Positions 1-51,843 of a stretch of DNA of 51,843 bases are shown one piece after another. Made by a program: the position numbers and the translations under genes. Each line of letters opens with the position of its first letter. Positions within the stretch are counted from its first letter, which is position 1. Below the pieces are notes generated by a model. That model saw nothing but the letters and a program-made list of their open reading frames with translations. It was not told the DNA's origin and did not search any database. Source of the stretch: an uncultured Prevotella sp. (GTDB lineage Bacteria; Bacteroidota; Bacteroidia; Bacteroidales; Bacteroidaceae); the NCBI GenBank assembly GCA_900765465.1, contig CAAFRM010000366.1, positions 1 to 51,843 of the forward strand, given 5' to 3'.

Positions 1-19
1 AAAATCTGACATGGCAAAA

Positions 20-46
20 TCCTGAGCAACTTTTTGTTGCTCAGGA
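20..46. terminator. Hairpin, likely terminator of the upstream gene
   Basis: TCCTGAGCAAC-TTTTT-GTTGCTCAGGA is a perfect 11-bp inverted repeat before the first CDS. Confidence 0.55.
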
Positions 47-108
47 ACTTATAAATAAAGTTAAATCAAAGTGTTGCGGAATTAAGGTTTTATAGATAAA
101 ACATTGAT

Positions 109-1692
109 ATGAAGAAAGTTTTCTGTTTAGTTTCGCTTTGCCTCCTCACTGTAGCGTGTCCGCAATCAGTGAAGGCGCAATATGGTTGGCAGGAAGATGC
201 GGAACCTACAAAATTAAGACTCGACAGTGCTCTGGAATACCGAATAGATATGCAGGCTACTTTTTCAAAGGGCAAAACACCACTTTGGCTCAATGCCAAT
301 CGGTATGGTTTAAGTTCTCTGAAAGAGGCGAATGCCTATCTGAGAGGTAGTCTGATACGACCTCTATCCACAGATGATCAGCGCAGATGGGGAGTAGGTT
401 ATGGTGTAGATTTGGTATTGCCCACTCATTTTACCAGCAGGTTTATTGTGCAGCAGGCTTTTGCAGAAGTAAGATGGCTGCATGGTGTGCTCAGTGTGGG
501 TGCTAAAGAATATCCGATGGAATTGAAGAACCAGACGCTTTCCAGTGGTAGCCAGACGCTGGGCATTAACGCTCGACCTGTACCGCAGGTAAGATTAGCC
601 TTGCCGGAATATTGGACGCTACCTATTTTTAATCATTGGGTTCAACTCAAGGGACATATAGCTTTTGGAAAATTCACCGATGAAAACTGGCAGCATGATT
701 TCACCCAGCGCAAATCCAAGTATTCGGAAGGTGTGCTCTATCATAGCAAAGCTGGCTATCTGCGAATAGGAAACGAAGCCGCCTTCTGCCCTTTGAGTAT
801 CGAATTGGGTTTGGAAATGGCAGCACAGTTTGGGGGCAAGCCATACACCTATGATGGAAATGGCGGACTCAAATGCAAGGCTACAGAAGGTGGATTAAAG
901 GGAATGTGGCATGCTTTTATTCCTGGCGGACATGATGATGGTGAAGGTCAGTATGCCAATATTGCCGGCAACCAGTTGGGCTCTTGGCTCATGCGCATCA
1001 ACTATAATGCTGATACCTGGAAGTTGGGCGTTTATGCTGATCATTTCTTCGAGGATGATAGTCAGATGTTTATGCTTGATTATAATGGATATGGCGAAGG
1101 AAAGGAGTGGCAGAGCAAGAAAAGCCGCCGTTACTTTATGTATTCCCTCCAGGACATGATGCTGGGTGCGGAACTGAATATCAAATATGGCAGATGGTTA
1201 CGGAATATTGTCTTGGAGTATATACATACTAAATATCAGAGTGGTCCATACAACCATGATCATACAGTGAATATTCCTGATCATTTGGCTGGAATGGACA
1301 ATTATTACAATCATAGTAACTATACTGGCTGGCAGCATTGGGGGCAGGTAATGGGTAATCCGCTCTATCGTTCGCCAATCTATAATACAGATGGAAAGAT
1401 TGAGGTGAAGGATAACCGTTTCATCGCCTATCACCTGGGATTCGATGGTCAGCCTTCCGATAAATTCGGCTATCGTGTACTTGCCTCCTATCAGAAGGGA
1501 TGGGGAACCTATGTCCTGCCATTTACGAAGAAGCATCATAATGTCAGCTTCATGGCAGAAGGCAGCTACCACTTCTTAAGAAGATATACGGTAAAGGCAG
1601 CTTACGGAATGGATTTCGGCAGTACAGAGATGCTGGGACACAATAGAGGATTCCAGATTACCCTGACAAGACAAGGTATCGTCAAGTTCTAA
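109..1692 (+). CDS. Capsule assembly Wzi family outer-membrane protein
   Basis: 527 aa with signal peptide; PLWLNANRYGLSS, SSGSQTLGINARPVPQVR, GNQLGSW and DNYYNH motifs typical of Bacteroidota Wzi; C-terminal Phe. Confidence 0.75.
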   Translation: MKKVFCLVSLCLLTVACPQSVKAQYGWQEDAEPTKLRLDSALEYRIDMQATFSKGKTPLWLNANRYGLSSLKEANAYLRGSLIRPLSTDDQRRWGVGYGVDLVLPTHFTSRFIVQQAFAEVRWLHGVLSVGAKEYPMELKNQTLSSGSQTLGINARPVPQVRLALPEYWTLPIFNHWVQLKGHIAFGKFTDENWQHDFTQRKSKYSEGVLYHSKAGYLRIGNEAAFCPLSIELGLEMAAQFGGKPYTYDGNGGLKCKATEGGLKGMWHAFIPGGHDDGEGQYANIAGNQLGSWLMRINYNADTWKLGVYADHFFEDDSQMFMLDYNGYGEGKEWQSKKSRRYFMYSLQDMMLGAELNIKYGRWLRNIVLEYIHTKYQSGPYNHDHTVNIPDHLAGMDNYYNHSNYTGWQHWGQVMGNPLYRSPIYNTDGKIEVKDNRFIAYHLGFDGQPSDKFGYRVLASYQKGWGTYVLPFTKKHHNVSFMAEGSYHFLRRYTVKAAYGMDFGSTEMLGHNRGFQITLTRQGIVKF

Positions 1693-1713
1693 CTTTATTA
1701 AGAAGAAAAGATA

Positions 1714-2181
1714 ATGAAAAGAATAATATATTTGACAGCAGCTATCAGTCTGGTACTGAGTTCCTGTACCATCGAGACGAGCGATAATGGAGATTTTGAT
1801 GGATTCTGGCATCTGGAACGGGTAGACACGTTGGCTACGGGCAACTATCTCGACCTTTCCAAGGAACGAGTATTCTGGGGAGTGCAGCATAAGCTGATAT
1901 CTTGTGCCAGTATTACCCCCACGAATATGTACAGCTTCCGTGGCTATTATTTCCGATTCGAACAGACTGGTGACAGTCTGATCCTGCATTCGCCTTACAA
2001 GAACAACTGGCATCAGGATCATGGAGAAAATGGTGGTGATATTCCTGCAACCGTTGTGAATGACAGCATCAGAAGCTATGGTATCAATAATCTGCGAGAA
2101 GCTTTCTACAAAGAGAAGCTCAAGGGCGATAAAATGATGCTCCGCTCTAAGATGTTGAGGCTATACTTCACTAAATTCTAG
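1714..2181 (+). CDS. Lipocalin-like domain lipoprotein
   Basis: Lipobox LSSC followed by SDNGDFDGFWHL (GxW motif); 21 bp downstream of the Wzi-like gene. Confidence 0.65.
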   Translation: MKRIIYLTAAISLVLSSCTIETSDNGDFDGFWHLERVDTLATGNYLDLSKERVFWGVQHKLISCASITPTNMYSFRGYYFRFEQTGDSLILHSPYKNNWHQDHGENGGDIPATVVNDSIRSYGINNLREAFYKEKLKGDKMMLRSKMLRLYFTKF

Positions 2182-2280
2182 ATTCTCTATAAAATATTTG
2201 TTTTCTTGAAAAATTCTGTGTATTTTTGCACAAAAATAAATATTAAAATAAGATATAAGTAAACAAGAAAGGAGTTAATT

Positions 2281-2508
2281 ATGAAGGAAAAGAAATTAAA
2301 AGTATTCGCTCTTCCTATTGAGGAGTTTGAAAAGAAATATCCTATAAGCTATCCTGATGCTGGCTCTGTTCTTCTGGCGGTCAAGGAAGTTGTTGAGGGA
2401 CAGTGCAAAACCAGCATCAGTATAGGGATAATTACTTCTCAGGCTTCAATGGTCCATAGAAGTAAGAGGCGGTGGTACCTCCATCCATCAAGAAGTCGGC
2501 ACCTGTGA
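2281..2508 (+). pseudogene. Small hypothetical gene, probably truncated near 2412
   Basis: TATTTTTG promoter box at 2221 and AAGGAG upstream of the ATG; the last 77 bp overlap the convergent SDR gene antisense, suggesting loss of the native 3' end. Confidence 0.4.
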
Positions 2509-3259
2509 TGAAGGCACCCTTGCCTGACATCAACAGCTCGGCTACATTTGCTACCTCATCTGCCGTACCTGGACGACCAGCAGGACACTTGGCAAACATA
2601 TTCTTGTAGAAGTCACCACGAGGACCATTGAACTCATCCAAGGCAAGTGGGGTGACGATGATGCCAGGAGAGATGCTGTTGATGCGTGCGCCACGCTCTC
2701 CCCATTTCACAGCCTCAGCCATCACACGCTTCACATTGCAACGCTTTGCCATCTGGTAAGCATGGAGCGTATCATGGATATTCTCCTCTTGCAACATATC
2801 CAAGGAGAGGAGTTCCTCGGTAGGAGTGAGGGCAAGAAGGGCATCTTGCTCAGGAGTAAGGGCTGGCATACGATGACCAGATTGTGAGGAGATGGTAACT
2901 CCTACGCCACCATGCTTGATGATCTTGCCCACTTCTTCCAACAATACTGCCGTACCATATAAATCCACTTTCAATATCGTCTTGATGCTGGCTTGGCTTG
3001 GCGATACACCTGCGGCATTCACCAACATGGAAATCTCTCCATATTTCTGAGCCTCGGCTATCAAACCTAAAATGGAAGCACGAGAAGATAAGTCCATTTC
3101 TACGGCTATAGCATCAAATCCAGCTTCATTCATCGTCTTGGCGATGGCATCAGCATTTGCCTTGCTCTTGTCGCCAATCACGATTTTCATTCCATATCCC
3201 ATACGGCGAGCAATCGCCATACCAATCTGACCTGCACCGGTCAATATCATTACATCCAT
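2432..3259 (-). CDS. SDR family NAD(P)-dependent oxidoreductase
   Basis: TGAGQIG Rossmann motif, NAAG, YQMAK catalytic YxxxK, NSISPG and ITG-x4-DGG tail. Confidence 0.9.
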   Translation of the reverse strand: MDVMILTGAGQIGMAIARRMGYGMKIVIGDKSKANADAIAKTMNEAGFDAIAVEMDLSSRASILGLIAEAQKYGEISMLVNAAGVSPSQASIKTILKVDLYGTAVLLEEVGKIIKHGGVGVTISSQSGHRMPALTPEQDALLALTPTEELLSLDMLQEENIHDTLHAYQMAKRCNVKRVMAEAVKWGERGARINSISPGIIVTPLALDEFNGPRGDFYKNMFAKCPAGRPGTADEVANVAELLMSGKGAFITGADFLMDGGTTASYFYGPLKPEK

Positions 3260-3540
3260 AATCTCTTACTATTCTTATTTATCCTTATAATGACATTCGG
3301 TACGATTTGGAAGGTATCGCACTTGCCTTCTTCTGCTATCATGTCGGCGATGATATGCGTATTACCCTTCTTGATGTTGCCAACGGCATAATTTTCTCCT
3401 GTGCGAGAAAAATAAACGACGAGTTTCTTTTTGTTATCCATATTCTGTTCCTTTCCTTTGTTGTTTTGTGCGCACGATGTGAAAGGGATGATACCAATCA
3501 ACAGGGTGGCAATCATTGAAAATACTTTTTTCTTTCCCAT
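3250..3540 (-). pseudogene. Truncated flavodoxin (lipoprotein type)
   Basis: Signal peptide with FTSC, then the flavodoxin N-terminus LVVYFSRTGENY...GNTHIIADMIAE; breaks off after FQIVP and lacks the GxPxWW loop. Confidence 0.75.
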
Positions 3541-3727
3541 GTTTGTTCGTTTTTATTGTTAATTGAAATCTTTTTGATTCCGGGTGCAAAATTACTTCAA
3601 ATATTCCAAAGGATGATAACCCAAAATACTGATTGATTTATCATATCTACGGATTTTAAAAATGTGTATACTTTCGAACTGGATCGGAGCAAGATTGTAA
3701 CTGGGAGGGCAGGTTTCCAATCTCCGT

Positions 3728-4555
3728 TCAACCTTGCTGACCGCAGACTTTATCCCGATAGGCTGTAGGGGATAGTCCCAACATTCGCTTGGTGAAGCGA
3801 CTGAAGTGGGATAGATTATAGAAATGCATGGCATCTGCTATTTCTTGGATAGTCATGTCGGTGGTCTTCAGCATCCTTACGATTTCTTGCGTAGCAAAGG
3901 CGTTGATCCAATAGGAGGCAGGATAACCACTTCCCTTGCGGACGATTTCTGAGAGATATTTCGGGGTAACGCATAGTTTGTCACTGTAGAAATTCACTTC
4001 TCTGTTTACAATAGCATACTGGCGAATCAAGTCCATGAATCGATTGAAGAGTCCTGCCGATGTATTGCTCATTCCCTCCATTTTCTTCTACTCCTCCTTA
4101 TAGATATGCCATAAGTCGAAGAGGAAGATTTGTACCTTTCTGCCAAGTACCTCTTTATAAAATAGGTGGTTCTCAAAATCGATGCGCAAGCGGAAACTAC
4201 GGAAATCAGCTTCTATCAACTTCTTTTCTTGGGTATCAAGATGGAAGATAGGGTTGCTCTTGATATAAACGTATGCCTTGGTAGCCCATAAGGTTTCTGG
4301 ATTGTATTCCATCAAGAACTGTCGCCCGATAAGTAGAAATTCTGCCTCAAAGTCTGGAGAATAGATTACATCTGTAATCTCTGAGCCTAACTGCCAGATG
4401 GCAAATTTATTTTCCTTGAGTTGGAATGTTTGGTTGGCATAGGCAAACTGTATCTTTCCCTTGAGGCAAAGGATGTGTATGTGATATTGCCCCAAGAAAT
4501 CGGAAGGAAAGCGATGCTGCTCCGTGGTATTGTAAAGTAAAACGTCTTTATCCAT
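3728..4555 (-). pseudogene. AraC family transcriptional regulator with an in-frame amber stop
   Basis: ORFs 4088-4555 and 3728-4081 share a frame, joined as GAG-GAG-TAG-AAG-AAA-ATG; the C-terminal half carries the AraC HTHs (YSDKLCVTPKYLS, IQEIADAMHFYNLSHFSRF, GLSPTAYR). Confidence 0.85.
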
Positions 4556-4715
4556 TTGTCTTGTATTGTTTTGAATGCAAAGTTATACATTTTTTCTTGT
4601 AAAGTCCTTTAAATTTCACGATTTTCTAAATGAAAATCTCTATAAAAGATGAAATCTCGGTAATCCGTGAAAATAAGTAGGAAAATTTGGTAACTGCTAT
4701 CCGACTTTTTCGCCG

Positions 4716-4723
4716 TAATTTTG
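4716..4723 (+). promoter_or_regulatory. Bacteroidota primary-sigma -7 box
   Basis: TAATTTTG matches TAnnTTTG, 28 bp before the ATG at 4752. Confidence 0.55.
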
Positions 4724-4751
4724 CAACCGAATAAAATAAACAAGGAAAAAT

Positions 4752-5261
4752 ATGAAAAAGATTTTATGTGTTTTATTTGCTATGTGTACCATGTTCACTG
4801 CCATGGCAAAGAGTGTGAAAGATAACAAGGTGGCAGAACTCTATGACCGTATGGAGTTGAAAAACTTGGTGGATACCTTCTCCGTACTTGCTGACCAAAA
4901 GAACACGGAGGCGCAGAAATGGCTCTTTACCGAGGATGCCGTGGTGGATTCTTACTTAGGCGACCAAAAAGTAACCAGCCTTGTTGGTCGTGAAAACATC
5001 GGCAATGCCTTTGGCTCCTATCTCGCTCTCTTCGACATCGTTTATCATATCAATGGTCAGCAAACTGTGAAGATAGAGGGTAATACAGCCAAGGGTATAG
5101 CTTATTGCCAAGTGGTATTGATAGGCAATGAGAATGGCAAGAAGATGATGACCACCCAGGGTGTTTATTACGATGATGAATATGTGAAGCAAGATGGCAA
5201 GTGGCTCATCAAGCATCGCACCTCTCATTTCACATGGCGTACCCAGCAGGAGTATAAATAA
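4752..5261 (+). CDS. SnoaL-like / NTF2 family secreted protein
   Basis: Signal peptide; DRMELKNLVD, LFTEDA, GRENI, HINGQ and YDDEYVKQDGKWLIKHR match the SnoaL_4 pattern. Confidence 0.85.
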   Translation: MKKILCVLFAMCTMFTAMAKSVKDNKVAELYDRMELKNLVDTFSVLADQKNTEAQKWLFTEDAVVDSYLGDQKVTSLVGRENIGNAFGSYLALFDIVYHINGQQTVKIEGNTAKGIAYCQVVLIGNENGKKMMTTQGVYYDDEYVKQDGKWLIKHRTSHFTWRTQQEYK

Positions 5262-5289
5262 AATGATGGTTTTAGGGGAAGGCAAGAAG

Positions 5290-5369
5290 ATCTTACCGTC
5301 CTTCTTTGCCTGGTTGATCTCAAGGAGGTTTGCGTTCACGCTTCGCATTACGATGCTGTAGTTAATCAT
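5290..5369 (-). pseudogene. N-terminal remnant of a Prevotella HU-like DNA-binding protein gene
   Basis: MINYSIVMRSVNANLLEINQAKKDGK recalled as the N-terminus of a Prevotella HU-family protein; upstream TATCTTTG box at 5540-5547 (minus strand); the frame then runs antisense into the SnoaL gene. Confidence 0.5.
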
Positions 5370-5551
5370 ACTCTGTTTCGTTTTAAGAGTTCTTAGAATC
5401 ACAACTACCCGGAAAGCCCTTTTTCTGTGCTTTTTTGGGTCTTCATTGATGACCGGCGCCTGCCATCATTTAAGACCCGCTGCGGTCTTCTATTATGACC
5501 GCCCTTAGGCACAAAAGGCTGTTCTTTCGATTGCCGGTGCAAAGATACAAA

Positions 5552-5640
5552 GATTTTCGGCTGCTGCCAAATTTAGGCATGTGATAAGGGTCGATTTTCA
5601 GCAGCTGCCCGTTTTTGCATGTGACAAGGAGCGATTTCTG
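5552..5640. repeat. Imperfect ~40-bp tandem repeat (2+ copies)
   Basis: GATTTTC(G/A)GC(T/A)GCTGCC and GCATGTGA(T/C)AAGG each occur twice about 40 bp apart (GCATGTGA at 5577 and 5617). Confidence 0.7.
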
Positions 5641-5734
5641 TAGCTTACGATTTGAAACTTAGTTAAAAAACAAGCTCTATGTTTATGGGGCCGCATCTCT
5701 ACGCTTTGCGGTATAAATAACTATCGCGAAAAAA

Positions 5735-5755
5735 ACTGAATACTGAATACTGAAT
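5735..5755. repeat. Heptamer tandem repeat (ACTGAAT)x3
   Basis: Read directly from the sequence. Confidence 0.8.
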
Positions 5756-5962
5756 AACCTCTTAGGTGCTACACGTCCTGGTTATAATGGCAATCACCAA
5801 GTCCATAATAACCTCTGACCCAATAACTTCGACCGTGTCTCCAAGCGCGTAACCCCCGCCAGGCGTCCCGGCGGACTTGTGTTCTAGAAAAACTAAAAGA
5901 TCTCTAACTTAACGAGGTTTCCACACAAACGGACATTGAATTTCAGGTATAGCAATCCCAAC

Positions 5963-6043
5963 GTATCGTTTTGTGCCTGGCAATGGCAGTTTATTGCCCT
6001 GGTAAGGGGCAATGTTGTGCCATAGTGAGGCAATAAGCGATAC
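5963..6043. repeat. Degenerate palindromic array, ~22-bp period
   Basis: TGCC at 5974/5995/6018 and GGCA at 5985/6008/6029, bracketed by GTATCG...CGATAC. Confidence 0.5.
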
Positions 6044-6128
6044 AAGCCGCTTTACGCATCGTCAGTACTATCATGGCAACCTCTCAGTTACGTCTTTGTG
6101 CCTAGTTGAGGGATTGAATGAATAAAAA

Positions 6129-6180
6129 AATCGCCCTGAAAGGTGAAGCATCGTTTATGCTTGTTCCTTTCAGGGCGATT
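6129..6180 (-). terminator. Intrinsic terminator of fucO
   Basis: AATCGCCCTGAAAGG...CCTTTCAGGGCGATT 15-bp stem; the A-run at 6124-6130 gives a U-tract on the minus strand. Confidence 0.75.
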
Positions 6181-6215
6181 AAAATATTAAAGTATGATTG
6201 TATCTTTAGTCGATA

Positions 6216-7370
6216 TTACAAAATCTTGTGATACAAGGCGATGATATCCTCCTTAGAAACCTCACGAGGGTTACCTGGAGTACATACATCGGTGAATGCC
6301 TGCTCGGCAAGGGCTGGGATGTCAGCCTCTGTGATGCCCAGTTCGCTGAGATGCTGTGGGATTCCTACTAACTTAGACAACTCCTCGATAGCATTGCATG
6401 CTGCCTCTGCTGCCTCCTGGTCGGTCATACCATCCTTGTAAACACCAACAACCTTGGCAATCTGTACATACTTAGGTACACTTACCTCCATATTGAAACG
6501 CATCACGGTAGGAAGCAGGATAGCACAAGCTACTCCGTGAGGAACATCATGAAGGGCACTCATTGGGTGAGCCATACCATGGTCAACGCCCAAACCAACA
6601 TTAGAGAATGCCATACCGGCAATATACTGAGCTACAGCCATACCGTTGCGACCCTCTGGATTGGTAGGATCATTCACAGCGATAGGCAGGTACTTATGAA
6701 TCATCTCGATAGCCTTGAGCTCGAACATGTCACTCATCTCCCAAGCTGCCTTGGTAATCAAACCTTCGATGGCGTGAGTCATCGCATCCATACCGGTAGC
6801 TGCGGTGAGACCCTTTGGCAAAGAGTACATCAGCTCTGCATCTACGATTGCTACGGCAGGAATATCGTTAGGATCCACGCATACCATCTTCTGCTGGCGC
6901 TGCTCGTCGATAATCACATAATTGATGGTTGTCTCTGCTGCGGTACCAGCTGTAGTAGGAAGTGCTACGATAGGCAAGCACTTGTTCTTGGTAGGAGCGA
7001 CTCCCTCCAGAGAAACGATGTCGGCAAACTCTGGGTTGGTAACAACCACGCCGATACCCTTTGCGGTATCCATAGAACTGCCACCACCGATAGCGATGAT
7101 GAAGTCTGCCTCAGCATTCTTGCAAGCCTCAATACCTGCAGTAACATTGGAAACTGTTGGGTTTGGTTTTACGTCATCAAATACCTCGTAAGCGATGTTA
7201 GCCTCGTCCAATACGTCGAGTACCATCTTGGCAACGCCAAATTTCATCAAGCCCTTGTCTGTTACAACCAAAGCTTTTTTCCAACCACGACTAGCGATTA
7301 CTGTAGGAAGCTCCTTGCGGGCACCTGGACCGAAATAGGAAACTTCATTAAGAATGAATCTGTTTACCAT
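6216..7370 (-). CDS. fucO: Lactaldehyde reductase (iron-containing alcohol dehydrogenase)
   Basis: MVNRFILNEVSYFG start, GGGSSMDTAKG, PTTAGTAAE, DAMTHAIE, GLGVDHGMAHP...PHG and DVCTPGNPR. Confidence 0.92.
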   Translation of the reverse strand: MVNRFILNEVSYFGPGARKELPTVIASRGWKKALVVTDKGLMKFGVAKMVLDVLDEANIAYEVFDDVKPNPTVSNVTAGIEACKNAEADFIIAIGGGSSMDTAKGIGVVVTNPEFADIVSLEGVAPTKNKCLPIVALPTTAGTAAETTINYVIIDEQRQQKMVCVDPNDIPAVAIVDAELMYSLPKGLTAATGMDAMTHAIEGLITKAAWEMSDMFELKAIEMIHKYLPIAVNDPTNPEGRNGMAVAQYIAGMAFSNVGLGVDHGMAHPMSALHDVPHGVACAILLPTVMRFNMEVSVPKYVQIAKVVGVYKDGMTDQEAAEAACNAIEELSKLVGIPQHLSELGITEADIPALAEQAFTDVCTPGNPREVSKEDIIALYHKIL

Positions 7371-7573
7371 AAATGTCTTTGTTTAAGATTGAATTTATTA
7401 ATTAATAATATATTTAGTATATCTATATTGCCATTAGATTGTTTATATGCGACAAAGATACAGCTTTTCTGTGATTCTGCCAAGTTTTTCGTGCAAAAAA
7501 TCATCGGGTAGGGCAAAGTTTAAAGGCTTATCTCAAAAAATCGGGTGTTTTCTCGCTTTTTCCCTTCTACTAT

Positions 7574-7604
7574 TTTGCCTTTTCAAAATAAAAGCGTAAC
7601 TTTG
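7574..7604 (+). promoter_or_regulatory. Bacteroidota promoter (-33/-7) for the GH2 gene
   Basis: TTTG at 7574-7577 and TAACTTTG at 7597-7604, 19-bp spacer. Confidence 0.65.
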
Positions 7605-7629
7605 CAAAGGAAATAATTAGAAACAATAA

Positions 7630-11553
<3,924 letters not shown>

Positions 11554-11568
11554 TAAGTAGAAGATAAG

Positions 11569-11602
11569 AAAAAGGCTGGTGCATATTGCATCGGCCTTTT
11601 TT
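11569..11602 (+). terminator. Intrinsic terminator of the GH2 gene
   Basis: AAAAAGGCTGGTGCA-TAT-TGCATCGGCCTTTTTT hairpin with G.U pairs and a T-tract. Confidence 0.75.
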
Positions 11603-11649
11603 AGTTAAAACATATATTGCTTTCATTTTTCCCGGGATGTATATAAACA

Positions 11650-11683
11650 AAAAGTGGATTAACCTTTCGATTAATCCACTTTT
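11650..11683 (-). terminator. Terminator hairpin downstream of tRNA-Arg
   Basis: AAAAGTGGATTAA...TTAATCCACTTTT 13-bp inverted repeat abutting the tRNA 3' end. Confidence 0.75.
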
Positions 11684-11684
11684 G

Positions 11685-11759
11685 TGATTCCGTTGGGGTT
11701 CGAACCCAAGACCCACAGCTTAGAAGGCTGTTGCTCTAATCCAACTGAGCTACGGAACC
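11685..11759 (-). tRNA. tRNA-Arg(TCT)
   Basis: Reverse complement GGTTCCGTAGCTCAGTTGGATTAGAGCAACAGCCTTCTAAGCTGTGGGTCTTGGGTTCGAACCCCAACGGAATCA folds into a cloverleaf; anticodon loop CTTCTAA; GTTCGAA T-loop; CCA not encoded. Confidence 0.95.
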
Positions 11760-11898
11760 AACACTGCCATTTTTCATTAGCGAGTGCAAAGGTAATACTT
11801 TTTTGTGAATCCACCAAATATTTTGGGATATTTTTTTCTTTTATTTCAATATTACGTAAATTCTTTATAGCAAGAGCATCTTCTTCGATTATTTTTAA

Positions 11899-11985
11899 AG
11901 CTTTTGCCCTTACAGGGCGCAGAGCAGATGCAACAAAAAACCCAGGGTGTTACCCTGGGCTATGAGCTTTTGCCCTTTCAGGGCG
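11899..11985. repeat. REP/REPIN-like element
   Basis: 21-bp direct repeats AGCTTTTGCCCTT(A/T)CAGGGCG (11899-11919 and 11965-11985) flank the palindrome CCCAGGGTGTTACCCTGGG (11941-11959). Confidence 0.75.
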
Positions 11986-12022
11986 TTTGAAAGTGCAATC
12001 CTTTGATGTACCTTTAATTTTA

Positions 12023-13672
12023 TTATTTCAGTTTCTTGAGATAACCCTCAGCACGGGTATCTCCCAATTCCTTTGCTTTTTCCAGGTTCTTGCGAGCCTC
12101 TTCCTTCTGCTTGTTCTCCATCTGGAGCAAACCGAGGAGGAGATAGCCATCGGCATATTCTGGAGCAATCTCTATGCAATGCTTGGCTGCACTGATGCCT
12201 TCTGCATATCGCTTCACACGTAAGTCAAGACTAGCCCATTCTGCAAAATAGGTAGGCTCGTTTGGAGCGAGGTAGCAGGTACGGGCAATATCAATCAGCG
12301 CTGGCTGCCACATGCGCAACTTGGTCTCAGCCTTGTATCTGGCATAGAAAAATGCAGGATTAACAGGACGGACAATCGAATCATACATATTGTAGTCGGC
12401 TATCGCACTGCGAAACTCTCCCTGTTCTGCCTGGAATTCACCACGAGCCAGATAGTAAGGACCAGCCATGGTGCCCGAATTCTTAGCCTCATTGACTGCA
12501 CTGTCCAGCAAGACCTTGATCTCTGTAGCTGGAGCCTTGAGCTGAATCTTAGCCTGAGCTGCCTCCAGGAAGATTTCCGGATTCTTGACTGAAGTCTTGG
12601 TCAGGGCGATGAACATATCGTATGCCTTCTGATAATTACCCTTGGTAAAGATGATGCGTGCTTCCTGATGCTGATATACAGGATTGGCATTGATGGCGTA
12701 TGCCTTCTGTGCCTCTTCTATCGCCTTGTCGTAAGTCCAGGCTGTATAGGCAGAATCACCCTTATAGATCAGTTTCTGATAGATGACATCAGAATAATTG
12801 GAGTGGGCTTCATCCTTGGCTGAAGATTTTTTGATTCCATCTTCCATACATTTGGCAGCCTCGGCAAACTCGTTCTTATCTACAAGAAGAGTTGCTTTTT
12901 CCTTATAGCCGAATGCTGAAGCAGGGAACTTTGTCATAAACTCATCTGCATACTTGTCATAGATGTCGCGGGACACTTGAGACTTATTGAGCGTCATCAT
13001 CGTAATCGCCTCCTGTTCGGTATCAGGAAGAGCGGTACGGATGCCTGTTTCGCGAAGGGCTGCATCCAGTGTGGAAAGACCTGTCACCTTCAACTCCTTG
13101 GCATAATTGGCATCAATGGCAGTTACCTGACCGTTGCTATGCATGATACCAATCACCTGACCGTTTTTGTTGACGAATGGGCAACCCACTGCATTGTCGG
13201 GTACGGTGTTGGAGAAGATGTAGTAATTGTAAGTTTCCTTAAACTTCTCAACGCTTGCGATATCCTCCTGCTGGAAAGGTGACTTCTTGATAGAATAAGG
13301 AACGAGCCAAACCTTGCTGCCCGCAGGTGATTCTGCCGTAGCAATGTTGGCAGCCGTGGTATTACCCAGTACCCTGAACTTAGCCACATCGTAAAGTTCA
13401 TCGGCACCGAGGATAGCATCCACGTCCATCGACTTTCCGCTGGCATCCACGATGGTAGCCTTCACAGCACCGATAAACGGTTTGAAGGTACCGATAGCCG
13501 TTCCCTTGTTATCAATAAACACACCTTGTGTAGAAGAGATGATGTTACCATCCTTGTTGAAGGTGGTGAGTGTAAATACGCTCTTGGCGGCTTTCTGTAC
13601 AGAGCCTGGCTGAGCGAAGAGGGATGATGCACCCAGCATCAGTCCCATCAGTATCATATTTATTCTTTTCAT
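12023..13672 (-). CDS. Trypsin-like (degenerate) domain plus TPR-repeat protein
   Basis: Signal peptide; N-terminal HtrA/trypsin-like segments (GVFIDNKG, YDVAKFRV, GCPFVNKNGQVIGI); C-terminal TPRs; ATGA overlap with recN. Confidence 0.75.
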   Translation of the reverse strand: MKRINMILMGLMLGASSLFAQPGSVQKAAKSVFTLTTFNKDGNIISSTQGVFIDNKGTAIGTFKPFIGAVKATIVDASGKSMDVDAILGADELYDVAKFRVLGNTTAANIATAESPAGSKVWLVPYSIKKSPFQQEDIASVEKFKETYNYYIFSNTVPDNAVGCPFVNKNGQVIGIMHSNGQVTAIDANYAKELKVTGLSTLDAALRETGIRTALPDTEQEAITMMTLNKSQVSRDIYDKYADEFMTKFPASAFGYKEKATLLVDKNEFAEAAKCMEDGIKKSSAKDEAHSNYSDVIYQKLIYKGDSAYTAWTYDKAIEEAQKAYAINANPVYQHQEARIIFTKGNYQKAYDMFIALTKTSVKNPEIFLEAAQAKIQLKAPATEIKVLLDSAVNEAKNSGTMAGPYYLARGEFQAEQGEFRSAIADYNMYDSIVRPVNPAFFYARYKAETKLRMWQPALIDIARTCYLAPNEPTYFAEWASLDLRVKRYAEGISAAKHCIEIAPEYADGYLLLGLLQMENKQKEEARKNLEKAKELGDTRAEGYLKKLK

Positions 13673-15327
13673 ATTCTCAATAATTCTTTGGCATTGGCAA
13701 GAGCTGCCTGCGTGATGTCACTGCCACTGAGCATCTGGGCAATTTCCTCAATGCGCTCCTGGTTGTTGAGTTCTTTCATGTGCGAGATGGTTCCATTCTC
13801 GGTTTCCTCCTTCAATACCTTGTAATGATGGCTACCCTTGGCTGCTATCTGTGGCAGGTGAGTGATAGAGAGTACCTGTCGGTTCTGGAGTCCCATCTCT
13901 TCCATGATATCTGCCATCTTTTCAGCTATCTTGCCGCTTACTCCGGTATCAATCTCATCAAAGATGATGGTTGGCAACTTCACGGCTCCACTGATCATTG
14001 CCTTCAGCGAGAGCATCACACGGGCAATCTCACCACCCGAAGCTACCTGACTGACAGGCTGTAGCTGGGTACTCTTGTTGGCACTGAAGAGGAAGCTGAC
14101 CTTATCGGCACCATTTCCAGACAGTGGTTTGTCTGCGAAGGCAATCTCGAATCTCACATTCGGAATGCCCAGCGGGATGAGTCTGCCCTTCATCTCTTTT
14201 TCGATCGCCTTTGCTGATTTCTGACGGATGGAAGTGAGTAGGGTAGCTTGCTTTTCAGCCTTGGCAAGGAGAGCAGCAACTTCTTTTTCCTTCTCTTCGA
14301 TGTCTTCATCGCCATTATCGATATGTGCAAGCTGTTCTGCGATGCGGTCACGGGTAGCGATGAGTTCAGTTACCGTTTCCACATGGAACTTCTGCTGCAG
14401 GGTGTAGAGTTTGTCCAGACGGGTATTGATGGCATCCAATCGGTTAGGATCGAATTCCACGTGATCTACACTACTGCTGATTTCCTGTGCGATGTCCTTC
14501 AGTTCGATATAGCTGCTCTGCATTCTGCCAGCCACATCCGTCATGCTTGGATAGACATCACAGATATTTTCCAGTTGATGAGTGGCGTTCTTCAGTTTGT
14601 CAAGTATGCTGTCGTCTTCTCCCGAAAGCGCATTGTCTGCTTCGAAGAGAGCGGTCTTGATATCCTCCGAATGGCTCAGGGTCTCTGCTTCCTGTTCCAG
14701 CTGTTCCAATTCGCCTTCCTGCAGATTTGCATCATCCAGCTCTTTATGCTGGAAGCGCATAAACTCCTCGTTCTCACGGTTCTTGGCAATTTCGGCTTTC
14801 AGCTCTTCCAGAAGTTCCTTGGCTTTGCGATAGGCATAATACTCCTTTTGGTAAACCTTGAGCTGTTCGGTATCCTGAGCGATGATATCCACCACATTCA
14901 ACTGGAAGTCTTCTTTCTGCAGAAGAAGATTCTGATGCTGCGAATGGATATCCACGAGTTGCTCTCCCAATTCTCTCATACGGGTGAGAGGCACCGGGGT
15001 ATCATTGATGAAGGCACGGCTCTTGCCGGCTGCAGTCAACTCTCTTCGGATGATCGTATCATCGGCATCATAGTCGATGTCGTTATCATCGAAGAATTTC
15101 TGCATACCATATCTGGAGAGATCGAAGTGAGCCTCTATCACGCAACGGTCTCTTCCAGCCTTGATCGCCTTGCTGTCGGCACGGTTACCCAGAAGCAGTC
15201 CGATGGCACCGAGGATGATACTCTTTCCTGCTCCTGTCTCACCCGTGATGACGGAGAAGCCAGGATAGAGAGAGATGTTCAGCTCGTCGATGAGCGTGAA
15301 GTTCTTGATATATAATTGCTTGAGCAT
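13669..15327 (-). CDS. recN: DNA repair protein RecN
   Basis: ITGETGAGKS Walker A, IHSQH Q-loop, ASGGEIARVML, IFDEIDTGVSG and ITHLPQIAA. Confidence 0.97.
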   Translation of the reverse strand: MLKQLYIKNFTLIDELNISLYPGFSVITGETGAGKSIILGAIGLLLGNRADSKAIKAGRDRCVIEAHFDLSRYGMQKFFDDNDIDYDADDTIIRRELTAAGKSRAFINDTPVPLTRMRELGEQLVDIHSQHQNLLLQKEDFQLNVVDIIAQDTEQLKVYQKEYYAYRKAKELLEELKAEIAKNRENEEFMRFQHKELDDANLQEGELEQLEQEAETLSHSEDIKTALFEADNALSGEDDSILDKLKNATHQLENICDVYPSMTDVAGRMQSSYIELKDIAQEISSSVDHVEFDPNRLDAINTRLDKLYTLQQKFHVETVTELIATRDRIAEQLAHIDNGDEDIEEKEKEVAALLAKAEKQATLLTSIRQKSAKAIEKEMKGRLIPLGIPNVRFEIAFADKPLSGNGADKVSFLFSANKSTQLQPVSQVASGGEIARVMLSLKAMISGAVKLPTIIFDEIDTGVSGKIAEKMADIMEEMGLQNRQVLSITHLPQIAAKGSHHYKVLKEETENGTISHMKELNNQERIEEIAQMLSGSDITQAALANAKELLRI

Positions 15328-15458
15328 ATTTTATTCTACTTTTTGATAAAGATATGAAGGGAAAGCTGATTCTGATTTTCAGAAGCTTCCGTTCTGGAAG
15401 ATGATCTCATGAAGATTCCAACCTGAAAAATCTATCCAGACAGATGATTCCTGAAAGA

Positions 15459-16385
15459 TTATTCCTTGACCAGATCCCAATATTTATTCTGTGAAGGATT
15501 GATGGAGAAGAGGAGTTCATAGATGCTCTCCTTTTCCTTTTGGGTTCCCTTGCCGCGATAGATGTTGGCAAGTTCATCCTTCTTGAAGTCGGTCCATATC
15601 TGTGGCAACAAACTGAGAGGGTGGTTTTCCTTCGCCTTCTTCAGTCCAGTTTCCAGGGCTGCGGTTATCTCGGTACGACCTCTTTCCGCATTATTCGCCA
15701 TCTCGTCGAGTCCTTTCCGATAGTAGTCATACTGCAACTGTCTGAAGGGTTCCAACGCTCCATCCAGATAGTCTGAGATGATGGCATATCGGTTGCGGTC
15801 ATCAGCGAAAGCCTTCCATCCGGGATAATCCAGATTCTGGGCATTGTTTGTCAGATTCATGCAGCGCTGCAGGATGTCTTCACCACCTTTGGGTGCAAAA
15901 CTATCCAGATCGATGCCGATGATAAGATATGCATAATAGGCAAAGAGAGCAGTAAGCTGATTGTCTATCTGCTGCTCATTGAACTCCAACTGGTCGTATT
16001 CGGCAAAACGAAACGTGAAGTTATCGTCCACATTATTATATAAGGTGGAGGTGTATGCCGAATTGAAGACGGGGCGATTGGCCTGTATCAGCGCCTTGCA
16101 GGTAAAGAGATTCTGGTCTCTGTCATACTTGGTGACGGTGATATTGAAGTTGCAGATGATGCGTTCGTTCTTCTGAAACTGAAGATGAGTCCATTGGCGA
16201 TTGTTGACGAACTGCTGCAAGGTCTGTTGCAGATTGTCGAATACGCCTTTCTCCGTGCCCGAGATCTGGGCATGGTTGATGGTAATCTTAGCCTGCAGCT
16301 CCTGTGCTGAAATCGTAGAAGGACTGCAGCACAGGAGGCCACCAGCTAAAGATACCGGACTAAAACAGGAGAGCCAGCTCGTCAA
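15459..16385 (-). CDS. porD: DUF4835 family / type IX secretion protein PorD
   Basis: AQELQAKITIN, QANRPVFNS, AYYAYLIIGIDLDSF and YDYYRKGLD; typical position between coaBC and recN. Start uncertain (TTG 16385 chosen; ORF extends to 16424). Confidence 0.75.
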   Translation of the reverse strand: MTSWLSCFSPVSLAGGLLCCSPSTISAQELQAKITINHAQISGTEKGVFDNLQQTLQQFVNNRQWTHLQFQKNERIICNFNITVTKYDRDQNLFTCKALIQANRPVFNSAYTSTLYNNVDDNFTFRFAEYDQLEFNEQQIDNQLTALFAYYAYLIIGIDLDSFAPKGGEDILQRCMNLTNNAQNLDYPGWKAFADDRNRYAIISDYLDGALEPFRQLQYDYYRKGLDEMANNAERGRTEITAALETGLKKAKENHPLSLLPQIWTDFKKDELANIYRGKGTQKEKESIYELLFSINPSQNKYWDLVKE

Positions 16386-17604
16386 TGATGTCGTGAGCCA
16401 CCTCAGTCTTCGGTTTCTTTTCATATTCTTTCTTTCCCTTTTCAGAGATGATGGTAATCTGATTGTCGTCAGTGCGGAAAGTAGTGCCCGGATTACGGGT
16501 AGAGTTGAGCACGATGAAGTCAGCGTTTTTCTTCACTCTCTTCTTCTGTGCATTACTCTCTTCATCGTTGGTTTCCAGGGCGAAAGCTACGATTCGCTGA
16601 TTCTTTTGTTTCATCTGTCCCAAAGCTGCTGCGATGTCATGGGTAGGCACCAGTGTCAACTCCAGGTCATCCTTTTCGCGCTTGATTTTCTTATCAGCTA
16701 CATTGGCAGGACGGAAGTCTGCTACGGCTGCACAGAGAATGGCTGCATCAGATGAAGCAAAGGCTGCTGTGGCTGCCTGATACATCTCCTCACAGCTCTC
16801 CACATTGATGCGGTGGATAGCAGGACTACAGTCTAATGAAACAGGACCTGCCACCAAAGTAACATCCGCACCACGGCGGAGACATTCTTCGGCAAGTGCG
16901 AATCCCATCTTTCCTGAAGAATAATTGCCGATGAAACGCACTGGGTCAATCTTCTCATAGGTTGGTCCAGCTGTAATCATCACCTTCTTACCGCAGAGGT
17001 CTTTCTCTGCAGTCTTCTGGTCCTCTGATTCTACATCAGCAACCTCCTCGGCACTCTCCATCATGTTGAAGTATCTATCCAGGTAATTCACGATGACATC
17101 CGGTTCCTCCATGCGTCCCTTTCCCTCTAATCCAGAAGCAAGGAATCCCACTTCCGGTTCGATGATATGGTTACCATAGCCGAGAAGGGTTTTCATGTTA
17201 GCCTGGGTAGAAGGATGCTTGTACATATCAAGATCCATGGCAGGAGCGATGAAGACTGGTGCCTTCATAGAGAGATAGGTGGTGATGAGCATGTTGTCTG
17301 CAATGCCATGCGCCATCTTGCCCATAGTAGATGCCGTACATGGTGCAATGACCATCGCATCCGCCCAGAGACCGAGATCCACGTGCGAATTCCAGGTACC
17401 ATCACGCTGTGAGAAGAACTCGCTTACCACAGGCTTGTGGGTCAGCGCCGAGAGGGTGATAGGGGTAATGAACTCCTTACCGGCAGGCGTAATGACCACC
17501 TGTACCTCAGCTCCCTTCTTGATGAGACCACGGATGATAAGGCATGACTTGTAGGCTGCAATGGAACCCGTAATGCCCAATACGATTTTCTTTCCTTTTA
17601 ACAT
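16360..17604 (-). CDS. coaBC: Phosphopantothenoylcysteine decarboxylase/ligase
   Basis: GITGSIAAYK, APAMD...M, GKGRMEEP, TAGPTYEKIDPVRFIGNYSSGKMG and AAVADFRP. Confidence 0.97.
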   Translation of the reverse strand: MLKGKKIVLGITGSIAAYKSCLIIRGLIKKGAEVQVVITPAGKEFITPITLSALTHKPVVSEFFSQRDGTWNSHVDLGLWADAMVIAPCTASTMGKMAHGIADNMLITTYLSMKAPVFIAPAMDLDMYKHPSTQANMKTLLGYGNHIIEPEVGFLASGLEGKGRMEEPDVIVNYLDRYFNMMESAEEVADVESEDQKTAEKDLCGKKVMITAGPTYEKIDPVRFIGNYSSGKMGFALAEECLRRGADVTLVAGPVSLDCSPAIHRINVESCEEMYQAATAAFASSDAAILCAAVADFRPANVADKKIKREKDDLELTLVPTHDIAAALGQMKQKNQRIVAFALETNDEESNAQKKRVKKNADFIVLNSTRNPGTTFRTDDNQITIISEKGKKEYEKKPKTEVAHDIIDELALLF

Positions 17605-17605
17605 A

Positions 17606-18469
17606 TTATTTTCCCATTCTCTTGTTGAACTCGCGCAGACGGATACGGGTGAGTACCTGCTTGGTATTGTTGGTGAAATCGCTTCCCAATACCCAGGTGA
17701 AGTAACCAGGATCCTTGGTCAGGATCTCTGCCACATCCCATCCTTTGTACTTGCCGAAGTTGAATACCTCGTGCTTGCGAGGATTGCCCTTTTCGTCGAG
17801 TATCACATTGCCGTCGGCGTCCTTCAACTCCTGCCAAACGATGCGGCCGGCAAAATCTACATTGTCGTTGCGCTTGGAGAACTCAGCAAGCTCGTCCATG
17901 TCATTATTGAGTACACGGTCGGCTTCCTCCTGAACACCAGGGGCATAACGGTCCAGCTCGCCTTTCAGCACGCAATAGGTAGCCTCGGTATCCTGGTCGG
18001 CACGGTGTGCCTCGAAGTCTTCCTCCATCTTTCTGCCGCAATAGAACTTGTAGGCAGCAGCCAGGTTACGACGCTCCATCTTCATAAAGATGTTCTGGGC
18101 ATCAATGAGGCGACACTTAGAGAAATCGAAATCGATGCCTGCACGCAGGAATTCCTCTGCAAGCATAGGTACATCGAAATGATTGGAGTTATAGCCAGCA
18201 AAATCACAACCGGAGAACTCCTGGTTGAAGGTAGCCGCCAACTGCTTGAAGGTTGGTGCATCCTTTACATCATCATTGCTGATACCTGTAAGAGCAACCA
18301 CCTCTTCAGGGATTGGCTTCCCTGGATTGATAAACTGGTTTTTACGTACCTCTGTTCCATCTGGATACACCTTGATATAGGAGATCTGGATGATTCTGTC
18401 TTTCACCATGTCAAGACCAGTAGTCTCTAGGTCGAACACGATCAGAGGCTTAGTAAGATTTAATTTCAT
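17606..18469 (-). CDS. DEDDh 3'-5' exonuclease (DNA Pol III epsilon-like)
   Basis: FDLETTG, GYNSNHFD, AHRADQD and C-terminal FNFGKYKG; directly downstream of dnaN. Confidence 0.88.
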   Translation of the reverse strand: MKLNLTKPLIVFDLETTGLDMVKDRIIQISYIKVYPDGTEVRKNQFINPGKPIPEEVVALTGISNDDVKDAPTFKQLAATFNQEFSGCDFAGYNSNHFDVPMLAEEFLRAGIDFDFSKCRLIDAQNIFMKMERRNLAAAYKFYCGRKMEEDFEAHRADQDTEATYCVLKGELDRYAPGVQEEADRVLNNDMDELAEFSKRNDNVDFAGRIVWQELKDADGNVILDEKGNPRKHEVFNFGKYKGWDVAEILTKDPGYFTWVLGSDFTNNTKQVLTRIRLREFNKRMGK

Positions 18470-18533
18470 TACTTCTAGTATTTATTACTATATATTACTG
18501 ATAGGGAAGGGGTGTTTAGATGAACCAAGCTCC

Positions 18534-19655
18534 TTATTCGTTAAGGAGCATTGGCATGATGAGCATGAGGATGTCCTCGTCTTCTGGCTGCTCAGCTGGT
18601 ACAATGATACCAGCACGGCTAGGATCAGCCAAGTGGAAGACAACCTGATCGCTGTTCAGATTACCCAGGATTTCCATCAAGCTGCTACCCTTGAAACCGA
18701 TGCTGATGCTGGAACCGCTATATTCGCAAGCCAATACTTCCTTGGCAGAAGTAGAGAAGTCGATGTCTTCTGAAGAAACCTCGAAACGGCCGCTCTCGAT
18801 ATGGAAACGGATCAGCTGGCTGCTCTCGCTGGCAAATGGCAAAACACGGCGCAATGCACTCTGCAAGCCCTTGCGATCTACGGTTATCTCACATGGGTTG
18901 TTGGCAGGAATCACTGAGTTGTAATTAGGATAGCGACCATCAATGAGGCGGCATTTCAATACGCCATCGCTAAACTGAATCTCAGCTCTGCGTGCATCAA
19001 ACTTGATGGTTGCCTCATCATCCTTACTCAGAATGTTCTTCAGCAATGATGCTGGCTTCTTTGGCAGGTTGAATGAAGAAGGAGTCTCACTCTTGACAGT
19101 GAAGTTCTTGCTTCTTACCAACTTATGGCCATCACTTGCAACGATGGCAAGCGATTCGGGAGTAAGGTCGAAATAGATACCATTCATTACTGGGCGCAGC
19201 TCATCGCTGGCTGTTGCAAAGAGAGAACGGTTGATATTGTCGATCAGCACCTGTGCTGGCAAGACGAGGGTAGTGCAGGCATCACCCATATCCTGTGTTG
19301 GAGGATAGTCTTCAGCATTCAAGCCTGTGAAATTATAGAGACCATTCTGATATACAATCTTAATGGCATAACTATCTGTATCTACATCGAAGCTGAGAGG
19401 CTGCTCAGGCAACTCCTTCAATGCATCCAGGATGACGCGGTTGGCAACGCAGAACTCGCCTTCGCCATCGCAGTCAGTGAGAGCGATGGAACTCTTGATG
19501 ATGTTGTCACTGTCGCTAGCGGTGATGGTCATCTCGCCGTTGGCAACTTGAAACAGGAAATTGTCAAGGATAGGCAGAGAATTCTTGCTGCCAATCACCT
19601 TAGCAAGCATATTGAGCTTGCTGTTCAATGCTGAACTTGAAACTGTAAATCTCAT
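18534..19655 (-). CDS. dnaN: DNA polymerase III beta sliding clamp
   Basis: LPILDNFL, DELRPVMNGI, ASDGHKL, RLIDGRYPNY and LIMPM C-terminus. Confidence 0.97.
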   Translation of the reverse strand: MRFTVSSSALNSKLNMLAKVIGSKNSLPILDNFLFQVANGEMTITASDSDNIIKSSIALTDCDGEGEFCVANRVILDALKELPEQPLSFDVDTDSYAIKIVYQNGLYNFTGLNAEDYPPTQDMGDACTTLVLPAQVLIDNINRSLFATASDELRPVMNGIYFDLTPESLAIVASDGHKLVRSKNFTVKSETPSSFNLPKKPASLLKNILSKDDEATIKFDARRAEIQFSDGVLKCRLIDGRYPNYNSVIPANNPCEITVDRKGLQSALRRVLPFASESSQLIRFHIESGRFEVSSEDIDFSTSAKEVLACEYSGSSISIGFKGSSLMEILGNLNSDQVVFHLADPSRAGIIVPAEQPEDEDILMLIMPMLLNE

Positions 19656-19962
19656 GAGTCGTTATTTTATATTATTAATTTTCTATATTACTTATCTCAT
19701 TTTCATTGCTGATGCTCCTTACTTGATGGGTAAATTGGAGCATTTGCGCAATTATGAGCACAAAAATACAAAAAATATTGGGGATAGACAAAAATAATCG
19801 AAGAAATGTTTTTGTTTTAAAACTATTTTTAGTAATTTCGCAGTCAGAAAGAAAAATAGTAGATAGATTCACTCGTTTTTGAGCCTCTTCATACATCTTT
19901 TGATTCTCGATGAAAATGGGGCTCGGCAGGCGAAGGATTGAAACAATTTTTAAAATAATAAT

Positions 19963-20406
19963 ATGGAATTACAAGGAAAGGTAATTGCCGTTTTACCTGA
20001 AAGAAGCGGCGTTTCTGCAAGAGGTGAGTGGAAGGCTCAGTCGTTCGTTATCGAAACTCACGAGCAGTATCCAAAGAAGCTTTGCTTCGATGTTTTCGGA
20101 GCAGATCGTCTTGCTCAGTTCAACATCCAGAGTGGTGAGGAACTTTTGGTTTCTTTTGATTTGGATGCACACGAATATAATGGTCGTTGGTTCAACAGTG
20201 TCCGCGCTTGGAATGTGCAGCGTGTAGATCCTAATGCTGTTGCTGCTATGCAGGGTGGCATGCAGCCTGTTGGTTCTCCATTCCCTCCAGTAAGTGCGGC
20301 TCCTCAGGCAGCTCCTGCTCCAGCTCAGGGTGCAACTGCTCCATTCCCTCCAGCTCAGCCAGCAGCTCCAGCAGCAGGTGGCAGCGCAGATGATCTCCCA
20401 TTCTAA
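19963..20406 (+). CDS. DUF3127 family protein (OB-fold, SSB-like tail)
   Basis: MELQGKVI...EQYPKK...EYNGRWFNSVRAW, P/A/Q-rich linker, ends DDLPF. Confidence 0.85.
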   Translation: MELQGKVIAVLPERSGVSARGEWKAQSFVIETHEQYPKKLCFDVFGADRLAQFNIQSGEELLVSFDLDAHEYNGRWFNSVRAWNVQRVDPNAVAAMQGGMQPVGSPFPPVSAAPQAAPAPAQGATAPFPPAQPAAPAAGGSADDLPF

Positions 20407-20431
20407 GAGAGAAAGCATGTAAGAAAATTGC

Positions 20432-20482
20432 AAAGAGCATTCGAAAGGGCTTGTTTCCACAATCCTTACGAATGCTCTTTTT
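20432..20482 (+). terminator. Terminator hairpin after DUF3127
   Basis: AAAGAGCATTCG...CGAATGCTCTTT 12-bp stem plus T-run. Confidence 0.7.
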
Positions 20483-20527
20483 CTTTAATTGGACTTCTAT
20501 ACTGGTTTAAAACCAGCAGAAAACTAC

Positions 20528-20622
20528 CCTTAAGGAAAAAAAGATTTATCCTTAAGGAAAAATATAATTTCCCTTAAGGGAAAATATTTCTAGCCTTAAG
20601 GGTAAAAGTTTAGCCCTTGATG
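20528..20622. repeat. 22-bp-period array of palindromic CCTTAAGG
   Basis: CCTTAAGG at 20528, 20550, 20572 and 20594; degenerate CCTTGATG at 20615. Confidence 0.85.
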
Positions 20623-20670
20623 GAAGCTAAACTTTTACCTGGAAAAAACTTATACTTTTTTATCCCTTTG

Positions 20671-21849
20671 CTAATCGTTTCGTCTTCTTGTTTCAAAGAA
20701 TGTCCGGGAGGCAGCAAAGAACAATACCACTGCGGCAGCATTTTCGACCGCTACCATCCAGAAGGCACCACTATAACCGAAATGCTCAGCTACAACACCA
20801 CCCAGAAGACAACCGATTCCGAATCCCAGGTCCCAACCGGTCAGGATACTGCTGTTAGCCGTTCCACGCTGGTCGTGGCGGGCTACATTGATAAACATAT
20901 TCAGGAAGGCTGGATATAGGTGACCATTTCCCAATCCTATCAATGCAGCTGAAAGATAGTAGGCTATCGGATGCTTGATGGCTACGAATATTGTAAAACC
21001 AACGAGCGATATCAGCATTCCTTCGGCAGCATTCTGGGTCAGCTTACCCTGACTCAAAGCCTTTCTGCCTTGCAATCTGCTCATGAACAATCCCATAGAG
21101 AGGATTGCAAAATAGGTACCCGTTCCTCCGGTAATGCCTAATTCCTCCTTACTGTAAATGGCGAGATAGTTGCTCAATACACCCCAGCAGAAACCAAACA
21201 TGCAGATGTTGATGGCCAACAGCCAGGCGCGGGTCAGGAAGAAGCGGTCGAGCGAGAGCTTCTCCTTGTTTTTGATGATTTCCTTCTCTGGGAGTTTCAC
21301 CGTTCCAGCTATCACTACAGAAGCAATGGCTACCACAAAGGCTATCCAGAAAAGTACCATATAGCTACCCACCAGATTGTGTAGATAGATACCTATGGAA
21401 GGGGCTATCGCCATGGCGAAGTTGTTGCTCAATCCATATAGACCGATACCCTCATTGCGTCTGCTGGCAGGCAAGACATCGATGGCACAGGTACTGTTGG
21501 CTACAGTTACAGCTCCGAAGGGTCCACCATGCAGGGTTCGGCAGATGGCAAACATCAGGATGGTACTGGCTGCTATGTATCCTGCAAAGAAGATGGCAAA
21601 AGCCGTCAGGCAGACCATCAGCACTTTCTTACGGGAAAATCCATCCACCACATATCCGCTAAACGGACGGATGATGAGTGCCGCCACCGTATATCCGCTC
21701 AGAACAATGCCTATCACATCCTTCGTAGCCCCGAAAGTTTCACTCAGATAGAGTGGGAGGAGTGGGGTGAGGAGATAGAAGGCAAAGTAGAGCAGAAAGT
21801 TGGTGGTCATCACCTTGATGTAATTCGCATTCCAAAGTTTTTCTTTCAT
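20671..21849 (-). CDS. MFS transporter
   Basis: About 12 hydrophobic segments; GYVVDGFSRKK motif A and RRNEGIG; start could extend to TTG 21873. Confidence 0.9.
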   Translation of the reverse strand: MKEKLWNANYIKVMTTNFLLYFAFYLLTPLLPLYLSETFGATKDVIGIVLSGYTVAALIIRPFSGYVVDGFSRKKVLMVCLTAFAIFFAGYIAASTILMFAICRTLHGGPFGAVTVANSTCAIDVLPASRRNEGIGLYGLSNNFAMAIAPSIGIYLHNLVGSYMVLFWIAFVVAIASVVIAGTVKLPEKEIIKNKEKLSLDRFFLTRAWLLAINICMFGFCWGVLSNYLAIYSKEELGITGGTGTYFAILSMGLFMSRLQGRKALSQGKLTQNAAEGMLISLVGFTIFVAIKHPIAYYLSAALIGLGNGHLYPAFLNMFINVARHDQRGTANSSILTGWDLGFGIGCLLGGVVAEHFGYSGAFWMVAVENAAAVVLFFAASRTFFETRRRND

Positions 21850-21929
21850 CTCTTCTGTATTTCTTAATTTCAAGATTCTACCCTATACTTATCATTAGTC
21901 CAGGGCGAGTATAGTCTGCTTGCGAAAGT

Positions 21930-22703
21930 TTATATTCTATTCTCCAACCAGGCATCAATGAGTTTGCGGGCAATCGATAATTTCTCCGGCAGAATAGGGA
22001 GATTGTCCTTGCTGAACCATTTGCCACGGGAAAGCTCTTCTTTCTGAAGATGAATCTCACCATCTACATATTCGGCTGTATATCCTACCATCAAGCCACT
22101 TGGGAACGGCCATGGCTGTGAACCGAAATACTTGAGATTTTTGATGGTCAGACCGGTTTCTTCCATCACCTCACGATGAACAGCTTCCTCCAGACTTTCA
22201 CCTGTTTCCACAAAACCGGCTACCAGGGAATCGAAGTTACCCTTGAAGTTGCGGGCATGAACCAGCAGCACCTGATCGCCCTTCTTGATAAGAACGATGA
22301 TGGCTGTAGCGAGAGAGGGCCAGACAGACTTGCCACACTCGGTACACTTCTTACTGATATCTGTTGACATCTTCATCGGTGAACCGCATACCCCGCAAAA
22401 CTGGGTGTTCATATCCCAATAGTTCAGTTCCTGACATTTTCCAGCCTTCTGATACAACTCTGGGGAGAGTTTGTAAAAGCTAGGGCGCAAACCGCACATC
22501 TCATATTTCGGATTGTCGGTTACGGGCTCTGGAATGGTAAAAGTCTTCACTTCCGTACCGTCATTCATCGGTGTGATGTTGAGGATATGGGTCCAAGGCT
22601 TGGTTGCTATCGGACTTTCCTCACTACATGGAATCGTATAGGTTCCATCTTCTCTCTTCTCGAGCAAGATATCTGTCTTGCAAAATATAAACCAATACTT
22701 CAT
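21930..22703 (-). CDS. nudC: NAD(+)/NADH diphosphatase
   Basis: Zinc ribbon FCGVCG...CTECG, Nudix box AGFVETGESLEEAVHREVMEETG and SQPWPFPS signature. Confidence 0.92.
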   Translation of the reverse strand: MKYWFIFCKTDILLEKREDGTYTIPCSEESPIATKPWTHILNITPMNDGTEVKTFTIPEPVTDNPKYEMCGLRPSFYKLSPELYQKAGKCQELNYWDMNTQFCGVCGSPMKMSTDISKKCTECGKSVWPSLATAIIVLIKKGDQVLLVHARNFKGNFDSLVAGFVETGESLEEAVHREVMEETGLTIKNLKYFGSQPWPFPSGLMVGYTAEYVDGEIHLQKEELSRGKWFSKDNLPILPEKLSIARKLIDAWLENRI

Positions 22704-22708
22704 TCTTT

Positions 22709-22741
22709 ACTTTGAACTTTGAATATTGAACTTTGAACTTT
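22709..22741. repeat. Heptamer tandem repeat (ACTTTGA)x~4.5
   Basis: ACTTTGA ACTTTGA ATATTGA ACTTTGA ACTTT immediately upstream of the nudC start. Confidence 0.8.
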
Positions 22742-22790
22742 ATGATATGCTTTGACGGGTAGTTCCCAGCGGCTTTTGGGGACTAGTGGG

Positions 22791-24554
22791 CTATTGCTTT
22801 TTTCCAAAAAGCAATTCATAGTCGCGCTGGGCAGCAGGCTTGGTCCATGCTTCCGGCACAAACTTCCAGTTGTTGTTTGGCTTGGCATCTACGGTTCCCA
22901 TCTTTTCGATGGCCTCCATCAGATAGTAACGCTGGTCGCGCTCACTGCGATAGATGATTCTACTATCCAGACTATCCTTTGGAATACCGGCACCACGGGT
23001 GAGGAGCTCTCCGCCGCCATTGCCACGATAACTGTTCACTGCCACCTTATACCACTTCTTTTCATCGAAAGGCTGGCCATTGCTCATACGCAGAATCTTC
23101 ACCTTCTCGCCGTTTGGTTTGGTAACATCCACCTCATAATCAATACCGGCAGCACTGTCAAAATTGAAGGAGAGGTTCTTGAAGCCCAGACGCTGCTGAT
23201 CGCCCTTGGTCTGGGTATCGAGCAGGAGCAGATGGTCTTCAGGACTCTTCATCGTATTCACCCAGAGATCATAGCTCATCTCCAGATGCTTGCGGATCTC
23301 CTCTCCGGTAAGGCGCATCACGTAGAGCTGATTCTCGTATTTATAGAGATTGAACATGTCACCAACGTAGATAGGTCCCGCCTGGATGGTAGAATTAAAC
23401 TGGAGGGGCGCATTGAAGGCAATATCAGCATTCGTGATCTGTAGCTGAAGGTTGAGGATGAAGTCATTGAAGGCGCAGCTGCCGAAGAAAGACTCGCGGC
23501 TATGGATGGTATTCTTGAAATTACCAATCTGCTTGCTGACAAACTTGTTGATTTCTGCAATCTGAGGCTCGAATGCCTTCATGAAATCCTCATCAATAGG
23601 ACATTTTGTCACATCTGGCAGACTGCCAACTATCTTCTTGTCTGTCACAACATACTGTTTTTTGCCATTCACCTTCTTCTTGTTCAGGGTAATGGTCACC
23701 TCGGCATCTGCCACATTCAGTGCATTATTGGCAGGGTCGAGACACACCACAGGCTTACCTTCAACATTCAGGATCGTCTCATTGCAACGGGTATGGTCAT
23801 GACCGAAGAGTACCATGTCGAAGCCTGGCACCTCCTTTGCTACCCGCAGGGAGGCATCCTCCTCATATTCGGGAGTAACAATACCGCCATCCTTACCGCT
23901 GTGGAAGACACCAATGACAACGTCCGGCTTCTCCTTCTCCTGGATAATCTTCATCCATTTACGGGCACTGGTCACCATATTCTCAAACTTCATTCCGCTC
24001 CAGAGATTCTCTGTCAGCCAGTTAGGAATAGCTGGAGTCAACATACCGAGAACGGCTATCTTCACACCCTCACGGTTCAGGATGATATAAGGCTTCACAT
24101 AAGGCTTACCGGTCTTGGTATCAATGATATTGGCACCCAGCACCGGACAGTTTAACTCCTTAATCCACTTATCGTAAACCGCATGACCGGTCTCTACATC
24201 GTGATTACCGAAAGCCTGGGCATCATACTTCATATAGTTGACTACATCAGCTGCCACATTGCGAGCCTGGGTGTTGACATAATTATAGAAATAGCAGGTA
24301 GGTTGTCCCTGAAGGATATCGCCATTCTCCAGGAGGATGACATTGTCCTTATAGGTCTTGCGCAGATCGTTTACATAAGAGGATACGCGTGCCAGGGTTC
24401 CTGCCTTCGGTTTGCGATTGATGAAATCGTATGGGAAGAAAGAACCATGTACATCACTCGTCTGAATCACTCTGAGTTTGACGGTGCGCTGCTGTGCCAT
24501 TGCCTGCGAATTAAAAGTGAGCGCCAAGAGGAGCGCTGCGAATAACTGTTTCAT
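22791..24554 (-). CDS. Bifunctional metallophosphatase/5'-nucleotidase (CpdB-like)
   Basis: Signal peptide from ATG 24554; TSDVHG, NGDILQG, GNHD, GHDH and YKYENQL. Confidence 0.9.
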
Positions 24555-24665
24555 ACTTTTTCTCGATTTTTTTGTTTCAACTGCAAAATTACAAAAAAGT
24601 TGGCAATTACGGCATACTTTTTGTTGGATTCTTATAAAAATCATAAAAATAGGAGGTATTATACT

Positions 24666-25445
24666 ATGGCATTTGTAGATTATTACAAGATTCTCGGTGT
24701 AGATAAGAACATCCCGCAGAAGGATGTGCGCGCTGCATATCGCAAGCGTGCTAAACAGTTTCATCCGGATTTGCATCCTAACGACCCAAAGGCAAAGGCT
24801 AAGTTCCAGGCGCTGAACGAGGCGTATGAGGTGATTTCCGATCCGGAAAAGCGTGCTAAGTACGACCAGTACGGCGAACAGTGGAAGAATGTAGGAGGCT
24901 TCGGTGGTGGAGGCTATGATGGAGGTGCCGGCGGAGGTGCCGCTGGTGGAAATCCATTCGAAGGCTTCGACTTCAGTGGCTTCGGTGGTGGAGGAGGCGG
25001 TTTCTCCAGCTTCTTCGAAAATCTCTTCGGCGGAGGTCGTGCCCGCGGTTCACAAGGTGCCGGTTTCGGTGGCTTTGGTGGATTCGGCGGAGCAGGTGCT
25101 GGTTTCGGTGCCGGTGCTGAATATGGTACAGGCGGATGTAACGGCGGCTGCGGTGGTCATAGCGCCAGAACGAATACGGGCGAGATGAACATGAATGTGA
25201 ATATCGACATGTACACCGCACTGCTCGGTGGTGAGGGTATCATCACATTGAGCAATGGTTCAAAGATTAAACTGAAGATCAAACCGGAAACCCAGAACGG
25301 TACCAAGGTACGTGTTCGCGGCAAGGGTTATGACAGAGGTGATGGAACCTTCGGTGATCTGATGATTACCTATAACGTGAAGTTGCCTACTGGTCTGAAT
25401 GAAAAACAGAAGGAATTGCTCCGACAGATGAAGGAAGCAAAGTAA
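24666..25445 (+). CDS. DnaJ/CbpA-type J-domain protein
   Basis: DYYKILGV and HPD motif, long G/F-rich linker, partial DnaJ_C (LLGGEG, VRGKG, GDL); no CxxCxGxG zinc finger. Confidence 0.88.
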
Positions 25446-25450
25446 AAGGA

Positions 25451-25498
25451 AAAAAGAAAGCTCCGATGGAATCAACAAACCATCGGAGCTTTCTTTTT
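25451..25498. terminator. Bidirectional intrinsic terminator
   Basis: AAAAAGAAAGCTCCGATGG...CCATCGGAGCTTTCTTTTT 19-bp perfect inverted repeat between convergent genes. Confidence 0.85.
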
Positions 25499-25567
25499 AT
25501 ATTGTTTTTGAATCTTATGATTCTTTTATATTGTTTTAGAACTACGAATCTTTTAATCAGAACAATT

Positions 25568-26854
25568 CTATTGCTGTGGCTCAGAAACCTTGTTCATATT
25601 GAAGGCAGAAACTTTGCCATCAGGTGAAACAACTGCAGAAATCTTAAAGAGTTGTTCCTTCTTGGTGCCATCTGTCAAATCTACGTCTTGACGGGCAGAG
25701 AACTGTACCTGATACTCATATTCCTCATCGCCAACCTCGCGCTTCTTGATCTGGTAGTCGTTGTTGATGTGCCAGTTCATATTGGCTACATTATCTTTAT
25801 AAAGCTTGTCCATAAAGGTAACGACATCTGCCTTGGTAGCCGAGTTCTTGCCAAGCAAAGATGAGAGAATATCCTCGCAGGTAGCTGTTAATCCATCTGC
25901 ATTATGGGAATTGATGCTCTGGAAGAACTGACGGAACAATCCGCTCACCATCTGCTTTTCTTCTGGCTGGAGGTCACGGCTCTTCACCTTCTTCAGGGCA
26001 TTTTCTGCTTCTTCGATATGAGCACCATCTGTATGAGCATTCAGGTATGCCTGGTAGGCATCAGCTGTATCTGCAGCCTTAGCTACATTCCAGTCGAGGG
26101 AATCTATTTTTAGCAAAGCTTCCTGTTTGTGCAAACTGTTAGGATACTTCTGGAGATATGCTTCCAAAGCTTCTTTCGATCCGCTCACTACCGCATTGGT
26201 CCAATCCTGGTCGTTCTGTTTCAACAGGTCTAGATGAGCCATGATGGAATCGCGATGTGCTTCATCCGCATCCTTGTAGGTATCGAGATAACTCTGCAGT
26301 ACCATCGGATCGCTGCTTTGCATCGCATACTCATAAGCTTCCATCTCCTTGTTGCGATTGGCACTGTCGTAGAAGTAATACATAATGCCACACGCCAAGA
26401 CAGCAAAGATGAATGAGATGATGAAGATAGAGCGGGTGTTCTTTTTCTTCTGTGGTTCCTGAGGAGTATTGCCCTCTCCGCCATCATTTCCGCTCGCAGT
26501 AACACCAGGACGACGTACAGGAGGTACTGGTGGGACAGGAGGGGTTGGAGGGACAGTCTGAGAAGTAGAAGATACTACTTGAGAAGTCGAAGGAATCTCT
26601 GAAGCTGGAGAAGATACCGGAGACGGAGATGCAACCGGTGTTGGATCTTTTACAGCTGCAGATGATGCAACAGGATGCGCAACACCCACTGCTATCTCAT
26701 GGCAGTTTGGGCACATCTCCTGACTGCTGAAATAAACCTCACCGCAATGAGGGCATTTAGTGATTTTTCCAGCTATCTCAACGCCACAACTAGGACAGGT
26801 TGGAGCCTTGTCACTGATCTGGCGGCCACATTCTGGACATTTAATAATTGCCAT
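25568..26854 (-). CDS. Double zinc-ribbon membrane protein
   Basis: CPECG/CPSCG/CPHCG/CPNC, P/S-rich linker, single TM, YLxxYP helical repeats and a C-terminal domain. Confidence 0.8.
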   Translation of the reverse strand: MAIIKCPECGRQISDKAPTCPSCGVEIAGKITKCPHCGEVYFSSQEMCPNCHEIAVGVAHPVASSAAVKDPTPVASPSPVSSPASEIPSTSQVVSSTSQTVPPTPPVPPVPPVRRPGVTASGNDGGEGNTPQEPQKKKNTRSIFIISFIFAVLACGIMYYFYDSANRNKEMEAYEYAMQSSDPMVLQSYLDTYKDADEAHRDSIMAHLDLLKQNDQDWTNAVVSGSKEALEAYLQKYPNSLHKQEALLKIDSLDWNVAKAADTADAYQAYLNAHTDGAHIEEAENALKKVKSRDLQPEEKQMVSGLFRQFFQSINSHNADGLTATCEDILSSLLGKNSATKADVVTFMDKLYKDNVANMNWHINNDYQIKKREVGDEEYEYQVQFSARQDVDLTDGTKKEQLFKISAVVSPDGKVSAFNMNKVSEPQQ

Positions 26855-26943
26855 AGTTTTATTTAAAGTTTATATTTTACTAAAAATGATTCATATTTCT
26901 ATGCTTTCAGACGATATTCACTCTTTACCTTAAAACTAATCAT

Positions 26944-26977
26944 AAAGTTCAAAGCTCCAAGTTCAAAGTTCAAAGTT
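26944..26977. repeat. Heptamer tandem repeat (AAAGTTC)x~5
   Basis: Same heptamer family as 22709, in the opposite orientation. Confidence 0.75.
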
Positions 26978-26985
26978 ACAAAGCC

Positions 26986-27672
26986 TTATCTGTGTCTGAA
27001 TCTAATCTCTCTCAATCGATGCCTGCCCATGAATCTGCTCTTATCCACGTAGCCATTGATACCGTTCAGCTTTCCCTTACCGGTATATTGCCACATTTCA
27101 AAGTCTCTTCCATCCTTGAGCACTGGTTCTCGCTTGGTATATTGTGCTATCATCAGTTTGTAACTGTCGAGCTTTCCCAAGAGATAATGGTCATAGAAGT
27201 TGGCACCCGTATAGATGAGCGGTTTCTGTCTGTATGCCTTTTCCACGAGATGCAGGAACTTGAAGAGTGAGTCGCAAAACTCCTCTGTCTCCAAACCACT
27301 CTTGGTCTCTACGTCAATCATAGGCAAGAGATCCTGGTCGCCCGGTCGGCATTGAGCCATGAAATTCTCCAACTGGGTCTTCTGCGGAATACGGGCACGG
27401 TAAAAGTGGTATGAACCCACCTTGAGTCCATATCTATGCGCCAGATCTATATTCTGCTTATATTTGCTATCTACATTGGTTCCACCTTCGGTAGCCTTCA
27501 GATAGACATACGCCATCTTGGAGTTATCGCCCACCGTTTCCCAGAACACATTGCCCTGATAGTGGCTGAGGTCTATGCCATGCACATGACTGCAGGTATC
27601 CTCGCATTGCACCTGCGCACTTGCGCATAGTGTTATAATAGATGATATTATTGTTATACAAAATCGTTTCAT
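26986..27672 (-). CDS. GH25 family lysozyme (muramidase)
   Basis: Signal peptide; GIDLSHYQG, KATEG, GSYHF, PMIDVE and WQYT...GINGYVD. Confidence 0.92.
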   Translation of the reverse strand: MKRFCITIISSIITLCASAQVQCEDTCSHVHGIDLSHYQGNVFWETVGDNSKMAYVYLKATEGGTNVDSKYKQNIDLAHRYGLKVGSYHFYRARIPQKTQLENFMAQCRPGDQDLLPMIDVETKSGLETEEFCDSLFKFLHLVEKAYRQKPLIYTGANFYDHYLLGKLDSYKLMIAQYTKREPVLKDGRDFEMWQYTGKGKLNGINGYVDKSRFMGRHRLREIRFRHR

Positions 27673-27739
27673 AGATGCAAAGGTACGAAAATCGCTTGAA
27701 ATTCGTCACAGAGTATGCTTATTTTTTATATATTTTATA

Positions 27740-28435
27740 TTATTCTTCGATTTCTGAGAGCGAGCGGTAGAAGTTATTGCAGAAATTGCTGATAGTTTCT
27801 ATGGGCGCATATTCCAGATACCGCATACTGCGGCGCAGGTTTTTGCGCATCGTGCCACCGGTGGTGCGAACGAATCCAGCCTGGGTCTGCTCGAATAAAA
27901 TTTCCTGCTGATCGAGACTGTTATAATAAAGCGAACGGAGGGTCAGCTTGTAGGCACCACGTTCTACACGGCGCACGAAAGGTATCTCATCCTGTTCAAA
28001 TTCGAAGAAAAGGATAAGTACACTGCCCTGCAACTGCGCCATACGCTGGATGCGGAGCTTGCGCAGCCATTTTTCCAGTTTTACGAAATCTACCTTGTCG
28101 CCCTTGGTGCGCAGGTAGTTTCCCATCTCGATGATGCCGCCAAGATTAACGCCATTGGCTAATATTCCATTGATATTGGATACGATGATGCGAAGTAAGT
28201 GGATGGTCTCGATAGAGGTGTCGATGGCATGACGCTCGTTTTCCTGTATGCTGGCTAAACGTCGGTTCAGGAAACCATTGTTCATGCGTACTTCACCCGC
28301 AGGCACATCGCTGAGGTTCTTCATCATCTGGGCTATCTTCTTCTGCTTGAAGGTAGTCATCGGTTCCATCTCCTCCTTCGTATGGAAGTGGTCGGAACGC
28401 AGCTTGACAAAAAGGTTTCTCTGCAAAAAATCCAT
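27740..28435 (-). CDS. Conserved hypothetical protein (possibly derived from a nucleotidyltransferase family)
   Basis: 231-aa ORF in a co-oriented run; weak resemblance only (GVNLGGI...YLR...DKVDF). Confidence 0.6.
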   Translation of the reverse strand: MDFLQRNLFVKLRSDHFHTKEEMEPMTTFKQKKIAQMMKNLSDVPAGEVRMNNGFLNRRLASIQENERHAIDTSIETIHLLRIIVSNINGILANGVNLGGIIEMGNYLRTKGDKVDFVKLEKWLRKLRIQRMAQLQGSVLILFFEFEQDEIPFVRRVERGAYKLTLRSLYYNSLDQQEILFEQTQAGFVRTTGGTMRKNLRRSMRYLEYAPIETISNFCNNFYRSLSEIEE

Positions 28436-28483
28436 CGTGCATTCATTTTAAAGTTAAACAATTGATAATAAGCCACTTCCTTC

Positions 28484-29794
28484 CTAGCTATATCGCTTCG
28501 GGTAACGAAATAGTATCGAAAACAGTGCAGCTAAACCGATAGCCAGAGGATAATAGAGGTATGGAAGGATATCCATCGGACTCAGATTGGCAAGACCTGC
28601 TGCCAGAAGCATCTGTACTCCGTATGGTATCAAGCCCTGAACCGTACAGGAGAAAGTATCGAGGATACTGGCTGCCTTGCGGTTATCTACTCCAAACTTA
28701 TCACCGATTTTCTTGGCTATGTTGCCTACCGTGAGGATGGCAACCGTATTGTTGGCAGTACATACATTGACCATGGAAACCAGTGCAGCAATAGACAGTT
28801 CGGCTCCTCGCTTGTTGCTGACGTGAGCCGTAATCTTGTCGATGATATAATTGATACCGCCATTCTCACGGATGATTTCGAGCATGCCACCCGCCATCAT
28901 TGCGATGATGACCAGTTCGCCCATACCGATGATTCCGTTACCCATGGCTGAGAACCAGCCGAAGAGATCGTAACCTCCGGTAGCACCCAGAAGCTGACAG
29001 CTTATACCAATCACACCACAGAGCAATGTTCCCATCGTAAGAACCGCCATCACATTCATACCCGCCACAGCAGTGACAAGTACTACCAGATAAGGGAGCA
29101 CCTTGACATATTCAACCTCCGGAATATCAGTAGGTGCCTGCAGACCGATACCCATCACGGCATAGATAGCCAGTACAATAACGGCGGCAGGTACTACGAT
29201 AAGGGAGTTGACACGGAACTTATCGCTCATCTTGCAATTCTGAGTCTGGGTAGCTACTACCGTGGTATCAGAGATAAAGGAGAGATTATCTCCAAAATAA
29301 GCTCCACCAACGATGATAGCCGTCATCATACCTGTATTAACGTCCATGGAGTGGGCGAGTCCCGCAGCTATCGGCACAAGTGCCACAACGGTACCTACAC
29401 TTGTTCCGATGGATACGGAGATAAAGCAGGCTGCCAGAAACAGTCCCGGCAGAATCATGCTGGCGGGAAGAATGCTGAGTGCAAGATTGACTGTTGCATC
29501 GACAGCTCCCATCGCCTTAGCCGAAGCTGCGAAGGAACCTGCCAATACATATATCCACAGCATGAGCATCAGATTGTTAGCGCCGGCACCCTTGCTATAG
29601 GTATCTACACGACTCTTGATGGGCATACCACCAGAAATCGCTATGGCATAGATACTGGAGATCATAAATGCCACGGTGAGCGACAAATTGGTATCCTTAT
29701 GACTGGCATCTACCGAATAGACAGTGAATGCCACGATGAGGACAATCAACAAAAACAATGGCGACAACGCCAACAATCCTTTCTTATTACTCAT
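28484..29794 (-). CDS. NhaC family Na+/H+ antiporter / amino acid transporter
   Basis: Polytopic membrane protein; SIGTSVGT, GGAYFGDNLSFISDTT and ASILD motifs. Confidence 0.88.
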   Translation of the reverse strand: MSNKKGLLALSPLFLLIVLIVAFTVYSVDASHKDTNLSLTVAFMISSIYAIAISGGMPIKSRVDTYSKGAGANNLMLMLWIYVLAGSFAASAKAMGAVDATVNLALSILPASMILPGLFLAACFISVSIGTSVGTVVALVPIAAGLAHSMDVNTGMMTAIIVGGAYFGDNLSFISDTTVVATQTQNCKMSDKFRVNSLIVVPAAVIVLAIYAVMGIGLQAPTDIPEVEYVKVLPYLVVLVTAVAGMNVMAVLTMGTLLCGVIGISCQLLGATGGYDLFGWFSAMGNGIIGMGELVIIAMMAGGMLEIIRENGGINYIIDKITAHVSNKRGAELSIAALVSMVNVCTANNTVAILTVGNIAKKIGDKFGVDNRKAASILDTFSCTVQGLIPYGVQMLLAAGLANLSPMDILPYLYYPLAIGLAALFSILFRYPKRYS

Positions 29795-29810
29795 GTTTCT
29801 TTTTAAGTTA

Positions 29811-31307
29811 TTACAATGTTACTCCATTCTTGAAAATGGAAATCTCACGATAGCCGTTGTACTCGTTGCGGGCTTCCTCGCCACTGGCAACGGCTATGAT
29901 CTTATCGATGAACCTGTTTACCAACTCCTTCATATCGGTGCCTTCAACCAGTTCTCCGGCATTGAAGTCAATCCAATTTGGCTTGTTCTGGGCAAGCTTG
30001 CTATTGGTTGAAATCTTCATCGTTGGAACGAATGTTCCGAATGGGGTACCACGACCCGTTGTGAAGAGTACAAGCTGACAGCCTGCTGAAGCCAATGCGG
30101 TTGCTGCCACGAGATCATTACCAGGAGCAGACAAGAGGTTCAGACCTGTTGTCTCCAAACGGTCACCATACTGCAGCACGCCACTGACAGGAGCACGACC
30201 GCACTTCTGGGTACAACCCAGTGCCTTATCTTCCAAAGTAGAGATACCGCCAGCCTTGTTGCCTGGAGAAGGATTCTCGCCAACAGGCTCACCATGACTG
30301 AGGAAGTACTCCTTGAAATCATTGATGAGATGAACGGTCTTGTCGAAGAGTTCCTTATTCTCACAACGGTTCATCAGAATAGTCTCAGCACCAAACATCT
30401 CAGGCACCTCGGTAAGGATGCTGGTTCCGCCCTGAGCAACCAACCAGTCAGAGAATTCACCAACGAGAGGGTTAGCAGTGATACCACTGAAGCCATCAGA
30501 ACCACCACACTTCAAACCTACGCGAAGCTTGCTTACCGGAACCTCCTCACGCTTATCCTCCTTAGCCTTGGCATAAAGATCACGGAGAATCTTCATTCCC
30601 TCTTCGATCTCATCACCCTCAACCTTCTGTGTTACCAGGAGCTTGATGCGATCCTGATCGTAATCGCCCAACATCTTCATGAAGTCGTCAGGCTGATTGT
30701 TCTCACAACCCAATGAGAGAACGAGAACTGCACCAGCGTTCGGATGCAGACAGATATCACGGAGAACCTTGCGGGTGTTCTCGTGGTCGCCGGAAAGCTG
30801 AGAGCAACCAAAATTATGATGCCAAGCGTGGATGGCATCAATGCCCTCACAGCCAGTCTCCTTCTTCAGGAGCTCTACGAGTTTCTCGGCAACACCATTC
30901 ACGCAACCTACGGTTGGCACTACCCACACCTCGTTTCTTACACCTACTTCGCCATTCTTGCGTACATAGCCCTGGAAGGTACGTGATTCCTTGGCAATGT
31001 CCAACTGCTCATCTACTGGATGATAGGTATATTCCAGCGTACCGGCAAGGTTGGTCTTGAGATTGTTCTCATTCACCCATTCACCCTGCTTCAGATTCTG
31101 CTTGGCATGACCGATAGGGTAGCCATACTTGATGATGTTCTGGCCCTCGGCAACATCATCGATGAGCACCTTATGACCAGCTGGAGTATCCTGCAAGAGA
31201 GTGATACTCTTGCCATCCACCTCGATAACCTCGCCCTTCTGCATAGGACGCAAACAAACCACTACCGAGTCGGCAGGGTTAATCTTGATAAAGCTTGATA
31301 GTTTCAT
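29811..31307 (-). CDS. uxaA: Altronate dehydratase
   Basis: SAF domain (PAGHKV, IIKYGYPIG), PTVGCVN, HNFGCSQL, CGGSDGFSGITANP, NPSPGNKAGG and FTTGRG; ORF can extend to 31337. Confidence 0.92.
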   Translation of the reverse strand: MKLSSFIKINPADSVVVCLRPMQKGEVIEVDGKSITLLQDTPAGHKVLIDDVAEGQNIIKYGYPIGHAKQNLKQGEWVNENNLKTNLAGTLEYTYHPVDEQLDIAKESRTFQGYVRKNGEVGVRNEVWVVPTVGCVNGVAEKLVELLKKETGCEGIDAIHAWHHNFGCSQLSGDHENTRKVLRDICLHPNAGAVLVLSLGCENNQPDDFMKMLGDYDQDRIKLLVTQKVEGDEIEEGMKILRDLYAKAKEDKREEVPVSKLRVGLKCGGSDGFSGITANPLVGEFSDWLVAQGGTSILTEVPEMFGAETILMNRCENKELFDKTVHLINDFKEYFLSHGEPVGENPSPGNKAGGISTLEDKALGCTQKCGRAPVSGVLQYGDRLETTGLNLLSAPGNDLVAATALASAGCQLVLFTTGRGTPFGTFVPTMKISTNSKLAQNKPNWIDFNAGELVEGTDMKELVNRFIDKIIAVASGEEARNEYNGYREISIFKNGVTL

Positions 31308-31370
31308 TCTGTAGTTTTGTTTTTGTTTATTTATCATTTATAATTCTATTCTTGTCTCTTCATTTCCGCC

Positions 31371-32435
31371 TTAGATCTGCGTCCTGCGGTAGAAATCGAT
31401 ATTCTCCTTCATCAGCAGCTCAATAGGCATGTAATTCACCGGATTCACCTTCTTCTTGAGAACGATGGCACGGAAGAGGGTATCCACGCAATAGTAGCCC
31501 TGCATATAGGCATGCTGTGCGATGAGGAACGAGATACTGCCCTCGCGCAGACATTTTGCATTCTTGCCCACCATATCATAACCCATGATCTGTACATCAC
31601 GACGATTGGACTTAAGCAGATAATCTCCCACGATATGCGCCTTCGATGTCATTGTTATACAATGATGTGTAGCAGGATGTTCATCAAAGTACTGACCCAG
31701 CATCTTCTGGTACTCGTTGCGGGTTCCATTGAGCGGAAGATCAAGCACATTGATGACAATCTGTGGGAAATGATCGTGCATATAATGACGGAATCCCACC
31801 TCACGGTTATCCTGCTGCTTGCTGACCACATGGCCATCCTTGGTCTGTCTCATCAGCATCACTTCTTTCTCATTGCCCGCAAGCATCATCAGCATCTTGG
31901 CTGCAAAATAGCCAGAGCAGAACGAATCCTGTCCATAGAAGGAGAGAGGGCGCAAGTCTGGCATATAAGAATCGAGAAGGATAAATGGAATACCCTTTTG
32001 ATGCAACTGGTCTGTAAAACCACGTGTCACTTCCAAAGATGATGGTACTATGATAACACCTTCCGGATTGGCATCAAGAATCTCTTGTGAAACAGCCTTG
32101 AAAGAATCCTCACTGGAACGCTCGTAGAATCGAATCTCTAAATCGATATGGAAATCCCGGCGCTGGTCTTCGCACTTTCGGGCACCTTCTTCTATCTCTT
32201 CCCAATAGGCTTCCGATTCATGCTTCGGTATCAGAAGATAAAAAGTATAAGCCTTGTTGTATGCCAATGCACTGGCATACATATTAGGTTGATAATTCAT
32301 TTCCTTGAGCGCTTGTTCCACCTTCTCACGAGCCGGCTTCGACACGTTCGGGCGGTCGTGGAGCACACGGTCCACTGTTCCTACAGATACGCCTGCTCTT
32401 TCGGCGATATCTTTGATTCTGATTCTTTCGGCCAT
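31371..32435 (-). CDS. LacI family transcriptional regulator (hexuronate pathway)
   Basis: IKDIAERAGVSVGTVDRVLH HTH plus periplasmic-binding-fold C-terminus; start MAERI at 32435. Confidence 0.92.
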   Translation of the reverse strand: MAERIRIKDIAERAGVSVGTVDRVLHDRPNVSKPAREKVEQALKEMNYQPNMYASALAYNKAYTFYLLIPKHESEAYWEEIEEGARKCEDQRRDFHIDLEIRFYERSSEDSFKAVSQEILDANPEGVIIVPSSLEVTRGFTDQLHQKGIPFILLDSYMPDLRPLSFYGQDSFCSGYFAAKMLMMLAGNEKEVMLMRQTKDGHVVSKQQDNREVGFRHYMHDHFPQIVINVLDLPLNGTRNEYQKMLGQYFDEHPATHHCITMTSKAHIVGDYLLKSNRRDVQIMGYDMVGKNAKCLREGSISFLIAQHAYMQGYYCVDTLFRAIVLKKKVNPVNYMPIELLMKENIDFYRRTQI

Positions 32436-32528
32436 TGTTTTTAAGTTTATGGTTTGAGCACATCGCACGTACATTATTATATAGTAGGAGACTTTTATCT
32501 AGAAAGACGACAGCGTTCCTTTCATAAC

Positions 32529-32645
32529 TGTGCGCACAAACTGTGCTTTTTTACTATGTTTTGTTGAACTCTGGTTTGTGTGCGGTCACACCATCAGCAT
32601 TCGGGCGCAAATATACAACATTTTTTTGAATTGTGCGAATGCACA
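32529..32645. promoter_or_regulatory. Candidate LacI-type operators
   Basis: Palindromes TGTGCGCACA (32529), TGTGCGGTCACA (32579) and TGTGCGAATGCACA (32632) between the divergent LacI and kdgK genes. Confidence 0.5.
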
Positions 32646-32748
32646 GCTCTTTTTTTGCACAAAAATCGAAAAAAAAGGAGAAAAAAAGGGGAAAAGTGAG
32701 AAAAATACGAAAAAATAGGGCGATAAATGAAAAAAACTGCGATTAAAT

Positions 32749-32779
32749 TTTGGTATTCGAGAAATTATAGCTATTTTTG
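32749..32779 (+). promoter_or_regulatory. Promoter for the kdgK-eda operon
   Basis: TTTG at 32749-32752 and TATTTTTG at 32772-32779. Confidence 0.6.
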
Positions 32780-32859
32780 CCAACGGTTACGGACAACTAC
32801 AACAAAATTGTCTATTAGTAAACAAACAACAAAAACAAAGAAATTAAAACTATCAAACA

Positions 32860-33882
32860 ATGGCAAAGATTGTAACATTAGGCGAGATTATGCTTCGTTT
32901 GTCACCAGAAGGCAACGATCGTTTCATCCAGAGTGAGTCACTTCGCATCATCCCTGGTGGTGGTGAGGCTAACGTTGCTGTTAGCCTTGCTAACTATGGT
33001 CACGATGCATATTTCGTATCAAAGTTGCCAAAGCACGAGATTGGCCAGATTGCAGTAAATGGTCTTCGTCGTTATGGCGTCAACACAGAGTTTATCGCTC
33101 GCGGTGGTGATAGAGTAGGTCTCTACTATGCAGAGACAGGTGCTTCTATGCGCCCATCTAAGGTTATCTACGACCGTGCTCACAGCGCTATCGCAGAGGC
33201 TGATCCTTCTGATTTCGACTTTGACAAGATCATGGAGGGTGCTCAGTGGTTCCACTGGAGCGGAATTACTCCTGCTATCAGCGACAAGGCTGCAGAATTG
33301 ACCAAGTTGGCTTGTGAGGCTGCTAAGCGTCATGGCGTAACTGTATCTGTTGACCTCAACTTCCGCAAGAAGCTCTGGACATCAGAGAAGGCTATCTCTG
33401 TGATGCGCCCATTGATGCAGTATGTAGATGTTTGCATCGGTAACGAGGAAGATGCTCAGCTTTGCCTGGGCTTCAAGCCTGATGCTGACGTAGAAGGCGG
33501 TAAGACTGATGCTGAGGGTTACTATGGCATCTTCAAGGGTATGATGGAGGAGTTCGGCTTCAAGTATGTCGTTTCTACGCTCCGTGAGTCTCTTTCTGCT
33601 ACCCACAATGGTTGGAAGGCTCTTATCTATGATGGTAAGGAGTTCTATCAGAGCAAGCACTACGATATCAACCCTATTATCGACCGCGTGGGTGGTGGTG
33701 ACTCTTTCTCTGGTGGTTTGATCCATGGTCTCCTGACTAAGGAGACTCAGGGCGAGGCACTTGAGTTCGCTGTTGCTGCTTCTGCCTTGAAGCACACTAT
33801 CCCTGGCGACTTCAACTTGGTTTCTGTTGACGAGGTTGAGAGCCTTGCTGGCGGTAACGCTAATGGTCGTGTACAGCGATAA
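32860..33882 (+). CDS. kdgK: 2-dehydro-3-deoxygluconokinase (PfkB family)
   Basis: GEIMLRL, GGEANVA, DLNFRKKLW and DRVGGGDSF; adjacent to eda. Confidence 0.9.
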   Translation: MAKIVTLGEIMLRLSPEGNDRFIQSESLRIIPGGGEANVAVSLANYGHDAYFVSKLPKHEIGQIAVNGLRRYGVNTEFIARGGDRVGLYYAETGASMRPSKVIYDRAHSAIAEADPSDFDFDKIMEGAQWFHWSGITPAISDKAAELTKLACEAAKRHGVTVSVDLNFRKKLWTSEKAISVMRPLMQYVDVCIGNEEDAQLCLGFKPDADVEGGKTDAEGYYGIFKGMMEEFGFKYVVSTLRESLSATHNGWKALIYDGKEFYQSKHYDINPIIDRVGGGDSFSGGLIHGLLTKETQGEALEFAVAASALKHTIPGDFNLVSVDEVESLAGGNANGRVQR

Positions 33883-33907
33883 CACTTAACATTAAACATT
33901 TAACATT
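33880..33907. repeat. Heptamer tandem repeat (T/A)AACATT x4
   Basis: TAACACT TAACATT AAACATT TAACATT in the kdgK-eda gap. Confidence 0.7.
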
Positions 33908-33918
33908 AAAACAAGAAG

Positions 33919-34590
33919 ATGGCAAAGTTTAGCAAAATGCAGGTCATGGCAGCTATGAAAGAGACTGGTATGGTTCCTGTATTCTTCAATAAAGATATCG
34001 AAATCTGCAAGAACGTAATCAAAGCATGCTACGAGGGTGGCGTTCGCGTATTTGAATTCACTAACCGTGGCGATTTCGCTCACGAGATTTTCGGAGAGTT
34101 GGTAAAGTGGGCTGATAAGGAGTGCCCAGAGATGATCTTGGGTGCTGGTACTGTGGTTGATGCTGGTACAGCTTCCTTGTATCTCCAGTTGGGTGCAAAC
34201 TTCATCGTTGGTCCTAACTTCAACCCTGACATTGCTCCAGTATGTAACCGTCGTTTGGTGCCTTATTCACCAGGTTGTGGTTCTGTAACAGAGATCAACA
34301 ATGCTCAGGCAGCAGGTTGCGATGTAACCAAGGTATTCCCTGCAGGTAATGTAGGTGGTCCTTCATTCGTTAAGAATGTAATGGCACCATTGCGTTGGAG
34401 CAACATCATGGTAACAGGTGCAGTAGAGCCAACAGAGGAGAACCTTACTCCTTGGATCAAGGCAGGTGTTCTCTGTGTAGGTATGGGTTCTAAGCTCTTC
34501 CCTAAGGAGACTGTTGCTGCAGCAGATTGGGCTGCCATCACAGCCAAGTGCCAGGAAGCTTTGGGCTACATTGCTAAGGCACGTGCATAA
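33919..34590 (+). CDS. eda: KDPG/KHG aldolase
   Basis: [29 protein letters not shown] and GMGS. Confidence 0.92.
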
Positions 34591-34595
34591 TCAGA

Positions 34596-37500
34596 ATGCA
34601 TAAAAGATTTCATCATATTTATGGCATCGCCATCATCTGTATGATGGTGGTGATGTTTGTTTTTTCAGCTTGTTCGCCATCGCATAAGGGCGAAGTAGAT
34701 GAGCTGAATTATCTTTCTTATGCGCTTCACTATCGTAACCTTGATTCCACTAAAGTATTGGCAGAGAAAGCTTTGGCTCTTTCCGAAGACTATCCTGCCG
34801 GATATGCGGAGGCTTGCAATAACCTGGCTTTTGTGGCTATTGCCAAGATGGATTACCATACTGCCAAGCGATGGCTTGACAAGGTAAACGAACGCAGTGA
34901 CAACCAGATAGAACTCCTTATTGCCGACGTTCAGAATATGCGACTCTGTCAGCGTGAGGCCCGCAACAAGGATTTCTACAGCTTTAGAGAAAAAGCCATC
35001 CGTAAACTGCGAAGAATCGGTGAGGAAATAGATAACCTTCCTCTTCGGGAGCGTCAGCGCGCCATTTATGCGAAGAGTGAGTTTGATATCGTTGCTGCCA
35101 CCTATTTTTATTATGTACAGCTAGACAAGCCGATGCTCAATGCGCTGGCAGATCTTGACCCGGATGAAGTGGAACAGGATACGGCACAGTATCTCAACTA
35201 TCTTTATAATATGGGAGCTGGTGGCGCCATTACTCATGGCACCCCACAGGAAATCTGTCAGGCGGAATTTGATATGCTCATTCGCCTCTACTTTTTGGCA
35301 AGTGGCAGCAATCCTTATCCATACTGGCAGGCAAACGCACTGCAATCTATCAGCGAACATATTCAGGATCCGGAACAGCGCGATTTCCTGGTAAAAAACA
35401 ATCTTCCGGCTTTCCAGTATCTCAATGTAGAACAGATGCCTTTGGAACTTCTGGCAGGAAACTTTGCGCAACGTGCACTCAATATCTTTTCTGAATATGG
35501 AGACGTTTACCAGACGGCAGGAGCATACCGCACACTGGCAGAATGCTACTGGCAGATCAAGGATTATAAATCGGCAGGCGATTGCCTGAATAGGGCACTC
35601 AATCAGAACAGAGCCATCCAGCAGGCGCCCGACCTGGTGGCATCTATCCGGGAAAGACTCAGCCTGGTTTATTCTGCCATCGATGATAAGCCGGAAAGCG
35701 ATTACAACCGCAATATTTACCTCGACTTGCAGGAGCAGAGCCGACAGGACAGGCAGTTGGAAGCGCGTGCCACTCAGTTGGACAACAATGCCGTCCAGCT
35801 GAACACGATGATTGCTGCGGTAATCTTTACGATAATCTTGGTTGTGGTCTTGCTCTATGTATTCGACAGAATGAAGCGCCGTAATACCAAGGAAAGTTCT
35901 GTAGAATCCCTACTGATACCTTTACATGAGTGGGAAGAACAGAACATACAGCATATCAATGTGTTATCAGAAAAACATGAAGAATTGGAAGAAGCCAAGA
36001 ATATGGTCCAGCTTCATATATCTGACAATAGGCGTCGCAACCTGGAACAGCGTGCCAAGCTTTCTCTGGTCAATAGCATCACCCCATTTATCGACCGTAT
36101 GATCCATGAGGTAGATAGGCTGATGAAGGGAGATGATCCTGAAGAAGTGAAACAGGAGCGATATACCTATATCTCAGAGTTGACAGATAAAATCAATCAA
36201 TATAATTCCATTCTCACCGATTGGATACAGATGCGCCAGGGAGCCATCAATCTCCGTATTGAGAGCTTCCCGCTCCAGCCACTTTTCGATATTGTAGCCA
36301 AAGGAAAAATGAGTTTTCAAATGCGTGGGGTCAAACTGACCGTACAGCCTACAGATGCCATGGTAAAGGCAGACCGTACGCTGACACTATTCATGATTAA
36401 CACCATCGCCGACAACGCCAGGAAGTTTACACCTGCAGGAGGTGAGGTCGTGGTTAGTGCCAAGAGCCATCAGGCTTTTGTGGAAATATCTGTAAAAGAT
36501 ACGGGAAAAGGTATGGATGAAGAAACACTGGAACACATCTTCGACCGCACCTATACCGGCGGACATGGATTCGGATTGCTCAACTGTAAGGGCATCATCG
36601 ATAAGTACAAGAAAATCAGCTCGCTCTTCTCTCCTTGTAATATTCAGGCAGAGAGTGAGCCTGGAAAGGGTAGTAGGTTCACTTTCCGACTGCCTTGCGG
36701 TATTCGAAAAATGCAAATGATACTGATACTTGCCTTGATGCTGATAGGTTGTAATATACCATCTGTTGTACTGGGAAGCACTCGGGAAAATGTCTCTATA
36801 CACAGAACTGACAAGCACAGAACTGACAGGCACAGGGGCAATAAGCAGACATCGCGATTGCTGCAAAAAGCAGCATCCTATGCCGACAGTGCCTATTTCA
36901 GTAATATCAATGGTACCTACGAGCGGACCCTAGCTATGGCAGATTCGTCTCGCAGCTATCTCAACCGATACTATCTGACATTGAATCCTGATGGGAAATA
37001 TCTGATGGTGGCACATCCCATGAAAGGAACCGCTGCCGAAATCCATTGGCTGCACGACAGTTTGCCAACCAACTACGAGGTCATACTCGATATCCGTAAT
37101 GAGAGTGCCGTGGCAGCGCTGGCGCTTCACAAATGGGAGCTATACGATAGTAACAACAAGGTATATACACAGCTCTTCCGTGAAAGGAGTGCGGATAATT
37201 CGCTCGATAACTACGTAAGAACCATGCAGACTTCAGAAAACTCGAAGGCTGTAGCCATCGTCTTGCTGATTATCCTGCTGTTACAATTGCCACTGGCATA
37301 TTATCTGCTATACTATCGCCACATCCTCCGTTATCGCTATGCCGTAGAAAAAATCAATGGTATTAACAAGGTGTTGCTCAGTGGTGATTCCAACACGGAT
37401 AAGCTGAAACAGATTACCGGAATCTGGACTCCATCCGGCAGCAATAACATACGTAACGCTCAGCTTTTCCCTCAGCTCAATGAGGTGGTGGAACGTATCT

Positions 37501-38120
37501 CGCAGGCACTGAAGCAAAGCATTGATATGCAGCAGAATGAGGCTACGAATATAGAAATGGCTGAAGACGAACTGCATCGTGCAGAGTATGAAAACGGAAA
37601 GTTGCACATTGCCAATTCCGTACTCGACAACTGTCTCTCTACGCTCAAGCACGAAACGATGTATTACCCATCGCGAATCAGACAGCTTATCGACAGTACA
37701 CCGGAGGATGTTACTTCCCTGCAGGAGTTGGTGGATTACTACAAGGCAATATACACGATGCTCAGCGCACAGGCAATGGAGCAGGTGGAAGGAACCGTGA
37801 AATGCGACGCAGACTTGCTGGCATATCTCAGGAAGCTGATCACTGGCGGAGTGAAGAACTTCACTTATCAGGAAGCAGCCGCATCATCCGCCTATGTTAC
37901 CTGCCAGTATATCCTTCACGATATTCCATTTGACGCAACCCGTCATCCACATCTCTTCACACCGCTCACCAGCGATATGAAATATCTGGTGGCCCGCCAG
38001 ATTGTGAGAGAAATAGGGGAGGCAACCAACCTGCGTGGCTGCGGCATTCTTGCCAAGTCGTCATCTGATGGCAAACTCATGATAGAAATCGTTTTACCGA
38101 AAAAAATATTAAAAACATAG
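34596..38120 (+). CDS. DUF5112/DUF5113-type sensor histidine kinase with two extracytoplasmic domains
   Basis: N-terminal signal/TM, TPR-like domain, TM, HATPase boxes (NTIADNARKFT, DTGKGM, GHGFGL, GKGSRF), then TM, second domain, TM and a degenerate kinase-like tail (TLKHETMYYP). Confidence 0.8.
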   Translation: MHKRFHHIYGIAIICMMVVMFVFSACSPSHKGEVDELNYLSYALHYRNLDSTKVLAEKALALSEDYPAGYAEACNNLAFVAIAKMDYHTAKRWLDKVNERSDNQIELLIADVQNMRLCQREARNKDFYSFREKAIRKLRRIGEEIDNLPLRERQRAIYAKSEFDIVAATYFYYVQLDKPMLNALADLDPDEVEQDTAQYLNYLYNMGAGGAITHGTPQEICQAEFDMLIRLYFLASGSNPYPYWQANALQSISEHIQDPEQRDFLVKNNLPAFQYLNVEQMPLELLAGNFAQRALNIFSEYGDVYQTAGAYRTLAECYWQIKDYKSAGDCLNRALNQNRAIQQAPDLVASIRERLSLVYSAIDDKPESDYNRNIYLDLQEQSRQDRQLEARATQLDNNAVQLNTMIAAVIFTIILVVVLLYVFDRMKRRNTKESSVESLLIPLHEWEEQNIQHINVLSEKHEELEEAKNMVQLHISDNRRRNLEQRAKLSLVNSITPFIDRMIHEVDRLMKGDDPEEVKQERYTYISELTDKINQYNSILTDWIQMRQGAINLRIESFPLQPLFDIVAKGKMSFQMRGVKLTVQPTDAMVKADRTLTLFMINTIADNARKFTPAGGEVVVSAKSHQAFVEISVKDTGKGMDEETLEHIFDRTYTGGHGFGLLNCKGIIDKYKKISSLFSPCNIQAESEPGKGSRFTFRLPCGIRKMQMILILALMLIGCNIPSVVLGSTRENVSIHRTDKHRTDRHRGNKQTSRLLQKAASYADSAYFSNINGTYERTLAMADSSRSYLNRYYLTLNPDGKYLMVAHPMKGTAAEIHWLHDSLPTNYEVILDIRNESAVAALALHKWELYDSNNKVYTQLFRERSADNSLDNYVRTMQTSENSKAVAIVLLIILLLQLPLAYYLLYYRHILRYRYAVEKINGINKVLLSGDSNTDKLKQITGIWTPSGSNNIRNAQLFPQLNEVVERISQALKQSIDMQQNEATNIEMAEDELHRAEYENGKLHIANSVLDNCLSTLKHETMYYPSRIRQLIDSTPEDVTSLQELVDYYKAIYTMLSAQAMEQVEGTVKCDADLLAYLRKLITGGVKNFTYQEAAASSAYVTCQYILHDIPFDATRHPHLFTPLTSDMKYLVARQIVREIGEATNLRGCGILAKSSSDGKLMIEIVLPKKILKT

Positions 38121-38122
38121 AT

Positions 38123-38848
38123 ATGGACAATTTTAAGGTTATTATAGTAGAAGATGTGCCTCTGGAATTGAAAGGCACAGAAGGAATCTTCAAGAACGAC
38201 ATACCCGAAGCTGAAATCATCGGCACTGCGGATAGTGAAATCGCTTATTGGAAACTCATCAAACAGCAAAATCCAGATCTTGTTCTGCTTGATCTTGGCC
38301 TGGGTGGCTCCACCACTGTTGGAGTAGAAATTTGCCGTAGTACAAAGGAACAGTATCCTGATGTGAAGGTCCTGATCTTTACCGGTGAGATTCTCAACGA
38401 GAAGTTATGGGTAGATGTGCTCGATGCAGGATGTGAAGGCATCATCCTCAAGAGCGGAGAATTGCTGACCCGTGGTGACGTGGCTTCCTGCATGAGTGGT
38501 AAGAAACTGGTTTTCAACCAGCCGATTCTCCAGAAAATCGTTGATAGATTCAAGCAGAGCGTAGGAAGCCAGCTGATGCATCAGGAGGCAATGATCAATT
38601 ACGAGATTGATGAGTACGACGAGCGATTCCTCCGCCATCTCGCCCTGGGTTATACCAAGGAGCAGATCACGAACCTGCGAGGTATGCCATTCGGAGTAAA
38701 GAGTCTGGAAAAACGGCAGAATGAACTCGTACAGAAGCTCTTCCCTGATGGTAATAACGGAATGAGCGTGAATGCGACCCGTCTCGTGGTACGTGCCTGC
38801 GAGTTACGCATCATCGATATTGATAATTTGCAGGCTGATGAAGAATAG
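38123..38848 (+). CDS. Response regulator (REC plus LuxR-like/DUF5932 output)
   Basis: IIVED, DLVLLDL, IFTG and ILK receiver residues; FLRHLALGYTKEQI HTH-like C-terminus; 2 bp after the kinase. Confidence 0.88.
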   Translation: MDNFKVIIVEDVPLELKGTEGIFKNDIPEAEIIGTADSEIAYWKLIKQQNPDLVLLDLGLGGSTTVGVEICRSTKEQYPDVKVLIFTGEILNEKLWVDVLDAGCEGIILKSGELLTRGDVASCMSGKKLVFNQPILQKIVDRFKQSVGSQLMHQEAMINYEIDEYDERFLRHLALGYTKEQITNLRGMPFGVKSLEKRQNELVQKLFPDGNNGMSVNATRLVVRACELRIIDIDNLQADEE

Positions 38849-39437
38849 TCATACATTCAGCAGGATATGTGGCTATGCCATGTTCCTGCTGATACTGGCA
38901 CAGATCGTACTGGTGCTGGCTTCCTGGCTCATCACTGCCGCTATGCCCGATGTCTTTCCCCGGTCATTGCTCAGCCCGGAAGGTATCAGATGGTTCTTCG
39001 GCACTTTCACCGCCAATCTGCAGTCACCTTGGCTGATATGGTTGTTGCTGATCAGTATTGCCTGGGGAACGCTACGGGCTAGCGGCTTGTTAAACTACGA
39101 CCATAAGGTTTACCGACAGCGCAATGCCTTGCGGTTGGTTTGCCTGGAATTCGTCCTGTTTATCGGTGTGATGCTGTTGCTCACACTCATCCCTCATGCC
39201 ATCCTGCTCAATGTAATGGGAGGATATGCCTCCAGCAGTTTTTCCAGAAGCATCTTGCCCTATATCTGTTTTATGGTCATTGTCATGGCACAGTCTTTCG
39301 GCGTAGTCAGCCAAAGACTGAACAGTATTGAGGCAATGGGAGAGGCAATGGCGGATGGGGTTCGTCTGTCTGCTCCTCTCTTTATCATCTATATACTTGT
39401 CATTCAATTATATAGTTCTGTAGATTATCTTTTTTGA
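38838..39437 (+). CDS. Short AbgT-related membrane protein
   Basis: RSLLSPEGIRWF resembles the AbgT N-terminus; about 5 TM segments; ATG 38838 overlaps the regulator 3' end. Confidence 0.65.
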   Translation: MKNSHTFSRICGYAMFLLILAQIVLVLASWLITAAMPDVFPRSLLSPEGIRWFFGTFTANLQSPWLIWLLLISIAWGTLRASGLLNYDHKVYRQRNALRLVCLEFVLFIGVMLLLTLIPHAILLNVMGGYASSSFSRSILPYICFMVIVMAQSFGVVSQRLNSIEAMGEAMADGVRLSAPLFIIYILVIQLYSSVDYLF

Positions 39438-39478
39438 GGATCTTTGATAGTACATCAATTCATCATACTAAAAAAGCA

Positions 39479-39515
39479 AAGGGGCATTCCAATCACTTGG
39501 AATGTCCCTTCTTTT
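39479..39515. terminator. Bidirectional terminator
   Basis: AAGGGGCATTCCAA-TCAC-TTGGAATGTCCCTT hairpin with A/T tracts between convergent genes. Confidence 0.75.
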
Positions 39516-39547
39516 GGTATATATTTGGTTTGATAAATTGGTCTTAA

Positions 39548-40492
39548 CTATCTTCTGCCACCGAATGATCCGCCGCCATTATGGCTCTTGCTACGGGAAG
39601 AACCACCTCCAAAGGAACTGCGGGCACCATTGCTGCCTCCGCCAAAGGAACGGCTTCTACTGTTGAATGAACGGCTGTTATTCAACGAATTGCCGCCACG
39701 GTTTCCGCCGAAAGATCCATTGCTTGGAGTGCTGGAACGTGGAGTGAAACCATTATTAAACGAACGGCTGTTGTTGGTAGAGCCACTGCCGAATCCACTT
39801 CGGTTATAACCTCCGAAAGAACCACCGCCACGGACACCACTTCCAAAGGTAGCATTATTTTGGCGACTGTTGCCGAAAGAATGATCACGTGTAACCGTAG
39901 TTCTTGTACTGCTCTGACGATTGAGGTTACCGAACGTCTTGCCACGACCATAATCGCCACGGTTGAATCCATCGCGCATACCGAATCTAGGTTCCTGACC
40001 ACGAACACCGATAGGGCGAGGACCGCCGAACTCACGTCCGTGATACCAGCTTCTGCCACCATTCATTCTCCAGCTGTGTCCACCACGATATACAGCATAG
40101 AAATGAGGTCTTCCGAAGAAGAAGTAATCTCTGCGTGGGTAGCGTGCATAGATGCCGAAGTGGAAGTAACCACCATCCCAGTAAAGAGGACGGTAGAAAT
40201 AGCTTGCGGCACAGAATGAGCGATACTGCCAATCCAGAAGGATATAGCTCAAGTCGAGATTACGCTGACGCCAATAGATGCCGTAGAGATCGTCGTAAGT
40301 ATCTACGCCCATCAGATAGTCGAGGTTCACCTCATAGGCTGCCTCATACTGATCATCTGTCAGATTCAGCTCGTAAGCCATCTTGTCTGTCAGAAACAGA
40401 GCCTGCTGGCGAGCCTGTTCATAACTCATTGCTGATGCAGAAGTGAATGTCATCATGAACATTGCTACTAGTGCTATGATAAACTTCTTCAT
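39548..40492 (-). CDS. Secreted hypothetical protein with G/S/R/N/F low-complexity C-terminus
   Basis: Signal peptide; helical N-domain (ALFLTDKMAYELNLT), aromatic-rich middle and repeated SFG/SFN/RGG tail. Confidence 0.75.
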   Translation of the reverse strand: MKKFIIALVAMFMMTFTSASAMSYEQARQQALFLTDKMAYELNLTDDQYEAAYEVNLDYLMGVDTYDDLYGIYWRQRNLDLSYILLDWQYRSFCAASYFYRPLYWDGGYFHFGIYARYPRRDYFFFGRPHFYAVYRGGHSWRMNGGRSWYHGREFGGPRPIGVRGQEPRFGMRDGFNRGDYGRGKTFGNLNRQSSTRTTVTRDHSFGNSRQNNATFGSGVRGGGSFGGYNRSGFGSGSTNNSRSFNNGFTPRSSTPSNGSFGGNRGGNSLNNSRSFNSRSRSFGGGSNGARSSFGGGSSRSKSHNGGGSFGGRR

Positions 40493-40620
40493 AATCTTAT
40501 CTTATTTTATATGTTAAACTTCCATTTTCCAGGAAACCATCAGATTCCCGAATGATCGTCAATTCCGTCATCTTTCTGATTTCTGCTGCAAAGATAAGGC
40601 GATTTATGGAGGTATAGTAA

Positions 40621-40657
40621 GGATTTTCCCTAAACCGATAGAGGAATTTCCCTAAAC
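40621..40657 (-). promoter_or_regulatory. 15-bp direct repeat at 22-bp spacing upstream of a promoter
   Basis: GGATTTTCCCTAAAC (40621) and GGAATTTCCCTAAAC (40643); minus-strand TATCTTTG box at 40589-40596. Confidence 0.55.
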
Positions 40658-40711
40658 GATGCTTTTCATAACCACTATTTATCATAACGTCCCTTAAAAG
40701 TAAAAAAGTAG

Positions 40712-40741
40712 GGGCTCTCTTCATACTTAGAAAGAGAGCCC
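40712..40741 (-). terminator. Terminator of the GH27 gene
   Basis: GGGCTCTCTT...AAGAGAGCCC 10-bp stem with an A-rich run on its left. Confidence 0.7.
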
Positions 40742-40751
40742 AACTTATAGC

Positions 40752-41972
40752 TTATTTCAATACAAACACCTTGGTTTCGTGAGCTTTCACGGTGCCTTTC
40801 CATCTGTTTGCCTTCTTGGCAATGTCGCGATGCTGCCATACATCTCTTACCAGATACTTGCCGTTTAAGCCCAACTGCTTGAAATCTGCCTGAATAGACT
40901 TATCTTTATCACCACAGTTAAGAATGGCAACGGCATGAGAACCATTTGCCAAAGGACGAACATAAATCTGATGATCAGCCTGATTTACCTTGCGCTCAGC
41001 AGCCTTGCCCAACGGATCCTGATCAATGGCGATGATTTCCTTGTTCAGGAGAATGCGCTTATCCTCAGCAGAAAGCTTTCTGAGGTCGTTGCTCAATGCC
41101 AGTACTGATGACATCATGCACCACATACTCATCTGGGTCTGATACTCAGTATAGCTGCAGCCAACTCCACCCAGATCACTGGATGGTCCGCCCTTGCCAT
41201 TCAATCCCACAACCAGCATATCCATATCAGGCCACTGTCCGTGGCGAACATCCTTGGCGAGCGGTGCTGTGATATTCACGATATCGAGAATACCCATACC
41301 GCCTTGCTTCACGATATCTTTCCACATATCTCTTACATCATAGCTGGTTCTCCAGAGCGAACCGCCTACCTGCTCGCACCATTCTTCGCAGTTGCGCTGT
41401 CCCCATTCGCAGATACCTAGAACGATGTTTCTACCCGACTTGCTCAAAGCCTGAGCCATCGCATGATAGCGTTTACGGGCTGTGGCACTGTCCTCCGGAG
41501 CATTGCAGTAGTCATATTTCAGATAGTCGATACCCCATGAAGCAAAGGTGCGGGCATCCTGCTCCTCGAAACCATAACTGGCTGTCCATCCACCGCAGGT
41601 AAGCTGGGCTGCATCAGAATAGATACCCAACTTCAATCCCTTGGAGTGTACATAGTCGGCAAGCGCCTTGATGCCATTCGGGAACTTCTTTGGGTCTGGA
41701 ATGATGTTATTATGGCGGTCACGACCTCCCTGCCACAAGTCATCTATAAAGATGTATTCGTAACCGGCATCACGGAAACCGTGTTCTACCATGGCATCGG
41801 CAGTTTCCTTGATCAGCTGTTCACTGATGTCACCTTTAAAGAGGTTCCATGTCATCCATCCCATAGGAGGAGTTTTTGCTAATTGGTTGCGCTCCAGCAG
41901 CGTTTCGCTTTTCTGGGCAAAAGAAGATGTTGCCAATAAGGCAGCAAAAGCAATAGATAAGATTTTCTTCAT
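40752..41972 (-). CDS. GH27 alpha-galactosidase
   Basis: TPPMGWMTWN, IDDLW, WGIDYLKYDYC, CEWG, WRTSYD and WPDMDML. Confidence 0.92.
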   Translation of the reverse strand: MKKILSIAFAALLATSSFAQKSETLLERNQLAKTPPMGWMTWNLFKGDISEQLIKETADAMVEHGFRDAGYEYIFIDDLWQGGRDRHNNIIPDPKKFPNGIKALADYVHSKGLKLGIYSDAAQLTCGGWTASYGFEEQDARTFASWGIDYLKYDYCNAPEDSATARKRYHAMAQALSKSGRNIVLGICEWGQRNCEEWCEQVGGSLWRTSYDVRDMWKDIVKQGGMGILDIVNITAPLAKDVRHGQWPDMDMLVVGLNGKGGPSSDLGGVGCSYTEYQTQMSMWCMMSSVLALSNDLRKLSAEDKRILLNKEIIAIDQDPLGKAAERKVNQADHQIYVRPLANGSHAVAILNCGDKDKSIQADFKQLGLNGKYLVRDVWQHRDIAKKANRWKGTVKAHETKVFVLK

Positions 41973-42122
41973 ATTGAATTTTAATTATATGGTTTATTCC
42001 AATATGCAAAGGTACATCTTTTTTCTAAAAAAACGTTAGTTCTTAAACATATTTAATACTTTGTTCCCCTTACATTCGCCATTATTTCATACCTTTGCAA
42101 AAAATAAAAAAAAGAAGAAGAT

Positions 42123-43220
42123 ATGAAAAAGAAAGATGATATGACAGGATGGCTCATGAAATGCAGTAGCAGCTGTCTGATATTCATGGGATGCAGTCTG
42201 ATGATTACGGGATTCTGCCTGCTGTTGACAGGATGTACGGAAAAAGCCAAGAAGATGGAAAAGAAGAATATCAAGGTGGAAACAATCTCTGTAGGAAATA
42301 CAAACCTGGGGGGAACGAAAGACTATGTGGGTACCATCGAGGAAAAGATGGGATCAACACTCAGTTTCGAAATCGCCGGAAATATCACTTCCATCCGTGT
42401 AGATGAGGGTGACAGAGTCAGCAAAGGTCAGTTGCTCGCCACCATCAACCCTACTACCGTGAAGGAGGCTCACCGGGCTACCCTCACCACCTTGAAGCAG
42501 GCAGAAGATGCCTACAGGAGATTCCTGCCCCTCCATCAGTCGGGAACCATCTCGGACATGAAATGGGTGGAGATAGAAAGTAAACTGGAACAGGCGAAGG
42601 TAGCCGAAAGCATCGCCCGTCAGCAACTCTCCCACTCTACACTCACCGCTCCGTTTTCTGGCGTCATCGCTGCCAAGAATGTGGATATGGGAACCTACGT
42701 GCTTCCTGGTCAGCCCGTGCTGAAACTCGCCAATGTGGCTCAGGTCAACGCCAAGGTTTCCGTACCCGAAGCTGAAATCTCGCATCTCCACGTAGGCGAC
42801 AAGGTGAAGCTGACGGTTGCCGCTCTTTCAGGAGCCGTCTTCTATGGAACCATCTCAGAAAAAGGCATCGATGCCAATCCTATCTCGCATACCTACGACA
42901 TCAAGGTGGGTATCACCAATCCGCAGGGGCGGCTGCTCCCGGGTATGGTCTGCAACGCCCAGATTCAGGGCAGCGCAGCAGCACCGGCTCATATCATCGT
43001 TCCGCCGCAAAGCGTTGAATTGGATGTAGATAACTCCCGATTCGTTTGGACCGTAGTAAACGGCAAGGCGCACCAGCAACCTGTAACCATAGGCGATTTC
43101 GAGGGAGATGGCATCATCATTCTCTCGGGACTTCATACTGGCGACCAGGTCATCATCAATGGTCAGCAGAAGGTATCAGAAGGTATGAAGGTGGATACCG
43201 GAAAGAGTAACAACCGATAA
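42123..43220 (+). CDS. RND efflux periplasmic adaptor (MFP)
   Basis: Lipobox LTGC; VDEGDRVSKGQLLA, LTAPFSG, LLPGM and GLHTGDQVI; TACCTTTG promoter box at 42090; exact start uncertain. Confidence 0.9.
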   Translation: MKKKDDMTGWLMKCSSSCLIFMGCSLMITGFCLLLTGCTEKAKKMEKKNIKVETISVGNTNLGGTKDYVGTIEEKMGSTLSFEIAGNITSIRVDEGDRVSKGQLLATINPTTVKEAHRATLTTLKQAEDAYRRFLPLHQSGTISDMKWVEIESKLEQAKVAESIARQQLSHSTLTAPFSGVIAAKNVDMGTYVLPGQPVLKLANVAQVNAKVSVPEAEISHLHVGDKVKLTVAALSGAVFYGTISEKGIDANPISHTYDIKVGITNPQGRLLPGMVCNAQIQGSAAAPAHIIVPPQSVELDVDNSRFVWTVVNGKAHQQPVTIGDFEGDGIIILSGLHTGDQVIINGQQKVSEGMKVDTGKSNNR

Positions 43221-43238
43221 AAAGTGGAGGGAAAAGAT

Positions 43239-46200
43239 ATGAATCAAGACAAAAATCAAGATACAAGCAAGCCGAGGATTCCGCAGAAGGACACCGCCCT
43301 TCACGACCATATCAAGGCTCGCATTACGAGAAAACCCAATCGCATCATCAAGCGTTCGTTCATCGAATCGGCGATGTGCAACCATAATATCGTGATGCTC
43401 CTCATGGGTATGCTCGTTTTCGTGGGCATTCTGGGCATCTGCATCATGCCTAAGCAGGAAATGCCGCAATTCACCATCCGCCAGGGTGCCTGCGTTGCCG
43501 TATATCCCGGTGCCACATCCGATGAGGTGGAAGAACGGGTGGCGAAACCCCTGGAGAATTTCATCTTCGGATACAAGGAGGTCAACAAGAAGAAGACCTA
43601 CACCCAGAGCAAGGACGGCATGCTAATCGTATTCCTGGAACTCAACGATGATGTAGAAGACAGGGATGCCTTCTGGAGCAAGTTCAAGCACGGACTGCAG
43701 GCCTTCAAGGCATCACTTCCATCAGGCGTTCTCGCCCTGCAGGCAGTGGACGACATCGCCGATACCTCTGCCCTGCTCATCACGATGGAAAGCAAGCAGA
43801 AAACCTATCGGGAACTGAACACCTACATCGACCGGCTGAAGGACCGCCTGCGCCGCATCGATGCCATCTCCAACCTCCGCACCTACGGACTGGAGAACGA
43901 GCAGATCAGTATCTATCTGGACCAGAACAAGTTGGCTAAATACGGCATCGGTTCCTACAAGGTACTCAACCAGCTCGCCCTACAGGGCTTCACCACCATG
44001 AGTGGAAACCTGGAGCTGGGCAACCTCAACCTGCCTATCCACATCACCGACTCCTACAACAACGAGCGCGATGTGGCAGAGCAGATTGTCTATTCCGACC
44101 CCAAGGGCAACATCGTGCGCCTGAAGGATATTGCCCAGATCAGGAGAGAATATCCCAAATTGAGCAAATACATCAAGAGCAATGGCAACAAATGCGTGCT
44201 CCTCTCCATCGAGATGCGACCGGGCAATGACATCGTGAAGATGGGTAAAGACGTTCACCAGGCGATGGATGAGTTTGAGCAGACCCTGCCCGATGATGTG
44301 CATATCAATACCATCACCGACCAGAGCAAGGTAGTGAGCGAATCAGTGCTCAACTTCCTTCGCGAACTGCTCATCTCGGTCATCTCCGTCATCATCGTGG
44401 TCATCCTGCTTATGCCACGTCGCGTGGCAGAGGTATCCGCCCTCAGCATCCCGATCACCATCTTCTCTTCGGTGGGCATCTTCTATCTTTTCGGTATGGA
44501 ACTGAACACAGTCACCCTGGCTGCCCTCATCGTAACCCTGGGTATGGTGGTGGATGATTCCGTTGTCATTATCGACAACTATATGGAGAAGCTGGGCCAC
44601 GGCATGTCGCGCTGGCATGCAGCCATCGCTGCACCACGCGAGTTTTTCATGTCAGTACTCTCCGCCACGCTCAGCATCTCGCTCACCTTCTTCCCGTTCC
44701 TCTTCACCATGCATGGTGACATGGGCGATTTCGTCAAGTCGTTCCCTTGGGCAATGTTCATCATCCTGAGCATCTCGCTCACGGTTTCGCTGCTGCTTAC
44801 ACCTTATTTACAATATAGGGTGATCCATCAGGGTATTAGCAGTCAGCCTACCCCCAACGCCCGGAAGAAGCCGCTCGATTATCTGCAGATGGGTTACACC
44901 TGGCTGTTGAAGCACTGTTTCTCCAGTCCTCGCATCACCCTCATCGTGGGCGTGGTGCTGGTAAGCATCGGTGCCGTCATCTTCGTGAATCTTCCGCAGC
45001 GAATGATGCCTATCGCCGAGAGAAACCAGTTTGCCGTGGAGTTCTATCTCCCTAACGGAACCACAGCCGATAGAACTGCACAGGTGGCAGATTCGATGGC
45101 TCACATCCTGCAGCGCGACTCGCAGGTAACGGCGGTAACCACGTTTATCGGACAGGGTTCGCCCCGTTTCCATACCACCTACGCTCCGCAGATTGGCGGT
45201 CCCAACTTTGCCCAGTTCATCGTGAATACAGTAGATAACGGTGCCACCGAAGAGGTACTCGACCGATATGCCGACCGCTACTCCAACTACTTCCCGGATT
45301 GCTACATCCGCTTCAAGCAGATGGATTACAACAATGCCAGCTACCCTATCGAAGTAAGAGTGAGCGGCGACAGCATCAGCGATTTGAAGGCTGCCGCCAG
45401 GAAGATAGCCGCCTGCATGCATCAGATAGAAGGTATCAATCTGATCCGCACCAATTTCGAGGAGCCGTTGCCGGGCATCCGGGTTACGCCGGATGCTACC
45501 GAGGCCAACCGTCTGGGTGTAAACAAGACGCTGCTCTCTGCCGATCTTGCCATTCATTTTGGCGATGGCATTCCGATGTCCACCCTATGGGAAGGCGATT
45601 ATCCGGTGAAGATGGTACTGAAGTCGGAGAACGACAGCGACCTTGCCAACGAATACATCCCTGTGATGGGCGGAACATCGAGTGTGCCGCTCCGTCAGCT
45701 GGCTAAGATTTCTCCCGACTGGCACGATGGCTGCATCGTCCGACGCAATGGCATACGCACCATTTCCATCGTCGGTGAACCGTTGAGAGGTTATAATGCC
45801 AACCAGTTGTCCAACAAGCTGAAAGAGGAAATATCGAAACTCCCGCTCGGTACCGATCTGGATTGGGAGATTGGCGGTATGGCAGAAAAGGATGGTGAAA
45901 CCATGCCACAGGTGATATCGGGTGTGCTGATAGCGGTATTGATCATCTTCTTCATTCTGCTCTTCCATTTCAAGCGCATCAGCCTGGCTCTGGTGAATCT
46001 CTCCTCCATGTCGCTCTGCATCTTCGGTGCTGCGATAGGACTTCTGATTACCGGCTTCGATGTCAGCATCACCTGTATTCTGGGTGTCGTGAGTCTGATG
46101 GGTATTCTGGTAAGAAACGGTATCATCATGCTCGATTATGCCGAGGAACTTCGCCGCGACAAGGAACTTTCGGTAAGAGATGCCGCCTTCCAGGCTGGTG

Positions 46201-46424
46201 AGCGCCGTATGCGTCCTATCTTCCTCACCTCAGCAGCAGCTTCGGTAGGCGTATTGCCGATGATGATAGAGAACAACACGTTATGGTCGCCGATGGGAGC
46301 CGTCATCTTCTTCGGAACCCTTATCTCGATGGTGCTCATCGCCACCATCCTTCCTGTGCTCTATTGGATTGTATTCGATAAGCACGGAAAGTATAGCTTG
46401 AGGAAAAAGACATCCTGTGAATAA
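43239..46424 (+). CDS. RND efflux permease (AcrB/CusA family)
   Basis: YPGA...EVE, GMVVDDSVV, GILVRNGI and RMRPIFLT; two-repeat 12-TM architecture; alternative GTG start at 43224. Confidence 0.92.
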   Translation: MNQDKNQDTSKPRIPQKDTALHDHIKARITRKPNRIIKRSFIESAMCNHNIVMLLMGMLVFVGILGICIMPKQEMPQFTIRQGACVAVYPGATSDEVEERVAKPLENFIFGYKEVNKKKTYTQSKDGMLIVFLELNDDVEDRDAFWSKFKHGLQAFKASLPSGVLALQAVDDIADTSALLITMESKQKTYRELNTYIDRLKDRLRRIDAISNLRTYGLENEQISIYLDQNKLAKYGIGSYKVLNQLALQGFTTMSGNLELGNLNLPIHITDSYNNERDVAEQIVYSDPKGNIVRLKDIAQIRREYPKLSKYIKSNGNKCVLLSIEMRPGNDIVKMGKDVHQAMDEFEQTLPDDVHINTITDQSKVVSESVLNFLRELLISVISVIIVVILLMPRRVAEVSALSIPITIFSSVGIFYLFGMELNTVTLAALIVTLGMVVDDSVVIIDNYMEKLGHGMSRWHAAIAAPREFFMSVLSATLSISLTFFPFLFTMHGDMGDFVKSFPWAMFIILSISLTVSLLLTPYLQYRVIHQGISSQPTPNARKKPLDYLQMGYTWLLKHCFSSPRITLIVGVVLVSIGAVIFVNLPQRMMPIAERNQFAVEFYLPNGTTADRTAQVADSMAHILQRDSQVTAVTTFIGQGSPRFHTTYAPQIGGPNFAQFIVNTVDNGATEEVLDRYADRYSNYFPDCYIRFKQMDYNNASYPIEVRVSGDSISDLKAAARKIAACMHQIEGINLIRTNFEEPLPGIRVTPDATEANRLGVNKTLLSADLAIHFGDGIPMSTLWEGDYPVKMVLKSENDSDLANEYIPVMGGTSSVPLRQLAKISPDWHDGCIVRRNGIRTISIVGEPLRGYNANQLSNKLKEEISKLPLGTDLDWEIGGMAEKDGETMPQVISGVLIAVLIIFFILLFHFKRISLALVNLSSMSLCIFGAAIGLLITGFDVSITCILGVVSLMGILVRNGIIMLDYAEELRRDKELSVRDAAFQAGERRMRPIFLTSAAASVGVLPMMIENNTLWSPMGAVIFFGTLISMVLIATILPVLYWIVFDKHGKYSLRKKTSCE

Positions 46425-46438
46425 GCAGTAAGTATTTT

Positions 46439-46594
46439 TTTAGGTCACGCAGATTTCGCAGATTACGCAGATTTTGAGACCTATGCGGTCTATGAATAGT
46501 CCCCTAGCCCGAACAGGGCAAAAAAAATCTGCGTCATCTGCGAAATCTGCGTGACCTAAATTTCCCCCAGCCCGAACAGGGCAAAAGAAATCTG
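46439..46594. repeat. Composite inverted/direct repeat element (REP/MITE-like)
   Basis: 37-bp arms (46439-46475 and 46524-46560) with 1 mismatch; 31-bp direct repeat CCCC(T/C)AGCCCGAACAGGGCAAAA(A/G)AAATCTG at 46501 and 46564. Confidence 0.85.
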
Positions 46595-46601
46595 TGAGCC
46601 C

Positions 46602-46871
46602 CTATACCTTATCCCCAAACGATGCACGGATAAGTTTCTCTCTAATATCCGGATAAACATCTTCTGAAAAATAGCCTTTCAAGCCATCCACGATTCTCAC
46701 GTAAATAGCGTGGTTATACACTTCCTTACCTTTTCTGACTCCCGTAAGGTACTTTGGACCCAGCTGAATGTTGGCTGCGAACTCTGCGCAGTTAATCTCA
46801 TTGTCATGCATGATCTGGCGCAATGTTTTGCCAAATAAATGCATGTCAATGTCAATTTTACTTTTGTACAT
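46602..46871 (-). CDS. Small XRE/Cro-like HTH protein
   Basis: FGKTLRQIMHDNEINCAEFAANIQLGPKYLTGVRKG fits the XRE HTH pattern; divergent from the primase gene. Confidence 0.6.
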   Translation of the reverse strand: MYKSKIDIDMHLFGKTLRQIMHDNEINCAEFAANIQLGPKYLTGVRKGKEVYNHAIYVRIVDGLKGYFSEDVYPDIREKLIRASFGDKV

Positions 46872-46910
46872 TGTTAAATTAATTTAATGTTTTAAAAATC
46901 TATACTTGAA

Positions 46911-46957
46911 GATTCCCACTATGGGAATCGACCTTTCAGTCCTTTTTTGTAACTTTG
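46911..46957 (+). promoter_or_regulatory. Palindromic operator and -7 promoter box of the primase-helicase gene
   Basis: GATTCCCA-CTA-TGGGAATC perfect inverted repeat at 46911-46929; TAACTTTG at 46950-46957. Confidence 0.6.
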
Positions 46958-47045
46958 CGATATGAAACCAGCGAGATACTGACTATCCCCAACTCCTTTC
47001 ACTCAATCATGTAAACGGAACAATCCGCTTTACCAACAATAGTAA

Positions 47046-49160
47046 ATGATAAAAATGAAGCAACTAGTATCACAATTCGCAAACATGACCAGCAAGACTC
47101 CCATACTGGGAGACCTCGAAAGCCTGGTTTCATTTATGAAAACCGATGAGAGACTCAAGTTCCTCACCCAATCCTACCGCCAAACCGGCAAGAAAACCTT
47201 TAAGGCAGATGCGCCCCTCTTTGCCCCAGCCTGCCACCTCGAAGGAGGCAAGGGCCAGGACAACATCCGGGAACTCACCCACCTATCTCTCGTAGATTTC
47301 GATGAGCTCTTCCCCGAAGTGCCTCCCGATATCACGGCTCTCAACGCCCTGAAGCAGAAGCTCTGCGCCGATCCGCACACCCTACTCTGCTACATCACGA
47401 TGAGCGGCAACGGTATCCGAGTCATCTATCCCTATCTCGGAGATGACTACCCCGCCGCCTTCGCCAAGGGCAATGACTACTATCAGCAGCTCATTGGCAA
47501 AAAAGCTGACTTTCAATGCAAGAACGTCAACCGGCTCAGTGGACTCGCCTACGATCCCGATGCATACTACAATTCCGATGCTATCTCTTTCTCAGCCGAA
47601 GAAATCTCCCTATTCCATACCGAGACAACTAAGAAGAATCAGAAACAGAAGAAACTGGAACACATCAACACCTACTACGAGCAACTCATCAAGCCGAAAC
47701 TAGACAACGACAAGATTATTTATCAGCCAAACAAACACAATAACTATGTGATGAGAGTGGGCTATATGCTCGCCAGGAAGCGCTATGCCCATACCAACGT
47801 TCTGGAATGGGCACTCCAGAAATATCCCGAATACGACGGCGTGGAGCAGGTCATCAAGTCCTGCTACGACAACACCCCCGGTGCCTCCAGAAAGGCATCT
47901 GGAGGAGGCGGAAATGGCGGCAGTGACAACCGCTTCGCATCGGTCGATGAAATCAGAAATTTTCTCGATGGTCATATCCGTCTCCGATACAATCTCATCA
48001 CGCAGCGATACGAGTTTCTGGAAATCCCAGAAGGCGCCTCTCTATCTTCCGACAAGCCGCCACGATGGCAGATACTCCTCGACCGTCACGTCAACTCGCT
48101 CTGGACCAAGATGTCGCTCACGGTGAAGGTAAATAAGTTGGATATGCGCAATGTCATCGAGAGCGATTATACGCCCGTATTCAATCCCTTCGAGGATTAT
48201 TTCGCCCATCTCCCGCCCTGGAAGGAGGGCGACAAGGACTACATCGCCGAACTCGCTGCCACCGTGAAGGTGAAGGATACCGACAGCTCCGTGCTGAGCT
48301 TCGAGGAATGCCTGAAAAAGTGGCTCGTGGCAATGATTGCAGGTTGGCTGGACGAAGAGGCGGTCAACAATGTCATCCTGGTCTATATCGGAAAACAGGG
48401 TGCCAACAAGACCACCTGGTTCAATCATCTCCTTCCGCTGGAGCTGAAGCAGTACTTCTACACGAAGACTAATGCCAAGCGAATGACGAAGGATGACCTC
48501 ATCGCCCTCTCGCAGTACGCCCTCATCTGCTGCGAGGAGCTGGATACGATGTCGGCATCAGAGATGAACCAGCTGAAGGCTGCGGTGACGATGCAGTATA
48601 TCAACGAGCGAGCTGCCTATGCCCACTATGCCGAGCAGCGCAAGCACATCAACAGTTTCTGCGGCACGGGCAACAATCCTGAGTTTCTGAACGATCCTAC
48701 GGGTACCCGCCGCTGGCTGCCTTTCGAGGTAGAGAGCATCGTCTCCCCCCGCCAGCATCCCTTCAATCATCCCGGCATCTATGCCCAGGCTTACGCCCTC
48801 TACAAGAGCGGCTACCGCTACTGGTTTACGGATGAAGAGATAGAGCGGCAGAACCGGCACAACAGCAAATTCGAGACGCCACGCCTCGAACAGGAACTGG
48901 TGGATCTCTACTTCCGGAAGCCTTCGGAGGGAGAGACAGGGGAGTTTGTGTCCGTTGCCCGGGCGATGCAGATCATCGGCTGCAACATCACTCAGAAGCT
49001 GAGCAGCCAGAAGATTGGCAAGGCATTCAGCGACCTGGATTTCAAGAGGTTTCGCAATACAAGATGCCGTGGTTTCATCGCCATCATCCGTACGGCTGAA
49101 GAGATCAGAAACTATCAGATTTCCCTGGGAATCGATGCCAGCAGCAACCTTCCGTTCTGA
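47046..49160 (+). CDS. VirE/VapE-type primase-helicase (BT4734-like N-domain plus P-loop ATPase)
   Basis: N-terminal LVDFDEL, TMSGNGIRV and DFQCKNVNRL (prim-pol-like); Walker A variant GKQGANKTT, Walker B ICCEEL, GTGN, DPTGTRRW; winged-helix-like C-terminus. Confidence 0.82.
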   Translation: MIKMKQLVSQFANMTSKTPILGDLESLVSFMKTDERLKFLTQSYRQTGKKTFKADAPLFAPACHLEGGKGQDNIRELTHLSLVDFDELFPEVPPDITALNALKQKLCADPHTLLCYITMSGNGIRVIYPYLGDDYPAAFAKGNDYYQQLIGKKADFQCKNVNRLSGLAYDPDAYYNSDAISFSAEEISLFHTETTKKNQKQKKLEHINTYYEQLIKPKLDNDKIIYQPNKHNNYVMRVGYMLARKRYAHTNVLEWALQKYPEYDGVEQVIKSCYDNTPGASRKASGGGGNGGSDNRFASVDEIRNFLDGHIRLRYNLITQRYEFLEIPEGASLSSDKPPRWQILLDRHVNSLWTKMSLTVKVNKLDMRNVIESDYTPVFNPFEDYFAHLPPWKEGDKDYIAELAATVKVKDTDSSVLSFEECLKKWLVAMIAGWLDEEAVNNVILVYIGKQGANKTTWFNHLLPLELKQYFYTKTNAKRMTKDDLIALSQYALICCEELDTMSASEMNQLKAAVTMQYINERAAYAHYAEQRKHINSFCGTGNNPEFLNDPTGTRRWLPFEVESIVSPRQHPFNHPGIYAQAYALYKSGYRYWFTDEEIERQNRHNSKFETPRLEQELVDLYFRKPSEGETGEFVSVARAMQIIGCNITQKLSSQKIGKAFSDLDFKRFRNTRCRGFIAIIRTAEEIRNYQISLGIDASSNLPF

Positions 49161-49167
49161 TGCCGTT

Positions 49168-49311
49168 TATGACACTATGACACTTATGACACTTGTTTTC
49201 TAAAACTTTCCTCACGCGGGCGGGCAGGAAAAATTTTCCAGAAAGGCCTCCCGCCCGCCTACGTGAGAGAGATTTCAAGAAAAGCCTGTCATAAGTGTCA
49301 TAAGTGTCATA
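49168..49311. repeat. ~145-bp imperfect palindrome with triple TATGACAC at each end
   Basis: Left arm TATGACACTATGACACTTATGACAC...CTCACGCGGGCGGGCAGG; right arm reverse complement TATGACACTTATGACACTTATGACAG...CTCACGTAGGCGGGCGGGAGG. Confidence 0.88.
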
Positions 49312-49330
49312 CCGGAGCAAAAAATCTCCA

Positions 49331-49418
49331 GCATCCTAAGTAAGTCACTCAGGCATCCTAAGCAAGTCACTTACAGCTCGTAAGTAAGTCACTTAGGCAT
49401 CGTAAACAAGTCACTTTT
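49331..49418. repeat. Four 22-bp direct repeats (iteron-like)
   Basis: GCATCCTAAGTAAGTCACTCAG / GCATCCTAAGCAAGTCACTTAC / AGCTCGTAAGTAAGTCACTTAG / GCATCGTAAACAAGTCACTTTT. Confidence 0.9.
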
Positions 49419-49432
49419 AAATTTCAATCAAT

Positions 49433-49642
49433 ATGGAACAGAAATGTTATTCCAAGCAAGAGTTAGCTCTTGAGTATTTCCCTGATGCCACACCCGAAGT
49501 GGCAAGTGCCCATCTCAGAAGATGGATCAACCGCTGCAAGCCTCTCCACGATGCTCTGGTGAAGAGCGGCTACACCAAATGGTCGAAGGAATTCAGTCCG
49601 ATACAGGTAGCCCACATCTTCGACTATCTGGGCGAGCCATAG
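49433..49642 (+). CDS. DUF4248 domain protein
   Basis: YSKQELALEYFP...A...LRRWI...L...GY...FSPIQV..IFDYLGEP is the characteristic family pattern. Confidence 0.85.
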   Translation: MEQKCYSKQELALEYFPDATPEVASAHLRRWINRCKPLHDALVKSGYTKWSKEFSPIQVAHIFDYLGEP

Positions 49643-49680
49643 GAAGAAAATCATTCTTCCGGGCTTATCTTCAGAAAAAG

Positions 49681-49730
49681 ACGTGAAAATCAGTGAGAAA
49701 CCGTGAGTAAACGTGAGAAACCGTGAATGG
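49681..49730 (+). repeat. Five 10-bp tandem units with a GTGA core
   Basis: GTGA at 49683, 49693, 49703, 49713 and 49723, just upstream of the TATCTTTG promoter box at 49747-49754. Confidence 0.85.
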
Positions 49731-49827
49731 CGGATTCTGAATGTTGTATCTTTGCATTGTGATTCAGAAAGAACCACGGGCAATGCGCAGCGCCGATTAA
49801 CTTTAATAATTTAACCATTTAAACGTT

Positions 49828-50427
49828 ATGATCAGAATTGTCTTATACCAGAACACGAACCAGAAGATTGCCGAAGCTTACGGCAAATGGTTTCCACGAG
49901 TAGTATCCGATGAAACCATCGGACTCGAAGAGCTCGCCGCTCACATGGCTAGCCACAACACCCCTTACAGCAAGGGTGCCATCCTCGGTATGCTGACCGA
50001 TGCAGCAGCCTGCACCAAGGAGTTGCTCCTCTTGGGTAAGAATGTGAAGTTTGCCGACATCGCCATTTTCTCCCTCGGACTGAAGGTGAAGGGCGGTGCA
50101 CCTACCAAGGAGAACTACAACGTGGCGAAGTACATTTTGGGGCTGAAGTTGAGAGCCAGAGCCACTGGCGAGCTCAAGACCGAGAATCTTGACACCTCTA
50201 TCAAGCTCATCAATCTGGCAGCTCCTGCAACGGAGAATCCGGGGAATTCGGAGAATCCGGATGATGCCGGCAAGGACAACCCATCAGGTGGTGGCAGCCA
50301 GACTACCGGAGGTGGTGGTGGCAGCCAGACTGGTGGCGGTGGCAACACCGATAACACCCAGCAGGGTGGCGGCGGAACCACGGATAGCGGTTCTACAGAA
50401 GAAGGTGGCGACAACGTAAATTTTTAG
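49828..50427 (+). CDS. HU/IHF-like (HU-HIG type) DNA-binding protein with Gly-rich tail
   Basis: YGKWFPR, IGLEELAAHMASHNTPYSKGAI, LLLGKNVKFADIAIFSL; disordered acidic G/S/T tail. Confidence 0.82.
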   Translation: MIRIVLYQNTNQKIAEAYGKWFPRVVSDETIGLEELAAHMASHNTPYSKGAILGMLTDAAACTKELLLLGKNVKFADIAIFSLGLKVKGGAPTKENYNVAKYILGLKLRARATGELKTENLDTSIKLINLAAPATENPGNSENPDDAGKDNPSGGGSQTTGGGGGSQTGGGGNTDNTQQGGGGTTDSGSTEEGGDNVNF

Positions 50428-50598
50428 CCGAGAATCGTAAAATCTGAAAGAAGGGAGCCGTATGGCGTCAGGGGCATTCCGAGAGCATCAAGAGGCAGGA
50501 ATCATCTGCAACATTCATCAAAAGCAAGCTCTGCACGGGTGCCTGGGTTATAGGGGTTCATTCTTAGGATATCTCCCTGGTTATGAACTTTTTAGTTG

Positions 50599-50664
50599 AA
50601 TCAAGTTTTAGTAAATCAAGTATTAGTAAAGTCAATTTTTAGTAAATCAATTTTTAGTAAATCA
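50599..50664. repeat. 15-bp tandem repeat x4
   Basis: AATCAAGTTTTAGTA, AATCAAGTATTAGTA, AAGTCAATTTTTAGTA, AATCAATTTTTAGTA. Confidence 0.85.
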
Positions 50665-50671
50665 TCAGACC

Positions 50672-50770
50672 ATGAGAAAAGAAACCATCAAGAAGATCAT
50701 CAATCTTATCATCACAGTACTTACCGCCATCGCTTCTGCCGTCTGCGTGCAGAGCTGCAAGGGATTGTAA
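50672..50770 (+). CDS. Smalltalk family peptide (32 aa; below the ORF-track cutoff)
   Basis: MRKETIKKIINLIITVLTAIASAVCVQSCKGL: basic N-terminus, hydrophobic helix and VQSC end; lies between the HU-like gene and the amidase. Confidence 0.85.
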   Translation: MRKETIKKIINLIITVLTAIASAVCVQSCKGL

Positions 50771-50785
50771 TGAATCCCGCATCAG

Positions 50786-50827
50786 TATTCAGAAATCGTT
50801 ATTCAGAAATCGTTATTCAGTAATCAT
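50786..50827. repeat. 14-bp tandem repeat x3
   Basis: TATTCAGAAATCGT x2 plus TATTCAGTAATCAT. Confidence 0.85.
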
Positions 50828-50842
50828 TAACAAGAGTTGCCT

Positions 50843-51277
50843 ATGATCAAGAACAGAAAGATCAATTTAATCGTCATCCACTGCAGTGCCACCCGAGTCA
50901 CCCAGGACTTCACGGTAGGCGAATTGGAGGCGTGTCATTTAGCCCGTGGTTTCCGTGACATCGGTTATCACTATTACATCACGAAGGACGGAGTGATTTA
51001 TCCGTGCCGTCCGGAGTCGGAGCCTGGCGCTCATGCCCGTCATTACAACGCCCACAGCATCGGCATCTGTTACGAGGGTGGTCTGGATGCCGAAGCCCGT
51101 CCTGCCGACACCCGCACGCCAGCCCAGAAGGCTGCGATGAGAGAGCTTCTGAAGAGCCTCTGTACCGACTATCCTGAAGCCGAGATCCTGGGTCATAGAG
51201 ATCTCCCTGGCGTTCACAAGGAGTGTCCATGTTTCGATGTCAAGAAGTGGCTTTCCAACATCCATTTCCACATATAA
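50843..51277 (+). CDS. N-acetylmuramoyl-L-alanine amidase (Amidase_2, T7 lysozyme-like)
   Basis: IVIHCSAT, IGYHYYI, GAHARHYN, SIGICYEGG, GHRD and KECPCFD; no signal peptide. Confidence 0.92.
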   Translation: MIKNRKINLIVIHCSATRVTQDFTVGELEACHLARGFRDIGYHYYITKDGVIYPCRPESEPGAHARHYNAHSIGICYEGGLDAEARPADTRTPAQKAAMRELLKSLCTDYPEAEILGHRDLPGVHKECPCFDVKKWLSNIHFHI

Positions 51278-51303
51278 TTTTCCGTACTCATCTCTCTTTC
51301 CTC

Positions 51304-51337
51304 CCCCAATCTTATGTCCCCGCACATAAGGTTGGGG
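51304..51337 (+). terminator. Hairpin terminator after the amidase
   Basis: CCCCAATCTTATGT...ACATAAGGTTGGGG 14-bp stem with one G.U pair. Confidence 0.7.
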
Positions 51338-51705
51338 CTTTGTCGTATAATTCCCACAGATTTAATCTATGAGAGCCTCCTACCCAAGTAAACAAATAAA
51401 AACTTAAATTCCTCTCTTAAGCTAGACGACCTAAGCCCGCCTTGGGAAGAAGGTGGAGTTCCCTTCAAAAATTATGTAAATACATTAATAAATAGTGATT
51501 TTTGTTAATCTTGATTAAACTTACCCCAAAATCAAGTTGAATATTTGCAACATATAAATATTTGTATTATCTTGCAGTGGATAATCAAAAAAGTTGTATC
51601 AGTCTAAGATACAGAGTCCTCGGAATTAAAAATGTGTTTGCAATGCAATATTTTTGCATTTTCGGCGTTTATTATTATGTAGAGAACAATTAAAATTTAA
51701 AAAGA

Positions 51706-51843
51706 ATGATGAATATAAATTTTTTCAGAATGCTGCTCATGACATTCCTCGCCATGGCAGGACTGGCTGCTTGTAGCGATGATGATGAGCCTAAAGATTC
51801 AGTCAAAGAAATCAGGATGCTGGTGTCGGCAGAAACAGGCGTG
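51706..51843 (+). CDS. Lipoprotein, N-terminal part only (possibly DUF4377 family)
   Basis: MMNINFFRMLLMTFLAMAGLAAC-SDDDEP lipobox; frame stays open to the window end. Confidence 0.65.
   Translation, partial: MMNINFFRMLLMTFLAMAGLAACSDDDEPKDSVKEIRMLVSAETGV

Follow-up and report, generated by a model that had tools for sequence, protein, structure and literature searches.

A fixed, integrase-free module in Prevotella chromosomes with a predicted replication origin and variable defence genes

We describe a module that is best explained as a chromosomally fixed, integrase-free and likely satellite-derived replicon, which likely amplifies DNA where it stands, causes lysis of the cell and fuels the exchange of defence cargo by recombination; we give this explanation a probability of about 45%. 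Its anatomy, the low dN/dS of its genes, its fixed and empty sites, the match between initiator and iterons and the turnover of its cargo were directly established. The module was located in the window, that is, the whole contig CAAFRM010000366.1 (51,843 nt) of an uncultured Prevotella sp. (assembly GCA_900765465.1, a genome 60% complete), where it spans about 4.7 kb (46602..51337). A sequence-only reading of this DNA had listed its parts (an XRE-like gene, VirE, a palindrome, DUF4248, a 10-bp array, an HU-like gene, a membrane peptide, an amidase and a terminator), and each of them was found in place. The same reading held that these families co-occur with no assigned function. The neighbourhood is already in print, as the "putative phage" blocks of Xu 2007 and the HU-peptide-amidase triad near VirE of Sberro 2018, in whose accounts of these genes no tested function is given. 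The sequence-only reading overlooked these accounts, as well as the multiple copies of the unit, its interchangeable replication cassette and the defence-gene slots next to it. What is new is the PriRep-like fold modelled for VirE together with the origin, the wing-iteron match, the selection and fixed site, the defence slots and the interchangeable replication cassettes.

The VirE/BT4734-type primase-helicase (47046..49160, forward strand, 704 aa) joins a BT4734-like_N domain to a VapE-like one, and its PF08800 domain scored 87.6 bits against a cut-off of 22.4. In the AEP domain, D84 and D86 (DxD, motif I) are invariant in 14 sequences, while G449-T457 form the Walker A of the VapE-like ATPase. 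The segment SGNGIR is a candidate motif II, with S120, G123 and R125 invariant and its register against the published motif not fixed; motif II of BT4734-like AEP primases has a lysine replacing the histidine (PMC11724360). In the structural model, a helix-helix-hairpin at 633-681, with the wing hairpin at 667-681, is a predicted C-terminal winged helix. The top PDB match of this model is SaPI PriRep1 (7PDS, E 5e-12), and VirE as modelled folds like the SaPI PriRep helicase. VirE was matched at E < 1e-60 in 74 of the 301 genomes of the window's genus.

Behind VirE lies a predicted replication origin (49168..49311, unstranded), a palindrome (fold z -11.3) with 3+3 TATGACAC-type iterons in its arms (49168-49192 and 49287-49311), oppositely oriented about the inner palindrome. 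Such an inverted-iteron origin was found behind VirE in 72 of 81 loci versus 51 of 400 control stretches. Its core in the window is a GC-rich palindrome plus a short A/T tract, and is AT-rich in L027, L052, L055 and L032. A 22-bp direct repeat (x3.9; 49331..49416, forward strand) upstream of DUF4248 was rejected as the iterons, these being heptamers in the palindrome arms and the array a distinct element; its period is retained in many relatives, its word changes, and it is a candidate array of DUF4248 binding sites. The SaPI origin, as treated in the relevant part of Qiao 2022 (PMC9371898), comes directly after rep and has inverted iterons read by the WHD, at least two per side in opposing directions.

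The iteron word is tracked by the wing of VirE, residue 670 being the first-ranked alignment column: R670 goes with TG (47/47), T670 with ATAC (12/13) and K670 with GG (9/9) among 69 classified loci, the iteron classes having been defined post hoc with the data already seen. On a helicase-core tree, 12 changes were counted for the residue and 12 for the iteron class, and in a hold-out locus (L039) the iteron type was predicted from the wing and then confirmed. Independent-pair tests on supported branches gave 3/3 (p 0.25) and about 5/5 (p 0.06), too few pairs for significance. Since the wing residue tracks the iteron word, a matching initiator-origin pair is maintained; as the wing and the origin lie about 150 bp apart, linkage accounts for part of the match. 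Orphan origins also occur whose iteron type is not always that of the genome's main VirE (G048). The local replication origin that had been proposed from the sequence is well supported by the SaPI PriRep-like fold, the SaPI-type layout and the initiator-iteron match.

PICI and SaPI satellites carry their own integrase, att sites at their ends, an AT-rich origin core, and a divergent repressor with an excisionase-like gene, and undergo induction, excision and packaging with a helper phage. Judged by what Qiao 2022 (PMC9371898) sets out on their replication, the module resembles them in its fused primase-helicase with a predicted C-terminal winged helix, the inverted iterons just behind this gene and, perhaps, the divergent regulator and a small HTH gene that is maybe Xis-like. 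Unlike them, it is inherited at fixed chromosomal positions, is devoid of integrase and att site, yielded no packaging genes, and has a T7-type amidase and a BT4734-type AEP primase; the origin core differs as well in the window copy, being a GC-rich palindrome there, but is AT-rich in the relatives named above.

The regulator is an XRE/HTH_3-like ORF (46602..46871, reverse strand, 89 aa) divergent from VirE; its Pfam match is weak (HTH_73, E 0.05) and its closest named Atlas clusters are HTH_3 (0.94). That all reading frames are intact, as had been claimed, is true of the window copy, in which codon 46 (46734-46736) encodes Arg. It does not extend to relatives, where this codon is mostly TGA or TAA (a stop in 21 of 26 related XRE copies, in a set that was not deduplicated). 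An operator-like palindrome with a TTCCC-N5-GGGAA core (46911..46929, unstranded) is common to the window clade and the S. copri clade, though their XRE alleles are only 30-46% identical. A TAnnTTTG box (46950..46957, forward strand) stands upstream of VirE and a second one (49747..49754, forward strand) is the predicted own promoter of the HU-smalltalk-amidase arm; TAnnTTTG is the Bacteroidales -7 promoter consensus.

The six genes of the module are under low dN/dS, mostly 0.03-0.25 for the five rightward genes and 0.14-0.17 for VirE, whose motifs are intact. Throughout the S. copri clade a sister copy occupies a single chromosomal site, flanked by uvrA in 9 genomes and by DUF1573 on the opposite side in 6, and uvrA is joined directly to DUF1573, an empty site, in all 6 of the further genomes that were examined. 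In this clade VirE has a housekeeping-like dS (0.082 versus 0.100 for uvrA). The claim that the window holds no integrase, transposase, relaxase, terminase or capsid gene agrees with a Pfam scan of its 42 ORFs, in which none of these families and no tail or packaging gene was detected; PF00589 has matches on three other contigs and none on this one. The contig stops 506 bp beyond the terminator, so the absence of such families past that point rests on relatives. In G048 the complete island was found free of integrases, and so was the stretch from uvrA to XRE in G217 and in G145. Four S. copri-clade genomes have a tyrosine recombinase some 1 kb away from XRE, within a type I RM hsdS cluster, and one Rep3-type copy has an integrase at a distance of about 5 kb. 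Most copies lie outside integrase-bearing elements, and most are not pseudogenised, contrary to two outcomes that would have spoken against the sequence-only reading.

The unit is multi-copy, with several paralogous loci per genome, and new sites have clearly been colonised at some time. G010 holds near-identical copies and G423 a window-type copy at a different site. No mechanism for insertion at new sites was found. A non-autonomous mobile satellite would account for these copies and for the coexistence of filled and empty sites; like a PICI with an outsourced integrase, it would use a recombinase acting in trans to excise and integrate, and a helper phage to be packaged. The model of DUF4248 (49433..49642, forward strand, 69 aa) is weakly like MerR/Xis/BldC-type helix-turn-helix proteins (Z <= 3.6); its weak likeness to Xis, TerS and Rpp DNA-binding domains fits such a satellite, as does a distant relative, L198, with VirE and an integrase on a 13.7-kb contig with terminal repeats. 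However, inspection by eye of filled versus empty uvrA-DUF1573 junctions showed no terminal repeat, target duplication or att-like repeat, dS at the fixed site is similar to that of housekeeping genes, and no close relative was seen in viral contigs, phages or plasmids (best identity 36%), so we consider this explanation quite improbable. Nor does the module look like an excising, cos-packaged satellite of the P4 type, given its fixed site and the lack of integrase, packaging or capsid genes among its own.

The right arm begins with an HU-HIG protein (49828..50427, forward strand, 199 aa) with a glycine-rich tail, a putative DNA condenser in the sequence-only reading. The same domain with such a tail occurs in the HU-HIG clade of Burroughs 2017 (PMC5499826), whose section on it describes a lineage-specific expansion in Bacteroidetes, proposes conflict with invading DNA, doubts DNA binding for one subclade and notes almost no conserved operon links, whereas here HU-HIG recurs between DUF4248 and smalltalk/amidase. 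A 15-bp AT-rich repeat (x4.9; 50590..50664, forward strand) precedes the smalltalk/DUF6486 membrane peptide (50672..50770, forward strand, 32 aa), which passes as smalltalk by its HMM score (36.2 bits for NF033879, whose cut-off is 24.7), its length below 35 aa and its hydrophobicity (peak hydropathy 2.18). A 14-bp repeat (x3.1; 50786-50829) precedes the T7-lysozyme-type Amidase_2 (50837..51277, forward strand; T7 lysozyme, E 1.9e-28), and a terminator hairpin (51304..51337, forward strand; fold z -4.9) is the right boundary, downstream of which the DNA varies among close relatives. The amidase has no hydrophobic N-terminus and no signal peptide, and its H15, Y44, H120, K128 and C130 align with the metal and catalytic residues of T7 lysozyme; signal-less and with these residues intact, it would by sequence qualify as an endolysin. 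The proposed holin-like/endolysin pair, with smalltalk as the putative membrane partner that would let the enzyme cross, has indirect support. The amidase is phage-like (47-48% identical to Bacteroides phage amidases), and microviruses contain smalltalk relatives, one of these relatives overlapping a peptidase gene. On the other side, smalltalk ends in a lipoprotein-signal-like (lipobox-like) motif, VQSC-KGL, atypical for holins, and outnumbers the amidase (11-18 versus 2-11 copies per genome), often being solitary.

The blocks of Xu 2007 (PMC1892571), reported there from gut Bacteroidetes in numbers of 1-10 per genome and frequently beside or within polysaccharide loci, are very likely the same family: they too are multi-copy, and a T7-lysozyme amidase is among the two to five genes of each. 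They were taken as inserted phage, and primase-helicase, origin, selection and defence cargo go unnamed in the passage on them. In the neighbourhood of family #350024 of Sberro 2018 (bioRxiv 10.1101/494179), a DNA-binding protein, a membrane peptide of about 33 aa and an amidase likewise adjoin one another, often close to VirE; its entry proposes crosstalk, secretion or channel formation, sees VirE as virulence-related, and does not describe a replicon or hotspot. Following this, HU-smalltalk-amidase could serve cell-wall remodelling or cell-cell exchange (Sberro's crosstalk) and be only loosely linked to the replicon, a slowly decaying relic refreshed by gene conversion, with cargo gathering only as the site tolerates insertions. 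The arm's own predicted promoter box agrees with two such host-role units, as do its pairing with four different replication cassettes, its distance from VirE in some loci (up to 13 kb), the truncated VirE copies and origin-only remnants that occur, and the internal stop of most XRE copies. It also weighs against the replicon that we prefer that all four downstream genes lie within about 3 kb in only 15 of 53 loci, with at least one of them in 44 of 53 (single-query tblastn, only loci with enough downstream DNA). We nevertheless find this reading very doubtful: VirE is under selection with its motifs intact, a dead relic would lose the wing-iteron match, which survives about 12 switches, and the arm almost always stands behind some replication cassette and DUF4248 in constant order.

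Between DUF4248 and HU the window has a 10-bp repeat (x4.5; 49682..49726, forward strand). In relatives this gap is a cargo slot, 2.8-13.1 kb long, which differing systems occupy in 6 genomes, and further slots lie outside XRE and after the terminator. Cargo at a single site varies in nearly every genome and largely consists of defence systems (type I RM, GmrSD, McrBC, AbiD, Septu, DISARM-like, PDC-S01/S02/M07). Partial repeats of the 3' end of amidase or DUF4248 were seen beyond the cargo in L022, L055 and L042. Like a P4 hotspot, the DUF4248-HU slot is a variable defence locus flanked by two conserved element genes. P4/P2 hotspots, in the portion of Rousset 2022 (PMC9122126) that concerns them, are small fast-turnover defence slots between conserved satellite-like genes, and for them, as for the defence islands moved by lateral transduction in the corresponding portion of Kuang 2026 (PMC12829572), swapping via homologous recombination was proposed. 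Those elements integrate, excise and get packaged, whereas the module is fixed and would need in-place replication. An abortive-infection or suicide module, in which infection would start in-place replication that boosts the dose of module and cargo before early lysis, DNA release being incidental, fits the anatomy equally well. It gains from the mostly defensive cargo, from the occurrence of VirE N-terminal domains in several defence contexts (PMC11724360) and from the match of PADLOC models for PrimPol and RT-associated VirE to the window VirE. We hold it rather unlikely, since alone it leaves unexplained the near-universal cargo difference at one site and the partial gene-end repeats, and amidase and HU had no PADLOC match at E 1e-10.

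For the likely satellite-derived replicon that we prefer, repression of the VirE promoter at the palindromic operator would end on a signal, which is likely to be phage infection or DNA damage. The winged helix would then, very probably, read the iterons, and the hexamer load and prime. Because there is no integrase or att site, forks would enter the flanking chromosome, and module and cargo would probably gain in copy number. Smalltalk and amidase would, on balance, lyse the cell. Released or helper-phage-packaged DNA might finally, at a little under even odds, recombine into the same locus of relatives via the conserved arms, replacing or stacking cargo. The Bartonella GTA, as outlined in the relevant part of Quebatte 2017 (PMC5496983), likewise has an origin of phage descent in the chromosome, accompanied by genes for a primase and an HTH repressor, and its run-off replication is linked to lysis, with transfer biased to nearby DNA. 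For the module, run-off replication would be a prediction from its origin and matched initiator. Unlike the module, which has several lineage-specific loci per genome and no particle gene, it has capsid and tail genes at one conserved locus. Our search for a gene transfer agent in the phylum Bacteroidota turned up none.

Common among gut Bacteroidales, the block has been on record since 2007 and has gone unexplained; once it is read as a functioning, integrase-free replicon, it can be tested directly. Its conserved arms serve as anchors from which untested anti-phage genes of Prevotella/Segatella can be mined, and the wing-iteron table, a predictive code linking initiator to origin, could yield compatible replicons for a group in which genetic tools are few. 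In a wider and more speculative picture, which we rate as somewhat unlikely, Bacteroidales would, by domestication, have turned satellite replicons into "amplify and burst" stations that lack a capsid, several on each chromosome. Every initiator would recognise an iteron word of its own, largely through one wing residue, and would copy in place the defence and surface-polysaccharide genes next to it. It could also act in trans on orphan origins that carry no genes, and lysis would set the DNA free for relatives to exchange cargo between the conserved arms. The divergent regulator might contribute a switch by way of its conserved internal stop codon. Should amplification in place and lysis indeed drive such exchange, the turnover of chromosomal defence and capsule loci would be explained.

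We read the module (window 46602..51337) as a grounded, satellite-derived unit that would replicate in place when induced, lyse the cell and feed the exchange of cargo, a reading to which we give a probability of about 0.45. Every part listed by the sequence-only reading was found: an XRE-like gene of 89 aa (HTH_3-like), a VirE of 704 aa with BT4734-like AEP and VapE-like domains, DUF4248, HU-HIG, smalltalk, Amidase_2, the palindrome, arrays of 22-bp and 10-bp repeats and the terminator. An operator-like palindrome (46911-46929) and two promoter boxes, one 5' of VirE and one 5' of HU, were added. The window VirE and the VirE of a Segatella copri record share 96% identity, and the remaining genes of the window, which is the entire contig C366 of a genome that is 60% complete, are those of an ordinary chromosome (recN, dnaN, sugar and transport genes). 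As had been claimed, no integrase, transposase, relaxase, terminase or capsid gene was detected by Pfam among the 42 window ORFs, and PF00589 gave no match on this contig. Since the contig ends 506 bp past the terminator, the absence of an integrase was checked in relatives. None was found in the complete island of genome G048 or among 26 ORFs examined over 40 kb on the downstream side of the G422 module; the module is thus not always part of an integrase-bearing element. A tyrosine recombinase located about 1 kb from XRE in four genomes, among hsdS genes, is probably a type I RM invertase. In addition, a three-integrase element was seen 3' of the amidase at locus L034, and one integrase about 5 kb from a Rep3-type copy.

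The chromosomal site of the module differs between two groups of VirE-module copies, the window clade and the S. copri clade. In the S. copri clade, the module lies 3' of uvrA in nine genomes and 5' of DUF1573 in six. As uvrA and DUF1573 are directly joined, without module, in other genomes (the window's own, G010, G044, G251, G058 and G007), we conclude that the module entered by a single insertion and has been inherited since; neither a terminal repeat nor a target duplication was seen at these junctions. In this clade, dS was 0.082 for VirE vs 0.100 for uvrA, and dN/dS was 0.17 for VirE, 0.01 for DUF4248 and 0.25 for XRE. In the window clade, acrB precedes the module in G010, G044, G251, G422 and G424, and G423 carries the module at another site, without acrA-acrB beside it. 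There, the dS of the module (0.08-0.49) was somewhat higher than that of acrB (0.06-0.10), suggestive of an exchange of alleles. In the same clade, pairwise dN/dS was 0.14-0.16 for VirE, 0.04-0.24 for HU and 0.07-0.13 for the amidase, and reached 0.14 for smalltalk and 0.24 for DUF4248. A lack of purifying selection, which the sequence-only reading had named as evidence against itself, was therefore not observed, dN/dS being low (0.14-0.17 for VirE, for example). The use of acrB as an empty-site test was discarded: the gene 3' of acrB in empty genomes sits elsewhere in module-bearing genomes, and acrAB itself also changes context. The acrA-acrB pair (window 42123-46424) has no adjoining outer-membrane partner, and its context differs between genomes (L079, L080, L212, L213); in G058, it is followed at about 4 kb by a VirE remnant. 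A long, imperfect inverted repeat between acrB and XRE (46439-46560, fold z -13.7) was ruled out as the module end; similar repeats are present on contigs C86 and C150, and it is a dispersed REP-like element. Elsewhere in the window, 39548-40492 (-) encodes a secreted-looking protein of 314 aa that has a long tail rich in Gly, Ser and Arg and matches no Pfam family.

A local replication origin had been proposed for the module, and this was borne out by the fold of VirE, the layout of the origin and the match between the two. Among PDB structures, the VirE model (mean pLDDT 79.5) matched SaPI PriRep1 best (E 5e-12). According to the accessible text of Qiao 2022 (PMC9371898), SaPI Reps read short iterons via a C-terminal winged helix, and these iterons lie directly 3' of rep, in opposite directions. 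Such a layout was found 3' of VirE at 72 of 81 loci vs 51 of 400 control stretches, three of the nine loci without an origin call being cut by contig ends. The iteron word is variable, and its variation follows that of the predicted wing hairpin of VirE at 69 classified loci, which leave out those nine and three unclassified ones and come to 43 after dereplication. With iteron classes defined after the data were seen, loci with R at the wing position 670 carried TGAC (43) or TGGC (4), T670 loci ATAC (12) or GAAC (1), and K670 loci GGAC (8) or GGTC (1). Column 670 ranked first among VirE positions 420-699. On a helicase-core tree, from which the wing was excluded, residue 670 and the iteron class each changed 12 times; independent pairs agreed in direction in 3/3 supported cases. 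The pair tests did not reach significance (p 0.25 and 0.06), and part of the match is due to linkage. Inside the TGAC class, the window clade and the S. copri clade share about 70% identity and have unlike sequences from wing to origin; in each of them, the wing TKHS pairs with GGTGAC iterons. Finally, the iterons of L039 were predicted from its wing and then confirmed. These results indicate that the predicted origin is genuine and that VirE, its initiator, is matched to it; a dead origin would hardly be expected to keep the match through so many switches.

Origin-only mini-elements keep the operator, promoter, origin and 22-bp repeats, with most of VirE deleted. They are located at about 8600-9400 in L193-L195, 7500-8050 in L030, 5600-6050 in L031 and 7200-7330 in L032, and are candidates for firing in trans. 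In three S. copri-clade genomes their neighbour is a polysaccharide locus, and in G007 they adjoin ffh and groES; in L032, the origin is directly 3' of rho.

The operator is common to XRE alleles with 30-46% identity. Its motif was not enriched genome-wide, and a host regulon was rejected on this ground. Its sequence is unlike either of the two SOS boxes of Bacteroidetes, and the regulators of these boxes are reported to be missing from Bacteroidales (PMC8565304). Codon 46 of XRE, compared at the window, L021, L038, L117, L119 and L039-L051, is a stop in 21 of 26 copies, not deduplicated (TAA 17, TGA 4), and Arg in four, the window's included (46734-46736, -). The same frame after the stop still evolves like protein, with a pN/pS of 0.22 over the 23 codons scored vs 0.66-2.6 in opposite-strand frames, so that the stop may be read through or translation may re-initiate.

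The amidase aligns with T7 lysozyme (E 1.9e-28), has no signal peptide and shares 47-48% identity with Bacteroides phage amidases, in agreement with the endolysin half of the holin-like/endolysin pair proposed earlier. As to the other half, smalltalk is not established as a classical holin, because its Ser-Cys end is kept (7/7 copies in alignment A3, from which alone conservation was taken, the pattern-based collection having required Cys) and because it often occurs alone, without the rest of the arm. Smalltalk relatives are present in six microvirus records (58-68% identity), and at 1501-1587 of L214 (MG945436.1) an unannotated one overlaps the end of a microvirus peptidase gene, which favours a lysis role. 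That the module as a whole is an abortive infection unit seems to us unlikely, and lysis within a grounded, satellite-derived unit is preferred. In G073, eight stand-alone smalltalk copies have equal scores, which is how a dispersed repeat or a family like the type I toxins would look. For DUF4248, Foldseek gave no match to the fold; the model (pLDDT 87) weakly matches MerR, Xis, BldC and TerS-type DNA-binding domains (Z up to 3.6), and the 22-bp array is a candidate binding site. HU is a putative DNA condenser.

VirE matches at E < 1e-60 were present in 74 of 301 genomes of the genus. Five near-complete genomes each contained 1-10 DUF4248, 6-15 VapE-like, 2-11 Amidase_2 and 11-18 smalltalk matches, and the window's own genome has, beyond the module, five more matches to the amidase and four more to DUF4248, together with another VirE-family ORF, which is shorter. 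Of the 53 loci fetched with 2.5 kb or more of downstream DNA, 44 carried one or more of the four downstream genes and 15 carried all four; both counts are lower bounds, from single-query tblastn. We hold it improbable that the parts are decoupled host functions rather than one satellite-derived unit. The arm led by DUF4248 (with HU, smalltalk and amidase) also occurs 3' of a Rep3-type initiator (own-genome contig C186, L070), of an unnamed ORF with CHC2 primase (contig C219, L077, L086, L093) and of AAA_25 with DUF6371 (L088, L095). The module is a family plan in which the replicon is interchangeable. DUF3987 as a label for the C219 gene was not confirmed by Pfam. Two copies adjacent to the atp operon (L029, L074) share the order HU-amidase-smalltalk and have very unlike VirE subfamilies (47% and 28% identity to the window), which suggests that the replicon was exchanged at a site of long standing.

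Viral contigs, phages and plasmids yielded no close relatives: a single-protein query of viral contigs gave none, an alignment query gave six distant loci, with other module genes in 0/4 examined, a smalltalk pattern scan of viral contigs gave no match, and VirE matches in phages and plasmids did not exceed 34% identity. A satellite mobilised in trans is, in our judgement, an improbable description of the grounded unit. The viral-collection contig L198 (1-13743; 13.7 kb), with a terminal repeat, integrase, Sak4-like protein, VirE-family ORF (31%), SbcC-like protein and methylase, is a distant integrating relative.

Cargo turns over in three slots: outside XRE, in the DUF4248-HU gap (2.8-13.1 kb in six genomes) and 3' of the terminator. 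The slots carry defence genes (type I RM, GmrSD, McrBC, AbiD, Septu, a DISARM-like operon, PDC-S01/S02/M07), toxin-antitoxin pairs, IS elements, surface proteins and polysaccharide genes. AraC-LRR genes, considered as a right anchor of the module, proved to be cargo. In the window, a lipoprotein gene start in low-GC DNA 3' of the terminator (51706-51843, +), cut by the contig end, is likely the cargo of this genome. In G010, a Septu cassette lies between the amidase and a second copy of the last 58 amidase codons plus terminator, and the cargo beyond this repeat is 98% identical to the DNA directly 3' of the amidase in G422. Such gene-end repeats, also seen in L055 and L042, fit cargo entry by recombination through module sequence. 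In G119, which has two module copies with exchanged flanks (L050, L051), one with a deleted VirE, the left and right module halves adjoin different flanks at the two loci, as expected from recombination between copies; a chromosomal rearrangement is likely.

Contig-level read depth, which gives no copy number, was 166-174 in the module vs 170-183 in the flank for sample X1, 5.3-7.4 vs about 7.5 for X5, 10.7-11.2 vs 10.5-14.6 for X11 and 66-67 vs 56 for the isolate run X6.

In the accessible portions of earlier work, multi-copy T7-lysozyme blocks were described as putative phages (Xu 2007, PMC1892571), a triad of DNA-binding protein, peptide and amidase with VirE nearby was noted and crosstalk proposed (Sberro 2018, bioRxiv 10.1101/494179), HU-HIG was defined (Burroughs 2017, PMC5499826) and VirE domains were predicted as helicases of mobile elements (Kazlauskas 2018). 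The nearest mechanisms, from similarly partial texts, are those of Rousset 2022 (PMC9122126), Kuang 2026 (PMC12829572) and Quebatte 2017 (PMC5496983). No account of the module as replicon or hotspot was found in the mostly open-access literature covered. In its expected mode of action the module resembles a PICI replicon, yet it is not itself a PICI, because no integrase, att or packaging was found; nor is it a GTA, because there are no particle genes among the window ORFs. Its slots behave like a P4-type defence hotspot. As a grounded, satellite-derived unit, it would, upon induction, replicate in place, and cell lysis would then be followed by exchange of cargo.

Follow-up and report, generated by a model that had tools for sequence, protein, structure and literature searches.

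We conclude that the large palindrome directly behind a primase-helicase gene in a 51,843-nucleotide window of a Segatella-like genome (G000, in which the window is contig C366) is likely the array that the upstream enzyme binds as its cognate site, and probably also serves it as replication origin, arranged in the manner of SaPI origins and carried by a Bacteroidales cassette that lacks an integrase.

The palindrome begins 7 bp past the stop codon, as the initial annotation had it (Table 1). Inspection of the sequence also bears out three repeats per arm, with TATGACA at 49168, 49176 and 49185 and the complement TGTCATA at 49287, 49296 and 49305, the inner right copy being TATGACAG, not TATGACAC. 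The CTCACG element and GC clamp ascribed to the arms are likewise present, CTCACG at 49211 pairing with CGTGAG at 49262 and GCGGGCGGG at 49216 with CCCGCCCGC at 49250, and 49176-49194 pairs perfectly with 49293-49311 over 19 bp. The centre, which contains GGAAAAATTTTCC at 49227, is not the AT-rich segment it had been taken for: GC content is 51% over 49194-49286 and 40% in the loop (49225-49249), and the A/T-rich stretches sit instead just inside each repeat array (24% and 37% GC). The palindrome folds as DNA at -43.7 kcal/mol (z -9.08), a value equalled by none of 200 shuffles. Its length alone is little proof of function, because long inverted repeats are common in this genome: G000, which is 60% complete, holds 23 with perfect arms of at least 19 bp lying 40-150 nt apart, many of them REP-like. 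The view that this is no simple terminator agrees with our searches, in which no terminator of the intrinsic type, a short GC stem with a T run behind it, was called on either strand of the palindrome, and Rfam returned no family at gathering level, only sub-threshold miRNA-like hairpin matches. The 22-bp direct repeats beyond the palindrome, absent from the initial annotation, may be an operator for the DUF4248 gene or may belong to the origin as its second part; in 28 of 75 representative loci the palindrome is likewise trailed by a 22-bp periodicity, with differing sequence.

Table 1. Features of the cassette in the window, with related sites elsewhere in G000 and in relatives (the last two lines).
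Feature	Position	Strand	Basis or remark
Divergent 89-aa ORF, upstream	46602..46871	-	Conserved beside homologs; no family match
704-aa primase-helicase	47046..49160	+	Pfam PF08800 E 1e-24, PF05272 E 5e-33
BT4734-like primase domain	aa 52-175		
VapE/VirE ATPase domain	aa 420-610		
Predicted C-terminal winged helix	aa 614-681; 48885..49088	+	DSSP of model
Stop codon TGA	49158-49160		Palindrome start 49168, 7 bp on
Palindrome, 144-bp inverted repeat	49168..49311		Sequence inspection
Left array, three TATGACAC repeats, candidate iterons	49168..49193	+	Spacing 8 and 9 bp
Left A/T tract, candidate local melting site	49194..49210		24% GC
GC-rich inner inverted repeat	49211..49267		25-nt loop; contains GCAGGA
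Right A/T-rich tract	49268..49285		37% GC over 49268-49286
Right array, three inverted TATGACA(C/G) repeats, candidate iterons	49286..49311	-	Spacing 9 bp
Four 22-bp direct repeats, core AAGTCACT	49334..49416	+	3' of palindrome
DUF4248 protein, 69 aa	49433..49642	+	Pfam PF14053 E 2e-26
HU-HIG family protein, glycine-rich tail	49828..50427	+	Pfam PF18291 E 2e-8
'Smalltalk' 32-aa peptide	50672..50770	+	NCBIfam NF033879 E 4e-9, above cut-off
N-acetylmuramoyl-L-alanine amidase	50837..51277	+	Pfam PF01510; PHROG amidase/endolysin families
Gene-less palindrome copies (L233-L241)	G520:C1:627450, 2587980; G242:C1:830835, 2276687; G521:C1:778741; G186:C1:754855		
REP-like inverted triple 9-mers in G000	C28:2639, C15:492, C165:532, C222:2615, C336:4129, C358:5441, C160 near 150		Same class as 46439-46560

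The 704-aa protein matches helicase/primase families in PHROG, and its nearest named homolog, from Segatella copri, is 96% identical. An AlphaFold (AF2) model covering aa 305-704, with a mean pLDDT of 72 and block means of 74-90 across most of the C-terminal domain, predicts a winged helix whose wing is a beta-hairpin (aa 667-681; DSSP strands 667-670 and 675-681) with a variable tip, N671-T672-R673-C674; the codons for R639 and R670 lie at 48960 and 49053. The best fold match of the model is SaPI1 PriRep1 7PDS (Foldseek E 4e-9; Z 13.2, rmsd 5.1, 344 aligned), and the winged-helix matches, which fall on model residues 301-396, are to RFX5 (Z 7.2), RFX (Z 6.0) and the Fur and PadR families (Z 6-7). 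Judged by the catalytic motifs of AEP primases (hhhDhD, sxH, hD/E), the primase domain has the DxD motif (LVDFD, aa 82) and SGNGxR in the motif II region. The third metal-ligand position, where D is expected in active primases, is N in 41 of 43 rows (CKNxxRL), and priming is therefore uncertain.

A like array follows most of the homologous genes: opposed short-repeat arrays stand at the gene end, some overlapping it, in 80 of the 103 homologous loci that had enough downstream DNA (110 loci in all), with scores beyond the 99th percentile set by 1,500 randomly placed genome windows. These 80 include the window itself, two duplicate pairs and a few wrong-motif calls (L028, L036, L072/L082), and several array-negative loci show degenerate arrays by eye. 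The arrays persist down to 28-36% protein identity and their letters vary widely (TATGAC, GGTGAC, TGGCAA, GGACAG, GATACA, GGAACA), both arms always being alike. Inner repeats are 98-108 bp apart in 31/42 full-length forms and 68-83 bp apart in 26/33 short forms. Most of the homolog cores listed have a T/A tract at the place of the left tract, and GCAGGA or a close variant occurs in 32/42 primase-bearing representatives versus 4/26 of those with no primase-domain match. The latter 26, which have room for the domain and include rumen homologs (e.g. L037, L042, L046, L050, L079), have shorter cores, with a median of 68 versus 95 nt. Across the order, distant VapE homologs (L198-L219, L100-L108) also show by eye multiple opposed short repeats behind the gene, such as TACTACA, TTACAAT and CTTACCAC, in a layout closer to that of the multi-iteron SaPI.

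The repeat letters co-vary with the C-terminal domain. Of an initial 190 loci, 181 came with sufficient DNA and 161 of these entered the analysis; 14 (spurious calls, duplicates and members of a distant helicase-only subfamily) were taken out manually and the rest for low or no score; one further locus was dropped for its short protein, and clustering at 97% left 75 representatives. A scan of 177 variable columns, with eight long-branch rows dropped and correction for both the helicase tree and winged-helix distance, linked residue 670 to repeat position -1 (partial r 0.93; next column 0.38, sd 0.16), residue 639 to position 0 (r 0.72) and residue 672 to position -3 (r 0.35, sd 0.07). Over the 75 rows, R670 goes with TG in 46/48, K670 with GG in 12/13 and T670 with A in 11/12; within the TG types, K672 goes with GG in 14/15 and T672 with TA in 7/7. 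From these sequence patterns we infer a residue-to-base code.

The switch recurs in two paralogous loci, each having both a TKHS/GGTGAC allele and a (N/T)T-x-x/TATGAC allele. Wing and both arms agree in 92 of 97 loci at these two sites, the other five being mosaics and the rows close kin; three truncated loci and one without a wing call were set aside from this count. Flanks and inner spacer are locus-specific (96-99% identity within, 67-69% between), and therefore no contiguous block moved between the two loci; a very short conversion tract at the wing codons is possible. Elsewhere, near-identical helicases carry swapped domain-plus-array modules, and the pairs L038/L076 and L060/L061 combine close helicases (dS 0.25 and 0.32) with distant winged helices (dS 1.23 and 1.31).

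The wing codons and the array are only about 100 bp apart and move together, and because of this linkage the counts above are inflated. Sign tests on independent pairs, underpowered at 4-7 pairs each, gave p values of 0.06, 0.06, 0.25 and 0.06 in a first set and 0.031, 0.125 and 0.0625 in a second, with the opposite direction almost never seen; the winged helix taken by itself gave a tree with too little resolution for a parsimony test. A hold-out set of 116 new loci contained 71 that were distinct and less than 90% identical to the training domains, of which 48 had an array and 23 had none. There the three-residue rule for position 670 was right in 30/38, versus 27/38 for always guessing T. 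The informative pairings held up: T670 with A in 6/9 versus 1/39; R670-T671 with TGAC in 10/10 versus 10/38; and RTK with GGTGAC in 3/3, one of these at 39% identity to its nearest training domain. The link to residue 639 was looser. The cognate origin first proposed in the initial annotation is supported, the co-variation test set there having come out as predicted, except for the 'meltable AT-rich core', which is not supported in this copy.

All of the co-variation fits binding alone, and the foremost rival to a working origin is a site bound by the adjacent protein that no longer fires, acting as an operator, a roadblock or a recombination/repair anchor in a domesticated cassette. The cassette is indeed sedentary: 24 of 31 close loci share one upstream flank, and downstream flanks fall into 16 different groups among 34 close loci. 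The nearest PF00589 (tyrosine recombinase) match lies at least 112 kb from the gene-linked copy in four near-complete relatives, the window's contig has none, and no serine recombinase was found near the cassette. These fixed places, the lack of a nearby integrase, the N in the third primase motif and the persistence of gene-less copies would all suit a site that has ceased to fire. Against this, purifying selection acts on the helicase (dN/dS about 0.04-0.18 in nine pairs), which is intact in 38/42 and 49/50 loci and retains its Walker motifs, and the conserved spacing of the two arrays suits helicase loading more than a simple operator. We consider a silent site distinctly unlikely.

Searches for free or mobile forms of the cassette were negative within their scope. 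The viral collection held no relative, by protein or by alignment; 47 plasmid records were all below 60% identity (22-40% among the matches listed), with no close relative; none of 195 phage records spanned 80% of the primase-helicase; and no circular joint was found among those listed for four contig sets. Contig depths for helicase and upstream gene in three isolate runs were 66/56, 127/91 and 22/27, which are inconsistent, are not copy numbers and so give no sign of amplification; no RNA run on record contained the sequence. Two related species have the upstream efflux gene with no cassette behind it; because the DNA after the efflux gene differs, no clean empty site or att repeat could be defined. 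A genus search around G021 found no genome besides G021 itself.

The variable neighbours at gene-linked and gene-less sites (L223-L228, L362, L366) include YhcG/DUF1016, RhuM, Abi_2, McrBC, AAA_21 and PIN genes, a cytosine methyltransferase with Vsr, and polysaccharide genes, and the surroundings look like a defence and capsule hot spot. Within the cassette, 9-14-bp short repeats and a putative promoter region occupy 49669-49760, upstream of the HU gene (part of this stretch recurs elsewhere in G000 and in one gene-less copy), and four AT-rich direct repeats of 15-16 bp precede the smalltalk gene (50592-50668). Elsewhere in G000 (C369:16102-17223; C185, C186, C202, C219 and C261) lie a second, distant VirE gene (25%), four more DUF4248 paralogs and four amidase paralogs. 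At G520:C1:272700-276100 (L364, L365), the HU and amidase genes behind a second, divergent helicase paralog (about 45-55%) are 95-96% identical to those of the window, which points to module exchange between paralogous cassettes.

The geometry of the arms bears on a second rival, in which the functional form is a cruciform or single-strand hairpin, acting as a strand-switch site or primase signal, with the arms held complementary for the sake of pairing and not as double-strand binding sites. Arms mirror each other's spacing in 22 of 34 loci (15% expected), mirror copies are slightly more alike than non-mirror copies (6.72 versus 6.45 of 8, p 0.014), and in three gene-less copies the central loop is inverted relative to the gene-linked copy. 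The same mirror symmetry is also expected from a two-fold protein complex or from arm-to-arm copying, and pairing does not explain why letters follow wing residues. Many homologs moreover have an unpaired, AT-rich core: core GC ranges from 0.17 to 0.55 across primase-bearing homologs, and the inner stem reaches at least 8 bp in 27/42 primase-bearing representatives and is shorter in 15/42, where therefore pairing could involve only the short repeats, across about 95 nt. The G-T and A-C mismatches between arms show no bias towards G-T (28 versus 21). Fixed spacing with a free core sequence would be easier to reconcile with proteins assembled on double-stranded DNA than with a hairpin of RNA or DNA, and we regard the pairing explanation as very unlikely.

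A second matching contig in one isolate run prompted a search for palindromes without the gene. Copies of the palindrome with its 22-bp repeats were found in four of five near-complete genomes (none in G208), at 0-2 per relative (Table 1). Three of them (L234, L237, L241), those with the inverted loop, keep a remnant of winged-helix coding sequence, and the repeat type of gene-less copies does not always equal the resident wing type (G186). Separately, 46439-46560 in the window has a 3+3 layout of REP-like inverted triple 9-mers of other sequence with no helicase gene adjoining. That the palindrome is a dispersed REP/MITE-like element, or an RNA hairpin or terminator, lying after the gene by chance could draw on these REP-like sites (also C28, C160 and C165) and on the gene-less copies, and is largely refuted by the co-variation. 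The single copy in the 60%-complete G000, the few gene-less copies, several of them with 3' gene remnants, the fixed place at the gene end down to about 28% protein identity, and the missing terminator calls, Rfam family and G-T bias also speak against it, leaving it highly improbable.

We suggest that the likely cognate array works as SaPI origins do. By analogy with SaPI PriRep5, the protein would act as a hexamer that reads three repeats, 8-9 bp apart, by inserting the wings of its C-terminal winged helices into the major groove. Each arm may load one such hexamer, the two standing about 100 bp apart; the strands would first part at the A/T tracts just inside the arrays, and priming would fall to the primase domain. 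In the putative code, residue 670 would read position -1 (R to T, K to G, T to A) and residue 672 positions -3/-2 (K to GG, T to TA), with residue 639 influencing position 0. The winged-helix end of the gene and the array, within about 400 bp, pass from one helicase backbone to another as a single specificity module, and the mirroring of the arms, compatible with a two-fold complex or with copying from arm to arm, could account for the joint switching of all six repeats. A bolder version, which we hold tentatively and think fairly unlikely, is that an integrase-less, chromosome-anchored replicon, made up of primase-helicase, origin, small DNA-binding genes, peptide and amidase, fires in place, amplifying or reshuffling neighbouring defence and capsule loci, with its specificity changed by swapping 400 bp of wing plus origin under a near one-residue-one-base code, and with gene-less origins at other chromosomal places served in trans.

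BT4734/VirE genes occur in 68 of 150 family-level genomes and are often multi-copy in Bacteroidales. The analysis gives such a self-loading helicase a candidate target site and a recognition code testable at the level of residues, for which the natural allele pairs, differing almost only in wing tip and repeats, are at hand. It also prompts the question why an origin-like module should be conserved at fixed hot spots of the chromosome in the absence of an integrase. If the cassettes replicate, a family of mutually orthogonal replicons for gut Bacteroidales would be possible.

Among known systems, the alpha protein of phage P4 is a single primase-helicase with its own origin-binding domain, which reads short direct and inverted repeats (the ori/crr iterons); P4 has a DnaG-type primase and is a packaged satellite with an integrase. 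The cassette is alpha-like in pairing one primase-helicase with its own repeats, and P4's second, separate repeat cluster recalls the gene-less copies; the DnaG-type primase, the packaging and the integrase set P4 apart.

AEP replicases of mobile elements combine a VirE ATPase with a C-terminal winged helix, and these primase-helicases share the domain order of the cassette protein (PMC5862659). Its authors speculate that recognition of the cognate origin falls to the winged helix, by way of recognition helix and wing; the available text mentions the BT4734-like family a single time, among AEP families left unplaced, and gives neither an origin sequence nor a residue-to-base code for it. Such genes are merely listed in tables in the accessible part of PMC10434189. 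In the full-text literature, with subscription papers largely outside its coverage, we found no description of the origin or cassette, and no paper on the DNA target of BT4734/VirE genes. The HU gene of the cassette belongs to the HU-HIG family expanded in Bacteroidetes, for which the portion of the source available describes almost no conserved gene linkage and proposes a role in defence (PMC5499826); in contrast to that near-absence of linkage, an HU-HIG gene is linked to the primase-helicase cassette in many of our loci.

The closest parallel is with the SaPIs. Their origins follow rep directly, and the opposed iterons in them are recognised by a self-loading hexamer through its C-terminal winged helix (PMC9371898); in PriRep5 three neighbouring subunits bind 7-bp iterons separated by 2 bp, the wing enters the major groove, wing mutants lose binding, and short AT-rich stretches between iterons are the proposed melting points (bioRxiv 10.64898/2026.10.17.759575). 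The cassette shares with SaPI1 Rep1 (PDB 7PDS) and SaPI5 PriRep5 an origin position behind the helicase gene and opposed short repeats, at least two on each side; with the SaPI Rep proteins it further shares, on the model, an SF3-like ATPase followed by a predicted C-terminal winged helix, and three repeats at about 9-bp pitch (L2-L4 in PriRep5). Its iterons are matched to the C-terminal domain by co-variation, for which independent-pair support is weak, and the co-varying residues map to the wing, the element that PriRep5 uses. An integrase at the element end, a feature of SaPI/PICI elements, was not found, and because of this the cassette is not shown to be a member of that class. The array is also smaller, measuring about 145 bp and having 3+3 repeats where SaPI origins have about 300 bp and 6-12 repeats, and its core in this copy is a GC-rich hairpin in place of the long AT-rich centre of SaPI. 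Unlike SaPI, it has a BT4734-like primase domain, fixed chromosomal sites, and DUF4248, HU-HIG, smalltalk and amidase genes as neighbours. The class of mechanism is already known from SaPIs; its new aspect here is a chromosomal cassette at fixed sites with no integrase nearby.
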